63,052 nucleotides of DNA from an uncultured Leucothrix sp. (GTDB lineage Bacteria > Pseudomonadota > Gammaproteobacteria > Thiotrichales > Thiotrichaceae), in NCBI GenBank assembly GCA_937923375.1, contig CALAJG010000197.1:1-63052 (forward strand). The letters are read 5' to 3'. Made by a program: the position numbers and the translations under genes. The notes beneath the pieces are model-generated. The model made no database searches. It had not been told where the DNA came from and worked only from the letters and a program-made list of their open reading frames with translations. Below, piece after piece: positions 1 to 63,052 of this stretch (the stretch's first letter is position 1; each line of letters opens with the position of its first letter).

Positions 1-1
1 C

Positions 2-214
2 AAAGCCTCAGGTAAGCTTATAGGCTCAGGCATCGTAGGTTCTAATGCTGGCGAGTTAATCGCCGAAGCCGTATTGGCCTTGGAAATGGGCGCGGATGCA
101 CACGATATCGGTCTGACAATTCATCCTCATCCTACCCTGTCAGAAACACTCAACTTCGCTACTGAAGTTGCCGAAGGAACCTGTACTGATATTTATGCGC
201 CGAAGAAAGGGTAA
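2..214 (+). CDS. lpdA: Dihydrolipoamide dehydrogenase, 3' end (5'-truncated by window)
   Basis: Manual translation from nt 2 gives ...GIVGSNAGELIAEAVLALEMGADAHDIGLTIHPHPTLSE...YAPKKG*; HPHPTLSE is the E3 active-site motif. Confidence 0.93.
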   Translation, partial: KASGKLIGSGIVGSNAGELIAEAVLALEMGADAHDIGLTIHPHPTLSETLNFATEVAEGTCTDIYAPKKG

Positions 215-222
215 CTTAACCG

Positions 223-768
223 ATGTATCAGCCCGAAGAAATACTGAATTTTTGGTTCAGCGAACCAATGAAATCTCATTGGTTCAATTCCACTGAAGAG
301 ATCGATACCTTAATTAAAGATAAGTACGAATTTCTTTGGGAGTACGCAGCTGATAACAATCTGCAACAATGGCAAGACACGCCTGAAGGCTGTCTTGCAC
401 TGTGCATTGTATTAGATCAATTTCCTCTTAACATGTTTCGCAACAAAGCCATTGCCTTCAGTACTGAGCAGCATGCAGTGATGGTAGCTAAGCACGCTAT
501 CATCGAAGATTTTGATCAACAGATTGACAAAGACAAGCTGGCTTTTCTCTATATGCCCTTGATGCACAGCGAAAACATGGACGATCAGGATCTTTGCGTC
601 GCACGCTTTGAAGCCGCTGGGCTAGAAGAAAATGCACGCTTTGCTCAACATCATCGAGGCATTGTTGAGAAATATGGTCGCTTTCCTCACCGGAATGCGC
701 TTCTAGGTAGGAAGAGCACACCTAAAGAAATTGACTATTTAAATTCTAAGGATGCTTTTATGGGATAA
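223..768 (+). CDS. DUF924 family protein
   Basis: ILNFWF, LCIVLDQFPLNMFR, FLYMPLMHSE and YGRFPHRNALLGR-STPKE motifs typical of DUF924. Confidence 0.9.
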   Translation: MYQPEEILNFWFSEPMKSHWFNSTEEIDTLIKDKYEFLWEYAADNNLQQWQDTPEGCLALCIVLDQFPLNMFRNKAIAFSTEQHAVMVAKHAIIEDFDQQIDKDKLAFLYMPLMHSENMDDQDLCVARFEAAGLEENARFAQHHRGIVEKYGRFPHRNALLGRKSTPKEIDYLNSKDAFMG

Positions 769-867
769 GCCCTCTTATTGGGTTTCATGTTATCCTTGTA
801 TCCCAGAGCTGTTCTTTAGACACTAAAGGACAGTAATCAACAATTCAAAGTCACTCTGCCATCATTT

Positions 868-1599
868 ATGTCTGTACTTCTGTTCAAGTATTATCCCGAA
901 AATCATTCTGGCAGGGATTTTGTAGTAGGTGATCTACATGGCATGTTCCATACGCTTGAGATCATGCTTGAGACACTTGAGTTTGATCGGGAGAATGATC
1001 GCCTGTTTTCGGTAGGTGACCTTATTGATCGCGGCCCTCAATCAGAGCGCGTAACCTACTACCTTCAGCAACCCTGGTTTCATGCGATTCAAGGAAATCA
1101 TGAACAACTTCTGCTGCAATCCACCGAATCCAACTCCATATTAAAGGCTTGGACTTCACGCGCGGGCGGCAAATGGTGGCTACGCCTGACTGATACAGAA
1201 CGGAAAGTTGTTGAGGATATGATTAGAGATCTGCCGATGGCTTTTGAAGTGTCAACAGCCACCGGACAAATCGGGATAGTTCATGCGGACATACCCATCG
1301 GGCTTTCATGGCAACGCTTCGTGAAAGGTTTGCAAACTGATACTGAGCTGCAGCAACATGCTCAATGGTCTCGTATTCGCCACCGCTATGTTACGTCGTC
1401 TGAGTCTGTTCCAAAAGTCAATGGAATCGACTTGTTAGTGGTAGGTCATTCCATTGTCGACAAGCCGTTATTCGCATCTAATCTATGTTACTTGGATACA
1501 GGCGCAGCCTATACTGGGTACGGGATTGACTCTCGACTGACGATGCTACAAATTCACCCCGTACAAAACGTCTATCAACAAAAAACCAGCCCAGAATAA
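868..1599 (+). CDS. Metallophosphoesterase, PphA/lambda-phosphatase-like Ser/Thr phosphatase
   Basis: GDLHG, VGDLIDRGP, GNHE, VHAD, VVGHS and LDTGA motifs. Confidence 0.88.
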   Translation: MSVLLFKYYPENHSGRDFVVGDLHGMFHTLEIMLETLEFDRENDRLFSVGDLIDRGPQSERVTYYLQQPWFHAIQGNHEQLLLQSTESNSILKAWTSRAGGKWWLRLTDTERKVVEDMIRDLPMAFEVSTATGQIGIVHADIPIGLSWQRFVKGLQTDTELQQHAQWSRIRHRYVTSSESVPKVNGIDLLVVGHSIVDKPLFASNLCYLDTGAAYTGYGIDSRLTMLQIHPVQNVYQQKTSPE

Positions 1600-1617
1600 C
1601 TTTCTGAGCCTATCGAA

Positions 1618-2106
1618 TTAGCTTGCCAGCGCAACCGGTTGAAACATTCGGCTAATCTGACTCGATGTCGAGTTTTGTTGAATGGTAATTCTTTTGATTT
1701 CAGGACGCTCAATGAAGTCGGCTAGCGTGATTCCATCTAAAAACTCGTACAAACGGAAACTCAAATCTTCCCAGAGCTTATGCGTCATGCAACGGTCTCC
1801 GGCGTGACAATCTTCAGCACCTTTACATTGAGTACTATCAATCGACTCATCTACAGCTAAAATGATGTTAGCAATGCTAATTTTGTCAGCCGGCTTACCC
1901 AAGCGATATCCACCCCCGGGGCCTCTGACACCTTCAACTAACTTGGCTTTTCGCAGTTTAGAAAACAGCTGCTCAAGATACGACAGCGAGATACCCTGCC
2001 AACCTGAAATATCTGACAACGTCACAGGACCTTCTCGGTCATTAATCGCCAAATCCATCATTGCAGTTACAGCGTACCTACCTTTTGTAGACAGTTTCAT
2101 TTGCAA
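1618..2106 (-). CDS. iscR: Rrf2-family Fe-S cluster regulator IscR
   Basis: KLSTKGRYAVTAMMDLA, ISLSYLEQLFSKLRK, VRGPGGGYRL, and the [2Fe-2S] ligand pattern C-x5-C-x5-C-x2-H (QCKGAEDCHAGDRCMTH). Start may be the second Met. Confidence 0.9.
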   Translation of the reverse strand: MQMKLSTKGRYAVTAMMDLAINDREGPVTLSDISGWQGISLSYLEQLFSKLRKAKLVEGVRGPGGGYRLGKPADKISIANIILAVDESIDSTQCKGAEDCHAGDRCMTHKLWEDLSFRLYEFLDGITLADFIERPEIKRITIQQNSTSSQISRMFQPVALAS

Positions 2107-2122
2107 ATCCTCGATAAAGTCT

Positions 2123-2177
2123 AATTACCTACTAAGTTACTAGGTATTATAGATAACCTAGCAACTTAGTCAACTAT
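2123..2177 (-). promoter_or_regulatory. Two tandem 25-bp type-1 IscR operator-like sites
   Basis: Minus strand reads ATAGTTGACTAAGTTGCTAGGTTAT (2153-2177) and ATACCTAGTAACTTAGTAGGTAATT (2123-2147) just upstream of iscR; they resemble the tandem type-1 sites of the E. coli iscR promoter. Confidence 0.75.
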
Positions 2178-2209
2178 TATGAATAGACCTTAATAATTCA
2201 CTGGTAACA

Positions 2210-2692
2210 TTAAAATTGATGACCTTGACGTTTTAAGTATTTAACCCATTTAAATAAGAAGCGATTCGCTCGCCATTGACACAACAGCTGCGTTTCATTG
2301 TTCAGTGCTTTTATAGCAGCTTGCTCACCAATGAACTTACAGCGACAGCTAATTACATTAGCCTGGCGAGAGTCATGATAGATTTGTATGTTTAGATCAG
2401 GTCGCGGGTCTTCATTCTCAGAAAAGTCATAAGTCATCAACAATACACTGGTGTGCGCTGTTTGCTCCTTAACTTCTAAGCGCAATGAAATGCCATTGCC
2501 CTGAGTCGAAATATAGCTTCCCTTGAGGTTTTTGATGTCGCCACACAGCAAGCGTAACTGCATATAGTTAACTTCATACATTTCCATTAGGGCAGCAAAT
2601 GATCGTGGTAGTGGGGGAAAGACAGCCCGCTCGATATTCTTTAACAATTCGATATCTTTTTTATTAATTTTAGTAATCAGGCTTGTTTGCAT
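2210..2692 (-). CDS. DUF1249 (YqiB-like) protein
   Basis: LMEMYEVNYMQLRLL, PDLNIQIYHDSRQA, W-xxN-xFL-xKW-xxY-xxxQGH pattern. Confidence 0.8.
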   Translation of the reverse strand: MQTSLITKINKKDIELLKNIERAVFPPLPRSFAALMEMYEVNYMQLRLLCGDIKNLKGSYISTQGNGISLRLEVKEQTAHTSVLLMTYDFSENEDPRPDLNIQIYHDSRQANVISCRCKFIGEQAAIKALNNETQLLCQWRANRFLFKWVKYLKRQGHQF

Positions 2693-2801
2693 AGAGTGTG
2701 TGATCTTAAAGTTTAAAATTGATTATCTACCAGTTCATAAAACAAGTGTGACAAGTTTGGCTAGCACTGAGTTAAGCAATATTCTATTATCACATCGCTA
2801 A

Positions 2802-4475
<1,674 letters not shown>

Positions 4476-4662
4476 ATAATAAAAACAAACAGATTCTTTA
4501 TGAGCGCGTCCGGGCATTTTCGCAAAAAATACTCAGTTTAGATCATTTTTATACGGAAAAGACAACCGCTCAGCTGGAATCACAATATTAATTCACTGAT
4601 ATAAATATAAAATATTTCACTCACATTGAAATAGCACCCAGTGAAAAGGGGATCCCAACATT

Positions 4663-6714
4663 ATGAATAGAACAATTAAATTATCGGTTTCTAGCGTACT
4701 ACTTGCTGGCCTAGTCTCAGGATGTAGCCAACAGCAGTTCCAAGGTGGCGGTCAACAAATCGCTGGAGGCTCTCAGGTTGCTGGCGGCCAACAGATCTTC
4801 GGAGGTGGACAACAAGTCGCTGGAGGCCAACAGATTGTAGGTGGAGGACAGTCAGCTGGTGGGCAACAAGTTGCGGGCGGCCAGCAAGTACTTGGTGGTC
4901 AGCAGCGTGCAGGTGGTGGTGTTGATGCACAGATTCATAGCACACTTGTTCCTGGAGGCCATGACACACAAATTCAAGACAGGCTTATACCAAACACATC
5001 ACACCTTCATGATGCGGCGGCACAAAGCAATGAGCACTCTCATAATGTTGAACCACAACAGCGTGTTTATGTTCCTCTGCCAGAGGCTATGAAAGAAAAG
5101 CCTCCTGCAGTCTTCATGTATGAACAACCAAAACAAGCTGAACCAGTTTATTATGACAATGAGAGAGCAGCCGAACCTGTCTACTATGAGCAGGCTGCGC
5201 AACAAATACGCAGGCCAGCGATGCCTAAGCAGAAACCTGTTGTGCGTCATAAGGGTATCGGTATGCCCCCTGCACAGCCAGGTCAATGCTTTGCCAAAGT
5301 CAATACGCCTGCCAAGTTTAAGAATGTTGTAAAGCGGGTTCAGGTAAGCCCAGCCGTTAACAAGCGTGTCAAAGTTCGTGGCCCACAATATACGTGGGTT
5401 AGTAAAAAGGTCTTAGCCAGACCTGCAACGCACCGCAATCAGTACATACCTGCTCAATACCGCAATGTAACTAAGAAGGTACTTGTTAAGCCTGCTCATT
5501 ATGCATGGCAGAAAAACAAGACGGGGCCTGTTACACGCATTGACCATATGACAGGTGAGATTCTTTGCCGCGTGAAGATACCTGCAGTCTATCGCACGGT
5601 GACACAAAAAGTTCTTGTTCGCCCGGCACAACGTATTAAGCGCAATATACCAGCAGTTTATCGTACGATTAAACAAAAGAAGCTAGCTTCACCTGCTGTT
5701 TATCGAACGATTAAAACGCCAGCCAGGTTCGTCAATAAAACCTATCGCGTTCAAACCAGCGGACCCCGCCAGCAATGGAAGCGGATTGTTTGTAAGACGC
5801 CTACAGCTCAAAGGGCTAGAGTACAGCAACGCCCACAACCTGTTGTTCGTAAGCATGTACCTGCAAGAGTTTCCGCTGAGCAGCGTCAATTGGCGATTGA
5901 GTTTAATCGCCAACAACAGATGTTGCACCAGCAATGGCTTCAACAGGAAGCTCAACGTAAGAGACAAGCTAGCAGGCCTGCACCACAGAGACGCCAGCAT
6001 GTGACACAACAACGCCACGTTCAGCCACGTCAGGTTCAGCAACACAGAGGCCAGCATAATCAAGCGCAAATTCAGGCAAACCAGCAGCGCCGTGCACAAC
6101 ATGCAGCTAGAGAAAGGCAGCGTTTAGCCAGACTGGCTCAACAGCGCAAACTAGCCCAACAAGCACGCTTACGTGAGGTTCAGATTGCTAAGCAAAGACG
6201 CATGGCGCAGCACCAGGCTAATTTATTGGCTCAACGCAAAGCAGCTCAAATGCGTAAGCTAAACGCACCTCAGCCGTCATATGCAAAACCAAAAGTACGT
6301 CGGCCAGCTCAGGTAAGGCATACACCAAAGCCACGCCAGCATCAGGTTAACCGTGCGCAGCTAGCACCAAAAGTTCGCCCGTATCAGCAGCAAAGAATTA
6401 ATGCTGCTAAACAGCGAACTCAAGTTCAAAACGTCTCACATTCTCCTAAGCCAAGAGTGCAACAGCAAAGGGTACAGCAACAAAACCGCGTGGTTCAGCA
6501 AAACACTGCTAATGACAACACGCCACTAACTCGCGCTAATGCTGTTTTTAGAATTCAAAAAGCACTACTTCAGCGTGGATTCAACCCTGGGCCTGTGGAC
6601 GGAAAACTGGGTCCAGCAACGGTTAAAGCATTAACTGCATTTCAGGAAACTAAGGGGTTAAAAACCGGAACCCTGAACCGAGACACACTACGTGCACTCA
6701 GTTTAGTAAACTAG
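4663..6714 (+). CDS. Repeat-rich lipoprotein with C-terminal peptidoglycan-binding (PG_binding_1) domain
   Basis: Lipobox LVSG-C21; GGQQ(V/I)x repeats; PA(V/Q)Y(R/K)T(V/I) repeats; Q/R-rich helical region; C-terminal IQKALLQRGFNPGPVDGKLGPATVKALTAFQ. Confidence 0.8.
   Translation: MNRTIKLSVSSVLLAGLVSGCSQQQFQGGGQQIAGGSQVAGGQQIFGGGQQVAGGQQIVGGGQSAGGQQVAGGQQVLGGQQRAGGGVDAQIHSTLVPGGHDTQIQDRLIPNTSHLHDAAAQSNEHSHNVEPQQRVYVPLPEAMKEKPPAVFMYEQPKQAEPVYYDNERAAEPVYYEQAAQQIRRPAMPKQKPVVRHKGIGMPPAQPGQCFAKVNTPAKFKNVVKRVQVSPAVNKRVKVRGPQYTWVSKKVLARPATHRNQYIPAQYRNVTKKVLVKPAHYAWQKNKTGPVTRIDHMTGEILCRVKIPAVYRTVTQKVLVRPAQRIKRNIPAVYRTIKQKKLASPAVYRTIKTPARFVNKTYRVQTSGPRQQWKRIVCKTPTAQRARVQQRPQPVVRKHVPARVSAEQRQLAIEFNRQQQMLHQQWLQQEAQRKRQASRPAPQRRQHVTQQRHVQPRQVQQHRGQHNQAQIQANQQRRAQHAARERQRLARLAQQRKLAQQARLREVQIAKQRRMAQHQANLLAQRKAAQMRKLNAPQPSYAKPKVRRPAQVRHTPKPRQHQVNRAQLAPKVRPYQQQRINAAKQRTQVQNVSHSPKPRVQQQRVQQQNRVVQQNTANDNTPLTRANAVFRIQKALLQRGFNPGPVDGKLGPATVKALTAFQETKGLKTGTLNRDTLRALSLVN
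4744..4920 (+). repeat. About 9 tandem Gly/Gln hexa- to heptapeptide coding repeats (G)GGQQ(V/I)x
   Basis: GGGQQIA GGSQVA GGQQIF GGGQQVA GGQQIV GGGQSA GGQQVA GGQQVL GGQQRA GGG, with synonymous codon variation between units. Confidence 0.9.
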
Positions 6715-6734
6715 TTCTAAATTCACTTAGACTC

Positions 6735-6762
6735 AAAAAGGCTCACTTCGGTGAGCCTTTTT
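6735..6762 (+). terminator. Intrinsic terminator after the lipoprotein gene
   Basis: AAAAAGGCTCAC-TTCG-GTGAGCCTTTTT: perfect stem with UUCG loop and U tract. Confidence 0.92.
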
Positions 6763-7061
6763 GTCGTTTCTGTATTGATTTATCTGAAAATTTCAAAGCT
6801 GCTCTACGCTCTGTGAAAATTCACTTACAAAGCAATTTACTCCAATTTCCGAAAGAGAACTTTTTAGCAAAAAGCTAAATTAAATGGTCTCAAAAACAAC
6901 TAAATTCCTCTAACTTCTTAAAAAAATTATTTTTGTCAGTTTTTTTAAGATTATTGAATCGCATTGTAGTGTTTAGGGTTTATACTTCCCCCCATAAATT
7001 AGTCATTAGCTCAAAATGAGGAGCTAATGCAGTTCTCACACTATTGTTTCAGGGGTTAAAA

Positions 7062-7505
7062 ATGGATGTTCGGAAAATAAAAACATTAATAGAGTTAATC
7101 AACAGCAGCGATATTGCCGAAATTGAGATTAAGGAAGGAGAAGAGTCGGTAAGAATCTCGCGCAACAGCTCCACGGCTCCCGCTATGATAGCTGCACCTC
7201 AGATTTCAACGAATCAGGTAACTGCACCAGCAACAACGGAAGCCCCATCTGCAGCATCATCAGCACATTCTGGGGAAGTCATTGAATCACCCATGGTAGG
7301 AACTTTTTATCGCGCATCCTCTCCCACAGCTCAAGCATTTGTTGAAGTCGGCCAGAGTGTCGCTGTCGGTGATACATTATGCATAATTGAAGCCATGAAG
7401 ATGCTCAATCAAATTGAGTCTGATAAAGCTGGCACAATAACTCAGGTGCTCGTAGAGAATGAGCAACCCGTCGAATTTGGCCAACCATTATTCATTGTAG
7501 AATAA
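7062..7505 (+). CDS. accB: Acetyl-CoA carboxylase biotin carboxyl carrier protein
   Basis: [12 protein letters not shown] start (ATG 7062 after GGGG), [14 protein letters not shown] biotinylation motif. Confidence 0.97.
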
Positions 7506-7517
7506 ACGGGAGCGACC

Positions 7518-8858
7518 ATGATAAAGAAACTCTTAATAGCTAACAGAGGCGAGATTGCCTTGCGCATCTTGCGTGCCTGCCGTGAACTAGGCGTCAGAAC
7601 AGTGGCTGTACACTCCACTGCTGACCGTGATCTTAAGCATGTTCGACTTGCAGATGAATCTGTTTGTATCGGTCCACCCTCATCGACAGAAAGTTATTTA
7701 AATATCCCTGCCATTATTAGCGCTGCCGAAGTAACGGACGCGGATGCTATACACCCAGGCTATGGATTTCTATCAGAAAATGCAGATTTTGCTGAGCGCG
7801 TCGAGTCCAGTGGCTTCATTTTTGTCGGGCCACGAGCTGATACAATCCGGCTTATGGGAGATAAAATCTCTGCCAAAGAAGCTATGATAAAAACCAATGT
7901 GCCTTGCGTTCCGGGCTCAGGTGGCGCGATCCCTGAAAATGGCAAAGAAGCCTTAGCAATGGCTAAGGAAATTGGCTATCCGGTTATTATCAAAGCCAGC
8001 GGCGGCGGCGGCGGGCGAGGTATGCGTGTTGTGGAGAAAGGCGCAGATTTGCTTGAATCAATCACATTAACGAAGTCAGAGGCACGCAGCGCTTTCGGTA
8101 ACGATGTTGTTTACATGGAAAAATACCTGCAGACGCCACGTCATATCGAATTTCAGGTACTGGCGGATTCACATGGCAATGCGATTCATCTGTGTGAACG
8201 TGATTGTTCGATGCAGCGCCGTCATCAAAAAGTTGTTGAGGAAGCGCCAGCACCAGGTATTACAGCAGCTCAAAGAAAACGTATGGGCGATATCCTGACT
8301 AAAGCCTGTAAAGATATTGGCTACCGTGGCGCTGGAACCTTTGAATTTCTCTATGAGAATGGCGAATTCTATTTCATCGAGATGAATACCCGACTACAAG
8401 TAGAGCACCCTGTTTCTGAATTAATCACCGGAATTGACTTGGTGAAACAACAACTACTGGTAGCGTCTGGTGAAACGCTCAAGATAAAACAATCCGACAT
8501 CACTCCGAAAGGGCATTCGATTGAATGTCGCATTAACGCGGAAGATCCGGATACTTTTATGCCTTCTCCCGGTAAGGTTGACCGTTTTCATCTTCCAGGT
8601 GGTTTAGGCGTGCGCGTGGATTCACATGTTTATGGTGGCTACACTGTACCACCCTACTACGACTCTATGATAGGCAAGCTCATTGTGCATGCCGAAGACC
8701 GAGCGAGCGCCATTAAACGCATGCAAGGCGCTCTGGAGGAAATGGTTATAGAAGGTATTAAGACCAATATACCTCTGCAGCAACGTATTATTAAAGATGA
8801 AGCATTTATTGCAGGCGGGGCCGACATTCATTATTTAGAAAAGAAACTTGGACTTTAA
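7518..8858 (+). CDS. accC: Biotin carboxylase
   Basis: [43 protein letters not shown]. Confidence 0.98.
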
Positions 8859-8862
8859 TGCT

Positions 8863-9747
8863 ATGTGGCTACAACTAATTTGCCAATCAACTAAAGCATA
8901 CGAAGCCGACATTAGTGATGCCGCTGAAAATTGCGGTGCGGCTTCAATCACGTTGAGTGACGCCGCTGATGTACCGGTGCTTGAGCCATTGCCAAATGAA
9001 ACGCCGCTATGGGATGAAATAATCATCACTGTCCTTTTCCGTGAAGAACAAGAAACGGAACTTCAAGCCCTTAAACAGCAGCTTATAGACCACAAAACGC
9101 ATTGGCAAATTAGTCATATTCGTCAGGAAACGCTTCAAGAGCAACAATGGGAACGGGTATGGATGGATGACTTCCACCCGATGCAATTTGGTGACAACCT
9201 TTGGATTTATCCGAGCTGGTCTGAAATCCCGAATGATAATTCTGTAAAAATTCAATTAGACCCTGGCCTGGCATTCGGAACTGGCACTCACCCGACGACA
9301 GCAATGTGTTTGGAGTGGCTGGATAAAAATCCACCACTAGATAAACAGGTGATTGACTATGGTTGTGGAAGTGGCATATTAGCTATCGCTGCGATCAAAT
9401 TAGGCGCTAAACAGGTAGTAGCGACAGACATAGACCCTCAAGCCTTAGTAGCTACTCAAAGCAATCAGATAAACAATGGCATATCGGAAAATCAAATAAC
9501 ACGTTTTCTTCCTGACAACATGCCAGAGATAAAAGCAGACTTAATGCTGGCTAACATTCTCTGTGGGCCTCTCGTTTCTCTCGCTGCCAATCTATGTGGA
9601 AGCACTAAAAAAGGTGGACAAATAGTGTTGTCTGGAATTTTAAAGGAGCAACAAAGCGTACTCGCAGAAGCTTATGGACATTACTGTCATAATGTTCAAT
9701 TTGCCACATCCGGTGATTGGGTTAGAATGACAGGTATCGTAAGTTAA
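8863..9747 (+). CDS. prmA: Ribosomal protein L11 methyltransferase
   Basis: LDPGLAFGTGTHPTT, DYGCGSGILAI, canonical position after accC; start taken at MWLQL. Confidence 0.96.
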   Translation: MWLQLICQSTKAYEADISDAAENCGAASITLSDAADVPVLEPLPNETPLWDEIIITVLFREEQETELQALKQQLIDHKTHWQISHIRQETLQEQQWERVWMDDFHPMQFGDNLWIYPSWSEIPNDNSVKIQLDPGLAFGTGTHPTTAMCLEWLDKNPPLDKQVIDYGCGSGILAIAAIKLGAKQVVATDIDPQALVATQSNQINNGISENQITRFLPDNMPEIKADLMLANILCGPLVSLAANLCGSTKKGGQIVLSGILKEQQSVLAEAYGHYCHNVQFATSGDWVRMTGIVS

Positions 9748-9767
9748 CTCTCGTATAGTAGAAAACT

Positions 9768-10454
9768 ATGTATACTCGCTGTAGTCACTGTAGCGCCGTA
9801 TTTCGCGTCACCATGAAAGAGCTCACCGCTGCACAGGGTAAACTACGCTGTGGCGAATGTGCGGGCGTGTTTAATGCGATGGATAGTCTGTCGACAAAGC
9901 TTCCAAACCACGCTGATCCTGCAGAAAAGGTTTCCTTCGAATCACTTAATAAAAAACAGCCAAGCAGCTTTACGGTTGGGGGAAATCGGCCCAAAAAAGA
10001 GACATTCAAGCAAACTGAAAAAAACACAGCGACAAAAAATCCTAGGAGTTTTAGCAAACTATGGCCCCTGTTAATTGCTTTAGCCCTATCTGCGGCTCTA
10101 GCTGCACAGATTTGGTTTAGTCGAGACCTATGGTTCAGTGAGTTGAGGCAGCCAGAGAAGGTGAAAATGCTCTCTAAAAAAGTTTTCTCGCATCCCAGCC
10201 AACCTGACGCCTTGATAATTACAGCCTCAATTAAGAGTTTTGCAACTGAGCCCCAACCCTTTCCGTACCTTGAAGCGAGGCTGCTTGATATTAATAATAG
10301 AATTATTGCTTTAAGAAGGTTCAGACCGCATGAATACCTTGAAAAATATCAGCCTAATGCCATGCTAGAGGCCGACAAAGAAATCTCGCTACGCCTCAAG
10401 ATCAAAGATCCGCCAGGAAATCGTGCAAAGCACTTTGAATTTTCTTTTCTATGA
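9768..10454 (+). CDS. MJ0042-type zinc-ribbon / DUF3426 membrane protein
   Basis: MYTRCSHC...GKLRCGEC..VFNA zinc ribbon, one TM helix, DUF3426-like C-terminus; canonical position after prmA. Confidence 0.85.
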   Translation: MYTRCSHCSAVFRVTMKELTAAQGKLRCGECAGVFNAMDSLSTKLPNHADPAEKVSFESLNKKQPSSFTVGGNRPKKETFKQTEKNTATKNPRSFSKLWPLLIALALSAALAAQIWFSRDLWFSELRQPEKVKMLSKKVFSHPSQPDALIITASIKSFATEPQPFPYLEARLLDINNRIIALRRFRPHEYLEKYQPNAMLEADKEISLRLKIKDPPGNRAKHFEFSFL

Positions 10455-10617
10455 CAAAACAGGCACTCTTTATTTTTTTGGGTACCCGTTAGTCGCTATG
10501 TCAATCCCCATAGCTAGGCAAATACTTGAACTTATCGCTTGATCATCTGTCTAAGCTTCAGCGATGAATAATAAACTAACAAAATTGACAAGGAACCAAA
10601 GCTAAAAAACATACTAA

Positions 10618-10767
10618 ATGGCTTATATCAACATCGAAGAGAACGTAATGACATATACCTCACCGCTTCAGAGTATGAGACAATTGAAAAATACCGATGG
10701 TTACAAGTTGAAACTAGAGTTAGTGGACATACACCAGCCCGTCGCTATTATAAAGCCGACTGTCTAA
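10618..10767 (+). CDS. Possible 49-aa small ORF (unsupported by homology)
   Basis: Manual translation MAYINIEENVMTYTSPLQSMRQLKNTDGYKLKLELVDIHQPVAIIKPTV*; only a weak SD before the second Met. Confidence 0.2.
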   Translation: MAYINIEENVMTYTSPLQSMRQLKNTDGYKLKLELVDIHQPVAIIKPTV

Positions 10768-10814
10768 ATCGCTTTGCCTAGAAAGTGAACATTAGTTATT
10801 AATTGAACATGCTG

Positions 10815-10843
10815 GTGCAAGCAGATTTTTAGCATAGTATAAT
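10815..10843 (+). promoter_or_regulatory. Putative sigma70 promoter for fis
   Basis: GTGCAA-17 nt-TATAAT about 145 nt upstream of the fis start. Confidence 0.5.
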
Positions 10844-10987
10844 ATGTTCCAAAACCCCCAGTGAACGGCTTCTACGACTATGCGACAGAAGAGAATTTCC
10901 AAGTAGGAGCTACACTATAAGAACTACACCGCTTTTCATTTTTGAATGCGGACAAACCCATACAATAATACATAGGTCACGTGAACA

Positions 10988-11236
10988 ATGACAAATACAC
11001 CACTAAATGCAGACTCTCTATCTGAAGCGACTGATCAAGCCGTTTCCGATTACCTGGCTCTTTTAGGAGATCACGACGCAACCAATTTATACCGTCAGGT
11101 TGTTGATGAAGTAGAGCGTCCTTTACTCGAAGTAATCATGAAGCATACCCGAGGCAACCAATCTAAGGCTGCTATGTGTCTAGGTATGAACAGAGCGACA
11201 CTAAGATCAAAACTTAAGCGCCACGGACTACTGTAG
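10988..11236 (+). CDS. fis: Fis DNA-binding protein
   Basis: LYRQVVDEVERPLL...TRGNQSKAAMCLGMNRATLRSKLKRHGL; conserved position downstream of prmA/DUF3426. Confidence 0.9.
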   Translation: MTNTPLNADSLSEATDQAVSDYLALLGDHDATNLYRQVVDEVERPLLEVIMKHTRGNQSKAAMCLGMNRATLRSKLKRHGLL

Positions 11237-11259
11237 CATCCGTAGAAATATCCAGTAAG

Positions 11260-11292
11260 ATGCAGCACTAAACCAATTTAGGCTGCATTTTA
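11260..11292. terminator. Hairpin between convergent fis and ispF, probable terminator
   Basis: ATGCAGC(A)CTAAA-CCAA-TTTAG-GCTGCAT followed by TTT. Confidence 0.6.
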
Positions 11293-11769
11293 CAATTTTA
11301 CAATTAAAACTGTTGCGCTCGCAGCTATCCCTTCCTTTTTCCCTATAAAACCCATTTTTTCTGTTGTAGTAGCCTTAACCCCTACTCTATCCATATCAAC
11401 ACTCAAATCCTCAGCAATGCAACGTCGCATAGAGTTTATGTAAGATGCTAGTTTTGGCGATTCAGCCATGACCACCGTATCAAGATTATGTAGATTAAAC
11501 CCTTCATTTTTAATCAGACTGTAGACGTTTCTAAGCAATATTCGGCTATCAATATCTTTAAACTCTTCGGTATCATCAGGAAAGTGCTTGCCTATATCAC
11601 CTAGAGCAAGCGCCCCGAGCAATGCATCACAGATAGCATGTATTAAAACATCACCATCAGAATGAGCCTTAAAGGCTTTGGTATACGGAATCCTTACGCC
11701 ACCCAACGTGATGTAGTTTCCATCTGTAAAAGCATGTACATCAAACCCATTGCCAATTCTAAAGTCCAT
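11290..11769 (-). CDS. ispF: 2-C-methyl-D-erythritol 2,4-cyclodiphosphate synthase
   Basis: RIGNGFDVHAF, HSDGDVLIHAICDALLGA, DIGKHFPD, KATTTEKMGF; start at MDFRIG. Confidence 0.97.
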   Translation of the reverse strand: MDFRIGNGFDVHAFTDGNYITLGGVRIPYTKAFKAHSDGDVLIHAICDALLGALALGDIGKHFPDDTEEFKDIDSRILLRNVYSLIKNEGFNLHNLDTVVMAESPKLASYINSMRRCIAEDLSVDMDRVGVKATTTEKMGFIGKKEGIAASATVLIVKL

Positions 11770-12517
11770 TGGTTTCCTCAGAGTCATCAAGTAAATATTC
11801 GATGAGTTTCAGATCAGTAGGAGTTGTCAGCTTGATATTATCCGATGATCCCTCAATCAGCTGAACACTTTGATTACTAAATTCCATCGCTGACGCCTCA
11901 TCTGTGATCAAAACCTTGGCACGTTTCGCTTTGTGTAAAGCGTCAAATAAAGCGCCTAGCTGAAATAGCTGGGGCGTTTGAGCATGCCATACACCCTCAC
12001 GCGAAAGGGTTTTGGTAATCGTCTGTTTGTTAGGATTGGCCTGCTTTAGGGTATCTTTGACAGGCACACCTAACATCGCGCCTCCAGTGCCTGAGTTAAA
12101 GCGTGCATCAAGCAGCTTTAAAATATCTTTTTCCCTTACACAAGGACGGACTGCATCATGAACCATCAGCCATTGCTCTGGCTTAAGGCCCTTTTCGTTC
12201 AAGAGATAGGACAAGCCCTTCAAGACTGTCCCAGATCGTTCGTCTCCTCCAAAGGTTGATGCCAAGGTTAGTAACTCTGATTGATACTTATTCTGAATAG
12301 AGTTTTTTAGGTCAGCCCAATAGTTATCCAACTCGCTGACGACCACCAATATCCCAGAAATAGCAGGAAGCGAAACGAAACGGTTGATAGTGTGCTCAAG
12401 TATAGTCTTTCCGTGCACTTGTAGATATTGCTTGGGAATATCTGAATGCATCCTTGAACCAACACCTGAAGCAGGAATAACGACCCAAACACCCTTGTCT
12501 TGGGTACTTTTTTTCAT
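11759..12517 (-). CDS. ispD: 2-C-methyl-D-erythritol 4-phosphate cytidylyltransferase
   Basis: IPASGVGSRM..PKQYL, VHDAVRP, AQTPQLF, ITDEASAME, NIKLTTPTDL. Confidence 0.96.
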   Translation of the reverse strand: MKKSTQDKGVWVVIPASGVGSRMHSDIPKQYLQVHGKTILEHTINRFVSLPAISGILVVVSELDNYWADLKNSIQNKYQSELLTLASTFGGDERSGTVLKGLSYLLNEKGLKPEQWLMVHDAVRPCVREKDILKLLDARFNSGTGGAMLGVPVKDTLKQANPNKQTITKTLSREGVWHAQTPQLFQLGALFDALHKAKRAKVLITDEASAMEFSNQSVQLIEGSSDNIKLTTPTDLKLIEYLLDDSEETNGL

Positions 12518-12521
12518 TAGA

Positions 12522-12878
12522 TTATTGTTGCAAAATTTGTTTTGATTTTTCTTCTACGATTTCTTCAGCAGCTTTTACTTTAGGCAGTTGCTGCCCTTCA
12601 TCCCGAGTATCCAGAATTACCTCATAGAATGTCTCTTTACTGCGAATCATACCTAATTCACTTCTGGCTCTTTCTTCGACCGCAGCATTTCCGGATTGCG
12701 CATCTTCAAGCTCAGCTCTTATCTGGCGATTAAGATCAGTCTGTTTCTGATTGGATTGCTTTATCTCAGCAATCTCACTTTCGAGCTGCCATTTTGCCGG
12801 ATAGCTGCCATGGCCCACCCATAAACTTGCAATTAAGATTACAAGCAGGAGTACCATCACAGCTATCAAGTATTTCAT
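12522..12878 (-). CDS. ftsB: Cell division protein FtsB
   Basis: N-terminal TM, LWVGHGS, coiled coil, AVEERARSELGMI..ETFY; lies between eno and ispD. Confidence 0.92.
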   Translation of the reverse strand: MKYLIAVMVLLLVILIASLWVGHGSYPAKWQLESEIAEIKQSNQKQTDLNRQIRAELEDAQSGNAAVEERARSELGMIRSKETFYEVILDTRDEGQQLPKVKAAEEIVEEKSKQILQQ

Positions 12879-12910
12879 GAACTTACATCCTTATAACAAT
12901 CCAGAAAACA

Positions 12911-14233
<1,323 letters not shown>

Positions 14234-14275
14234 TTAGTTACTCACTATTATGATTCGACAATAACAGGGGCGGTT

Positions 14276-15919
<1,644 letters not shown>

Positions 15920-16198
15920 CTAATGATTCAAAGTTATGAATGGATTTTGACTTACAGTCTGTAGAGTTTAGATTGCCTTAGAATGCGGTTGGTTAGCACG
16001 AAAAAACAATCTGCGAATGCTACCATAATCCCAATCAATTGACACAGCAGATGCTGAGAATGCAATCTAATATTGAGGAGTCTTTTTCAGAAAAATACTG
16101 TTTTTTAAGCTTGCCCTCAATAGATTTTCTTTGTTGAGCAATGAATCTGCATTATTATCAACGGAGAAATACACTAAAGAAATTTAAGGCTAAAGCCA

Positions 16199-17188
16199 TT
16201 GAGTCAACAAACAACAAGACCTTCATATGATTTTATCAAACATGCCAAACAAGTTATTTTTGATGAAACCGCAGCGATTCAACAATTAACGGACAAGTTA
16301 GATCAAAATTTCACAGCGGCTTGTGATGCTATTTTGACCTGTAAAGGTCGGGTAATTGTTTCTGGAATGGGTAAGTCTGGGCACATTGCTAATAAAATAG
16401 CGGCCACTTTAGCAAGTACCGGTACACCTGCTTTCTTTGTTCATCCTAGCGAGGCACTACATGGCGACTTAGGCATGATTACGCCGCATGACATTGTGGT
16501 TTCAATTTCGAACTCAGGGAATACTGATGAATTAGTCACTCTGTGTTCAGTCATCAAACGCCAAGGCACAAAATTAATAGCGATGACCGGAACAGCGGAT
16601 TCATTACTTGGAAGGCTCGCTGATTATAATATAGACGTTCGAGTGGACAAAGAAGCTTGCCCACACGATTTGGCACCGACTTCCAGCACTACCGCAACCC
16701 TAGTGATGGGAGATGCTTTGGCTATCGCATTACTCAAAGCTAGAGAGTTCTCACCAGAAGATTTTGCCCGTTCTCACCCTGCCGGTCGCTTAGGTAAGCG
16801 CTTAACGATATCTGTCAGCGACCTTATGCACACCAAAGAATCCTTACCAGTCGTGGCCGACAGCGATAACCTTGAACATGCCATTCTCGTCATGACAGGA
16901 AAACAGTTGGGTGCAACGCTGGTCGTCAATAGTAAGAATCAACTACTGAGCATGTTCACCGATGGTGATTTAAGAAGATCTTTTGAAGCTGGAGCAAACT
17001 TAAAAGAATCTCTATTGTCGGATGTTATTCATAATGATTATTTTTCAGTGGGTGATACTGCACTAGCCATTGAAGCATTAGCTATAATGCAAGATAAAAG
17101 TATTATGGTATTGCCAGTGCTGAATCACCAACAAGAACCAGTTGGCATTATTCACATGCATGATTTACTAAAAGCTGGCATCGTCTAA
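16199..17188 (+). CDS. kdsD: Arabinose 5-phosphate isomerase (KpsF/GutQ family)
   Basis: GMGKSGHIA, HPSEALHGDLG, LAPTSSTT, HPAGRLG, two CBS domains; TTG start. Confidence 0.94.
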   Translation: MSQQTTRPSYDFIKHAKQVIFDETAAIQQLTDKLDQNFTAACDAILTCKGRVIVSGMGKSGHIANKIAATLASTGTPAFFVHPSEALHGDLGMITPHDIVVSISNSGNTDELVTLCSVIKRQGTKLIAMTGTADSLLGRLADYNIDVRVDKEACPHDLAPTSSTTATLVMGDALAIALLKAREFSPEDFARSHPAGRLGKRLTISVSDLMHTKESLPVVADSDNLEHAILVMTGKQLGATLVVNSKNQLLSMFTDGDLRRSFEAGANLKESLLSDVIHNDYFSVGDTALAIEALAIMQDKSIMVLPVLNHQQEPVGIIHMHDLLKAGIV

Positions 17189-17754
17189 TGAGAAGTTTAG
17201 GAATTGTTGCATTTGTATCGTCTGTATTGTTTGCCGTTGCAATAACCTGGCTGAACCTCTCATGGAAAACCATAAAACAATTCACTAATGAAACCAGCCA
17301 GTCACGGATAGATTATTACTTGAGTGACTTTACACTGATTGATACGAACCAAGCCGGTGAAATTAGCTACCAACTCAACGCGGAACATCTAATACATAAA
17401 CAATCAAGTGGAACGAGCGAAATTTATCGGCCGCACATCAGGCAAAGTTCCCTTGATGGTAAGTTGCTTACAATCGATTCAGAAAAAGCGATACAAGCAG
17501 GCAAAGGTGGTAATATTACACTCACGGGTAAAGTACGGGTCAAACAAGCAACAACAAACGATTTCCCTGCGTTCACCTTAACCACACAGAATTTAACGTA
17601 TAATCCGGTGGAACAAAAAATTTCATCCCAGGCAAAAAGTGATTTTATTAGCCCTCAAGGCACTATGACCGGTATCGGTTTTGAAACCAGGCTAAACGAT
17701 CAGGAATTAAGGATACTCTCAAATGTACAAGCAGAATTTAAACCGTCTCAGTAA
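17188..17754 (+). CDS. lptC: LPS export protein LptC
   Basis: N-terminal TM, DYYLSDF, beta-jellyroll-like pattern, position before lptA. Confidence 0.85.
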   Translation: MRSLGIVAFVSSVLFAVAITWLNLSWKTIKQFTNETSQSRIDYYLSDFTLIDTNQAGEISYQLNAEHLIHKQSSGTSEIYRPHIRQSSLDGKLLTIDSEKAIQAGKGGNITLTGKVRVKQATTNDFPAFTLTTQNLTYNPVEQKISSQAKSDFISPQGTMTGIGFETRLNDQELRILSNVQAEFKPSQ

Positions 17755-18247
17755 TTGTTTAATGCTAATGATTGGGCTTTCATTATGCGGCTCTGCAATG
17801 GCGCTCAGTAGTGACGTCAAGCAGCCTGTCAGGATAAGTGCTGACACAGTTGTTTTCAATAAATCTAAAGGCACCGCCGTTTACTCTGGTAACGTGGTTA
17901 TTATACAGGGCAGTCTGCAGATCAGAGCGTGGGAAATTAATATAAAAGCGCCTAAAAGCTCGATTGATACGATGACTGCGAAAGGTTCGCCGGTTAAGTT
18001 TCAACAAACGATGGATGACGGAAAAGTAGCTAAGGGTTCCTCAAAACTCTTGAGGTATTTTGTTAAACAAAAAAAGATGACTCTGGACGGCGACGCGGTG
18101 CTGACTCAAAACAATGACAAGTTCAGCAGTGAGCACATAGAATATTCAACCAGAACAGGCGAATTAAAAGCTGGTATACCGAGAGTTAAGGGCAAGAAGC
18201 CTAATCCAAAAGGACGTGTAAACGCAATATTCTACCCAACTAATTAA
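17723..18247 (+). CDS. lptA: LPS transport periplasmic protein LptA
   Basis: Signal peptide, ALSSDVKQPVRISAD, YSGNVVIIQGSL, GRVNAIFYP. Confidence 0.93.
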   Translation: MYKQNLNRLSNCLMLMIGLSLCGSAMALSSDVKQPVRISADTVVFNKSKGTAVYSGNVVIIQGSLQIRAWEINIKAPKSSIDTMTAKGSPVKFQQTMDDGKVAKGSSKLLRYFVKQKKMTLDGDAVLTQNNDKFSSEHIEYSTRTGELKAGIPRVKGKKPNPKGRVNAIFYPTN

Positions 18248-18290
18248 TTATTAGATCATATAACTTTTTCAGCGTTTTTGAGGGCTTCAC

Positions 18291-19016
18291 TTGAGTGCAT
18301 TAGTGGCGGATGATTTACATAAAAGTTACAAAAAACGAAGCATCCTTCAGGGCATATCACTAGAAGTTAACAGCGCAGAAGTGGTTGGCTTACTTGGACC
18401 AAACGGTGCAGGTAAGACCACCTGTTTCTATATGATTGTCGGTTTGGTACCCATCGACAAGGGAACGGTCAAGCTCGATGGAAATAACCTGACTAAATTA
18501 TCCATGCATCAGCGAGCACGCCATGGTGTTGGTTACTTAGCTCAGGAAGCTAGCGTGTTTCGTAAGCTTTCCGTTGAAGACAACATTATGGCTATTTTGC
18601 AGACCCGCAAAGGAATGAGCCGTCATGATCGTCGTATGAAAATGGAAAGCCTGCTTGAAGAGTTTCAAATTACACATATTCGCCAAGGGCTAGGCATTAG
18701 TCTTTCTGGTGGTGAGAGGAGGCGAGTCGAAATCGCAAGGGCACTCGCCACTGAGCCTGCTTTTATTCTGCTGGATGAGCCTTTTGCTGGTGTCGACCCG
18801 ATATCAGTTATTGAAATACAAAAAATCGTCACTCACCTCAAGCAGCGTGGTATTGGTGTGCTAATAACCGATCACAATGTACGTGAAACGTTGGGGATAT
18901 GCGACCGTGCTTATATTTTAGGCGGCGGCTCAATCATGGCCGAAGGCACTCCTCAGGAAGTACTGCAAAATCGCAAGGCTCGAGAAATATACTTGGGTGA
19001 GAACTTCAAACTTTAG
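18291..19016 (+). CDS. lptB: LPS export ABC ATPase LptB
   Basis: [55 protein letters not shown]. Confidence 0.98.
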
Positions 19017-19246
19017 TGCAGTGGTTTATCGCTTAGCATTAACTCCATTAAAGAGACAATATGACGTACCATCAATCGTTTAGCCCATGCAGTATTTAGG
19101 CATCATGATATGCTTCTTAGAAAATATGCTAAACAAACAAACCCGCTTTAATCTATTTCGATGACAAGATCCCTCAAAGCTAAGCTAGCAGCTAATTCTT
19201 TTCATATAAATTTGATTGAAGACAGCAAAAAGATAAAAATAACAAT

Positions 19247-20689
19247 ATGCTGAAACAAGGAATTCACCTCAAGCTCGGACAGAGCCTTTCCATGACTCCT
19301 CAGCTGCAACAAGCAATTAAAATGTTGCAGCTGTCGTCCATGGAATTAGAGCAAGAAATACAGAACGTACTAGAAAGCAATCCACTGCTTGATAGAGTTG
19401 ATAATGATGCAATTGATTCTCAGGAAGCGGCAACAGAAACAGAGTCGCCTGTCGAATCCAGCGATAGCCTAAGCGAATCTATCCCGGAGGAGTTACCAAC
19501 CGACTCTGAATGGGAAGACACCTATGACACAGAATGGAAGGTTAGTAACCCTGACAGCGACAGCGCTTCAGATTACATAGAAAAGCTTCACGCTAACAGC
19601 GAAGGCTTGAGTGAACACCTGTTATGGCAAATCGATCTCAGTAATCTCAGCATTATTGATAAAAAAATAGCACACCTTATTGTTGACTATATTAATGAGG
19701 AAGGGCTACTGACGGAATCCCCTGAGTCTATTCTAACCGCACTGGAGTCTGATTTATTAATTGAATTAGATGATGTAATGGCAGTGCTACGATTTGTGCA
19801 GCATCTCGACCCCATTGGCGTGGGTGCAAAGGATCTTGGCGAAGGCCTTTGGTTACAATTTGATTACCATTTTCCAAACCACGCTCTAAAAAAGAAAGCA
19901 CAATTATTGTTAAATAAAAATCTGGACTTGCTGGCAAAACGGGACTATAAAGGAATAAAGCGGGAAATTAGATTAAATAATGAACAACTTGATAGCCTGG
20001 TTGATCTGTTAAAAACGTTAAATCCCTATCCTGCCAGTAGTTTTGCTGAAAGCAACGTCGACTACGTAAAGCCTGATGTTTATGTACGCAAAGTAAAAGG
20101 CGAATGGGTGGTTAGTCATAATCCGGAAACCTTACCGGAGATTTGCATTAACCAAGGCTACGCTGATATGCTTTCGAATAGCAGTATTGATAGCGCTGCA
20201 TCAGACTATATTAAAAACAATCTACAACAAGCGAGGTGGTTTATTAAAAGTCTTGAAAACAGAAGCTCCACCATACTCAACGTAGCTCACGCCATCGTTG
20301 AACGGCAGATGGCTTTTCTGCAATACGGTGATGAAGCGATGAAACCCATGGTTCTAAAAGACCTCGCTGTACAGCTGGACTTGCACGAGTCAACAATTTC
20401 AAGAGTAACTACCCGAAAGTTTCTTCACACACCACGTGGAATATTCGAATTCAAACATTTTTTCTCGAGCCACATTAATACTGAAGCTGGGGGTGAATGT
20501 TCTGCTACCGCTATTCGCGCAATGATTAAAAAAATAATAACGGCAGAAAATCCACGAAAGCCTTACAGCGACAACAAATTGACAAACTTGCTCAATGAGC
20601 AAGGGATCAACGTAGCGCGACGCACCGTCGCAAAATATCGTGAAGCATTGTTAATTCCCTCATCTCATGATCGTAAAGCCTTATCATGA
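19247..20689 (+). CDS. rpoN: RNA polymerase sigma-54 factor
   Basis: MTPQLQQAIKMLQLS, LHESTISR, RpoN box ARRTVAKYRE. Confidence 0.98.
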   Translation: MLKQGIHLKLGQSLSMTPQLQQAIKMLQLSSMELEQEIQNVLESNPLLDRVDNDAIDSQEAATETESPVESSDSLSESIPEELPTDSEWEDTYDTEWKVSNPDSDSASDYIEKLHANSEGLSEHLLWQIDLSNLSIIDKKIAHLIVDYINEEGLLTESPESILTALESDLLIELDDVMAVLRFVQHLDPIGVGAKDLGEGLWLQFDYHFPNHALKKKAQLLLNKNLDLLAKRDYKGIKREIRLNNEQLDSLVDLLKTLNPYPASSFAESNVDYVKPDVYVRKVKGEWVVSHNPETLPEICINQGYADMLSNSSIDSAASDYIKNNLQQARWFIKSLENRSSTILNVAHAIVERQMAFLQYGDEAMKPMVLKDLAVQLDLHESTISRVTTRKFLHTPRGIFEFKHFFSSHINTEAGGECSATAIRAMIKKIITAENPRKPYSDNKLTNLLNEQGINVARRTVAKYREALLIPSSHDRKALS

Positions 20690-20770
20690 AGTTGAAATTA
20701 ACAATGAAGCGGTGAATGGATTGGTCGGATTGACCTTTCTGTTAATGAAACTCAAACGGAGACAATTAGT

Positions 20771-21097
20771 ATGCAAATGAATATTACCGGTCATCACATT
20801 GAGATTACACCCTCACTAAGTCATTATGTTAAGGAAAAGACCAAGCGTCTTACCCGACACTTCGATCAAGTGCTAAACATTAATGTCACCCTTGAAGTTC
20901 AAAAATTAGTGCATAAAGCGGAAGCCTCAGTCATCGTCAGTGGCAACCATCTTTATGCAGAGTCTCATGATAATGATATGTATGCGGCGATTGACTCTCT
21001 GGCGGACAAGCTGGACCGTCAGGTACTCAAGCACAAAGAAAAGATCACTCGCAAACATCGACAGGAAGGCAGCCACCGTAATATTATTGCGGAGTAG
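20771..21097 (+). CDS. hpf: Ribosome hibernation promoting factor
   Basis: MNITGHHIEITPSL, DMYAAIDSLADKLDRQVLKHKEK; follows rpoN. Confidence 0.95.
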   Translation: MQMNITGHHIEITPSLSHYVKEKTKRLTRHFDQVLNINVTLEVQKLVHKAEASVIVSGNHLYAESHDNDMYAAIDSLADKLDRQVLKHKEKITRKHRQEGSHRNIIAE

Positions 21098-21120
21098 CTT
21101 TATATTCTCTGGAATCTCCT

Positions 21121-21594
21121 ATGGTCATTGACACCATGACCCTACTTAGCCCTGAACGAACGATGTTCGTTCAGGAGCTTGAAAGTAAGAAGCGTGTTTT
21201 CGACACGCTCGCAAAACTTCTCTCTCTTAAACAAACTCAACTCACCCAAGATCAAATATTCGATCATTTAATCGATCGGGAAAAACTAGGTAATACCACA
21301 CTTGGAGCCGGAATAGCCTTACCCAGAGCACGGGTTGCTATTACTCAGCCCTATGCTGCCTTACTATTGCTTAACGAGGGTATTCTAATAGAAAGTCCGG
21401 ATAAGCAGCCAGTCACCATTTTCATGGCGCTAATGCTTCCGGAAACTACACCAGAAAAGTACTCTGATATGATATCGGAATTGATATCGAGCTTTGCTGC
21501 CCGTCCCGTTGCCGAAGAACTAGCCGAGACCAGCGAGCCAGAAATCGCCCTTAATTACATTGAAACATTATTTCAACAAACTAAGCCGGCCTAA
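21121..21594 (+). CDS. ptsN: PTS EIIA-Ntr homolog lacking the phosphoacceptor His
   Basis: SKKRVF, REKLGNTTLGAGIALPRAR (canonical GIAIPH), DKQPV; lies between hpf and rapZ. Confidence 0.85.
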   Translation: MVIDTMTLLSPERTMFVQELESKKRVFDTLAKLLSLKQTQLTQDQIFDHLIDREKLGNTTLGAGIALPRARVAITQPYAALLLLNEGILIESPDKQPVTIFMALMLPETTPEKYSDMISELISSFAARPVAEELAETSEPEIALNYIETLFQQTKPA

Positions 21595-21600
21595 AATACA

Positions 21601-22467
21601 ATGATGCATTTAATCATTATCACTGGAATGTCAGGTGCAGGAAAAAGCCAGGCACTCAATACGCTAGAGGATCAAGACTACTATTGTGTAGATAACCTTC
21701 CTCTGAATATGCTTGAAGAATTATTTAACAATAATTGGGTGATCTCTAAAGAAAAAATAGCTATTGGCGTTGATGTCCGCAGCGGCAAACTGCAGCTCGA
21801 CTCACTTCCTGCAATAGTTAAACGCCTCAAAAGCAAATTTCGTACAGACCTAGTTTACTTATACGCATCAAAAGGCATCATTTTCAAACGCTACAGTGAA
21901 ACCCGTCGCAAGCACCCTCTTTCCACATCGAAAATGGGCCTAGATGCGGCAATTCGTGCAGAATATGAACTGCTGACACCTGTAAGGGCCATCGCCGATT
22001 TTCAGTTAGAAACCAGCGACACGGATATTTATGAGTTAGCTAACTCTATTAAACAACGCATCTGTGTATTGTCAGAAAAACAACTGTCGCTTTCTTTTCA
22101 GTCCTTCGGTTTCAAATATGGTGCCCCCAGAGATTCTGATTTTATCTATGACGTTCGCTGCTTACCAAACCCCTATTGGGTCCCTGAATTAAGAATAAAA
22201 TCCGGACAAACTGAAGCCGTGGCGAAATGGTTGGACTCTCAACAGCTGGTTCAGGATATGTATCAGGATATTAGAAAGTTTCTGGAAACCTGGATGCCGC
22301 ATTTTATTGATAATCAGCGTGCCTATCTGACCCTGTCAATTGGTTGCACCGGCGGGCATCATCGTTCGGTATATCTCATCGATAAGCTAGCAGAACATTT
22401 CCAGCAAGATAGCAGCGTCTCCATCATTGTTAATCATCGCGAGATAAATGCAAAAAGCAAACAATAA
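21601..22467 (+). CDS. rapZ: RNase adapter RapZ
   Basis: GMSGAGKS, YCVDNLP, RYSETRRKHPL, SFGFKYG, DVRCLPNPYW, IGCTGGHHRSV. Confidence 0.96.
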   Translation: MMHLIIITGMSGAGKSQALNTLEDQDYYCVDNLPLNMLEELFNNNWVISKEKIAIGVDVRSGKLQLDSLPAIVKRLKSKFRTDLVYLYASKGIIFKRYSETRRKHPLSTSKMGLDAAIRAEYELLTPVRAIADFQLETSDTDIYELANSIKQRICVLSEKQLSLSFQSFGFKYGAPRDSDFIYDVRCLPNPYWVPELRIKSGQTEAVAKWLDSQQLVQDMYQDIRKFLETWMPHFIDNQRAYLTLSIGCTGGHHRSVYLIDKLAEHFQQDSSVSIIVNHREINAKSKQ

Positions 22468-22520
22468 TCCCTGATAAATTGATAGACTGTGTGGTTTTAT
22501 AATTCAAATAATATAATTCC

Positions 22521-23897
22521 ATGGGCACTCCTGACAATCTCAGCAAAGAGGATAGGCTTGCATCCCTAACCGGTGCGATTGAAAGCGGTTCGTTGTTTAC
22601 CTTGCAACGAATGCTCAACGGCTTGCACCCTGCTGAAATTGCCCATCTACTTGAATCATCACCACACGGCCAACGAAAAATTGCCTGGGAACTCATTAAG
22701 CGCGAGAACGAAGGCGCAGTACTGATAGAGCTGAATGAAGATGTACGGTCACAACTCACCGAAGAAATGGATACCGGTGATTTATTAGAAGCTCTTAAAG
22801 ATCTCGATGTCGATGACATGGCAGATTTTCTTCAAGGCTTGCCTGATACCGTTATTCAACAAACCCTTGCCGGAATGGGACGTCAGGAGCGTGAACGTGT
22901 AGAAGTTGTTCTTGGCTATGACGAGAATACCGCTGGCGGCATGATGGATACCGAGGTGGTAACCATACGCTCTGACGTCAATGTTGATGTCGTACTCCGC
23001 TACCTCAGGATGAAAGGAGAACTCCCGTCACACACTGACAGGGTAATTGTAGTTGATAGCTACGATAACTATCTGGGGGTTGTCTCCCTCTCAAAACTGT
23101 TGACCACTCAGCCTGATGAACCGATTTGGCAAATTATGAATAGTGATTATTTGGCCATTCCCGCAGACCTGGAAAACATAGAAGTTGCCACTTTATTTGA
23201 AGATCGGGATTTAGTTTCAGCACCTGTTATTAGTGACTCGGGAAAACTACTAGGCCGGATTACGATCGATGATGTCGTAGATGTTATCCGGGATGAAGCC
23301 GAACACTCCATTAAAAGTATGGCAGGTCTGAACGAGGAGGATGACTTATTTGCACCGGTGTTACCAAGCGTTAAACGCCGAGCACTGTGGTTGGGAACCA
23401 ATCTAATCACAGCCTTTATGGCCGCAGCGGTCATTTCACAATTCACTACAACCATCGAATCAGCTGTCGCTTTAGCAGTTTTGATGGGAATCGTTCCAAG
23501 CATGGGAGGAATAGCAGGAAGCCAAACTCTGACGATGGTGATTCGAGGCCTGGCATTAGGTCAAATTGGCAAATCAAACACATCGGAGCTTTTAAAAAAG
23601 GAACTCTTGCTGGGTTTGATAAACGGAATAATATGGGCGCTGGTGGTGTTTGCCATTTCGGCTATTGCTTTGAAAGACTTAGAAATTGGCATTTTGATAG
23701 CCATCGCCATGCTATTGAATCTCTTGGTTGCTCCATTAACTGGCGTTCTATTACCAATATTTCTTCGCAAAGTTGACATAGATCCCGCTCTTGCCGGTGG
23801 CGTAGTCTTGACAACAGTAACAGATATCGTTGGCTATGCCGGCGTATTGGGTCTTGCCTCTTTATTGCTACCTTACCTCAGGCAATTATTTTCATAG
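22521..23897 (+). CDS. mgtE: Magnesium transporter MgtE
   Basis: LHPAEIA, TAGGMM, CBS pair GRITIDDVVD, MGGIAGSQT, DPALAG..TTVTD. Confidence 0.95.
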   Translation: MGTPDNLSKEDRLASLTGAIESGSLFTLQRMLNGLHPAEIAHLLESSPHGQRKIAWELIKRENEGAVLIELNEDVRSQLTEEMDTGDLLEALKDLDVDDMADFLQGLPDTVIQQTLAGMGRQERERVEVVLGYDENTAGGMMDTEVVTIRSDVNVDVVLRYLRMKGELPSHTDRVIVVDSYDNYLGVVSLSKLLTTQPDEPIWQIMNSDYLAIPADLENIEVATLFEDRDLVSAPVISDSGKLLGRITIDDVVDVIRDEAEHSIKSMAGLNEEDDLFAPVLPSVKRRALWLGTNLITAFMAAAVISQFTTTIESAVALAVLMGIVPSMGGIAGSQTLTMVIRGLALGQIGKSNTSELLKKELLLGLINGIIWALVVFAISAIALKDLEIGILIAIAMLLNLLVAPLTGVLLPIFLRKVDIDPALAGGVVLTTVTDIVGYAGVLGLASLLLPYLRQLFS

Positions 23898-23932
23898 TCT
23901 AGTTTTCCTGAAATTATTTCATTTCACGAATA

Positions 23933-24763
23933 TTAATTTATACCGCGGCTTTTCTTAATCAGATCATAAGCCGCCTGCACCTCTTTTGATCGCTCAGTTG
24001 CCACTTTAATCATATCTTCTGGCAACCCCTGGCCCATTAAGCGATCAGGATGAAATTCACGAATAAGCTTACGATACGTTTTTTTCAATAATGAGTCACT
24101 GATGTCTTTCTCAACTCCCAATGCTTGATAAGCAGAAGCCAAAGAGTTAGCCGCATTTTGCGCAGGAGAATACCCGCCACCTGCACCACCGGACTGATAG
24201 TGCCCTCCTGAAAACTGGCTCTGAGCTTGAATCATCATCATCAACTGCTGAAAAGAACGATCGGAAAAACCAAGTTTCAATGCAATATCTTTTAGCAAAG
24301 CTTGCTCAGTAGCGACAATTTTTCCGTCTGCCAGCGCTGAGCCCAACAGATACATAACCATCAATTGCTTTAAATTTGCCGCATCTCCACAGACGGCTAA
24401 AAACTCATTAATGGTCTTTTCTACAGAAAAATCTGCCTTCGCGCCTTGTTTAAATAACGCAATCGCTGCTTTACGCCGCTCAGCTGTCATTTCAAGTTGC
24501 GTCATAAAGGATTCAGCCTGCGCAATTTCTGCTTCTGAAATCCGGCCATCCGCTTTAGCAAGCTTGCCCATCAACATAAATACAGTGTTGATAAATATTG
24601 TTTGTCGTTTTAATCGATGCTTTGGGTTTAATCCGAATAAACCGGCACTACTGCGCCTGAAGCGGTAAGTCAGCCACGAACCAAAGATGAAACCTATTAA
24701 CGCCCCCCAAAAACCATAGCTCATATAACCAATAATGGCCGTTACGTATTTTATATAAGGCAT
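23933..24763 (-). CDS. djlA: Co-chaperone DjlA
   Basis: N-terminal TM, LAKADGRISEAEI (TerB-like), C-terminal J domain with HPD. Confidence 0.94.
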   Translation of the reverse strand: MPYIKYVTAIIGYMSYGFWGALIGFIFGSWLTYRFRRSSAGLFGLNPKHRLKRQTIFINTVFMLMGKLAKADGRISEAEIAQAESFMTQLEMTAERRKAAIALFKQGAKADFSVEKTINEFLAVCGDAANLKQLMVMYLLGSALADGKIVATEQALLKDIALKLGFSDRSFQQLMMMIQAQSQFSGGHYQSGGAGGGYSPAQNAANSLASAYQALGVEKDISDSLLKKTYRKLIREFHPDRLMGQGLPEDMIKVATERSKEVQAAYDLIKKSRGIN

Positions 24764-24775
24764 AGCATTCCTGTA

Positions 24776-25645
24776 TTATTGATGAGAAGCGCTGACGACA
24801 GCCCAAGCCACATCTGCTGCCTGACGGTTTTCTGTAATATCATGTACTCGTAATATCTTTACGCCAGCCTGCACAGCCAACGCAGTGGTAGCAGCGGTTG
24901 CAGCACCAAGTCGGCTAGGTTCTGTTTCATCACAAATAGTAGCTAAAAACCGCTTTCTACTTGTCCCTAGCAATACAGGGAAACCTGACTGACATAGCAG
25001 CGGTAGTTTGTTTAATATCTCAATATTATGCTCAAACAGTTTGCCAAAGCCTATTCCCGGGTCGAGAACGATGTGATGTTTCGGTATACCTTCGGCAATT
25101 GCCACCTCAGCGCGCTTTAATAGATAGCTAAATACTTCTTCGCTAACATCATCATAAAAAGGCGCATCCTGCATCGTCGCTGATTTACCCTGACGGTGCA
25201 TCAGAACGATTGGGAGATTTTTATCAGCAGCTAATGTCAGCATCTCTGCGGAATCCTCTGCGGCTGAAATATCATTTAACCAATTAACACCTGACTCTAC
25301 CGCAGCGATTGCAACCTTAACATCCGTTGTATCAATGCTGATTGGAAAATCATCTGGTAGCTCGCTACGCAATTGCTGAATGACCGGAAGCACCCTGCGT
25401 AATTGCTCAGAAGTATCAATTGACTTGGCGCCTGGGCGTGTTGACTCACCACCAATGTCAATAATATCGGCTCCATCTTGCACCATTTTCATAGCGTGTT
25501 TTACCGCTGATGCCGGATCATTATGTTTGCCCCCATCAGAAAAACTATCTGGAGTAACATTAAGTATTCCCATTATCAATGGGGAGGAGGACTCATTAAA
25601 GAACGGCGATATTTTATGGGTATTTTCTAAATTCATAACTAACAC
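24776..25645 (-). CDS. folP: Dihydropteroate synthase
   Basis: MGILNVTPDSFSDGG, IDIGGESTRPGA, DPGIGFGK, SRKRF, RVHD; exact start uncertain. Confidence 0.96.
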   Translation of the reverse strand: MLVMNLENTHKISPFFNESSSPLIMGILNVTPDSFSDGGKHNDPASAVKHAMKMVQDGADIIDIGGESTRPGAKSIDTSEQLRRVLPVIQQLRSELPDDFPISIDTTDVKVAIAAVESGVNWLNDISAAEDSAEMLTLAADKNLPIVLMHRQGKSATMQDAPFYDDVSEEVFSYLLKRAEVAIAEGIPKHHIVLDPGIGFGKLFEHNIEILNKLPLLCQSGFPVLLGTSRKRFLATICDETEPSRLGAATAATTALAVQAGVKILRVHDITENRQAADVAWAVVSASHQ

Positions 25646-25660
25646 TTTTCATTTTTATGA

Positions 25661-26701
25661 TCAGCTTCTAAGCTGCTTTACACATTCTTTAACTAATCCC
25701 GGGCCACGATAAATCAACCCAGAATAGAGTTGAACCAAGCTACTACCGGCCACAATCTTTGCCTGTGCATCGCCTGCATTCAAAATCCCGCCCACACCAA
25801 TTATTGGAACTTTACCCTTCAGATACTTGGAGAATTCGGCAATAATTTGTGTTGATTGCTGCCTAACCGGCGCACCACTTAGGCCACCTGCTTCCGAACC
25901 ATGGGGCAATTCTGCTACCTTATCTTTTTGCAAGGTCGTATTCGTTGCAATTAGCGCATCAATGCTGGTTTCTATTAGACACTGCGCGATTCCTTGCACT
26001 TCTTCCGTACTTATATCAGGGGCAACTTTAACGGCAAGCGGAACATAGCGCCCTGTAGATTCTGACAAGTTACTTTGCTCTTCTTTTAATGCCAGTAATA
26101 AAGCCTTGAGGTCATCGCCATATTGTAATGTACGTAAGCCGGGAGTATTGGGCGATGAGATATTAATGGTAATGTACGAGGCATGCTCGTATGTCTTTTT
26201 AAGGCAAATTAAGTAATCTTCTTGTGCTCTTTCGACTGGGGTTGCTGCATTTTTTCCAATATTAATTCCAATTACACCCTTATAACCAGTAGCTCGCGCT
26301 TGTTTTACCTTCTCAACCAGATGTTCAACCCCTTTGTTATTAAACCCCATGCGGTTGATAATCGCTTGCGCATCTGGAAGCCTGAATAAACGGGGTTTAG
26401 GGTTTCCTAACTGAGGAAGCGGAGTAACAGTGCCAATTTCAATAAAGCCAAAGCCTAGTTTGGCCATTGCCAAAATGTAATCCCCATTTTTATCGAGTCC
26501 AGCCGCTAACCCCACTCTATTCGGGAACTGGATGCCCATCACTTCAACTGTATGCTTGTCATTTGGGTCAACTGAAGGGGCCTCGCCAAATAACAATTCA
26601 ACTAAACCGAAACGATTGGCAGTTTTCAACACCTTTAGAGTCAGATCATGGGAGGCCTCAGCGGATAAGGAGAACAGCAAGGAGCGCGCAATCGAGTACA
26701 T
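25661..26701 (-). CDS. pyrD: Quinone-dependent dihydroorotate dehydrogenase
   Basis: [44 protein letters not shown]; start at MYSIAR. Confidence 0.97.
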
Positions 26702-26814
26702 AGAAGCCTTGGTAAGATCTGAGAAATATGCCGCGATTATCCTCAGAAACAAATGAGGCCGCAACTGCGACCCCACTTTTTTGCCATTGTTTTACGTTTA
26801 ACCTAAAGAAAAAA

Positions 26815-27723
26815 TCAACGCTGCTTCTCAAGTGCAGCAATTCTATCTTCCAGTGGTGGGTGGGTTGAGAATAGTTTATTCAAACCACTTTTGAAGCCAC
26901 CCGCGATTCCAAAGGCTGCTAGCTCTCCGGGTAGATCATGAGGTCGGTTGCCACGTTGCAAGGCTTTTAACGCATCAATCATCTGCTGCCTGCCGGCCAG
27001 ATCAGCACCACCGATATCCGCTTTAAACTCACGATAGCGGGAGAACCATTTAACCACCAGATTGGCCAGAAAGCCTAAAGCCATCTGAGCCACCATCGAA
27101 ACCATATAGTAAACCATGCCATAAGAATTGCTACGATTGCCCTCTCCCCGAGACATTAATGAGTTGACCAATGTCGCAATCACTCTAGAGAAGAAGAATA
27201 CAAAGGTATTCATTACACCTTGCAGTAATGTTTGGGTCACCATATCACCATTAGCTACGTGTGCCATTTCATGACCCATAACCGCTTCAGCTTCGTCCGC
27301 AGACATCGTGTTTAACAACCCGGTACTGACTGCAACTAGGGCAGAATTTTTTCTCGCACCTGTAGCAAATGCATTAACCTCTGTTGTATCAAAAATACCA
27401 ACCTCGGGCATATCGATACCAACTCTCTCGGCTTGCCGTGCTACCACGTTCATTAGCCAGCGCTCTTGCTGGTTGGCAGGTTGTTCAATAATCCGAACGC
27501 CCATACTGCGCTTAGCGGAACTTTTAGACATCCAAAGACTAATGAAAGCGCCAGCAAATCCCATTACCAGAGACATTAATGCGATATAGCCAAATTCTGC
27601 TGGCATGCCCATTTGTCTGAGGGCTTCAGAAACACCAAACATGCTGTCCAGAACATTCCAGACGATGCCAAGCATCGCCACAACCGCAAAGTTGGTGGCC
27701 ATTAATAGTAAAGTACGCTTCAT
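26815..27723 (-). CDS. htpX: Membrane zinc protease HtpX
   Basis: NAFATG, HEMAHVANGDMVT, FSRYREFKAD, THPPLEDRI. Confidence 0.96.
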   Translation of the reverse strand: MKRTLLLMATNFAVVAMLGIVWNVLDSMFGVSEALRQMGMPAEFGYIALMSLVMGFAGAFISLWMSKSSAKRSMGVRIIEQPANQQERWLMNVVARQAERVGIDMPEVGIFDTTEVNAFATGARKNSALVAVSTGLLNTMSADEAEAVMGHEMAHVANGDMVTQTLLQGVMNTFVFFFSRVIATLVNSLMSRGEGNRSNSYGMVYYMVSMVAQMALGFLANLVVKWFSRYREFKADIGGADLAGRQQMIDALKALQRGNRPHDLPGELAAFGIAGGFKSGLNKLFSTHPPLEDRIAALEKQR

Positions 27724-27883
27724 GCGTTATCCTCATTCGAATAAATCGTTGATACTGCAACGATGGCTGCATCGGTCGTGTTTTTCAAGCTACAGCCGAT
27801 AATTCGCACAGTAAGCCCTTGAATATCATATTAACTATGACGATAAGTCAGTTGGTTAACGCGTCTGGTTCAGAAATTGATTG

Positions 27884-28456
27884 CTAGTTTTTTAAACGTC
27901 TCAGGCCTTGGCCAACGAATATCCATGCCGTAATCGCTCCGCCAATTCCGCCAAACAGATGTCCATCCCAAGATACGCCTTTCTGCCATGGTGCGATGCC
28001 ACTCAGCAATATTCCACCGTAAGTGACAGCAACAAAAAAGCTTATTAGCACTGGCACCATGCGTTTTTCAAGTATTCCAGATACGATCAGAAAAACAGCC
28101 AAACCGAAAACTAACAGACTAGCACCTATGTGCAAGGTATTACCTCGCCCAAACAACCAAAGCAATACTCCACCAATAGCAATGATTGAAATCACGATGA
28201 CAATGCTGTTAGCTCTTGATCCTGACAACAGCAGTAGCATGACGACTAACGGCACGAAGTTACTCATGATGTGTGCAAGGTCCCCATGCAGGAAAGTCAT
28301 TGCAGCAATACCTAAAATCCCACCCCAGTCGCGTGGAATTAAACCTAACTTTTCTAGCGGCAAGAAACGGTCGAGAATAAAAACCAACCAAATAATCCCG
28401 ACAAAAATTAAGATGGTCTTCAACTCTTCACGGATAGTATGTGCGTAATTTTTCAT
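27884..28456 (-). CDS. Rhomboid-family intramembrane serine protease
   Basis: FLHGDLAHIMSN, HIGAS catalytic Ser, SWDGHLFG catalytic His. Confidence 0.9.
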   Translation of the reverse strand: MKNYAHTIREELKTILIFVGIIWLVFILDRFLPLEKLGLIPRDWGGILGIAAMTFLHGDLAHIMSNFVPLVVMLLLLSGSRANSIVIVISIIAIGGVLLWLFGRGNTLHIGASLLVFGLAVFLIVSGILEKRMVPVLISFFVAVTYGGILLSGIAPWQKGVSWDGHLFGGIGGAITAWIFVGQGLRRLKN

Positions 28457-28464
28457 AAGATTAC

Positions 28465-29493
28465 TCAGGCAAATGCACTCATAGAAGATTCAATTTCATT
28501 CCAACGTTGAGTGTCTAACAGTGCGCTACGGTTCATATAAGCCTTGCCAACCATTCGCTTCAAACGTATCTGACTGGCTTTTGCAGCTTCGATGTTTAAA
28601 TCTATTTTGGCTTCATCAAGCACCTGCATAACACCTTGGCGGTTATTACAAACTAAGACCATATCACAGCCAGCGTCTAATGCTGCCTCTGCTCGCTGCG
28701 CGTAGTTTCCAGCAAACGAAGCACCTTCCATATCCAAATCGTCGCTAAAAATTACGCCATCGAAGTTTAGGATGTTCCTTAAGATTTGCTTCAACCAGAT
28801 TTCAGAAAATCCAGCCGGACGACTATCTATCGCAGGATAAATAACGTGCGCAGGCATCACCGCATCAAGCCCTTTGGGAATAAGTTTAAGAAAGGGTTGG
28901 ATATCAAAGGCATCTAACGTAGCAAATGCACGTTGATCGACCGGAATTTCTTTATGTGAATCTGCGGTAACGGCACCATGACCAGGAAAATGCTTACCCG
29001 TAGCTGCCATCCCAGCCTGATGCATGCCCTGAATATAGGCTTCAGCCATTTTACACACGATGTCAGGATCTGAATGAAAAGCACGATCGCCAATCACTTC
29101 ACTCACGCCATAGTTAAGATCTAAAACAGGTGCAAAGCTGAAATCGATGCCCATTGCCCGTAACTCAGAGGCCATTAACCAGGCATGATTATGAGCGGAT
29201 TGGAGCGCCGTTTGTTCATCATCACTTTGCTCATAAAGCTTTCCAAGTGCTGGTAAACGTGTAAAGCCCTCTTTAAAGCGTTGAACACGCCCACCTTCAT
29301 GATCAACACCAATTAGCAAATCAGGCCCAGATGCTTGTCGGACTTGCTGAATAAGACGTTCAAGTTGTTCAACACTTTCAAAATTGCGGGAAAACAGAAT
29401 TAGTCCACCACAAAACGGATGCTGCAAAAGTTCTACTTCTTCACTTGTAATCTCGATTCCTTCAAGATCCAGCATTAATGGTGCTATGGACAT
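28465..29493 (-). CDS. nagZ: Beta-N-acetylhexosaminidase (GH3)
   Basis: DHEGGRVQRF, SFAPVLD, KHFPGHG..DSH, FSDDLDM. Confidence 0.96.
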   Translation of the reverse strand: MSIAPLMLDLEGIEITSEEVELLQHPFCGGLILFSRNFESVEQLERLIQQVRQASGPDLLIGVDHEGGRVQRFKEGFTRLPALGKLYEQSDDEQTALQSAHNHAWLMASELRAMGIDFSFAPVLDLNYGVSEVIGDRAFHSDPDIVCKMAEAYIQGMHQAGMAATGKHFPGHGAVTADSHKEIPVDQRAFATLDAFDIQPFLKLIPKGLDAVMPAHVIYPAIDSRPAGFSEIWLKQILRNILNFDGVIFSDDLDMEGASFAGNYAQRAEAALDAGCDMVLVCNNRQGVMQVLDEAKIDLNIEAAKASQIRLKRMVGKAYMNRSALLDTQRWNEIESSMSAFA

Positions 29494-29700
29494 ACAAAAT
29501 CTCTTTTTAAAGTCAGTAATAGATTATAGCCCCCCCCTAAGCCTTTCATCGAGCTAATTAACGACATTAATCAGGTGCTGTGCAGACACTATTCAGCTTC
29601 AATTCAGTTCCGCGCCCAAACGGCTACTTTCGTCCCTTTAGTCATACAATTTTTTTATGGACAGCTGTAAAACTGTAATCACGACTAAGGCAACGGTTAC

Positions 29701-30213
29701 ATGGGAGTTTCCAGTATGAGCGCAACAGTTGATTTCAACGAATTTCAGGAAGAAGTTCCAACACTAGGCAGTACACGCTACAGTGACGTTCATATCTTAT
29801 CCACTAGAGGCAGAGTAGGTAGGTTTGAATATTTTTTTTACTCTTTAGTTTTACCCTTTCTGGTATTTTGGATTATTGCTGCATTGGCGGGTATTTCTAG
29901 TCACTTCGGGGAACTTGGTGGCGCTATTGCCTACGTACTACTCGCGGCTGCCTTTTGCGCGGCCCTAATCATCCATGTCCAATTAACCGTACAGCGTTGT
30001 CATGATTTCAACGCCAGTGGTTGGCTAGCAATCTTGATTATTCTGCCACTTGCAAGCATTTTGTTTTGGTTAATTCCTGGAAATAAAGATAACAACCGCT
30101 TTGGCTTCCCTCCACGCCCCCCCAGCTCATTACTGAGAAAAGGAGTCGCCTTACTACTGCTCATCTTAGTTGCTATTATTACGTTTCTAGCACTCAAGTA
30201 TTCAGGAATGTAG
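29701..30213 (+). CDS. DUF805 membrane protein
   Basis: GRVGRFEYF, VQRCHDFNASGW, PGNKDNNRFG. Confidence 0.88.
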   Translation: MGVSSMSATVDFNEFQEEVPTLGSTRYSDVHILSTRGRVGRFEYFFYSLVLPFLVFWIIAALAGISSHFGELGGAIAYVLLAAAFCAALIIHVQLTVQRCHDFNASGWLAILIILPLASILFWLIPGNKDNNRFGFPPRPPSSLLRKGVALLLLILVAIITFLALKYSGM

Positions 30214-30368
30214 CTGTCAATCTGATCACAACTAAAACGAGTAAAGATTCTGTAAGGATAATGGAATAGATTTCATGCATTAGCTACAATAAGAGTTAGC
30301 CGTGGATGGATTGGGGATAATTCAGAATAATTCACGGTCTCAAATAATAATAGTTAAGACGGTGAGAC

Positions 30369-31985
30369 ATGAAACAGCTTATTTTAATAATTGTTCTGAT
30401 CGCCGGCTCAGTCGCGCTTGGTAGCTATCTGATCAAGACTAAGCCGGAGCCTCGCAAACGCGTGAGACAGCCGGCTGTTCCAGTGGTCGAGATCATGACG
30501 CCAAAGCTACAGTCTTATACCCAAAAAATTCGCTCATCAGGGTCAGTTGAAACTAACCTGAGTACCAATTTAGTTTCAGAAGTTTCTGGAAAAGTAGTTT
30601 CAGTAACTCGCGCTTTTCAAGAAGGGAATTATTTCAAGAAAGGCCAACACCTTCTCTCTGTTGACTCAACCGATTACAGAAATGCGATTGTCATTGCACG
30701 CGCTGAAATAAGCCAGAGAACGCTCGAGATAAAGAATGAGCAAAACCTTGCCCAGTTGGCGGTAAGAGACTTTCGACTGCTAGGCAATAATCGACGCCCC
30801 GGTGAAATGGCCAGTAGAAGACCGCACATAGCGGCCGCCATGGCTAACCTTGATGCAGCTAAAATCCGCTTAGAACAGGCAAAGAACAACCTTAAGAAAA
30901 CTAAAGTCGTGGCGCCCTACACTGGTAGAATTCGGAGTACGAGCGTTAATGTTGGCCAATTCGTTAGCCCGGGCACATTACTTGGTCAGATCTATTCTAC
31001 GGACTACGTAGAGGTTCGTCTTCCTCTATCACTAGCTGATTATGAACAGCTCAACCTTCCTGAGACCTACCAAAACCAACAATCTATAAGAAAAGACAGC
31101 CTGCCAAAAGTAGTCTTTTCAGCTAACTACGGCTCTAAAGTCCATACATGGCAAGGGCGCATCGTCCGAGCTAGCGCCGCTATGGATGACCGCACTCGTC
31201 AAATACCAGTTATTGCCAGAATCGAAAATCCGTTCAGCAAAAAAACAGGTGATGATACTCCTCCGATTAAAATTGGTCAGTTTCTTAAAGCCGAAATACT
31301 CGGTACTGAGCTAAATAATGTCTATGTAATACCAACAACTTCGACCAGACAGAACCGTGAAGTGATGCTATATGATGATGGCAAAGTGAACATTATTCCA
31401 ATTGAGGTGATCACTGGAGAAGATGACTCTCTGATAATTAGTCAGGATGCTTTACCCCCTGGCGCGAAGTTGATTATTACACCTATGCCTTCAGCAAAAT
31501 CAGGTATGAAAGTAAGGCTACCGGGAGAAGGTAGAAAGCGAGGCGGCCAAAAAGGCAAGCAAGGAGAAGGTGCTGGCTGGGACGGTAAGTCTGGCGCAAG
31601 TGATGCTGGAGATTGGGGCAAAAAGCCTGACAAAGATAAAAGACAAAGGATTCGAAATAAAGATGAAACAAAAGCCGGACCTCCTACAAAAAAACCATCT
31701 AATGAAAGTCAGGGCTGGAGAAATATCAATAGTGTAAGTACTGAAAAACCTGCCGCGACTTCAGATGTTGCTGGTGGTGAAACCGTACTACTTTCAACTC
31801 AACAAAGAGAAAGGCTAGTCCTTTTCATTGAAAATCACCCAAGAATGCCTGATGAAGCTAAACAGCGAGTACTCAAGAAACTCAACTCGCAAGATGTGCC
31901 AAAGAGCTTGGTGGAACGACTGAGAAAACAAATGACCGGTCAACGCTCAAACGATCGAACCGGTGCCAGGAATACTGAACAATGA
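30369..31985 (+). CDS. RND efflux periplasmic adaptor (MFP) with long C-terminal extension
   Basis: EVSGKV, APYTGRI, GQFVSPG, VEVRLPL; about 150 extra C-terminal residues. Confidence 0.9.
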   Translation: MKQLILIIVLIAGSVALGSYLIKTKPEPRKRVRQPAVPVVEIMTPKLQSYTQKIRSSGSVETNLSTNLVSEVSGKVVSVTRAFQEGNYFKKGQHLLSVDSTDYRNAIVIARAEISQRTLEIKNEQNLAQLAVRDFRLLGNNRRPGEMASRRPHIAAAMANLDAAKIRLEQAKNNLKKTKVVAPYTGRIRSTSVNVGQFVSPGTLLGQIYSTDYVEVRLPLSLADYEQLNLPETYQNQQSIRKDSLPKVVFSANYGSKVHTWQGRIVRASAAMDDRTRQIPVIARIENPFSKKTGDDTPPIKIGQFLKAEILGTELNNVYVIPTTSTRQNREVMLYDDGKVNIIPIEVITGEDDSLIISQDALPPGAKLIITPMPSAKSGMKVRLPGEGRKRGGQKGKQGEGAGWDGKSGASDAGDWGKKPDKDKRQRIRNKDETKAGPPTKKPSNESQGWRNINSVSTEKPAATSDVAGGETVLLSTQQRERLVLFIENHPRMPDEAKQRVLKKLNSQDVPKSLVERLRKQMTGQRSNDRTGARNTEQ

Positions 31986-34900
31986 ACGGTGCAATCGCTT
32001 GGTTTGCCAGGAATCATGTGGCTGCAAACTTGTTAATGATTGTTATCATAACAGCCGGCTTGTTCACTATGTTCAACCGTATTCCACTAGAGGTCTTCCC
32101 TGCCTTTGAACGAGACATTATCAATGTTAGTGCGGGCTATCCCGGTGCTGCACCAAACGAAGTGGAAGAAGGTGTTGTAAGAAGAATAGAAGAGGCTATT
32201 GCCGACCTTCCCGAAATTGAAAATATCACCAGCACAGCTAGCGAAGGGTCGGCCTCCGTCAATATTGACTTGGTTGAGGGCACTGATAAAGATCAATTAC
32301 TCAATGAAATTAAAAGCCGGGTCGACTCAATTAGCGACTTTCCAGATGATGTGACTACACCGACTGCCAGCACCTCTGTCAGGATAAGGGAAAACATCAA
32401 TGTCATTGTGTTTGGCGACATTAATGAAACTGAGCTCAATCAGGAAACGCTGAAAGTTCGCGACGAGCTATTACAACTTGACGGAATCACTCAAGTTGCG
32501 ATCAGTGGTTTACGACCATATGAAATTGCTATAGAGGTGCCAGAGATCACTCTGCAGCGCTATAATTTGAGCCTTGCAGAAATTTCACAGGCAATTCGTA
32601 ATTCTTCAAGAGATATCCCTGCCGGCACACTAAACACTGATGCCGGTGAAATTCGTATACGTACGCTGGGCAAAGCAACAGTTGCCTCAGATTTCGCTGA
32701 TATAAACATCCGCAGCAATGCTGACGGCACCCAAATCCGACTGGGTGACATTGCCACAATTATTGACTCCTTTGACGAAGGGCCTCAATACACGACCTTT
32801 GATGGCAAACGTGGTTCATCTCTGGAGGTATATCGAGTCGGTGATCAGAACGCAATTGAGCTATCAAAAAAAGTCATTGCGTATATTGCAGATAAAAACG
32901 ACCGATTGCCTGAGAATATTTCCCTCACCTACTGGCGCGACAACTCTAAAAGCATTAAAGCGCGTTTATCGACTCTCGTTAACAGCGCTGTTCAGGGCTG
33001 TTTGTTAATATTTATCCTACTTTCATTGTTTTTAAGACCAAAAGTTGCACTTTGGGTTAGTGTGGGCATCCCAATCAGCTTTATGGGGGCGATGACGCTA
33101 ATGCCCTATATCGGGGTTACTTATAATCTAATCAGCCTGTTTGCCTTTATCGTAGTTCTCGGAATCGTAGTCGATGATGCCATCGTCACGGGTGAGAACA
33201 TATACACGCACCTGCAACGTGGCGCAGACCCAACGACGGCAGCAATCCAAGGTACGCAGGAAGTTTCCGTGCCTGTTACCTTTGGCGTCTTGACCACCAT
33301 GACAGCATTTGTGCCGCTGCTAATGGTTGGCGGCTTACGTGGCCAGATCTTCGCTGTTATACCCGCTGTCATTCTTCCTGTCTTAGTTTTTTCGCTAATC
33401 GAGTCCAAGCTGATTCTGCCAGCACACATGAGCTCGGTATCGATTCCGGATCCCAATAAAAAAGTAAACATTCTAGCGCGAATCCAGCAGGCAATTGCGG
33501 GCAGTTTGGAATGGTTTATTGATCGTATCTTCTCGCCTTTTCTTGGGGTGGCTTTGAACTTACGTTATTTTATGCTGACTTTATTCATCGCAGCGCTCGC
33601 CTTATCAATTCTGAGCGTCACTACCGGGCGCTATAAATTCACATTCTTCCCGCGTATTCAGAGTGAATACGTTCGCGCTGACTTGACTATGCCTGAGGGC
33701 ACACCGATTGAAGTTACAGGAAAGCATGTTGATAACATGTTGAAGCAACTGTTAATCCTTCAGGAAAAATATATCGAACCAGGAACAGATCAAAGCGTAA
33801 TTCAGCATATTTTAACGACCGTTGGGACAAAAGGCGGCAGTCGCAGAAAGCTAATCAGCGGTAAATCAAACATTGCCCGCATCCAGTTTGAAACCATTCC
33901 ACCAGAATCGCGAACACTGGATGTCAGTAGTAGGCAAATGATTCGTGAATGGCAACGCATGATTGGTGATATTCCCGGTGCTGAAAGCCTCTCATTCCGT
34001 GCAGAGTTTGGCAGAGGTGGGCAACCCCTAGCTATCCAAATTAGCGGTAATGACTTCGACCGGCTATCCGCAGCTTCTGTTGAAATCAAAGATCGGCTCG
34101 AAGGCTATAACGGACTATTCGATATAACTGACAGCTTTGAAGGTGGAAAAGATGAAATCCGCATGAAGGTTAAGCCAGAAGCTGAGCTGTTGGGGGTTAA
34201 CATTACTGATTTGGGTCAGCAGGTGCGCAATAGTATTTTCGGGGCTGAAGCCCAGTCTGTGCAACGCGGTAGTGAAGATGCCAAAGTTGTTGTGCGACTG
34301 CCCAAAGAAGAGCGATACTCTGTTACTGCACTCGAGAAGATTCGCATTCGTACCAAAAATGGTGACTTAGTTCCCTTATTGCAAGTCGCTGATGTGGTTA
34401 TTGAACAAGGTTTTTCCAGGATTCGTCGGGTTGACGGCCAGCGAGTATTAGATATTTCAGCGGATGCTGATAAAGAAGCCGTTGATATGCCAAGAATTCA
34501 AGAGGAAATGCGTGAGTGGTTACCGGAGATATTACAAAATTATCCTGATATAAACTACACATTCGAAGGTGAACTCAAAGAGCAATCTGAAGCCTTTAGC
34601 AGTCTTAATTACGGTTTAATGTTTGCCCTACTTGGAATCTATGGCCTACTAGCCATTCCATTTCGCTCCTATGTACAACCATTTATCGTGATGGGTGTTA
34701 TCCCATTTAGTATCATTGGTGCACTATTAGGTCACGGTATTATGGGTATGACGTTGAGCATCAGCAGCATACTGGGCATGTTAGCGCTAACAGGTGTGGT
34801 AGTGAACGATTCACTGGTGTTAGTAGACTATATCAATAAGCGACGACGCGAGGGCATGGCGTTAATTGATGCCGTTAGAAAAGCAGGTGGAGCCCGATTT

Positions 34901-35146
34901 AGACCGATTTTGTTGACCTCCTTGACGACATTTGCCGGCCTGTTGCCCCTGATGTTTGAAAAGAGTACTCAGGCACAGTTCCTCATTCCAATGGCGGTTA
35001 GCTTGGGTTACGGGATCTTATTTGCAACCTTGTTGTCACTAGTATTAGTACCCGTCAGTTATTTAGTGTTAGAAGATATTAAACGAGTAATCAGAAAAAT
35101 AATGCGTTTCATATTTAATATGGAGCAACCTCAAAAACAAACTTGA
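31982..35146 (+). CDS. RND efflux permease (AcrB/AcrD/AcrF family)
   Basis: WFARNHVAANLLM, GIVVDDAIV, GVVVNDSLV, RFRPILLTSLTT; ATGA-coupled to the MFP gene. Confidence 0.95.
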   Translation: MNGAIAWFARNHVAANLLMIVIITAGLFTMFNRIPLEVFPAFERDIINVSAGYPGAAPNEVEEGVVRRIEEAIADLPEIENITSTASEGSASVNIDLVEGTDKDQLLNEIKSRVDSISDFPDDVTTPTASTSVRIRENINVIVFGDINETELNQETLKVRDELLQLDGITQVAISGLRPYEIAIEVPEITLQRYNLSLAEISQAIRNSSRDIPAGTLNTDAGEIRIRTLGKATVASDFADINIRSNADGTQIRLGDIATIIDSFDEGPQYTTFDGKRGSSLEVYRVGDQNAIELSKKVIAYIADKNDRLPENISLTYWRDNSKSIKARLSTLVNSAVQGCLLIFILLSLFLRPKVALWVSVGIPISFMGAMTLMPYIGVTYNLISLFAFIVVLGIVVDDAIVTGENIYTHLQRGADPTTAAIQGTQEVSVPVTFGVLTTMTAFVPLLMVGGLRGQIFAVIPAVILPVLVFSLIESKLILPAHMSSVSIPDPNKKVNILARIQQAIAGSLEWFIDRIFSPFLGVALNLRYFMLTLFIAALALSILSVTTGRYKFTFFPRIQSEYVRADLTMPEGTPIEVTGKHVDNMLKQLLILQEKYIEPGTDQSVIQHILTTVGTKGGSRRKLISGKSNIARIQFETIPPESRTLDVSSRQMIREWQRMIGDIPGAESLSFRAEFGRGGQPLAIQISGNDFDRLSAASVEIKDRLEGYNGLFDITDSFEGGKDEIRMKVKPEAELLGVNITDLGQQVRNSIFGAEAQSVQRGSEDAKVVVRLPKEERYSVTALEKIRIRTKNGDLVPLLQVADVVIEQGFSRIRRVDGQRVLDISADADKEAVDMPRIQEEMREWLPEILQNYPDINYTFEGELKEQSEAFSSLNYGLMFALLGIYGLLAIPFRSYVQPFIVMGVIPFSIIGALLGHGIMGMTLSISSILGMLALTGVVVNDSLVLVDYINKRRREGMALIDAVRKAGGARFRPILLTSLTTFAGLLPLMFEKSTQAQFLIPMAVSLGYGILFATLLSLVLVPVSYLVLEDIKRVIRKIMRFIFNMEQPQKQT

Positions 35147-35156
35147 AAAAATAAGA

Positions 35157-35966
35157 ATGAAAACAATCAGCATTTACCTATTGAGTGGTCTACTAACAAT
35201 CCTCTCATTGTCTGCTAGCGCCGCCAGCATAGACCTCCACATTATGGCTGGTCAGTCTAATATGCAAGGCTGGCGCAGTGACGCAAAGTTCTATCCTCCC
35301 GATCGAAACCGTCAGGATTCACAGATACCTTTCTACTTCGAAGCGGTTGATTATTCATCGTCTCAACGCTTTTGGGATAGCTTGCGCCCTCAAGAAGGCC
35401 ACTTTTTACAAGGTCACTTTGGCCCAGAGGTGACTTTCGCCCGTTCAGTCAAAAGCTACGGGTTTAACCCCGCCATTTTCAAGTTTAGTTTTGGGAGCAG
35501 CAGTATTGAAACAGTCTGGAAGGCACCCGGACAAAATGGATTATACGACAGGATGATTCGTGAGCTTCAGCTATCGATAAGACTTCTGAAACAGATGGGA
35601 AATCAAGTTAACATCCGTTCGTTTACCTGGATTCAAGGCGAAACGGATGCTTCAAATGATCGTCTGGCTAACCATTACTACAATAACTTAAGGCGCATGC
35701 TAAACCACTTTAGACATGTCGTAATAAGAAACCCATCGTTGCCCGTTATTTTAGGTGTCGATGAGCAACATCCTCACGTCAAACTCAGACCTCAGGTTGT
35801 TAAAGCTCAGCAGCGCTTGGCTCGAGAAGACAGAAATACCGCCTACACAACGATGTATGGACTAGAAAAGTCTGACGTCACTCACCTCACTGCACGCGGT
35901 GTGGTTCAGCATGGACAGCGTATATTTCAGGCTTACCTGAATCTGGCTTATCCACTGAATTTTTAA
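35157..35966 (+). CDS. Secreted SASA/SGNH-family carbohydrate acetylesterase
   Basis: Signal peptide, AGQSNM nucleophile motif, WIQGETD, DVTH (D-x-x-H). Confidence 0.85.
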   Translation: MKTISIYLLSGLLTILSLSASAASIDLHIMAGQSNMQGWRSDAKFYPPDRNRQDSQIPFYFEAVDYSSSQRFWDSLRPQEGHFLQGHFGPEVTFARSVKSYGFNPAIFKFSFGSSSIETVWKAPGQNGLYDRMIRELQLSIRLLKQMGNQVNIRSFTWIQGETDASNDRLANHYYNNLRRMLNHFRHVVIRNPSLPVILGVDEQHPHVKLRPQVVKAQQRLAREDRNTAYTTMYGLEKSDVTHLTARGVVQHGQRIFQAYLNLAYPLNF

Positions 35967-37558
35967 CGCGCCTGAACAGTCCAGTTCATATCTTCACCCG
36001 AAAGCTCAAGTGACCGTTCATCTTTATTGCAAAATGATGTATTGGCCTTAGATGGATTAAGAAATAATTGCACCTCATCATTTGCACACAGAGAAGCAGT
36101 CAGTACCGAGTGCCCAACATTTGGATATTCAAGGTACCGACTATTCGGCAATAACGCAGACAAGTGTTTTCCCCAGCCTGGCGGCGTAATGGAGTCAAGG
36201 CCGCCGCTTAAGATTAATGTGGGCTTATCAGTGCTTACTGACTTGCGATAGTGCTCACTTGGCTGCTCGGCATTAGCTAACCAACGATCGCAGGTGAGTG
36301 GATTAAAAACACTCTTTGCTGACCAATCTAACATTGGATACGCTTCGGTGAAGGGTCGCAGACGTTGCAGTAACGAATCCATCTCAAAGCGACCATTTTC
36401 CTTGCATTCAGTAATTAGAAAAACCGGCTCGCTAAACTGCACAAACAGCTCTATATCCAAGTAGTTACGGGCTAACTTTAGTAGAGACTTGTCGTTTCCA
36501 TTCCCGTCTAACACCGCTGTAATAGCTGCCGGCACCTCTGAAAACAATCTGGAATCATAGCTCGCGTAGTCGAGTAATAAGACCAGCCGATGAGCATTTA
36601 ACAAAATTACTTCTTTAGGCTGCTTTGAGTCCTCACGACTCACCATCAGCTTCAAAGGTGATGCAACAAGTTGCTGTAAAGCCAGCTTGAATTGCTCTGA
36701 CAAATCGGGAAAACGCCCATCACAAAACCTATCTTCTTCACAGGTGTTGAGTAATTTTTTGATACCCTTGAAACCATTCTCTACCATCGTCTCAAAGCCA
36801 TCGAACTCAGGGGGATAAACGGAATCCAACACCATTGAATGCACAGTATCCGGAAACTGTTTTACTACATTCAAGGCCAATCGGGTACCGTAGGAAACCC
36901 CCATTAAAATCCACTGCCGCACACCAAGCAATTCATGAAGATCAGCAATATCATCTGTACTATGACTAGTGCTTATAACGCCCATATGGTGTTTTAAAGA
37001 GGGGTCTTCTGCCAACTGATGGTGGCACTCATCCATTTGCTGAGTAAAATGTAATGAATCTTCTGCTGAAGTAAGCGGGGTGCTTAGACTTTCTAAACGC
37101 GTTTTATATCCGTCAGTACAGTCTAAAAACGGCTGACTCAACCCCGTCCCTCGTTGGTCATAAAGTACAAAATCCACACCCCAATCCTGAACTTGAAAGT
37201 TCTTAAGCCAATAGGGCATTGTCTCTGCGTCTATATAGGCAGCGCCACCTGGCCCACCAGCGATATGCAGCATCGGTGTTTCTGAGTTTTTCCAGCGTGA
37301 GTTCCTGAGTACTACAACGGGGAGTTTGAAGTATGCCTCAGCGTTGGCCATATGCCGGGTAGTCATATATCCACACTCGGTTCTCACGGCAGTCTTATTA
37401 GCAAACCAACATTTGGCTGGTTCAAACGAAGCGCCATTAGACAAGCTAATTGCTTGTAGCGAGAGCGAGTTCCAATAAATAACACCTGAGGCAAACGCTA
37501 TGGCCAATAAACTGCCTAACGTTAGCAGCGTGCGGAAATGTCTCATTTTAACGCTCAC
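35963..37558 (-). CDS. Exported alpha/beta hydrolase (TAP-like)
   Basis: GGPGG, DQRGTG, GVSYGT nucleophile, DSITP, GHSV; N-terminal hydrophobic segment; alternative start at 37546. Confidence 0.88.
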   Translation of the reverse strand: MSVKMRHFRTLLTLGSLLAIAFASGVIYWNSLSLQAISLSNGASFEPAKCWFANKTAVRTECGYMTTRHMANAEAYFKLPVVVLRNSRWKNSETPMLHIAGGPGGAAYIDAETMPYWLKNFQVQDWGVDFVLYDQRGTGLSQPFLDCTDGYKTRLESLSTPLTSAEDSLHFTQQMDECHHQLAEDPSLKHHMGVISTSHSTDDIADLHELLGVRQWILMGVSYGTRLALNVVKQFPDTVHSMVLDSVYPPEFDGFETMVENGFKGIKKLLNTCEEDRFCDGRFPDLSEQFKLALQQLVASPLKLMVSREDSKQPKEVILLNAHRLVLLLDYASYDSRLFSEVPAAITAVLDGNGNDKSLLKLARNYLDIELFVQFSEPVFLITECKENGRFEMDSLLQRLRPFTEAYPMLDWSAKSVFNPLTCDRWLANAEQPSEHYRKSVSTDKPTLILSGGLDSITPPGWGKHLSALLPNSRYLEYPNVGHSVLTASLCANDEVQLFLNPSKANTSFCNKDERSLELSGEDMNWTVQAR

Positions 37559-37559
37559 A

Positions 37560-39035
37560 TCATAAGAATGAGATAATGGTTTTTTCTATATCCTCCTTAT
37601 TAATCAATGTTTTATGTATGATGGGCTTTTTGAAGAGCGCTTCTATTTGCTCAGGTATATCAATTTCCGCCTTAGCCGATATATTTTTAAGCGCCTGCAA
37701 ATCTCCATCGCCGCCATCTGCACCAATAGCTTCAGCAGTTGTCATAGAAAACTTTGTCCATTCAGCGGTTGAAGTAATCACTGTTTTAAGTGGCTTGCTA
37801 CGGCAGCTATCATAAACTTTAATGCAGGTCGCTGTATGAGGATCCATTAAGTACCCTTGTTCAAAACAGTTTCGAACGTAACGGGTTGTCTCTTCATCAT
37901 CACACTCGTCCGCAGCAAAAAACTCTCGCAGCTGCTGGTGCTCCGACTCCGTTAATTCATAGAAACGTTCTTCATCCAACTGCTGCATCATTTCCCGAGT
38001 ACGTTTAGCCCCGTAAAGATCAAATAAGACACGTTCTACATTTGACGCTTTTAGAATATCCATTGCAGGAGAAAGCGTGGCTACAACTTCAGTATCTCTG
38101 AAATCATATCGACCGTGATTAATCAGCTGAGCTAACACATTGTTTTTATTGGTTGAAATTAAGATTTTCTCTACTGGAAGGCCCATTTTAAGCGCATAAT
38201 ATCCACCTAAGGCGTTGCCGAAGTTGCCACTAGGTACAGCTAAATAGATCCGAGTGCCCATTGTAATTTCTGCCTGCCTAACCATCTCTAGATAGGCGTG
38301 GATGTGATAGATTATCTGAAAAATAATACGTCCAAAATTAACCGAGTTAGCCGCAGATAGATGTATTTTCTTGGCTTTCAATGTTTCTTTAAATTGTTGA
38401 GACCCTAAAAGTTGTTTCAGCGCAATTTGCGCATCATCAAACACGCCTTTAATTCCGATCACCTTCAGGTTATCAGCATCTTCAGTAATCATTTGTAAGC
38501 GTTGTACATCTGAGGTTCCACCTTCCGGAAACATACACGCTACTCTAACGCGCTCTTTATTTTTAAATGTCTCTAAAGCGGCAGGGCCAGTATCGCCACT
38601 GGTGGCGGCTAGTATCAAATAATCTTCATCACGCTGTCTAGCCAGAGCTGAGAGCAACACACCAAAGGGTTGTAATGCCATATCTTTAAAAGCGCGCGTC
38701 GGACCACGGTACAGTTCGCTAACAAACAAATCATCACTAATCTTTGCCAGTGGCACCGGGTTATTGGCATCATCAAACTCGTCATAAAGGCTCAAAGCTT
38801 CATCAATCACCGACTCATCTAAGTCAATTTCGAATGCCCCAAGTACAGCCTTTGCGAGTTGTTTGTATGGTGAATCCCGGTGCTTGTTGAGAAATTCAAG
38901 TCCCAAGTCTGGCAAATGCTCAGGAACGTAAATACCGCCATAGGATGCAATTGGCCCCAAAATAGCACCTGAAAACTCAACCTTCAGCGGATGATGTGGC
39001 TGTGAGTCATTTCCCCGAGTTTCAATAAATTTCAT
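37560..39035 (-). CDS. thrC: Threonine synthase
   Basis: GPTRAFKD (PLP lysine), ATSGDTG, ANSVNFGR, VPSGNFGN, DPHTA; follows hom. Confidence 0.95.
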   Translation of the reverse strand: MKFIETRGNDSQPHHPLKVEFSGAILGPIASYGGIYVPEHLPDLGLEFLNKHRDSPYKQLAKAVLGAFEIDLDESVIDEALSLYDEFDDANNPVPLAKISDDLFVSELYRGPTRAFKDMALQPFGVLLSALARQRDEDYLILAATSGDTGPAALETFKNKERVRVACMFPEGGTSDVQRLQMITEDADNLKVIGIKGVFDDAQIALKQLLGSQQFKETLKAKKIHLSAANSVNFGRIIFQIIYHIHAYLEMVRQAEITMGTRIYLAVPSGNFGNALGGYYALKMGLPVEKILISTNKNNVLAQLINHGRYDFRDTEVVATLSPAMDILKASNVERVLFDLYGAKRTREMMQQLDEERFYELTESEHQQLREFFAADECDDEETTRYVRNCFEQGYLMDPHTATCIKVYDSCRSKPLKTVITSTAEWTKFSMTTAEAIGADGGDGDLQALKNISAKAEIDIPEQIEALFKKPIIHKTLINKEDIEKTIISFL

Positions 39036-39083
39036 GTTTGTCCTGAATATCGCTTAAAACAATTTTTATAATTATGGATTTTA

Positions 39084-40409
39084 TTAGCTCAAACTTTCAA
39101 CACGTATCCGTGTAATTCCGCTAGTTACTACCTCTAACGCTTCTATTTCAGCAATGGCCAGATTCATTTCACCCTCATTAACAACTTTGGTCAATAAAAT
39201 AATTGTCGCTGTTTCTGAGGCCTTTTCACCAGTTTTGGTTGCCGACTGTTTTTGTATGAATGCTTCGATACTAATATTGCCATCCCCTAAAATTTGCGTG
39301 ATCGTAGCAAGTACGCCGGGCTGGTCTGATGCAGTCAGGCGTAGATAGTTAGAAGTTTGAATAGATTCCATTGGCAGAATCGGCGTATCAGACAAGGCAT
39401 CTGCCTGAAATGCTAAATGAGGTACTCGATTACCAGGGTCAGACGTCAAGGCACGAGTGATATCTACCAGATCCGCAACCACAGCGGAGGCAGTCGGCTC
39501 GCCTCCAGCTCCCGCACCGTAATGTAATGTTGGACCAACGGCATCACCCTGTACCAAAATAGCATTCATCACCCCATCGACATTAGCAATCAAGCGTTTT
39601 TTAGGGATAAGGGTTGGATGGACGCGTTGCTCTATACCTTGTTCAGTTCGACGTGCAATCCCTAGATGTTTAATGTTATAACCAAGCTCAGAGGCATAAT
39701 CGACATCTTCCTTAGCAATCTTCGAAATGCCTTCAAGATAGGTTTTATCAAACTGTAACGGAATTCCAAAAGCAATCGATGAAAGAATTGCCAACTTATG
39801 TCCAGCGTCTACTCCTTCAACATCAAAGGTAGGATCTGCTTCTGCATAACCTAACTGCTGTGCCTCTTTTAAGACATCCGCAAAGTCTCTCCCTTTGTCG
39901 CGCATCTCCGTCAAAATGAAGTTGCCCGTCCCATTGATAATGCCAGCAAGCCAGTTTATTTTATTTGCAGATAAACCTTCCCGCAAAGCTTTGATAATCG
40001 GGATGCCACCAGCAACAGCAGACTCGAAAGCAACCAAGACACCCATTTCCTGAGCCTGTGCAAAAATTTCGTTCCCGTGTACGGCGATCAGTGCCTTATT
40101 AGCCGTCACCACATGTTTACCGTTTGCCAGCGCCTGCAGCACTAAACGCTTAGCTGGCTCATCACCACCGTAAAGCTCAACTACAATTTCAATATCAGGA
40201 TCATTAAGAACGTCAAAAGGGTCGGTTGTGATGCGGCTATTGCTTAAACCCAGTCCTTGCGGCAGCTCAGACTTAGAAGTTGCCACATAGTCAATGACAA
40301 TTTCCCGACCGGCTCTTCGTGCAATTTCTTCAGCATTACGCTTTAAAACAGTAGCAGTACCACTTCCAACAGTGCCTAAACCTAGTAAGCCAACCTTTAC
40401 GGGTGCCAT
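39084..40409 (-). CDS. hom: Homoserine dehydrogenase with C-terminal ACT domain
   Basis: GLGTVG, VVTANKAL, AVAGGIPII, GYAEADPTFDVEG; start at MAPVKVG. Confidence 0.97.
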   Translation of the reverse strand: MAPVKVGLLGLGTVGSGTATVLKRNAEEIARRAGREIVIDYVATSKSELPQGLGLSNSRITTDPFDVLNDPDIEIVVELYGGDEPAKRLVLQALANGKHVVTANKALIAVHGNEIFAQAQEMGVLVAFESAVAGGIPIIKALREGLSANKINWLAGIINGTGNFILTEMRDKGRDFADVLKEAQQLGYAEADPTFDVEGVDAGHKLAILSSIAFGIPLQFDKTYLEGISKIAKEDVDYASELGYNIKHLGIARRTEQGIEQRVHPTLIPKKRLIANVDGVMNAILVQGDAVGPTLHYGAGAGGEPTASAVVADLVDITRALTSDPGNRVPHLAFQADALSDTPILPMESIQTSNYLRLTASDQPGVLATITQILGDGNISIEAFIQKQSATKTGEKASETATIILLTKVVNEGEMNLAIAEIEALEVVTSGITRIRVESLS

Positions 40410-40549
40410 GATGTTCCTTATCTCAACAATTTCCGGGTAAGTAGCAATCTCAAGCATAAATTCAAAGTAAGATTGCACTCAAAAAAATTGCGTCAAGTAT
40501 AAAGTATGACTATCCCATTGGCTATGTCTGCTTCGCTAACGCGCCGAAC

Positions 40550-41479
40550 TTAAGAGCTCTGCATTAGCAACTCTTTTGAAGCGCCATCCATCTCTAAGAT
40601 ACGACGCAAGCGCTTTAGTGCATCCAACTGAATTTGGCGTACCCTTTCGCGAGTAATATGCAAGTCTTTACCCACTTGCTCTAAGGTGGAATTATCATGA
40701 CCATTCAGGCCAAAGCGTCTAACGATAACCTCTTGTTGCTTATCGTCAAGCTGGCTTAACCAAGTGTCAACAGCACTTGCGACATCATTATTCATGGTGA
40801 TCTCATCAGGTCCTTTAACCGTTTTCAAAGAAACCAGATCCATGACTTGCGTGTCAGAATCACCAATCTGAAAATCCAGAGAAGTGGTGTAATTGGTATG
40901 TCTCAGCAAATGTTGGATTTCATTTTCACTTTTCCCCATCTCATCTGCGAGCTGCTGCAGACTAGGCTTGGCGCCTAATTTTTGTGCTAGTTTTGCGCGT
41001 GTGCGCAAGCAACCATTCAATGCCTTGTTAATGTGAATAGGCAAGCGAATGGTTCTGGCCTGATTCATTAATCCACGTTCAATACTTTGGCGAATCCACC
41101 AGGTTGCATAGGTTGAAAAGCGAAAACCGCGCTCAGGATCAAACTTTTCTACAGCATGAATTAAACCCAAATTCCCTTCTTCTATGAGATCAGACAAGCT
41201 TAGCCCCCGATTCAGATATCGGCGAGAGATTTTTACAACCAACCTAAGGTTTGAGGTAATCATCTTATTTCTTGCAAGTTTGTTACCTTGCTTCACCAAC
41301 CGACCATAATGAAGTTCTTCTTTAGCATTCAATAAAGGATTTGATTCAATATCTTTCAGGTAAAGCTGCACTGTATCGAACTGCCGATTACTGGTACTGC
41401 TAACAAGATGCTTGCTTCCGACCCTGGAAACATTGGATCTATCAGATGGGGTATTTCCATTTACTCCGGACATAATCAC
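40550..41479 (-). CDS. rpoS: Group-2 sigma factor, RpoS-like
   Basis: NLRLVVKI..RY.NRGL, DLIEEGNLGLI.AVEKFDPERGFRFSTYATWWIRQSIER..MNQ.RTIRLPIH, TRERVRQIQ; no region 1.1. Confidence 0.88.
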   Translation of the reverse strand: MIMSGVNGNTPSDRSNVSRVGSKHLVSSTSNRQFDTVQLYLKDIESNPLLNAKEELHYGRLVKQGNKLARNKMITSNLRLVVKISRRYLNRGLSLSDLIEEGNLGLIHAVEKFDPERGFRFSTYATWWIRQSIERGLMNQARTIRLPIHINKALNGCLRTRAKLAQKLGAKPSLQQLADEMGKSENEIQHLLRHTNYTTSLDFQIGDSDTQVMDLVSLKTVKGPDEITMNNDVASAVDTWLSQLDDKQQEVIVRRFGLNGHDNSTLEQVGKDLHITRERVRQIQLDALKRLRRILEMDGASKELLMQSS

Positions 41480-41747
41480 TCTCTCTCAACTTTTGGGGGT
41501 TATTTTAAGCTTTATAGCTCAATTTTTTTCTCATTATTAATTTATTATGGCCGAACAGTAACATAAAAGTTCAATATTGCCCCTACCCAGTTCTAGTCAT
41601 GATGAACCAGTACAATTTTCGGATAAGCGGTAAAAACGACTGATTTTAAATAGAGCAAGCAGTGCTCGAGAGCTTGCGAAGACTTTGTATTGCAATAATT
41701 ACTGTGTATTATTATTACTTTGTTAACTTTAGTAACAGGCATGAACT

Positions 41748-42623
41748 ATGCGTTGGAAGGGTCGGGCACAAAGCACAAATATTGAAGATCGTCGCCGCAG
41801 TGTTGGCGGCAACAGAAGCAGAAGACCGTCAAGTGGAGGCATGAAGATTGGCGGCATCGGGTTTTTCGTGATGCTATTAATCTTCTTGTTTACAGGTCAG
41901 GGACAGAATTTTATGGACATGATGGGCAGCGGCTCTCAGACAGATTCTGGAACAACCAGTAGTAATCAAGGTAACCTATCGCCTAGTTCTGATAATGCCG
42001 GTGAATTTGTTAAGGTGATCGTTAAAGATACCGAAAACGTTTGGAATCCAATCTTTAAAAGCGTTGGTGCACGCTATGAGGAACCAAAAGTTGTGCTATT
42101 TGAAGATCACGTTAGTTCAGCATGTGGAATGACCTCTTCTGCAACCGGTCCATTTTATTGCCCTGGGGATAAAAAAGTGTATCTCGATCTTGGTTTCTTT
42201 AGTCAACTGAGAGAAATGGGAGTCGCTGGCGACTTCGCACAAGCCTACGTGATTGCCCATGAGGTAGGACATCACGTACAAAAGATTCAGGGAATCTCGG
42301 ACGAAGTCGTAAAAATGCAACGCCGAACCAATAAAGTACAAGCTAATAAGCTCTCCGTATTGCTCGAGCTGCAAGCCGATTGTTACGCAGGCATTTGGGC
42401 CAGAGAACAAGCAAAATATAAACTGCTGGAAGATGGTGATTTAGAGGAAGCAATTAATGCCGCTGCGAGCATTGGTGATGACCGCATGCAAAGGCGCGCT
42501 GGCCAATATGTAAACCCTGACGGTTTTACTCACGGTTCTTCCGCTCAACGAGTTGAGTGGCTAAAACGAGGGATGTTGAGTGGTAAACCGGGTGACTGTG
42601 ACACTTTTGCAGGTCTTCGCTGA
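41748..42623 (+). CDS. YpfJ-like neutral zinc metallopeptidase
   Basis: S.NIEDRR, GPFYCPGD, AYVIAHEVGHHVQ, ELQADCYAG, FTHGSSAQR. Confidence 0.92.
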   Translation: MRWKGRAQSTNIEDRRRSVGGNRSRRPSSGGMKIGGIGFFVMLLIFLFTGQGQNFMDMMGSGSQTDSGTTSSNQGNLSPSSDNAGEFVKVIVKDTENVWNPIFKSVGARYEEPKVVLFEDHVSSACGMTSSATGPFYCPGDKKVYLDLGFFSQLREMGVAGDFAQAYVIAHEVGHHVQKIQGISDEVVKMQRRTNKVQANKLSVLLELQADCYAGIWAREQAKYKLLEDGDLEEAINAAASIGDDRMQRRAGQYVNPDGFTHGSSAQRVEWLKRGMLSGKPGDCDTFAGLR

Positions 42624-42667
42624 GTTGTCTGGCCTAAAATTTTGGTTATTTAGCTTAATATCTAGAT

Positions 42668-42706
42668 GAAAATCGTTCAGCTAGCTACTGCCACTGAACG
42701 ATTTTC
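42668..42706. repeat. Perfect 13-bp inverted repeat
   Basis: GAAAATCGTTCAG-13 nt-CTGAACGATTTTC downstream of the peptidase gene. Confidence 0.8.
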
Positions 42707-42839
42707 GAACAAAAAACATAAATCGAACAGTTCTGAATAAATATTAACGAAACCCATAAGCTATTGTTTTAAATAATATTTTTATAATTAAATTTTATTA
42801 AAACTCGAATGTTAGAGATTACTTAATAACGTTCAGGTT

Positions 42840-43177
42840 GGATTAAGCCAATTTCACTTAATCTGATTACGTCTTCAAGGTGAGCTGCTTTTCTCGGGGT
42901 TTGTGGTAGTAGCTCTACTTGTTTACGGATTTGATATTAAAAATAAATACTACGCTGTTAATGACACTCAACAGCATATCACAAATCGTAGGCACGTTGA
43001 TGACATTCAAGCTAATGCTCTTAATCGACAATGATTGGGGAGTCGGTTTGCTGGTAGCAAGAACTTGAAAAGGTAGTCAGGAATTTACGGGGGTATAGTT
43101 CTGACACTCAGATCTTAACGGATTTGTTATGCGCCTTACTTTTTAAAGGCGAGCTTTCTTTAAAGCTCGCCTTTTTT
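42840..43177 (+). ncRNA. Candidate ~340-nt structured non-coding RNA of unknown family
   Basis: Long-range stem 42863-42879/43064-43080 encloses several hairpins; G-U pairs favour the + strand; GACA recurs in loops; ends in a strong terminator. 5' end uncertain. Confidence 0.6.
43145..43177 (+). terminator. Intrinsic terminator
   Basis: AAAGGCGAGCTTT-CTTT-AAAGCTCGCCTTTTTT. Confidence 0.92.
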
Positions 43178-43285
43178 ATTGGCTTTTATCGACAATTTCA
43201 AAAAATTCAATGATTTGAACCAGATTGACTTGATTAGCACTTACTTAGGGCATATATATAGATTTGATAATTTAAGGATTTTCTT

Positions 43286-43378
43286 ATGCCAAAAGCCATG
43301 CAAAGAGCAATCGGATTTTTTTTGCTATCGGCCACCGTTGGACTCGTATCATTTCAAGCATTTCTTCATGTGCTTTAA
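43286..43378 (+). CDS. Unannotated 30-aa single-TM small protein
   Basis: AAGGA 7 nt before the ATG; MPKAMQRAIGFFLLSATVGLVSFQAFLHVL*; stop codon overlaps the TAAGGAG SD of the next gene. Confidence 0.65.
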   Translation: MPKAMQRAIGFFLLSATVGLVSFQAFLHVL

Positions 43379-43388
43379 GGAGACATGA

Positions 43389-44246
43389 ATGTCGAAAGCA
43401 AAACGTTATTCTCCAAACTCTTCAGATTCCAATGATTTTAAAGTTGGTCTAAAGGGTATTCTGTTATTCATAATGCCTATACCTGTACTAGTAGCAGCGG
43501 TAATTTCATTAGTCGGTGGAAACTTTTGGTCGACCGTTGTTAATAGTGCGTCTTTTGCTGGATTCATGCTGGCAGCGGTGATCGCAAGACACGGCTTTAA
43601 GGTTGAACAACTCTATCATTCTAAAAAGCTTGCAATGGCGCCGACCACTCCATTTAAAACGGTGTCGGCCTTGATTTTATCGATTACTACCGGATTAACG
43701 GCTTATCTCGCTACTTCTAACTACGGTATTTTCAGTAGTATCCTTATCGGTGGTGCCACTTTATTGGCATATTATCTTTGGTACGGACTGGATCCACGTC
43801 GTGATAAAACCGGAAATATTGGTTTAGGCGTAACAGCCGAAGAAGTCTTTGAAGCGTTGGAAGCAGCAAATATTAAAATTGATGCTATCGAAAAAGCGCG
43901 TACTGATATCAGTAATGTTCAATTTGACCAGCACTTGGATAGGATCATTTCAAAGGCACGCAATATCATCACGCTTATTGAAAATGATCCGAGTGACCTA
44001 CCCCGCGCCAGAAAATTTTTGAAGGTCTATCTTGACGGTACCCGCCGTGTTACCGAAAGCTACGCCAAAACACATCGCAATGAAGCGACGACAGTTGAGC
44101 TGGATAGTAATTTTTCAAATGTCTTAAACTCCATAGAAAGCACCTTTGATGAACAACATGAAAAACTCAAAAAGCAAGATCAGTTCGATCTGGATGTAAA
44201 TATAGAAGTACTTGAAACCCAGCTAAAGCGCGAAGGCATAATTTAA
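43389..44246 (+). CDS. XpaC-like (5-bromo-4-chloroindolyl phosphate hydrolysis family) membrane protein
   Basis: Four N-terminal TM segments, YGLDP, DPSDLPRARKFLKVYLDG, DLDVNIEVL..QLKREG; precedes a telA homolog. Confidence 0.85.
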   Translation: MSKAKRYSPNSSDSNDFKVGLKGILLFIMPIPVLVAAVISLVGGNFWSTVVNSASFAGFMLAAVIARHGFKVEQLYHSKKLAMAPTTPFKTVSALILSITTGLTAYLATSNYGIFSSILIGGATLLAYYLWYGLDPRRDKTGNIGLGVTAEEVFEALEAANIKIDAIEKARTDISNVQFDQHLDRIISKARNIITLIENDPSDLPRARKFLKVYLDGTRRVTESYAKTHRNEATTVELDSNFSNVLNSIESTFDEQHEKLKKQDQFDLDVNIEVLETQLKREGII

Positions 44247-44302
44247 TCCGGCACAATAATAATTTTATTGCCCTACACAACATATGAATTTAAGGAATCG
44301 AC

Positions 44303-45502
44303 ATGTCTGACAATCCATCAAACACTGTTCAAACAGCCACTAAGACTGAAGCACCCGCTGTAGCCATTATTCCCGGGACAGAGATTGTTCCTGCAAAACC
44401 AATTAGCCAAGAAATCGTTGCCTATTCTCAAGCCGATATCAATGCAAAGCAAGAGCTGGATCAGATCATTCAGGAAATTGACCTGAAAGATCGCAGCAGT
44501 ATCGTTTTTTTCGGTAGTAAAGCCCAGGAACAGATGAGCACTATCTCAGAAAATATGCTGGAGGGTGTGCGAAACAAAGACTTGGGGGGCGCTAGTTCTT
44601 CCTTGAATGACATGGTTCTGGCTATCAAAGGCTTTGATGTTGACGAGCTAAATCCCAATAAGAAGCTTGGGTTTTGGGCAAGATTATTTGGTAAAGCTAA
44701 GCCAGTGGCTCAGTTTTTAAGTAAATATGACGACGTTAGAAAGCAGATAAACGATATTACTGATCACATGGAAGAGCACAAAACGCAGCTACTGACTGAT
44801 GTGATTTCGCTAGATAAACTGTACGAAGCTAATTTGGATTACTTTCATAAGCTTGAGCTTTACATTGCCGCTGGTGAAGAAAAGCTCAGAATGATGAATG
44901 AAGTAGAAATTCCTAAAATGGAACAGGAAGCCGTCAACGATAGTGAAAATATGCTCGCCGCACAGGGGTTACGCGATGTCCGGAGTGCTCGGGATGATTT
45001 GGAACGTAGGGTTCACGATTTACACCTGACTCGTCAAGTGGCTATGCAAAGTTTGCCTAGTATCAGACTTGTACAAGAAAACGATAAAACACTGATCAAT
45101 AAAATCAATTCTACCCTGATCAATACTGTACCTCTTTGGAAAAACCAATTGGCTCAGGCGGTTACTATATTTCGCATGAGTGACGCTGCTGAGACGGTAA
45201 AAAAGGCAAGTGACCTTACTAACGAATTACTTGAGTCGAATGCAACTAACCTACGTACGGCTAACGTTGAAGTTCGTAAGCAAATGGAACGTGGAGTATT
45301 CGATATCGAATCTGTGCGTAAAGCCAATCAAGAACTCATTGGCACCATCAATGATAGTTTGGAAATTGCTGAGGAAGGTCGTGCAAAACGTCAGGAAGCA
45401 GCAAAAGAACTACAAACGCTTGAAAGCGAATTACGTCAAGCATTGATGTCAGCAAAAGCCCGTAAAGAAGCTCATGACGCGGCTCCAAGCGCAGCATCTT
45501 AA
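44303..45502 (+). CDS. telA: Toxic anion resistance protein (TelA/KlaA family)
   Basis: FGSKAQ, LEGVRNKD, LERRVHDL.LTRQVAMQSLPSIRLVQEND, NTVPLWKNQLAQA; long coiled coil. Confidence 0.9.
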   Translation: MSDNPSNTVQTATKTEAPAVAIIPGTEIVPAKPISQEIVAYSQADINAKQELDQIIQEIDLKDRSSIVFFGSKAQEQMSTISENMLEGVRNKDLGGASSSLNDMVLAIKGFDVDELNPNKKLGFWARLFGKAKPVAQFLSKYDDVRKQINDITDHMEEHKTQLLTDVISLDKLYEANLDYFHKLELYIAAGEEKLRMMNEVEIPKMEQEAVNDSENMLAAQGLRDVRSARDDLERRVHDLHLTRQVAMQSLPSIRLVQENDKTLINKINSTLINTVPLWKNQLAQAVTIFRMSDAAETVKKASDLTNELLESNATNLRTANVEVRKQMERGVFDIESVRKANQELIGTINDSLEIAEEGRAKRQEAAKELQTLESELRQALMSAKARKEAHDAAPSAAS

Positions 45503-45513
45503 GGAGATCAATC

Positions 45514-46614
45514 ATGGGATTATGGGATAAAGTTTTTGGTGAGTTTGTTGATATCATCGAGTGGACAGATAACTCCTCAGACACGATGGTGTATCGTTTT
45601 GAGAGGCATGGTAATGAGATAAAGTATGGAGCGAAGCTCACGGTAAGAGAGTCACAGATAGCAGTTTTCGTTAACGAAGGCGAAATTGCTGACGTACTTC
45701 AGCCAGGTATGTATGAGTTAGAAACGCGTAACCTACCTGTTTTATCAACGCTCCAGCATTGGGATCATGGTTTTTCCAGCCCGTTTAAAGCTGAAGTGTA
45801 TTTCTTCAATACGCGCCAGTTTACAGATCTTAAATGGGGCACTAAAAACCCGATTATGATGCGTGACCCTGAGTTTGATATGGTCAGACTAAGGACATTT
45901 GGTACTTACAACGTCCGAATTACTGATCCAACTACGTTTATCAAAGAAATAATGGGCACGGATGGCCACTTCACTGTTGATGAAATTAGTGATCAGCTAA
46001 GAGATTTGATCACCTCGCGTTACGCCACTATTTTAGGCAAACTTGAAGTTCCGGTTCTGGATCTTGCTTCTAACTACGACACCTTAGGTGGTTACATTAC
46101 CGAGAAGATTGCTCCCGAATTTGACCAATATGGGCTGGAGCTTACCAAGGTATTGGTTGAAAATATCTCACTACCGCCTGAAGTTGAAAAGGCACTGGAC
46201 AAACGTACCAGCATGGGTATGGCCGGCGATCTGGACAAGTACCTTAAGTACGGTGCTGCTGAAGCAATGCAGTCTGGCAATTCGTCAACCGCATCTTCGG
46301 CCATTGAAATGGGCATCGGCTTATCAATGGCTCAGAGTATGACCGAACAACAACGGGGGCAAGCTGCTGTCGCCTCATCATCAACCCCACCACCTTTGCC
46401 GCATGAACAACAGTGGCATGTTTCGATCAATAATCAGGCGTCAGGCCCCTTTGGCTATGCGGAATTGATGGAATTAGCGAAGCAAGGCGCGTTGACAACA
46501 TCAAGTTTGGTATGGTCATCGGGTATGGAAAACTGGGAAAGCGCAGCCGAAATCAGCTACATTACTGACATTATTGGCAAAAGCCAGAGCACGCCACCAC
46601 CAATCCCAGGGTAA
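45514..46614 (+). CDS. SPFH/Band-7 (YdjI-like) protein with C-terminal GYF_2 domain
   Basis: DIIEW, GAKLTVRESQ.AVFV.EG, SPFKAEVYF, KWGTKNP, ENISLPPEV; WHVSINNQASGPF...LVWSSGMENW flanked by PPPLP and PPPIP. Confidence 0.88.
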   Translation: MGLWDKVFGEFVDIIEWTDNSSDTMVYRFERHGNEIKYGAKLTVRESQIAVFVNEGEIADVLQPGMYELETRNLPVLSTLQHWDHGFSSPFKAEVYFFNTRQFTDLKWGTKNPIMMRDPEFDMVRLRTFGTYNVRITDPTTFIKEIMGTDGHFTVDEISDQLRDLITSRYATILGKLEVPVLDLASNYDTLGGYITEKIAPEFDQYGLELTKVLVENISLPPEVEKALDKRTSMGMAGDLDKYLKYGAAEAMQSGNSSTASSAIEMGIGLSMAQSMTEQQRGQAAVASSSTPPPLPHEQQWHVSINNQASGPFGYAELMELAKQGALTTSSLVWSSGMENWESAAEISYITDIIGKSQSTPPPIPG

Positions 46615-46626
46615 CTGTTTCACAAC

Positions 46627-47832
46627 ATGAAGAATAGTCAATCACACTTTCCTTGTGAACGTTGTGGCTCGGATTTGGTTTATGCGCCCGAACACCAGTC
46701 ACTCCAGTGTGACCACTGTGGTTTTCAAAATGAAGTGCCTATCACCCTCACGCCCATTCGTGAGTATGATTTAAAACAAGCGCTCCAAGAATTAGACGAA
46801 TTGCGTCGATCCGGCAAACTTAAGCAGGTCGACGTCATTAGATGTCCTTCCTGTGCCGCGCGCTTTAGCCTAAAAGAAAACGAGCATGCTGGCGGATGTC
46901 CATTTTGTGGGACGCCAGTTATCACGGGTACTGAGCAATCGCGACCGATACGGCCCCGCTCTCTGCTACCCTTTTCGGTAAGTCATGACCAAGCACTAGA
47001 CATCTTCGACCAGTGGATGAAGTCACGTTGGTTCGCACCTTCATCATTAAACTCAAGAGCGAAACGTAATGACAAGCTGACCGGTGTCTACTTGCCTTAC
47101 TGGACCTATGATAGTGATACGCAAACTTACTACCAAGGTCAAAGAGGTACCATTTACTATGAACGCCAGATAGTCAATGCGCGGGTTAATGGGCGTAATG
47201 TCCGGCAAGTTCGGCAAGTAGCTCGCATTCGTTGGAGTCCAGCCTCGGGGCAGGTGAGTCGACACTTCGATGATGTACTGATAGGTGCTAGTAAAACCCT
47301 TCCACGCACCATTATTGATAACTTAGCTCCATGGGATCTCAACAACCTCGTACCCTACTCTGAGGCCTTTCTCAGTGGATTTCGCAGTGAAATTTACCAG
47401 ATCACCGTTGATGAAGGTTTTCTTCGCGCTCAGCAAATAATGGACTATACGATTCGTAATGATATACGGCGGAATATTGGTGGAGACCAACAGCGTATTA
47501 ATCACCTTTCAACAGCGCACGATAAGACAACTTATAAACACCTGCTACTACCAATATGGTCTGCTGCTTTCCAATACCGCAATAAAACTTACCGCTATGT
47601 TATCAATGGACGGACGGGAAAAATTCATGGCGAAAGGCCCTACAGCTTTGTCAAAATAGCCTCTGCTGTAGCATTAGCAGCGAGTGTAGCGGGTGGAGGT
47701 GCCTATGTAGTTGATCAAAACGGCGGATTTGACAACATCAACATTCAGTATTCTCCAGGCTATCAGTTCCCTGATAATCGACAATATTATCCCGACTTTG
47801 GCAATTTGCCACAGCAAATACCTCGCTTTTAA
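46627..47832 (+). CDS. Double zinc-ribbon membrane protein (YdjG-like; often mis-annotated as primosomal protein N')
   Basis: CERC/CDHC and CPSC/CPFC pairs, GVYLPYWTYD, LLLPIW, INGRTGKIHGERP, C-terminal TM. Confidence 0.82.
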   Translation: MKNSQSHFPCERCGSDLVYAPEHQSLQCDHCGFQNEVPITLTPIREYDLKQALQELDELRRSGKLKQVDVIRCPSCAARFSLKENEHAGGCPFCGTPVITGTEQSRPIRPRSLLPFSVSHDQALDIFDQWMKSRWFAPSSLNSRAKRNDKLTGVYLPYWTYDSDTQTYYQGQRGTIYYERQIVNARVNGRNVRQVRQVARIRWSPASGQVSRHFDDVLIGASKTLPRTIIDNLAPWDLNNLVPYSEAFLSGFRSEIYQITVDEGFLRAQQIMDYTIRNDIRRNIGGDQQRINHLSTAHDKTTYKHLLLPIWSAAFQYRNKTYRYVINGRTGKIHGERPYSFVKIASAVALAASVAGGGAYVVDQNGGFDNINIQYSPGYQFPDNRQYYPDFGNLPQQIPRF

Positions 47833-47934
47833 TTATTCTATTAATAATTCTTTAGATTTCTGAAAATAGTTGTCAAGATTGTTATTATCAATAGGCTTTG
47901 TTATCTTGATTAATCTTCATAAAAACAACTCTCA

Positions 47935-50130
47935 TTGCCGGTGGATAGATTGAATAAAAAGAACCTCTGGATATTTATTGGGAGCATCTTCCCTTTTACC
48001 GCACAGGCCTATACCGACCCTCCGGTCTGCGTGGCTCATGAACAAACTAAGCTTGCGAATACCATTACTGACTCACCAACATTGGATGCCGTGTACCTAG
48101 AAGCAGATAGTGGCAGCATCAATAGGCAAGGACTGTCTGAGTTGGAAGGCGACGTCATTATCCAGCGTAATCAGCAGCGCCTCAATGCAAATAGAGCCAG
48201 TTTTGATGGTAAAAAGAATCAAGTTAAAGCTGATGGCAATGTCATACTCAGCACCGATACTACTGCTTTTAAAAGTGATAGCATTGACTACGATATGGCA
48301 AATCAACGTGGCATTATTAACAATGCAAAATATCAGGTCAAGGGCTCACACACTAATGGCACAAGTAGTCGTATAGAGCAGAAGAGTCGTGATGAGCTCT
48401 CGCTGGAAAACGCCACTTACACAACCTGTCCTGCACCTGACCCTAGTTGGCACATCGCCTCACGAAGCATCAATATCAACCAAGCAACGCAGGTCGGAAC
48501 CGCTCAGGATGTCACCTTACGCGTTGGCAACGTACCAATTCTTTATCTTCCATGGATTAGCTTTCCGTTAGACAACCCATTCACTGGGAAAACTCAGCGA
48601 AAGACTGGTTTTCTGGTCCCAGAAGTGGGGGTTAGTGATCAGTCAGGCTATGAAATTACAGTCCCGTATTACATTAATTTAGCGCCTAATTATGATGCAA
48701 CCATCTACGTAACTCCTCTTTCAGAGCGGGGCTTAAGAGTAAAAACAATTGGTCGTTTTATTACGGAGAAAAGTCGCGGTGAATTGGACTATAGCTTTAT
48801 CCCGAGTGACAATGCGCTCAACGATGAATGGCGAGATTACTTTAAGCTAATTTATCAACGTAATCTGGATCATCGCCGCACTCTCACAATCAAAGCAGAA
48901 GGGGTATCTGATAACGAGTATCTCGATGACTTGAGTGATTCACTATCAACCTCTTCTACTTCTGCATTAGAACGAACAATTCGTTATGACGTTGGTAGCA
49001 AAAACTGGGATTTCAGTCTAACCGCATTGGATTATCAAGTACTAGACGCTACGGCCCAGCCCTATGCAAAACTCCCAGAGCTAACCTTTAATTATCAATC
49101 CCCCCATGTATATAATGGGCTCGATTTAACGCTAAATGCCGAGGCTACTTACTTTGAGGGCTCTGCAAATCCCACTGGGTTGAGGCTTGATGTTGGTCTG
49201 AAAGCCAGTAAGCGATATGGCAACGATTCTTGGTATGTGAAGCCTTCAGTTAATTATCAGGCAACCCAGTATTCACTACAGAACAGTACAGCGGGCAACA
49301 GCTTGAGTCGTGCTTTACCCACCTTTACGATAGACAGCGGTTTGCTCTTTGAACGGAACTTGAACTATCAGTTACAACAAACGCTTGAACCCCGGCTTTT
49401 CTATACTTACACACCGTACAAAGATCAGAGTAATATTCCTATCTTTGACACTGCAAGAACTGACTTTTCAATAAGCAATCAGTTGTTTGAATCTAACCGC
49501 TTTACGGGCAAGGATCGAATTGCCGATGCTAATCAGCTAACGCTATCGCTAACTAGCCGTGTGCAGAACCCTAAGACAGGTAGTGAGGTACTTGAAGCTA
49601 GCGTAGGGCAAATATTTTACTTCGACGATCGTAAAGTCACGCTTCCCGGAGACAACGCGCTAACCAATAAAAGCTCAGAGTTTGCTTTTGAACTAAACAC
49701 CAATATAAACAAGCATACTCGTTTTTCAACGACTGCATTTTGGGACCCAAATACTTCTGATTGGGCGTCAACCGAAGCACGTATTAACTATTTAGACGAT
49801 AAACAACGTATTCTGAATATTAATTATCAGAAAATCCCCGGTCAACTATCTGAAATTGACACTTCATTTTCATTACCGATTAATAAAAAATGGAGCTTGG
49901 TAGGGAAACTAGACTATGATTTGTATAACGACAGAGTGTTAGAGCAGCTTGCTGGCATCGCATTTGAAGACTGTTGCCTGGCATCACGTTTGGTTGCACG
50001 ACGCTACCTGACCACCGATAATGTCAGTTATGATGACGCACTATATTTTGAATTTAATCTCAAAGGCCTCGGCAGCATTAACACCGGCGTAAACGCTATT
50101 CTCAAGGAAAACATTTATGGATATGAATAA
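47935..50130 (+). CDS. lptD: LPS assembly protein LptD
   Basis: ATYTTCP, RKTGFL.P, PYYINLAPNYD, QTLEPRLFY, NRFTGKDRI.DANQ, DCC, LKGLG; start uncertain. Confidence 0.95.
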   Translation: MPVDRLNKKNLWIFIGSIFPFTAQAYTDPPVCVAHEQTKLANTITDSPTLDAVYLEADSGSINRQGLSELEGDVIIQRNQQRLNANRASFDGKKNQVKADGNVILSTDTTAFKSDSIDYDMANQRGIINNAKYQVKGSHTNGTSSRIEQKSRDELSLENATYTTCPAPDPSWHIASRSININQATQVGTAQDVTLRVGNVPILYLPWISFPLDNPFTGKTQRKTGFLVPEVGVSDQSGYEITVPYYINLAPNYDATIYVTPLSERGLRVKTIGRFITEKSRGELDYSFIPSDNALNDEWRDYFKLIYQRNLDHRRTLTIKAEGVSDNEYLDDLSDSLSTSSTSALERTIRYDVGSKNWDFSLTALDYQVLDATAQPYAKLPELTFNYQSPHVYNGLDLTLNAEATYFEGSANPTGLRLDVGLKASKRYGNDSWYVKPSVNYQATQYSLQNSTAGNSLSRALPTFTIDSGLLFERNLNYQLQQTLEPRLFYTYTPYKDQSNIPIFDTARTDFSISNQLFESNRFTGKDRIADANQLTLSLTSRVQNPKTGSEVLEASVGQIFYFDDRKVTLPGDNALTNKSSEFAFELNTNINKHTRFSTTAFWDPNTSDWASTEARINYLDDKQRILNINYQKIPGQLSEIDTSFSLPINKKWSLVGKLDYDLYNDRVLEQLAGIAFEDCCLASRLVARRYLTTDNVSYDDALYFEFNLKGLGSINTGVNAILKENIYGYE

Positions 50131-51394
50131 AACCATGGCCCAATTAAGACAAACAGCAAGCGCTATAGTTTGGATCGTTGTTACGTTGCTGAGCGGTTTT
50201 ACTACAGCAAATGCAACTGACTCATCACTTGATCGTGTAGTTGCCGTGGTTAACAAAGATATTATTCTGCAAAGCGAAGTTCAACAAGTAGCTCGCCGAC
50301 TACAAGTGTCTGGCAATGCTGAAACCAACACTAAATTACTAAATCAGCAAGCCTTGGACAGTCTTATTTCTGAGAAACTACAGTTACAGGCCGCTAAAAG
50401 AGTCGGCATTAATCCTGATGATGCTAGCCTGGATAAAGCCGTCAACAGCGTCGCAGCACGTAATAAGTTGAGCCTGGAGCAATTCAAACAAGCGTTAAAA
50501 AATCAGGGTATTGATTTTCAGGGCTTCCGTAAAACGATAGCCTCCCAGCTAATCATCAATAGTTTAAAACAGCGTAGGTCATCCCAAAATTCTGAAGTAA
50601 CGGCTCAGGAAGTTAATGACTTAATTACCTCCGAAGCTAGACAAATAACTGCAAAGCGCAGCTACCATGTTCAGGATATATTGATCCCTGCGCCAGATTC
50701 AGTTGATATCGCTCGCTTTAATCGAGCCAGACAAAATGCCGTTCAGCTCAGAAACGCTGCTTTGAACAGTAGTGACTTTATGAAAACCAGTATTGCAAAT
50801 AGCAAAGCAACTGATCTTGGCTGGAGACCATCTGAGAGTTTTTCATTTGCTTACTTAGCAGAACTGACCAAGCTTGAACCCGGACAGATATCAGATGTAA
50901 TTTCGGATGCTCGTGGTTTTCATGTGCTGAAACTGGTGGCCCAGCGTGGCAGTAAAGAGCTCAAATCACAACAAGTCAGGGTTCGTCATATTCTTGTGGC
51001 AAGTAGTGAGCCAAATGCCAGTAGTAAGATAGCCTCGCTGAGACAGCAGCTGGTTCAGGGGGCTGACTTTGGCGTGTTGGCCAAATCAAATTCGGACGAT
51101 ACAGGAAGTGCAATTAACAGTGGAGACCTTGGCTGGAGTGATTCTAAGCGCTATGTTGCGGAGTTCGCCAAAGCCGCTGAAACATTGCCATTAAAAACGT
51201 TGAGCCCGGTGATAAAAACAAAATTTGGTTATCACGTTCTGGAAGTATTAGATCGACGTGAAATCGATGCGAGTCGTCAAGCACTGGAAACTCAAGCTCG
51301 GAAGATGATTCTCACAAAAAAACAGGAACAAGACTACGAGACTTGGGTACAAGGCTTGCGCAGCAGTGCTTTTATTGAATATAAGAAGCCGTAA
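50117..51394 (+). CDS. surA: Periplasmic chaperone/PPIase SurA
   Basis: LDRVVAVVNKDIIL.SE, parvulin motifs RHILV...SDD.GS...GDLGW, FGYHVL; lies between lptD and pdxA. Confidence 0.93.
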   Translation: MDMNKTMAQLRQTASAIVWIVVTLLSGFTTANATDSSLDRVVAVVNKDIILQSEVQQVARRLQVSGNAETNTKLLNQQALDSLISEKLQLQAAKRVGINPDDASLDKAVNSVAARNKLSLEQFKQALKNQGIDFQGFRKTIASQLIINSLKQRRSSQNSEVTAQEVNDLITSEARQITAKRSYHVQDILIPAPDSVDIARFNRARQNAVQLRNAALNSSDFMKTSIANSKATDLGWRPSESFSFAYLAELTKLEPGQISDVISDARGFHVLKLVAQRGSKELKSQQVRVRHILVASSEPNASSKIASLRQQLVQGADFGVLAKSNSDDTGSAINSGDLGWSDSKRYVAEFAKAAETLPLKTLSPVIKTKFGYHVLEVLDRREIDASRQALETQARKMILTKKQEQDYETWVQGLRSSAFIEYKKP

Positions 51395-51397
51395 ATT

Positions 51398-52405
51398 ATG
51401 AAGCCACGATTGGCTATCTGCTGTGGTGAACCAGCAGGTATTGGTATCGATCTTCTCCTGACAGTTGCACTTCATAAGTTTGATGCTGACTGTATTGTGA
51501 TAGCCGATTCAACGGTAATTAAGGATAGAGCTGCTCAACTCGAAGTAGACATCGACTTGGTTTGTTACCAAAAGAATATACCCTTGGGTTCAATTTCGAC
51601 TGGCCAGCTCATAATTCTCGACATCAAATGCCGTGAAGCCGTTGAGCCAGGCCTGCTGAACAAGGCTAACGCCGCTTATGTCCTCAAAACGCTCGATAGA
51701 GCAACAGAAGGCTGCCAAAATGGCGAATTTGACGCTATGGTTACCCTACCACTGCATAAAGGGGTAATTAACGACTCAGGCATTCCATTTAGCGGTCATA
51801 CCGAGTACCTGGCAGAACTGACTGGCTCAAAGATGCCTGTGATGATGCTCGCTGCCGATACATTCCGGGTGGCTCTTGCCTCAACACATTTGCCACTAAA
51901 AGATGTGAGCTCAGCGATTACCAAACAATCGCTAATCGATGTGTTGACGGTGTTGCATAAGGACTTGCAGGAAAAGTTTGCACTGGATAATCCCAAAATT
52001 TATATCTGTGGTTTGAATCCACATGCCGGAGAAGGTGGCCATCTGGGTATGGAAGAAATTAATACCATCATTCCCGTCGTGAAAACACTGACAGCCTCCG
52101 GGATGAATTTGGTTGGGCCATTACCAGCGGATACTTTATTTACTGAAAAATACCTGAAAGATGCAGACGCAGTATTAGCGATGTTTCATGACCAGGGGCT
52201 GCCAGTGCTAAAGCATGCTAGCTTTGGCCGTGCTATCAATATCACTCTAGGTCTGCCCATTATTCGCACCTCAGTTGACCACGGCACAGCACTTGACTTA
52301 GCAGGCAAAGGAAGCGCCGACTCAGGGAGTTTTAAAGCTGCTATAGAAAGTGCAATTCAACTAAGTAAAAGTAAGGCAAATTCTAAAATGTCTGATAATA
52401 ACTAG
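51398..52405 (+). CDS. pdxA: 4-hydroxythreonine-4-phosphate dehydrogenase
   Basis: GEPAGIG, FSGHTEYL, GLNPHAGE, PADTLF, HDQGL, RTSVDHGTA. Confidence 0.97.
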   Translation: MKPRLAICCGEPAGIGIDLLLTVALHKFDADCIVIADSTVIKDRAAQLEVDIDLVCYQKNIPLGSISTGQLIILDIKCREAVEPGLLNKANAAYVLKTLDRATEGCQNGEFDAMVTLPLHKGVINDSGIPFSGHTEYLAELTGSKMPVMMLAADTFRVALASTHLPLKDVSSAITKQSLIDVLTVLHKDLQEKFALDNPKIYICGLNPHAGEGGHLGMEEINTIIPVVKTLTASGMNLVGPLPADTLFTEKYLKDADAVLAMFHDQGLPVLKHASFGRAINITLGLPIIRTSVDHGTALDLAGKGSADSGSFKAAIESAIQLSKSKANSKMSDNN

Positions 52406-53115
52406 AGCGGTATTGTTCTGGAAAACGCATTCAGTAATTTATCGTGTTGTTTGTAATTGGCATCACAGTCTGCAACCAAATCCCAAAAGCGCCTGGAGTG
52501 GTTCATTTCGATGGTATGACAAAGTTCGTGTATTAAAACATAATCCACAACCGCTGCTTCGAGAAACAGTAGTTTATAATTCAAATTAATATTTTTTTGA
52601 CTTGAACAGCTGCCCCAACGCGTCTTCTGCCCTCTGATTGTCACACGATTAAAATGAAAACCATGGCGCTCTGCTAAGTTTTCCAAACGTTTTGGGATGA
52701 CCTGCTCAGCTTTATGTTTTAACCATTTTCCGAGGACTTTGCGAAGTAAATCTGCATCATCAACCCGACCACTGCAATCAAGCTTATAATCGCCGTTTAC
52801 CCTAAGTTTCAAAGTCTGGGACTTTGCATCAGGTAAGTATGCAAGATTCCAGCTTTCATCAAGGTATAAAAGATTAAGCTGCTCTGGTTTGGTAAATTGA
52901 CAGGCCTGCGAATTTAACTCTTTGAGCTTTGCTTCAATCCATCCAGACTGGCTAACCACAAAAGCTTCGACATCGCTCAAAGAAACCCCTCTCGGAACGA
53001 CTACATTTAGCGTTCCTGTATGAGATAGTTTTAGGCGCAAATAACGTGCCCTATTAGAATGAGTGATTTCGCAAGGGTAACTTTGATTCGTAAGCTGCAC
53101 TAATAACTGTGCCAA
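52402..53115 (-). CDS. YgjP/DUF45 (M48-like) metalloprotein
   Basis: QKTRWGSCS, DYVLIHELCH..EMNHSRRFW. Confidence 0.9.
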   Translation of the reverse strand: MAQLLVQLTNQSYPCEITHSNRARYLRLKLSHTGTLNVVVPRGVSLSDVEAFVVSQSGWIEAKLKELNSQACQFTKPEQLNLLYLDESWNLAYLPDAKSQTLKLRVNGDYKLDCSGRVDDADLLRKVLGKWLKHKAEQVIPKRLENLAERHGFHFNRVTIRGQKTRWGSCSSQKNINLNYKLLFLEAAVVDYVLIHELCHTIEMNHSRRFWDLVADCDANYKQHDKLLNAFSRTIPL

Positions 53116-53133
53116 TAGGACTTCCCTAAGAGA

Positions 53134-54192
53134 CTAGTCTTCACGAGCCCGACGGGGCCATGAATTCATTACGGAATGTACAAGGGTCGCTAAAGGAATT
53201 GCAAAAAATACGCCCCATACACCCCAGAGACCACCAAAAAACAATACCGACATAATAATTGCGGCTGGGTGCAAATTAACCATTTCAGAAAATAGCAGTG
53301 GTACTAAGAGGTTACCATCCAAAAACTGAATGACCGCATAAGCAATCAACACATAAACCGTTTCGTAACTGTACCCCCACTGGAAGTAGGCGACGATTGC
53401 AACCGGTAAGGTAACGGCTACTGCCCCCACATAGGGAATTAATACCGATACGCCAACGGCAAATGACAGGAGCAACGCATAGTTAAGTCCGAATATCAGA
53501 AAGGTGATGTAAGAGATCACCCAAATAATCAGGATCTCCATAAATTTACCACGAACATAACCTGTAATTTTTCCGTTTACTTCCATCCAAACGGTCGCTA
53601 CCAGAGCACGATCCCGAGGCAGAAAGCTTCGGAACCAAGAAATGATCAACGACTTATCTTTGAGAAAGAAAAACACTAACAGTGGCACAACAACCAAATA
53701 AACCAAAAACGAAAACACATCTACTGCCGATGCCAGTGAAAGGCTTACAAACTTTTGAGATGAGTCGGTAATGTTGCTTTTGATACTGGTTAGAATTTCA
53801 GCGATAAACTCCTGTGAGATAATTGTAGGGTATTTTTCTGGAAGCATCATTATGACACTTTGTCCCTCCGCCAGCATTCTTGGTATTTCAAGCATAAACT
53901 GCGTTGTTTGCTTAAACATTAAGGGAGCCAGAATGAACATTACAATCAACAAGAACAGCATAAACAGACTAAACGTAAGCACCATAGCTATAAACTGCGG
54001 TATTTTAAATCGCCTGAGGAAAACGACAGCACCGTCGAGAAGGTAGGCAATTATTACAGCCGCAAACAATGGCGCCAGCAAGTTTCCGGCAAAATATACA
54101 ACACCAAATCCGAGCAAAAGCAGAAATGCCAGAATAGCAACTTGCGGGTCGGAAAAGTGACGTGTGTACCAATCATTGATCAGTTTAATCAT
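53134..54192 (-). CDS. AI-2E family transporter (PerM-like)
   Basis: FSDPQ, FFFLKDK, YVRGK, LIPYVG, QFLDGNLLVPLLFSE.VNLHP, GGLWG..GVFFAIP. Confidence 0.9.
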   Translation of the reverse strand: MIKLINDWYTRHFSDPQVAILAFLLLLGFGVVYFAGNLLAPLFAAVIIAYLLDGAVVFLRRFKIPQFIAMVLTFSLFMLFLLIVMFILAPLMFKQTTQFMLEIPRMLAEGQSVIMMLPEKYPTIISQEFIAEILTSIKSNITDSSQKFVSLSLASAVDVFSFLVYLVVVPLLVFFFLKDKSLIISWFRSFLPRDRALVATVWMEVNGKITGYVRGKFMEILIIWVISYITFLIFGLNYALLLSFAVGVSVLIPYVGAVAVTLPVAIVAYFQWGYSYETVYVLIAYAVIQFLDGNLLVPLLFSEMVNLHPAAIIMSVLFFGGLWGVWGVFFAIPLATLVHSVMNSWPRRARED

Positions 54193-54557
54193 TTAGTATC
54201 ATTCTGATAGTTTTTATGAAATTGCCTGAATAGCAACTCTAGTTCGTCAATAACGTCAACGGCAGCCCTGCCCTTCAGTATATGTTCACTCATTAGTGCG
54301 GAGCATTGATGAAGTAGTTCCACATCTTGCAACATTGGGTAGGATAAAGATAATCGTTTTATGGCTTTAGGTATACTCTCATCCACCGGACGAGGCAATA
54401 ATTCTGGCGTTTGGTTAATTTTCGTCGGATTATTATCAGATTCACTTCTGGAAGAAAGAAATTCCGCAAATGACAGAAGGAATTTTTGATCATCAACGGA
54501 TAGATCATTAAAACGATTAAGCAATAATTTTTGATCACTGCTTAAGTTGACACCCAT
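54189..54557 (-). CDS. Conserved hypothetical protein
   Basis: LLSFAEFL, PRP..ES...AIKRL..SYPML, GRAA.DVIDELE..F; translationally coupled to the transporter gene. Confidence 0.7.
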   Translation of the reverse strand: MGVNLSSDQKLLLNRFNDLSVDDQKFLLSFAEFLSSRSESDNNPTKINQTPELLPRPVDESIPKAIKRLSLSYPMLQDVELLHQCSALMSEHILKGRAAVDVIDELELLFRQFHKNYQNDTK

Positions 54558-54640
54558 AACTTTTCTCTATAAATCCATTAACTCATCCTTGAGTTGGTAA
54601 TTTACATTGAAAGCATGGGTGTTGTCACCCGCTCAGCGAT

Positions 54641-55567
54641 TTAAACTCGAATTAAAGGCTTGCCGGAAATACAGTAACTGCGCGCGAAATCCAACAGTTC
54701 ATCCATTGCCTTAACCTTAAATTTCTGACGCTGCCTAACGAAAGAAAACTCGCGCTGAAGTGGTGGATTCAATGGGATCGCTTGAAGTGTTCCTAATTTA
54801 AGCTCCTTGGCGATACTGACACTGGATAAAATTGACACACCCATACCAGCTTCAATGGCACCTTTAATTGACTCGGGACTACCCAGCTCTAGGCATGATT
54901 TTAACATGTTCCGTTCAAGGCCGGCTTCCTGCAAGTAATCCGTAATCACCTCGCGCGTACCAGAGCCTGGTTCACGGCATATAAACGGATACTCAAGTAC
55001 AGTCTTTAATGATAAACCAGATGCCTCTTCCTGCTTGTCAATCAATTCATGCCCCGGTGGCACTACGATGACTAAATCATCATTCCGGCATACTTCAACT
55101 AATAAATTTTTGTTGGCGACCGGCCCTTCTACGACTCCTAAATCGATGACGTTATTTTCTATCATCGACACAATACCTTCGGTGTTAGACACACGTAACC
55201 GAAGTCTTATGTCTGGGTTTTCATCGTTATAGTCTCCCAGCAGTGCGGGAAGCATATACTCGGCGATAGTGGTACTTGCGCCAATCGTTAGCGAACCGTT
55301 AAAGTTTCCTGTCATTTCTCGAACGGCATTTTCCATTTCAGAATATTGTTCAAATATGCGTTCAGCATATTCAAACACCAGATGTCCGGCATCGGTCAAA
55401 CTCACCTTATTATGCGCTCTGTCAAACAGGCGAGTATCAAACTGCTCTTCTAATTGACGAATTTGGAATGTCACGGCCGGTTGTGTCATGTGCAATACTT
55501 CAGCTGCTTTCGTGAAACTAAGCATCCTTGCCACTGCATGAAACACTTGAAGTCTTCTATCAGACAT
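54641..55567 (-). CDS. LysR-family regulator (CysL/YeiE-like)
   Basis: DRRLQVF...SFTKAAE.LHMTQPAVTFQ, GASTTIAEY, REPGSGTR. Confidence 0.92.
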   Translation of the reverse strand: MSDRRLQVFHAVARMLSFTKAAEVLHMTQPAVTFQIRQLEEQFDTRLFDRAHNKVSLTDAGHLVFEYAERIFEQYSEMENAVREMTGNFNGSLTIGASTTIAEYMLPALLGDYNDENPDIRLRLRVSNTEGIVSMIENNVIDLGVVEGPVANKNLLVEVCRNDDLVIVVPPGHELIDKQEEASGLSLKTVLEYPFICREPGSGTREVITDYLQEAGLERNMLKSCLELGSPESIKGAIEAGMGVSILSSVSIAKELKLGTLQAIPLNPPLQREFSFVRQRQKFKVKAMDELLDFARSYCISGKPLIRV

Positions 55568-56068
55568 ATGACTTACAATCTCCTTTTGCTTGTCACTTGA
55601 ACGCCTGTATCAGGCCGTCCATTGGCATCACAACAAAGAATGTGTGATTTCGGGGTTTTAGGACTGACTAGTTTTGGGGGAAAAAAATTAGTCCAGCACC
55701 AAAGTTATCATTTTTCTTGGCGTATTACAGCTTATTGTTTTGTTAAATTCACTAATCTCTCGGGCTAAGCAAAGACCTTTTGAGCGTCTATAAAATATCT
55801 CATTTAGTGCTATTAATCACCCATCATTTAGATCTTTCATTATACAAAAAAGCTACACTAAAAGTGTCGTTAATGAAATTACAGAGTGTTAAGGTATATT
55901 TTTAATCAACTATTTGGCGCAAATACCACAAGTAATTTCCAAGTAAGGCAGCTAAGACTTAACAAGTTGTTTGTCACCAAGCTATAGCCTATTCAAATTG
56001 CTTAGAACATCGCCATAGTTTTTTTATCAATCGCAGACAAAAACATCACATTTTGATAGTATGCTCCG

Positions 56069-56668
56069 ATGGATACTTTACTACCTTTAATTATTATTGT
56101 TGCCGCCTATTTATTCGGCTCAATCTCTACCGCCGTTGTCGCCTCGCGCCTATTTAATTTTCCTGATCCCAGATTAAGTGGGTCAGAGAATCCGGGCGCA
56201 ACAAATGTACTCAGGCTAGGCGGCAAGGTGCCGGCAGCATTCACCCTTTTGGGCGATATGCTGAAGGGTCTTTTGCCAGTGGTTATTGCAAAAGCATTGG
56301 GATTGGACGACTTTTGGCTTGTGTGTGTAGCCATTGGCGCTTTTCTCGGCCACCTATTTCCTGTTTTCTATGGATTCAAAGGCGGCAAAGGTGTCGCCAC
56401 TGCTATGGGGATTTATCTGGGGTTGAATCCCATCATCGGTTTAGCGGTAATTGCCACTTGGTTGTCGGCAGCCTTTGCGTTCAATATCTCTTCTGTTTCA
56501 GCAATGATTGCGATTCTCTTTGCACCGTTCTACTTTTATCTTGTTACGCACTCAGGTGCCTTCGGATTTGGTCTATTGATCATTACTGCACTGGTATACT
56601 GGAAACACATACCAAATATTCAAAAGCTTTTGATGGGAATCGAAAACAACATTATAGAAGACAAATGA
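56069..56668 (+). CDS. plsY: Glycerol-3-phosphate acyltransferase
   Basis: YLFGSI, DPRLSGSENPGATNVLR, GHLFPV..FKGGKGVAT, HIPNI. Confidence 0.96.
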   Translation: MDTLLPLIIIVAAYLFGSISTAVVASRLFNFPDPRLSGSENPGATNVLRLGGKVPAAFTLLGDMLKGLLPVVIAKALGLDDFWLVCVAIGAFLGHLFPVFYGFKGGKGVATAMGIYLGLNPIIGLAVIATWLSAAFAFNISSVSAMIAILFAPFYFYLVTHSGAFGFGLLIITALVYWKHIPNIQKLLMGIENNIIEDK

Positions 56669-56702
56669 AGTTTCTGTTTGATCCGTCGATCATCGTAATT
56701 AT

Positions 56703-56748
56703 CTTAACAAACCTTAATTACTATTCTTAAGGTTCTCTGATCTATACT
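56703..56748 (+). promoter_or_regulatory. Putative operator (CTTAA repeats / palindrome) plus -10 box for the response regulator
   Basis: AACCTTAA-9 nt-TTAAGGTT (56710-56734); CTTAA at 56703, 56713 and 56726; TATACT at 56743-56748. Confidence 0.45.
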
Positions 56749-56754
56749 GCTGCT

Positions 56755-57429
56755 ATGCATATGTTACTTATAGAAGACGATACTCAAACAGCTAGCTTCA
56801 TTCAGAAGGGACTCGCAGAGTCTGGCCATGTTGCCGATCACGCTGACAATGGTGAAGACGGCTACCATATGGCACTAACAGGCCAGTATGACGTTCTGAT
56901 TGTTGACCGCATGCTTCCCAAAAAAAGCGGGCTTGACGTTATCAAAGAGCTACGCGAACAAAAGGTCAAAACACCTGTTTTAATTCTCAGTGCTCTGGGT
57001 GATGTTGACGACCGTGTTGAAGGCCTGAGAGCGGGTGGCGACGATTATCTGGTCAAGCCTTATGCCTTCAGTGAGTTAATGGCAAGACTTCAGGCATTGG
57101 TAAGACGGGCCAGCCCTGCTCAGGAACTAACTTTGTTAAGGGTTCATGATTTGCAAATGGACCTTATTAAACATTCTGTTACCCGTGCGGGACAAGTCAT
57201 TCATCTACAACCACGAGAGTTCACACTGCTTGAATATCTGATGCGCCATGCAGATGAAGTCGTGACTCGTACCATGTTGCTGGAAAATGTCTGGGACTAC
57301 CATTTTGATCCACAGACCAATGTTATTGATGTGCACATAAGTCGCCTGAGAAGCAAGATTGACCGCGATTTCACACCACCATTATTACACACTGTGAGAG
57401 GTGCCGGATACTCGCTACATGCGTCTTAG
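56755..57429 (+). CDS. OmpR-family response regulator (CusR/CopR-like)
   Basis: IEDD, VDRMLP, GGDDYLVKP, REFTLLEYLM, TNVIDVHISRLRSK, TVRGAGY. Confidence 0.95.
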   Translation: MHMLLIEDDTQTASFIQKGLAESGHVADHADNGEDGYHMALTGQYDVLIVDRMLPKKSGLDVIKELREQKVKTPVLILSALGDVDDRVEGLRAGGDDYLVKPYAFSELMARLQALVRRASPAQELTLLRVHDLQMDLIKHSVTRAGQVIHLQPREFTLLEYLMRHADEVVTRTMLLENVWDYHFDPQTNVIDVHISRLRSKIDRDFTPPLLHTVRGAGYSLHAS

Positions 57430-58855
57430 GTTAGTCAATACTTCAGCATTCAGACTATCACTGATATATGCTTTAGTATTTAGTCTAATCAGTGCTTGTG
57501 CGTTTAGCTTTATTTATTGGAAATCGGCCAATGAAATTCGAGCACAAACAGACTCCCAACTTCGGGCTGAAACAACCAACCTGTTAGGGCTTTATCAAAG
57601 CGGCCAAATATCTGCGCTGACTCAGGAAATGAATCAGCTGAATACCGACGGACGTTCAAAATTCTTTCTTTACGCGCTTCTAAATCGCTCTCAGCGTGAC
57701 TTACTCGCAGAAATAGAGCCTAATAAAGAGCTGAAACCAGGTGACAGTGTCTTTGCCACGCTACCGCTCAAGACCGTTATCACGGTTCCTGAAGCCGATG
57801 AAGACGCGCTTAATTCAGACGGAAAAGCCCAGCTAAATCAAGACGCAAGAGTCTTGCTAACGCTGCTCCCTGATGGCTACCAAATCATGGTTGGCTCAGA
57901 CCTTTATGAACGTCAGGCTCTGTTGAAGCGAATTCTTAACGTTATAATTAGTCTAGTACTGGTCGTTTTCACACTGGCACTCATCGTTGGAGCCTTAATT
58001 GGTTACAGCGTATTGCGCAGAATTAATAAGGTGCGGGAGACAGCAGGAGAAATTGTTCAAGGCGACTTAAGCCAACGAATGCAGGTAACTGAGAAAAATG
58101 ATGAATTCGATCGCCTGAACCTAGTGGTTAACACGATGCTCTCGCGGATTGAACAATTAATGCAAACCATGCATCAAGTAACAGACAATCTTGCGCACGA
58201 TCTACGCAACCCTTTGAATCGGCTGCGAAACCGTCTGGAAGTGTCTTTAATCCAAAATCTGGACCGTTCTGGCTACCAGAAAGTGCAGCGCGAATCTATC
58301 CAAGATATAGATGATATTATTCTCACTTTCAACTCATTATTGAGTATAGCTCAAGCCGAATCCGGAAAGCATGATCAGGATTGGACACTGATCGACTTGA
58401 AACCATTCATCGAAGAACTTGCAGAACTTTATTCAATCGCGGCCGAAGAAGCAGGTATTACCTTTAGTAGTCAGGTGCCTAACAGCTGCAAAATATTGGG
58501 AGAGAGCCAACTACTCGCCCAAACGTTTACCAATCTTTTAGACAATGCCATGAAGTTCACCCCAAAAGGTGGGCACATCGATATCACAACACGATTTTCC
58601 AAGAAAACAGCGATTATAGAAATCTCTGACACCGGTCCAGGCATTCCTGTAGATAAACGAGATGAAGTATTCGAACGTTTCACTCGACTGGATAGCGCGA
58701 GAAGTACGCCGGGGAACGGTCTGGGTCTTAGTTTAGTTAAGGCCGTCGTTGAGCGACACCATGGAAGCATTGAACTTAAGGATAATAATCCTGGATTACG
58801 CGTTGTCCTTAGATTTAATGCCCATGATCCCGATACACAAAAAAGCGACGCCTAA
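57419..58855 (+). CDS. Membrane sensor histidine kinase (HAMP)
   Basis: Two TMs, HAMP DEFDRL, H-box AHDLRNPL, NLLDNAMKF, DTGPGI, GNGLGL. Confidence 0.95.
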   Translation: MRLRLVNTSAFRLSLIYALVFSLISACAFSFIYWKSANEIRAQTDSQLRAETTNLLGLYQSGQISALTQEMNQLNTDGRSKFFLYALLNRSQRDLLAEIEPNKELKPGDSVFATLPLKTVITVPEADEDALNSDGKAQLNQDARVLLTLLPDGYQIMVGSDLYERQALLKRILNVIISLVLVVFTLALIVGALIGYSVLRRINKVRETAGEIVQGDLSQRMQVTEKNDEFDRLNLVVNTMLSRIEQLMQTMHQVTDNLAHDLRNPLNRLRNRLEVSLIQNLDRSGYQKVQRESIQDIDDIILTFNSLLSIAQAESGKHDQDWTLIDLKPFIEELAELYSIAAEEAGITFSSQVPNSCKILGESQLLAQTFTNLLDNAMKFTPKGGHIDITTRFSKKTAIIEISDTGPGIPVDKRDEVFERFTRLDSARSTPGNGLGLSLVKAVVERHHGSIELKDNNPGLRVVLRFNAHDPDTQKSDA

Positions 58856-59022
58856 TCTAGGGTCGCTAAAGCAATTACGCTAGTAAATTATTTTAAGGAT
58901 AAAGCGCATCGTTCTTAACTTTATGCTTCGGCCTTATAAAAATAGTTATTGCGTCGAATTATTGTTAAGTGAATTCTAACCTATCAACTGTTAACACTTG
59001 ATTTCTAAAGCATTACAATCCA

Positions 59023-59709
59023 CTAAATTTTTTGTAATATTCCATCATTTAGCTGCAAAATACCGTCAGTTATAGGCATAAATTCCTGATATTCGTGACA
59101 AGCGATCAATAAAGACACACCTGATTGCTTTAGACTCGCGAGTAACTCAAGCGTTTTTTTGCGACTCATCTGATCAAGGTTTGCTGTCGGCTCATCCAAC
59201 AATAAGATACTGGAATTTCGCAACCAAGCGCGGGCTAGTGCTACACGCTGTTTCTCTCCCCCAGATAATTGTTTGGCGGGACTACGAGACAAATCATCAA
59301 GCCCTGCCCATTGCAAAGCCTGCTCGACTTGTTGCTCTCTTTGCCCAGAGTTAGGAGTGTTAACGATTGCATACTCTAAATTTTTCCTAACCGACCCGTC
59401 AAACAGATAAGGCGACTGATGCATATACATTACTACATCTCTTAGGGCTATTTGCTGTTTTGACCAACTCAATCCTGGATGATTGGTTTGTCCTTTTACA
59501 TGAATCAAACCAGAATCAGGCTTGAGTAAACCCGACATTACCCGAAGCAGAGTCGACTTTCCGGAACCATTTCTACCGGTTAGTAAATAGCTACTCTTTG
59601 CTTGAAAATCAAAACTCACATCGTTGAAAATTTGCCGTTTGCCATAGCGTTTAGATAATTCTTGAAATCGTATTAAAGGGGAGATTTCTAAACTGTTGAC
59701 CTGCTTCAA
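59023..59709 (-). CDS. ABC ATPase, tungstate transporter TupC-like
   Basis: GRNGSGKST, QSPYLF.GSV..N, LSGGEKQRVALARA, LDEPTANLD; coupled to the TupB-like gene. Confidence 0.8.
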   Translation of the reverse strand: MKQVNSLEISPLIRFQELSKRYGKRQIFNDVSFDFQAKSSYLLTGRNGSGKSTLLRVMSGLLKPDSGLIHVKGQTNHPGLSWSKQQIALRDVVMYMHQSPYLFDGSVRKNLEYAIVNTPNSGQREQQVEQALQWAGLDDLSRSPAKQLSGGEKQRVALARAWLRNSSILLLDEPTANLDQMSRKKTLELLASLKQSGVSLLIACHEYQEFMPITDGILQLNDGILQKI

Positions 59710-60407
59710 GACAGCGCACCTTTCCCTTGAAAAACATGCAGTAAGCCATTCAATACAAACGCTAGAAGCAATAGAACGATACCAAGTGCAATACCTTGAG
59801 CGAACTCGCCTTTGCTGGTTTCCAACGCAATCGCTGTGGGAATATTTCTGGTGTGATGAAGAATATTACCACCCAACATCATGGACGCACCAACTTCCGC
59901 AATGATTCTTCCAAAAGCGGTTAATACCGCCGCTAACAATGCAAACCGCGCTTCACGAATAACTAGTGATAAAGCACCCAACGTAGAATGCCCAAGCGTT
60001 ATAGCCGTCTCCCATGCACGCCGTTCTATTGACTGAAATGCCGTGTGGCTCATGGCCACCAGCAATGGAAAACACAAAGCAATCTGGCCAATAACCATCG
60101 CCGACTGCGTAAACAACAATCGCAGATCACCTAAAGGCCCCTGCCTTGATAGTAGTAAGTAAAACGTCAAGCCGATGACCACTGCCGGAACAGATAGAAG
60201 TGTATTGAAAATCGCGATCAAAATCCTGCGACCGTGAAAGTCATAAAATGCCAATAAAAAACCGATCATCACTGCGGGGATAACGGCAATCAAAATAGCC
60301 ATGCCTGATACGCTGAACGAAATACCAATAATTTCCCATAGCTGAGGATCGCCGCTTAGTAATAACTTAAGCGCCTCAAACACCGCGGATGTGAGTGATT
60401 CCTGCAT
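59706..60407 (-). CDS. ABC permease, tungstate transporter TupB-like
   Basis: PAVVIGL..YLLLSRQGPLG, FGRIIAEVGASMMLGGNI..HTR..PTAIALETSKGEF. Confidence 0.85.
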   Translation of the reverse strand: MQESLTSAVFEALKLLLSGDPQLWEIIGISFSVSGMAILIAVIPAVMIGFLLAFYDFHGRRILIAIFNTLLSVPAVVIGLTFYLLLSRQGPLGDLRLLFTQSAMVIGQIALCFPLLVAMSHTAFQSIERRAWETAITLGHSTLGALSLVIREARFALLAAVLTAFGRIIAEVGASMMLGGNILHHTRNIPTAIALETSKGEFAQGIALGIVLLLLAFVLNGLLHVFQGKGALS

Positions 60408-60476
60408 ATGATAGTGGACGATTATTTCTGAGTTGGTCTGAATTACTGGTTTTTGTTACTTGGCGGATTGTAGAAT

Positions 60477-61322
60477 TTATTTCACAGGTTGTGCATTAAA
60501 TTCAATTCGTTCAGCGCCGTTGTAAACCAAAAAATGCCGTCCTTTTGCCCGAGCAATCAAAACAACACCCAACTGCTGTGCTAACTCAAGTCCCATTTGA
60601 GTAACACCTGAACGTGATAGCAATACCGGCACTCCCATTTGCGCAACCTTTATTATCATTTCAGAAGTCAAACGGCCTGTTGTATAAAACCATTTGTCGT
60701 CGCCAACAATTCCTTCCAACCACATGTAGCCCGCGATGGTATCTACTGCATTGTGACGACCGACATCTTCAACAAAACTAAGTATTTCATTACCCTGGCA
60801 TAATGCGCAACCGTGAACAGCACCTGCTTTTCGGTAGACATCATTATGCGCGCTGAGACTTTTTAGCAGATCATAAATTTGCGACTGTTTAATAGCAGGC
60901 TTCGCCAGTGTAATCTCGCTCAACCGCTCCATCAGGTTGCCAAACATCGTACCTTGGCCACAGCCTGTCGTTACAGTCTTATGTTCGAGCTTCTCATCCA
61001 GCTCGCTAACACCCCCACGAGTTTTAATCGCTGCGGCCTCAACATCCCAGGCAATATGAACAGATTCTACATCGGAAATGTTTTCAATCAGGTTTTGGTT
61101 TTTGAGCCAGCCCAGCACCAGCAGTTCAGGCTGCGAACCCAACGTCATTAAGGTCAGCACTTCGCGCTTATCAAGGTAAATCGTTAATGCGCGCTCAGCG
61201 GCAATGTGCCCTTCGCGTGCAGCACCAAACTCATCATAAGCCGTGACTTGAATCGAGGCCCCAAGCCCCTCATCGCTTAACGCTGGCCTCTGTATTAACC
61301 CAGTATCAGCCACCGGTCGCAC
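60477..61322 (-). CDS. fdhD: Formate dehydrogenase accessory sulfurtransferase
   Basis: ERALTIYLD, TTGCGQG, GAVHGCAL, EDVGRHNAVD, TGRLTSEM; GTG start at 61322 or 61313. Confidence 0.93.
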   Translation of the reverse strand: MRPVADTGLIQRPALSDEGLGASIQVTAYDEFGAAREGHIAAERALTIYLDKREVLTLMTLGSQPELLVLGWLKNQNLIENISDVESVHIAWDVEAAAIKTRGGVSELDEKLEHKTVTTGCGQGTMFGNLMERLSEITLAKPAIKQSQIYDLLKSLSAHNDVYRKAGAVHGCALCQGNEILSFVEDVGRHNAVDTIAGYMWLEGIVGDDKWFYTTGRLTSEMIIKVAQMGVPVLLSRSGVTQMGLELAQQLGVVLIARAKGRHFLVYNGAERIEFNAQPVK

Positions 61323-62310
61323 TCATGTGACGCATAATAATAGGCTTAGCGGTCACATCAAAATCATGCCCTTTTGGCTTGAGCGCCATGGAATCAATAA
61401 TTGCCTTTCTCAGAACCTCATCGTCAGTTGGATGCGCTCTGACTACTGCTCGCAAGTCCATGGAATGTTCCTGACCGAGGCACAGTAATAAGCGCCCTTC
61501 TGCGGTCAACCGCACTCGATTGCAATCATCACAAAAATTATGGCTGTGCGGTGAAATAAATCCGATCCGGGACTTGCTGTCTGCACTGCGATAGTAACGG
61601 GAAGGTCCACCGGTCGTTTCAGTGCTAGGCACTAAGCTGTAATGTTCTTCAATGCGTCTTAATACTTCATCACTGCTGCAATAGGTTTTGTCACGGTCGT
61701 GTTGTCCCATATCACCTAATGGCATTTCTTCAATGAAAGATATATCTAATCCACGCTCACGCACGTAGTTGACCAAGTCAATTATCTCATCGTCATTGTG
61801 ATTTTTCATAATCACTGCGTTGAGCTTCACCGCGTTAAAGTTTTGTTCCAGAGCGGCTTCAATCCCATCAAGCGTTTTTTGAATATCCCCGATTCGGGTA
61901 ATCGCTTTAAATCGATCGGCCTGCAAAGTATCCAAACTGACATTAATGCGTGTTACACCCGCTTTCTTGAGGTCTTCGGCATATTTAGTGAGCAAGGTTC
62001 CGTTAGTGGTTACCGTGAGGTCATTCAATCCATCCATCTCACCCAGATCATTAAACAGCTTGATCACATTGCGACGCGTTAGAGGCTCACCACCCGTAAT
62101 GCGAATCTTGCTAACCCCCATATCAACATATTGACGGGCAATTCTTGCAATCTCTTCCAACGTCAACAATTTAGCCCGCGGCATAAAGGTCATATCTTCA
62201 GACATGCAGTAGACGCAGCGCAGATCACAACGATCCGTTACCGAGATTCGTAGATAACTTATTTTGCGACCGAATTTATCAATTAGCTGAGAATTTTGCA
62301 CTTCAGACAT
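61306..62310 (-). CDS. moaA: GTP 3',8-cyclase
   Basis: YLRISVTDRCDLRCVYC radical-SAM motif, TGGEP, FCDDCNRVRLT, C-terminal MSATGG. Confidence 0.97.
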   Translation of the reverse strand: MSEVQNSQLIDKFGRKISYLRISVTDRCDLRCVYCMSEDMTFMPRAKLLTLEEIARIARQYVDMGVSKIRITGGEPLTRRNVIKLFNDLGEMDGLNDLTVTTNGTLLTKYAEDLKKAGVTRINVSLDTLQADRFKAITRIGDIQKTLDGIEAALEQNFNAVKLNAVIMKNHNDDEIIDLVNYVRERGLDISFIEEMPLGDMGQHDRDKTYCSSDEVLRRIEEHYSLVPSTETTGGPSRYYRSADSKSRIGFISPHSHNFCDDCNRVRLTAEGRLLLCLGQEHSMDLRAVVRAHPTDDEVLRKAIIDSMALKPKGHDFDVTAKPIIMRHMSATGG

Positions 62311-62392
62311 TCCAATCTCCTTAAATCTACTGCTTGTCTCATTCTACACACGTGATGGGATCTTGTGATAGCCCCAGCATCCAGAATTTATA

Positions 62393-63052
62393 TCAGTTTA
62401 GCAACTCAATTAGCACATTATCTCCTTTAGCGACATTTGCCTGCTCATCGCTAAGTACAATCAGGCAGTTTGCTTCACTCATAGAGCTGAGGATTCCCGA
62501 TCCCTGCCTGCCGGTTAATTCAACAGTTAGTGATCCATCCTGGCACTGCTTATATATGCCTCGTTGATATTCAGTTCGACCAGATCGTTTGCGAATATCA
62601 TTTTGGCAAATGGCATTGAGTATTAGCGGTGTACTGGTTGTTTCACCAGATAATTGCTGCAAAGCAGGTTTTACAAACTGTAAAAAGGTCACCATGACTG
62701 CAACTGGGTTTCCCGGCAAACCAAAGAAATGCGCCTTACCTAACTGACCATAGGTTAAAGGCCGACCCGGCTTCATCGCAATTTTCCAGAAATTAATAGT
62801 GCCCATTTCACGTAGCGTTGGCTTTATGTAATCAGCATCACCCACTGAGACCCCACCTGAAGTAATCACCACATCAGCCATGCCCGCAGCTTGTTCAAAG
62901 GCTTGTTTCACCGCGTCAGGTTGATCTGGCACCACGCCCATATCGTAAATATCAACATCTAGTTTGCTGAGCATGCCAAACAGCGTGTATCGATTGCTGT
63001 CATAGATTTGCCCATCGCTCAAAACCTCGCCAACGCTTCGAAGCTCATCACC
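62393..63052 (-). CDS. moeA: Molybdopterin molybdotransferase (5'-truncated by window)
   Basis: Frame stays open to the window edge (GDELRSVGEVL..GQIYDSN); TSGGVSVGDAD, KPGRP, GLPGNP, QGSGILSSM. Confidence 0.95.
   Translation of the reverse strand, partial: GDELRSVGEVLSDGQIYDSNRYTLFGMLSKLDVDIYDMGVVPDQPDAVKQAFEQAAGMADVVITSGGVSVGDADYIKPTLREMGTINFWKIAMKPGRPLTYGQLGKAHFFGLPGNPVAVMVTFLQFVKPALQQLSGETTSTPLILNAICQNDIRKRSGRTEYQRGIYKQCQDGSLTVELTGRQGSGILSSMSEANCLIVLSDEQANVAKGDNVLIELLN

What the first reader, a model, noticed from the sequence alone, without database searches (positions are those of the whole stretch)
42840..43177. Candidate novel ~340-nt multi-stem ncRNA displaying repeated GACA loops
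Seen by manual pairing: hairpin GATTAAG/CTTAATC (42841-42863); long-range closing stem CTGATTAC..TTCAAG (42863-42879) with CTTGAA..GTAGTCAG (43064-43080); inside it GAGCTGCT/AGTAGCTC (42882-42915), a bulged arm 42921-42937/42976-42993 capped by GCTGTT/AACAGC, TTGA/TCAA (42997-43010), GCTCTTAATC/GATTGGGGAGT (43017-43043) and TTGCT/AGCAA; then further hairpins and a strong terminator. Three consecutive loops contain GACA (42963, 43002, 43027) and a fourth GACA lies at 43103. TGACACTCA and ACGGATTTG each occur twice. Many G-U pairs work only on the + strand. It matches no RNA family I recognise. Inference: a protein-sponge RNA analogous to CsrB but with a different loop code, or a multi-seed regulatory RNA.
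Basis: partly seen in the sequence, partly recalled or inferred. Interest (0 to 1): 0.8.

Follow-up and report, generated by a model that had tools for sequence, protein, structure and literature searches.

The report
Multi-armed RNA sponge of sulfur bacteria
This is a conserved non-coding RNA of about 310 bases, absent from Rfam and found across one family of filamentous sulfur bacteria, whose loops are complementary to a second conserved small RNA and, in several genera, to the hfq message, so it likely works as a stress-induced sponge and regulator of the cell's small-RNA network.

Summary
The RNA is real; the GACA code is not. A covariance model finds it in 96 of 107 Thiotrichaceae genomes (8 of 8 genera), nearly always once, with strong compensatory changes. 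There is no Rfam match and no real hit in 149 other families. It has its own predicted promoter (a PhoP-type direct repeat plus -10, start near 42871) and terminator (end near 43182). Contigs of 8 RNA runs lie on this stretch.

Only one GACA (inside the loop UGACACUC) is a conserved loop. The conserved elements are GGGGUUUGUGGU, ACACUC, AUUGGGGA and an A-rich bulge.

AUUGGGGA is the exact complement of the invariant loop UCCCCAAU of a second family-wide sRNA beside yihA (sX13/Spot 42 locus class; 99 of 107 genomes). One genome carries three copies of each. GGGUUUGUGGU matches the hfq leader over 11 nt in 10 of 34 genomes, but only weakly in this one.

Best reading: a stand-alone sponge plus mRNA regulator working like RosA, RsaI or CrfA, but a new family. 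No pairing is shown experimentally. Three look-ups of this scan's earlier findings returned nothing on this RNA.

The parts
42831..42847 (+). Direct repeat RTTMAG-N5-RTTMAK, a PhoP-type regulator box (predicted)
   Evidence: Present at 72 of 73 model hits, the miss being cut by a contig end; profile of 71 sites; matches the P. aeruginosa PhoP consensus quoted in PMC7916210 and PMC3156716
42859..42864 (+). -10 hexamer TAATCT (predicted)
   Evidence: T 69/71, A 70/71, T 69/71 at a fixed 11 nt after the box
42871..43182 (+). The non-coding RNA, about 310 nt (start inferred from the promoter, end from the terminator)
   Evidence: Conservation. RNA-run contigs cover 42884-43182, one ends at 43182, none covers 42802-42883
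42871..43004 (+). Domain closed by helix P1 (42871-42878 with 42997-43004), enclosing P2 and P3
   Evidence: 70 of 72 cells paired in same-genus homologs; 7 of 9 pairs with a change on both sides family-wide
42882..42915 (+). Hairpin P2; loop GGGGUUUGUGGU (42896-42907), predicted seed for the hfq leader
   Evidence: Stem: 6 of 6 pairs compensatory. GGGGTTTG in 37 of 39 RNAs. hfq complement
42939..42948 (+). A-rich internal loop AAAAAUAAAU, likely Hfq distal-face site (inference)
   Evidence: Unpaired probability 0.92-0.99; an AAnAA[A/T]AA-type tract in 63 of 73 hits (the hits were preselected for ATAA)
42954..42975 (+). Hairpin P3 (upper stem); loop AAUGACACUC, conserved core ACACUC, target unresolved
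   Evidence: 6 of 6 pairs compensatory; ACACTC in 36 of 39
43023..43048 (+). Hairpin P5; loop motif AUUGGGGA (43034-43041), exact complement of the partner sRNA loop UCCCCAAU
   Evidence: ATTGGGG(A/G) motif in 73 of 73 hits, not part of the search pattern; AU-to-GC compensatory pair between two genera; pairing
43076..43105 (+). Hairpin P6; loop ACGGGGGU (43087-43094), complementary to the partner's CCCCC loop
   Evidence: Stem fully exchanged between two genera with pairing kept; 5-G loop in 43 of 73 hits
43145..43180 (+). Intrinsic terminator hairpin and U tract
   Evidence: compensatory changes; U tract only on the + strand in homologs

Best explanation
It is a stand-alone, family-wide small RNA that likely acts by base-pairing through several hairpin loops: as a predicted sponge for a C-rich small RNA encoded beside yihA, and as a predicted regulator of mRNAs including hfq. 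SHOWN: conserved sequence and structure, a conserved promoter box and terminator, presence in RNA libraries, and the complementarities. INFERRED steps: (1) a PhoP-like regulator binds the direct repeat and switches the gene on under envelope or divalent-cation stress; (2) Hfq binds the A-rich bulge; (3) loop P5 (AUUGGGGA), a mimic of G-rich ribosome-binding sites, kisses loop 2 (UCCCCAAU) of the partner sRNA, and P6 kisses its CCCCC terminator loop, which would free the partner's mRNA targets; (4) loop P2 pairs with a CA-rich element about 10-25 nt upstream of the hfq Shine-Dalgarno and likely lowers hfq translation; (5) loop P3 (ACACUC) likely targets GAGUGU ribosome-binding sites.
For: Family-wide, mostly single copy: 96 of 107 genomes with model R1, plus 1 of 5 retested misses with R2. 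Covariation: 16 of 21 pairs on a MAFFT alignment and 19 of 21 on a model-fitted one, 0 of 500 shuffles reaching these. Own promoter and terminator; neighbours differ between genera; three tandem copies in G068 each have a promoter.

Partner sRNA in 99 of 107 genomes, TCCCCAAT in 39 of 40 copies. A Watson-Crick run of 8 nt or more between the RNA and partner loop 2 in 38 of 39 RNAs. Loop-level null: 20 of 20000 shuffles reach the 9 nt seen here. In genera g2 and g4 the P6 loop pairs with partner loop 3 over 10-12 nt (0 of 60 shuffles in 6 of 7 genomes). G068 is the only genome with three partner copies and also has three copies of this RNA. Partner relatives in other families end the loop differently (TCCCCAAT in 0 of 12 viewed). 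TTGGGGA occurs at 9 of 1957 own-genome start regions versus 0 for its complement.

hfq leaders: ACCACAAACCC exact in 10 of 34 and ACCACAA in 20 of 34, against 0 of 1901 own-genome leaders with 9 nt or more and 44 of 1901 with 7 or more. Of 17 OmpR-type regulators examined in G005, only the PhoP-like one has the box upstream. Hfq is present in 34 of 35 genomes.
Against: No pairing, binding or regulation was measured. An 8-nt match somewhere between two whole molecules is common in shuffles (11-43 of 60 for the genomes with an 8-nt match); if the C-run is kept, 640 of 20000 shuffles reach 9 nt. P5 and loop 2 are both invariant, so there is no compensatory change between them. Genera g3 and g6 lack the 5-G loop although their partner has loop 3, and G041 and G046 lost partner loop 3 but keep P6.

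In this genome the hfq match is weak (-9.8 kcal/mol; 1224 of 1868 leaders score as well or better), and it is weak in g5, where P2 variants do not track hfq variants. Single-sequence folding buries P5 in this genome's copy (unpaired 0.07-0.30); local folds leave at least 6 of 8 motif bases open in 24 of 39 RNAs.

The PhoP-like gene is not in this 65%-complete assembly and scores below the NCBIfam PhoP cut-off. No P3 target conserved across genera was found.
Confidence: 0.6

Rival explanations
1. An ordinary multi-seed sRNA that targets only mRNAs. The match to the partner sRNA would be a by-product of G-rich seeds meeting C-rich seeds.
For: The hfq-leader complement is the longest conserved match outside g2/g4's P6. 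GAGTGTCA sits at plausible start regions of several genes (9 of 20 candidate starts). GGGG/CCCC matches are compositionally easy.
Against: The match falls on the invariant apical loops of both RNAs; it extends to 10-12 nt in g2/g4; both genes are triplicated in G068. The best own-genome mRNA partners of P5 and P6 scored only -15 to -17 kcal/mol (their conservation was not tested).
Confidence: 0.18
2. A protein decoy: it titrates Hfq (CrcZ-like, through the A-rich bulge), CsrA, or an unknown GGGG-binding protein.
For: csrA is present in 5 of 5 genomes, while no CsrB family RNA was found in 5 of 5 of a partly different set. Repeated GGGG loops, an A-rich tract, and presence in many RNA libraries.
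Against: GGA counts are 2-9, median 3, in about 300 nt. There is one A-rich tract, not several. Each loop keeps different flanking bases that match specific RNAs, which a single-protein code does not predict.
Confidence: 0.14
3. A cis-acting leader or riboswitch for the downstream xpaC-telA membrane-stress operon.
For: xpaC follows on the same strand in g1, g2, g4 and some g3, g5 and g6 genomes; the element ends in a terminator.
Against: Different or convergent neighbours in g7, g8, most g5 and most g6 loci viewed; tandem self-contained copies in G068; 200 nt of poorly conserved spacer before xpaC; no RNA contig joins it to xpaC.
Confidence: 0.05
4. The mRNA of a 35-aa peptide.
For: An open frame from the AUG at 42961 in the window and 3 of 9 homologs.
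Against: Frameshifted in 6 of 9 homologs; AUG present in only 10 of 39 family members; a stop after 3 codons in G014.
Confidence: 0.02

Closest known systems
RosA of Bacillus subtilis (PMC8216469, passages read)
   Same: Stand-alone sRNA with several GGGG regions that pair with C-rich regions of other sRNAs (RoxS, FsrA); controlled by a transcription factor.
   Different: Firmicutes, repressed by CcpA, thought to be a pure sponge. This RNA is gammaproteobacterial, has a PhoP-type box, covarying hairpins and extra mRNA-directed loops. No Rfam family match; no direct alignment to RosA was run.
RsaI (RsaOG) of Staphylococcus aureus (as described in PMC8216469, passage)
   Same: Dual RNA: G-rich regions bind C-rich sRNAs and a separate region binds mRNAs.
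   Different: Its mRNA seed is C-rich, it is CcpA-regulated and confined to Staphylococcus; here the predicted mRNA seeds are G/U-rich and ACACUC.
CrfA of Caulobacter crescentus (PMC12559287, abstract and section 7 read)
   Same: Hfq-dependent sponge whose G/A-rich stem-loop pairs with the C-rich core of a conserved sRNA family.
   Different: One loop against four alphaR8 paralogues, induced by carbon starvation; here several loops match several loops of one partner plus hfq mRNA.
sX13 of Xanthomonas and the polA-locus sRNAs (PMC3771888, passages read) - closest to the PARTNER
   Same: The partner has three stem-loops with C-rich apical loops and lies beside yihA; its relatives lie between polA and yihA (7 of 12 viewed); one relative scores as Rfam anti-hemB RF02837. 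sX13 represses hfq.
   Different: The two family partner loci scanned at gathering score and the own locus scanned at E<=1 match no Rfam family. No sponge for this class turned up in one search.
CsrB/RsmZ and CrcZ protein decoys (features recalled)
   Same: Size, own promoter under a two-component regulator, multiple hairpin loops.
   Different: No GGA repeats, a single A-rich tract, no Rfam match.

Membership tests
Any Rfam 15 family | Score at or above the family's gathering threshold | tested here: not met
   0 hits in the window; 0 in 7 homolog loci, one from each of the other 7 genera
CsrB/RsmZ | Many GGA motifs in loops (recalled) | tested here: not met
   2-9 GGA per RNA, median 3
CsrB/RsmZ | CsrA binding | not testable with these tools
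   csrA present in 5 of 5 genomes
CrcZ-type Hfq decoy | Several AAnAAnAA tracts (recalled) | tested here: not met
   One A-rich tract per RNA in the alignments
6S, RNase P, tmRNA | Being the genome's copy of that RNA | tested here: not met
   Found elsewhere: 6S in 4 of 5, RNase P in 5 of 5, tmRNA in 4 of 5 genomes
Stand-alone sRNA sponge (functional class of RosA, RsaI, CrfA) | Own promoter and terminator, non-coding | tested here: met
   Sequence-level only; RNA contigs
Stand-alone sRNA sponge (functional class of RosA, RsaI, CrfA) | Exposed region complementary to the seed of a co-occurring sRNA | tested here: met
   exposure is predicted and is weaker in this genome's copy
Stand-alone sRNA sponge (functional class of RosA, RsaI, CrfA) | Compensatory co-evolution with the partner | tested here: inconclusive
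   P5 and loop 2 invariant; P6/loop 3 extended in g2 and g4 but uncoupled in g3, g6, G041, G046
Stand-alone sRNA sponge (functional class of RosA, RsaI, CrfA) | Pairing in vivo lowers the partner's level or activity | not testable with these tools
   Needs genetics or RIL-seq
PhoP regulon | GTTCAG-N5-RTTCAG box and a PhoP-like regulator with the same box upstream | tested here: met
   A box-like match lies upstream of the regulator in 5 of 6 genomes, some AT-rich and weak. Binding untested; regulator not in the own assembly

The most novel reading that the evidence does not exclude
One PhoP-induced RNA reprograms the Hfq network on three levels at once. It docks loop to loop on all three C-rich loops of the polA-yihA class sRNA (the sX13/Spot 42 locus), represses hfq translation with a separate GU-rich loop, and occupies Hfq with its A-rich bulge. 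It would be a modular 'master sponge' whose arms are gained and lost by lineage.
Probability: 0.3. Interest if true: 0.8.

Novelty: new variant of a known kind. Interest (0 to 1): 0.63.

Why it matters
Known sponges were found by interactome experiments in model organisms. Here comparative genomics alone yields a sponge-partner pair conserved across a whole family, with exact base pairs to mutate. If right, it would be an antagonist of the widespread C-rich sRNA class at the polA-yihA locus (search 114 found none described) and would link PhoP signalling to Hfq dosage. It also adds two RNA families missing from Rfam, in a family whose record titles include type strains of Thiothrix, Thiolinea, Thiofilum and Leucothrix. 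The same logic, reading the complement of an invariant loop, can be used to look for sponges in other families that carry the partner class.

Tried and rejected
GACA code, 5' hairpin, long-range closing stem and 35-aa ORF: rejected. A 5'-to-3' closing helix suggested was dropped once the 5' arm proved to be the promoter box. Divergent 6S, RNase P, tmRNA: rejected. T-box, MetR-box and sigma-54 ideas: recalled resemblances, dropped on reading the family alignments, not tested further.

A short own-genome sRNA candidate (C37, loop ACAAACCCC) as the P2 partner: found by pattern in 0 of 4 same-genus genomes, 8 of 61 overall, near control level. Enrichment of loop complements at own-genome start codons: none. 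Conserved P3 target: none across genera among 54 loci read; one exported-protein leader is shared by two same-genus genomes. Box plus TCCCCAAT within 70 nt: 6 of 107 genomes, essentially one genus.

Outside the family: model R2 gave one weak hit in 149 families, in apparently coding sequence that lacks the motifs. Of 95 pattern loci, 70 scored with R2, and the named phyla outside Gammaproteobacteria did not. Absence of RNA contigs on flanking genes is not evidence, since runs were chosen for holding this stretch and come from relatives. In one search two helices (P1, upper P3) were entered one base off and redone. One search's hfq scan caught 23 of 34 loci, so the counts are taken from the listing. 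The g8 rows of the genus matrix lost P6 by trimming. crc was not found beside pyrE in the own genome and was not searched otherwise.

Full report
SETTING. The element lies between a neutral zinc metallopeptidase gene (ends 42623) and an xpaC-telA-SPFH operon (starts 43389). The genome is 65% complete. Record titles of the loci that score with the model name Thiothrix, Thiolinea, Thiofilum, Leucothrix, Cocleimonas and Thiotrichaceae, or only a higher rank. Rfam has no match at gathering score.

CONSERVATION. DNA search found the stretch at 78-89% identity in 6 of 7 same-genus genomes and as fragments in two other genera. A covariance model of the 138-nt core, built from two genera, hit 96 of 107 family genomes in 8 of 8 genera, nearly always once. 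A broader model recovered 1 of 5 retested misses. In 149 genomes of other families of the class it gave one weak hit (E 0.04) in apparently coding sequence without the motifs; this is one genome per family, so 'not found in those searched'. A pattern scan of all GTDB species gave 95 loci, 70 of which scored with the model.

STRUCTURE. Helices P1, P2 and upper P3 show changes on both sides in 16 of 21 pairs on a MAFFT alignment of 32 sequences and 19 of 21 on a model-fitted alignment of 68 distinct sequences. No shuffle of 500 reached these values, and slid controls fell to 19-48% paired; relatedness inflates such tests. P5, P6 and the terminator covary between the two closest genera. Folding energy alone is weak without the terminator (z -1.3). 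The conserved single-stranded parts are GGGGUUUG (37 of 39 full-length RNAs), ACACUC (36 of 39), UUGGGGA (38 of 39) and one A-rich bulge; a 5-G loop is present in 43 of 73 hits.

GENE BOUNDARIES. Upstream of 72 of 73 hits is RTTMAG-N5-RTTMAK, followed after 11 nt by TAnnnT. The repeat equals the P. aeruginosa PhoP consensus (passages of PMC7916210 and PMC3156716). Of 17 of 18 OmpR-type regulators examined in G005 (one 1043-aa frame left out), only one has the box within 1.1 kb upstream. Its best NCBIfam hit is PhoP, below the cut-off. It is conserved in 5 of 5 other genera tested, with a long membrane-protein gene behind it, likely the sensor kinase, and a box-like match in 4 of 5. It is missing from the own assembly.

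TRANSCRIPTION. Twenty-four RNA or probable RNA runs from 15 studies hold part of the stretch. I laid 8 runs from 7 studies. Contigs span 42884-43182, one ends at 43182, and none covers 42802-42883. Two short partial matches lie upstream and one separate contig lies at 43217-43367. Contigs give no strand or level, and the runs were chosen for this stretch, so this is a weak hint.

THE PARTNER sRNA. Following the promoter box through the own genome led to an intergenic RNA convergent with yihA (C108:5526-5675, minus strand). It has three hairpins with loops UAAGCCC, UGUCCCCAAU and CCCCC, occurs in 99 of 107 family genomes and matches no Rfam family. The box lies before it in the 5 g1 loci and in 1 of the 19 other loci where the partner was read beside yihA. 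Weaker hits occur in 16 of 148 other-family genomes, leaving out G145, which is unpublished and on which no claim rests. Of 12 viewed, 7 lie between polA and yihA, the locus described for sX13, Spot 42 and alphaR7 (PMC3771888, passages).

PAIRING WITH THE PARTNER. Loop P5 is the exact complement of partner loop 2: 8-9 Watson-Crick pairs in 38 of 39 RNAs, 9 in this genome. Shuffling the partner loops reaches 9 in 20 of 20000 trials, or 640 of 20000 if the C-run is kept. Whole-molecule shuffles often reach 8, so the weight comes from position on two invariant loops, not from length. In g2 and g4 the P6 hairpin pairs with partner loop 3 over 10-12 nt. One g7 RNA and the third G068 copy carry GGGCUUA, the complement of loop 1. 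G068 has three copies of both RNAs; G063 has two copies of this RNA and one partner, at 8% contamination. Against tight co-evolution: g3 and g6 lack the 5-G loop, and G041 and G046 lost partner loop 3. TTGGGGA sits at 9 of 1957 predicted own-genome start regions and its complement at none, as expected if P5 mimics the partner's targets. A second, genus-level sRNA candidate with the box and TCCCCAAT exists in 5 g1 genomes.

THE hfq LEADER. Because sX13 represses hfq, I read hfq leaders. They carry ACCACAAACCC, the 11-nt complement of loop P2, in 10 of 34 genomes (g2, g4, g6) and ACCACAA in 20 of 34 (one leader truncated). Among 1901 own-genome leaders, none reaches 9 nt and 44 reach 7; that background comes from a different genome than the best matches. 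In this genome the site is degenerate and ranks no better than background, and g5 variants do not co-vary. A CA-rich leader element could also be kept for another reason, such as a translational enhancer. For P3, GAGUGUCA occupies the ribosome-binding region of scattered genes, several with apparent signal peptides, but no target is shared across genera.

VERDICT. Shown: a new, covarying, family-wide ncRNA gene with a conserved promoter and terminator, and conserved complementarity to a co-occurring sRNA and, in several genera, to hfq mRNA. Inferred: PhoP control, Hfq binding, sponging and hfq repression (0.6). It works like RosA, RsaI and CrfA (PMC8216469 passages; PMC12559287 abstract and section 7) but matches no curated family. 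Searches returned no paper on this RNA by their listings; the library lacks most subscription journals, and supplementary motif tables of comparative screens were not read and could list it. Score 0.63: a new RNA family with a specific, testable network role, within a known functional class.

Noticed in passing
L212 / G000:C108:5526-5675 (-), beside yihA: A second sRNA family missing from Rfam, about 140 nt, three hairpins with C-rich loops, in 99 of 107 family genomes; positional relative of sX13 and Spot 42; one distant relative scores as Rfam anti-hemB.
   Followed up: yes
L213 / G000:C117:2652-2788 (-), upstream of an ampD-like gene: A shorter sRNA candidate with the PhoP-type box, TCCCCAAT and a terminator, conserved in 5 genomes of the own genus.
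   Followed up: partly
L257 / G000:C37, about 4750-4825 (+): Short sRNA candidate: CCUCCUC, a hairpin with loop ACAAACCCC (complement of P2) and a terminator; not found by pattern in 4 same-genus genomes.
   Followed up: partly
window 29591-29607 (+): A strong PhoP-type box about 110 nt before a 170-aa membrane protein gene (29701-30213), divergent from nagZ. Other boxes lie before csrA, dnaA, a phosphoribulokinase-like gene and a transporter gene in the own genome (names from reading the translations).
   Followed up: partly
window 42757-42769: TAAGCTATTGTTT resembles an IHF site (consensus recalled) and recurs at similar distance in several homologs.
   Followed up: no
L085 / G068:C296 and L306-L307: Three tandem copies of the RNA, each with its own box and terminator; the third has a variant P2 loop complementary to partner loop 1. 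The same genome has three partner copies, and hfq was not found in its 81%-complete assembly.
   Followed up: partly
L214 / G000:C60:13625-13655 and L369 / G000:C188:3516-3565: mRNA leaders with an A-rich tract followed by GAGUGUCA just before the AUG, complementary to loop P3; the C188 leader is conserved in G005.
   Followed up: partly
window 43286-43378 (+): A 30-aa hydrophobic ORF before xpaC; a similar start recurs in homolog loci L003, L005 and L082, and one RNA contig covers 43217-43367.
   Followed up: no
G085, G012, G096, G094 (genus g6): A second, divergent hfq paralogue in 4 of 4 g6 genomes searched.
   Followed up: no
G000, G005, G101, G017, G011: No CsrB-family RNA in 5 of 5 genomes although csrA is present in the family; the CsrA antagonist here is unidentified.
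   Followed up: partly
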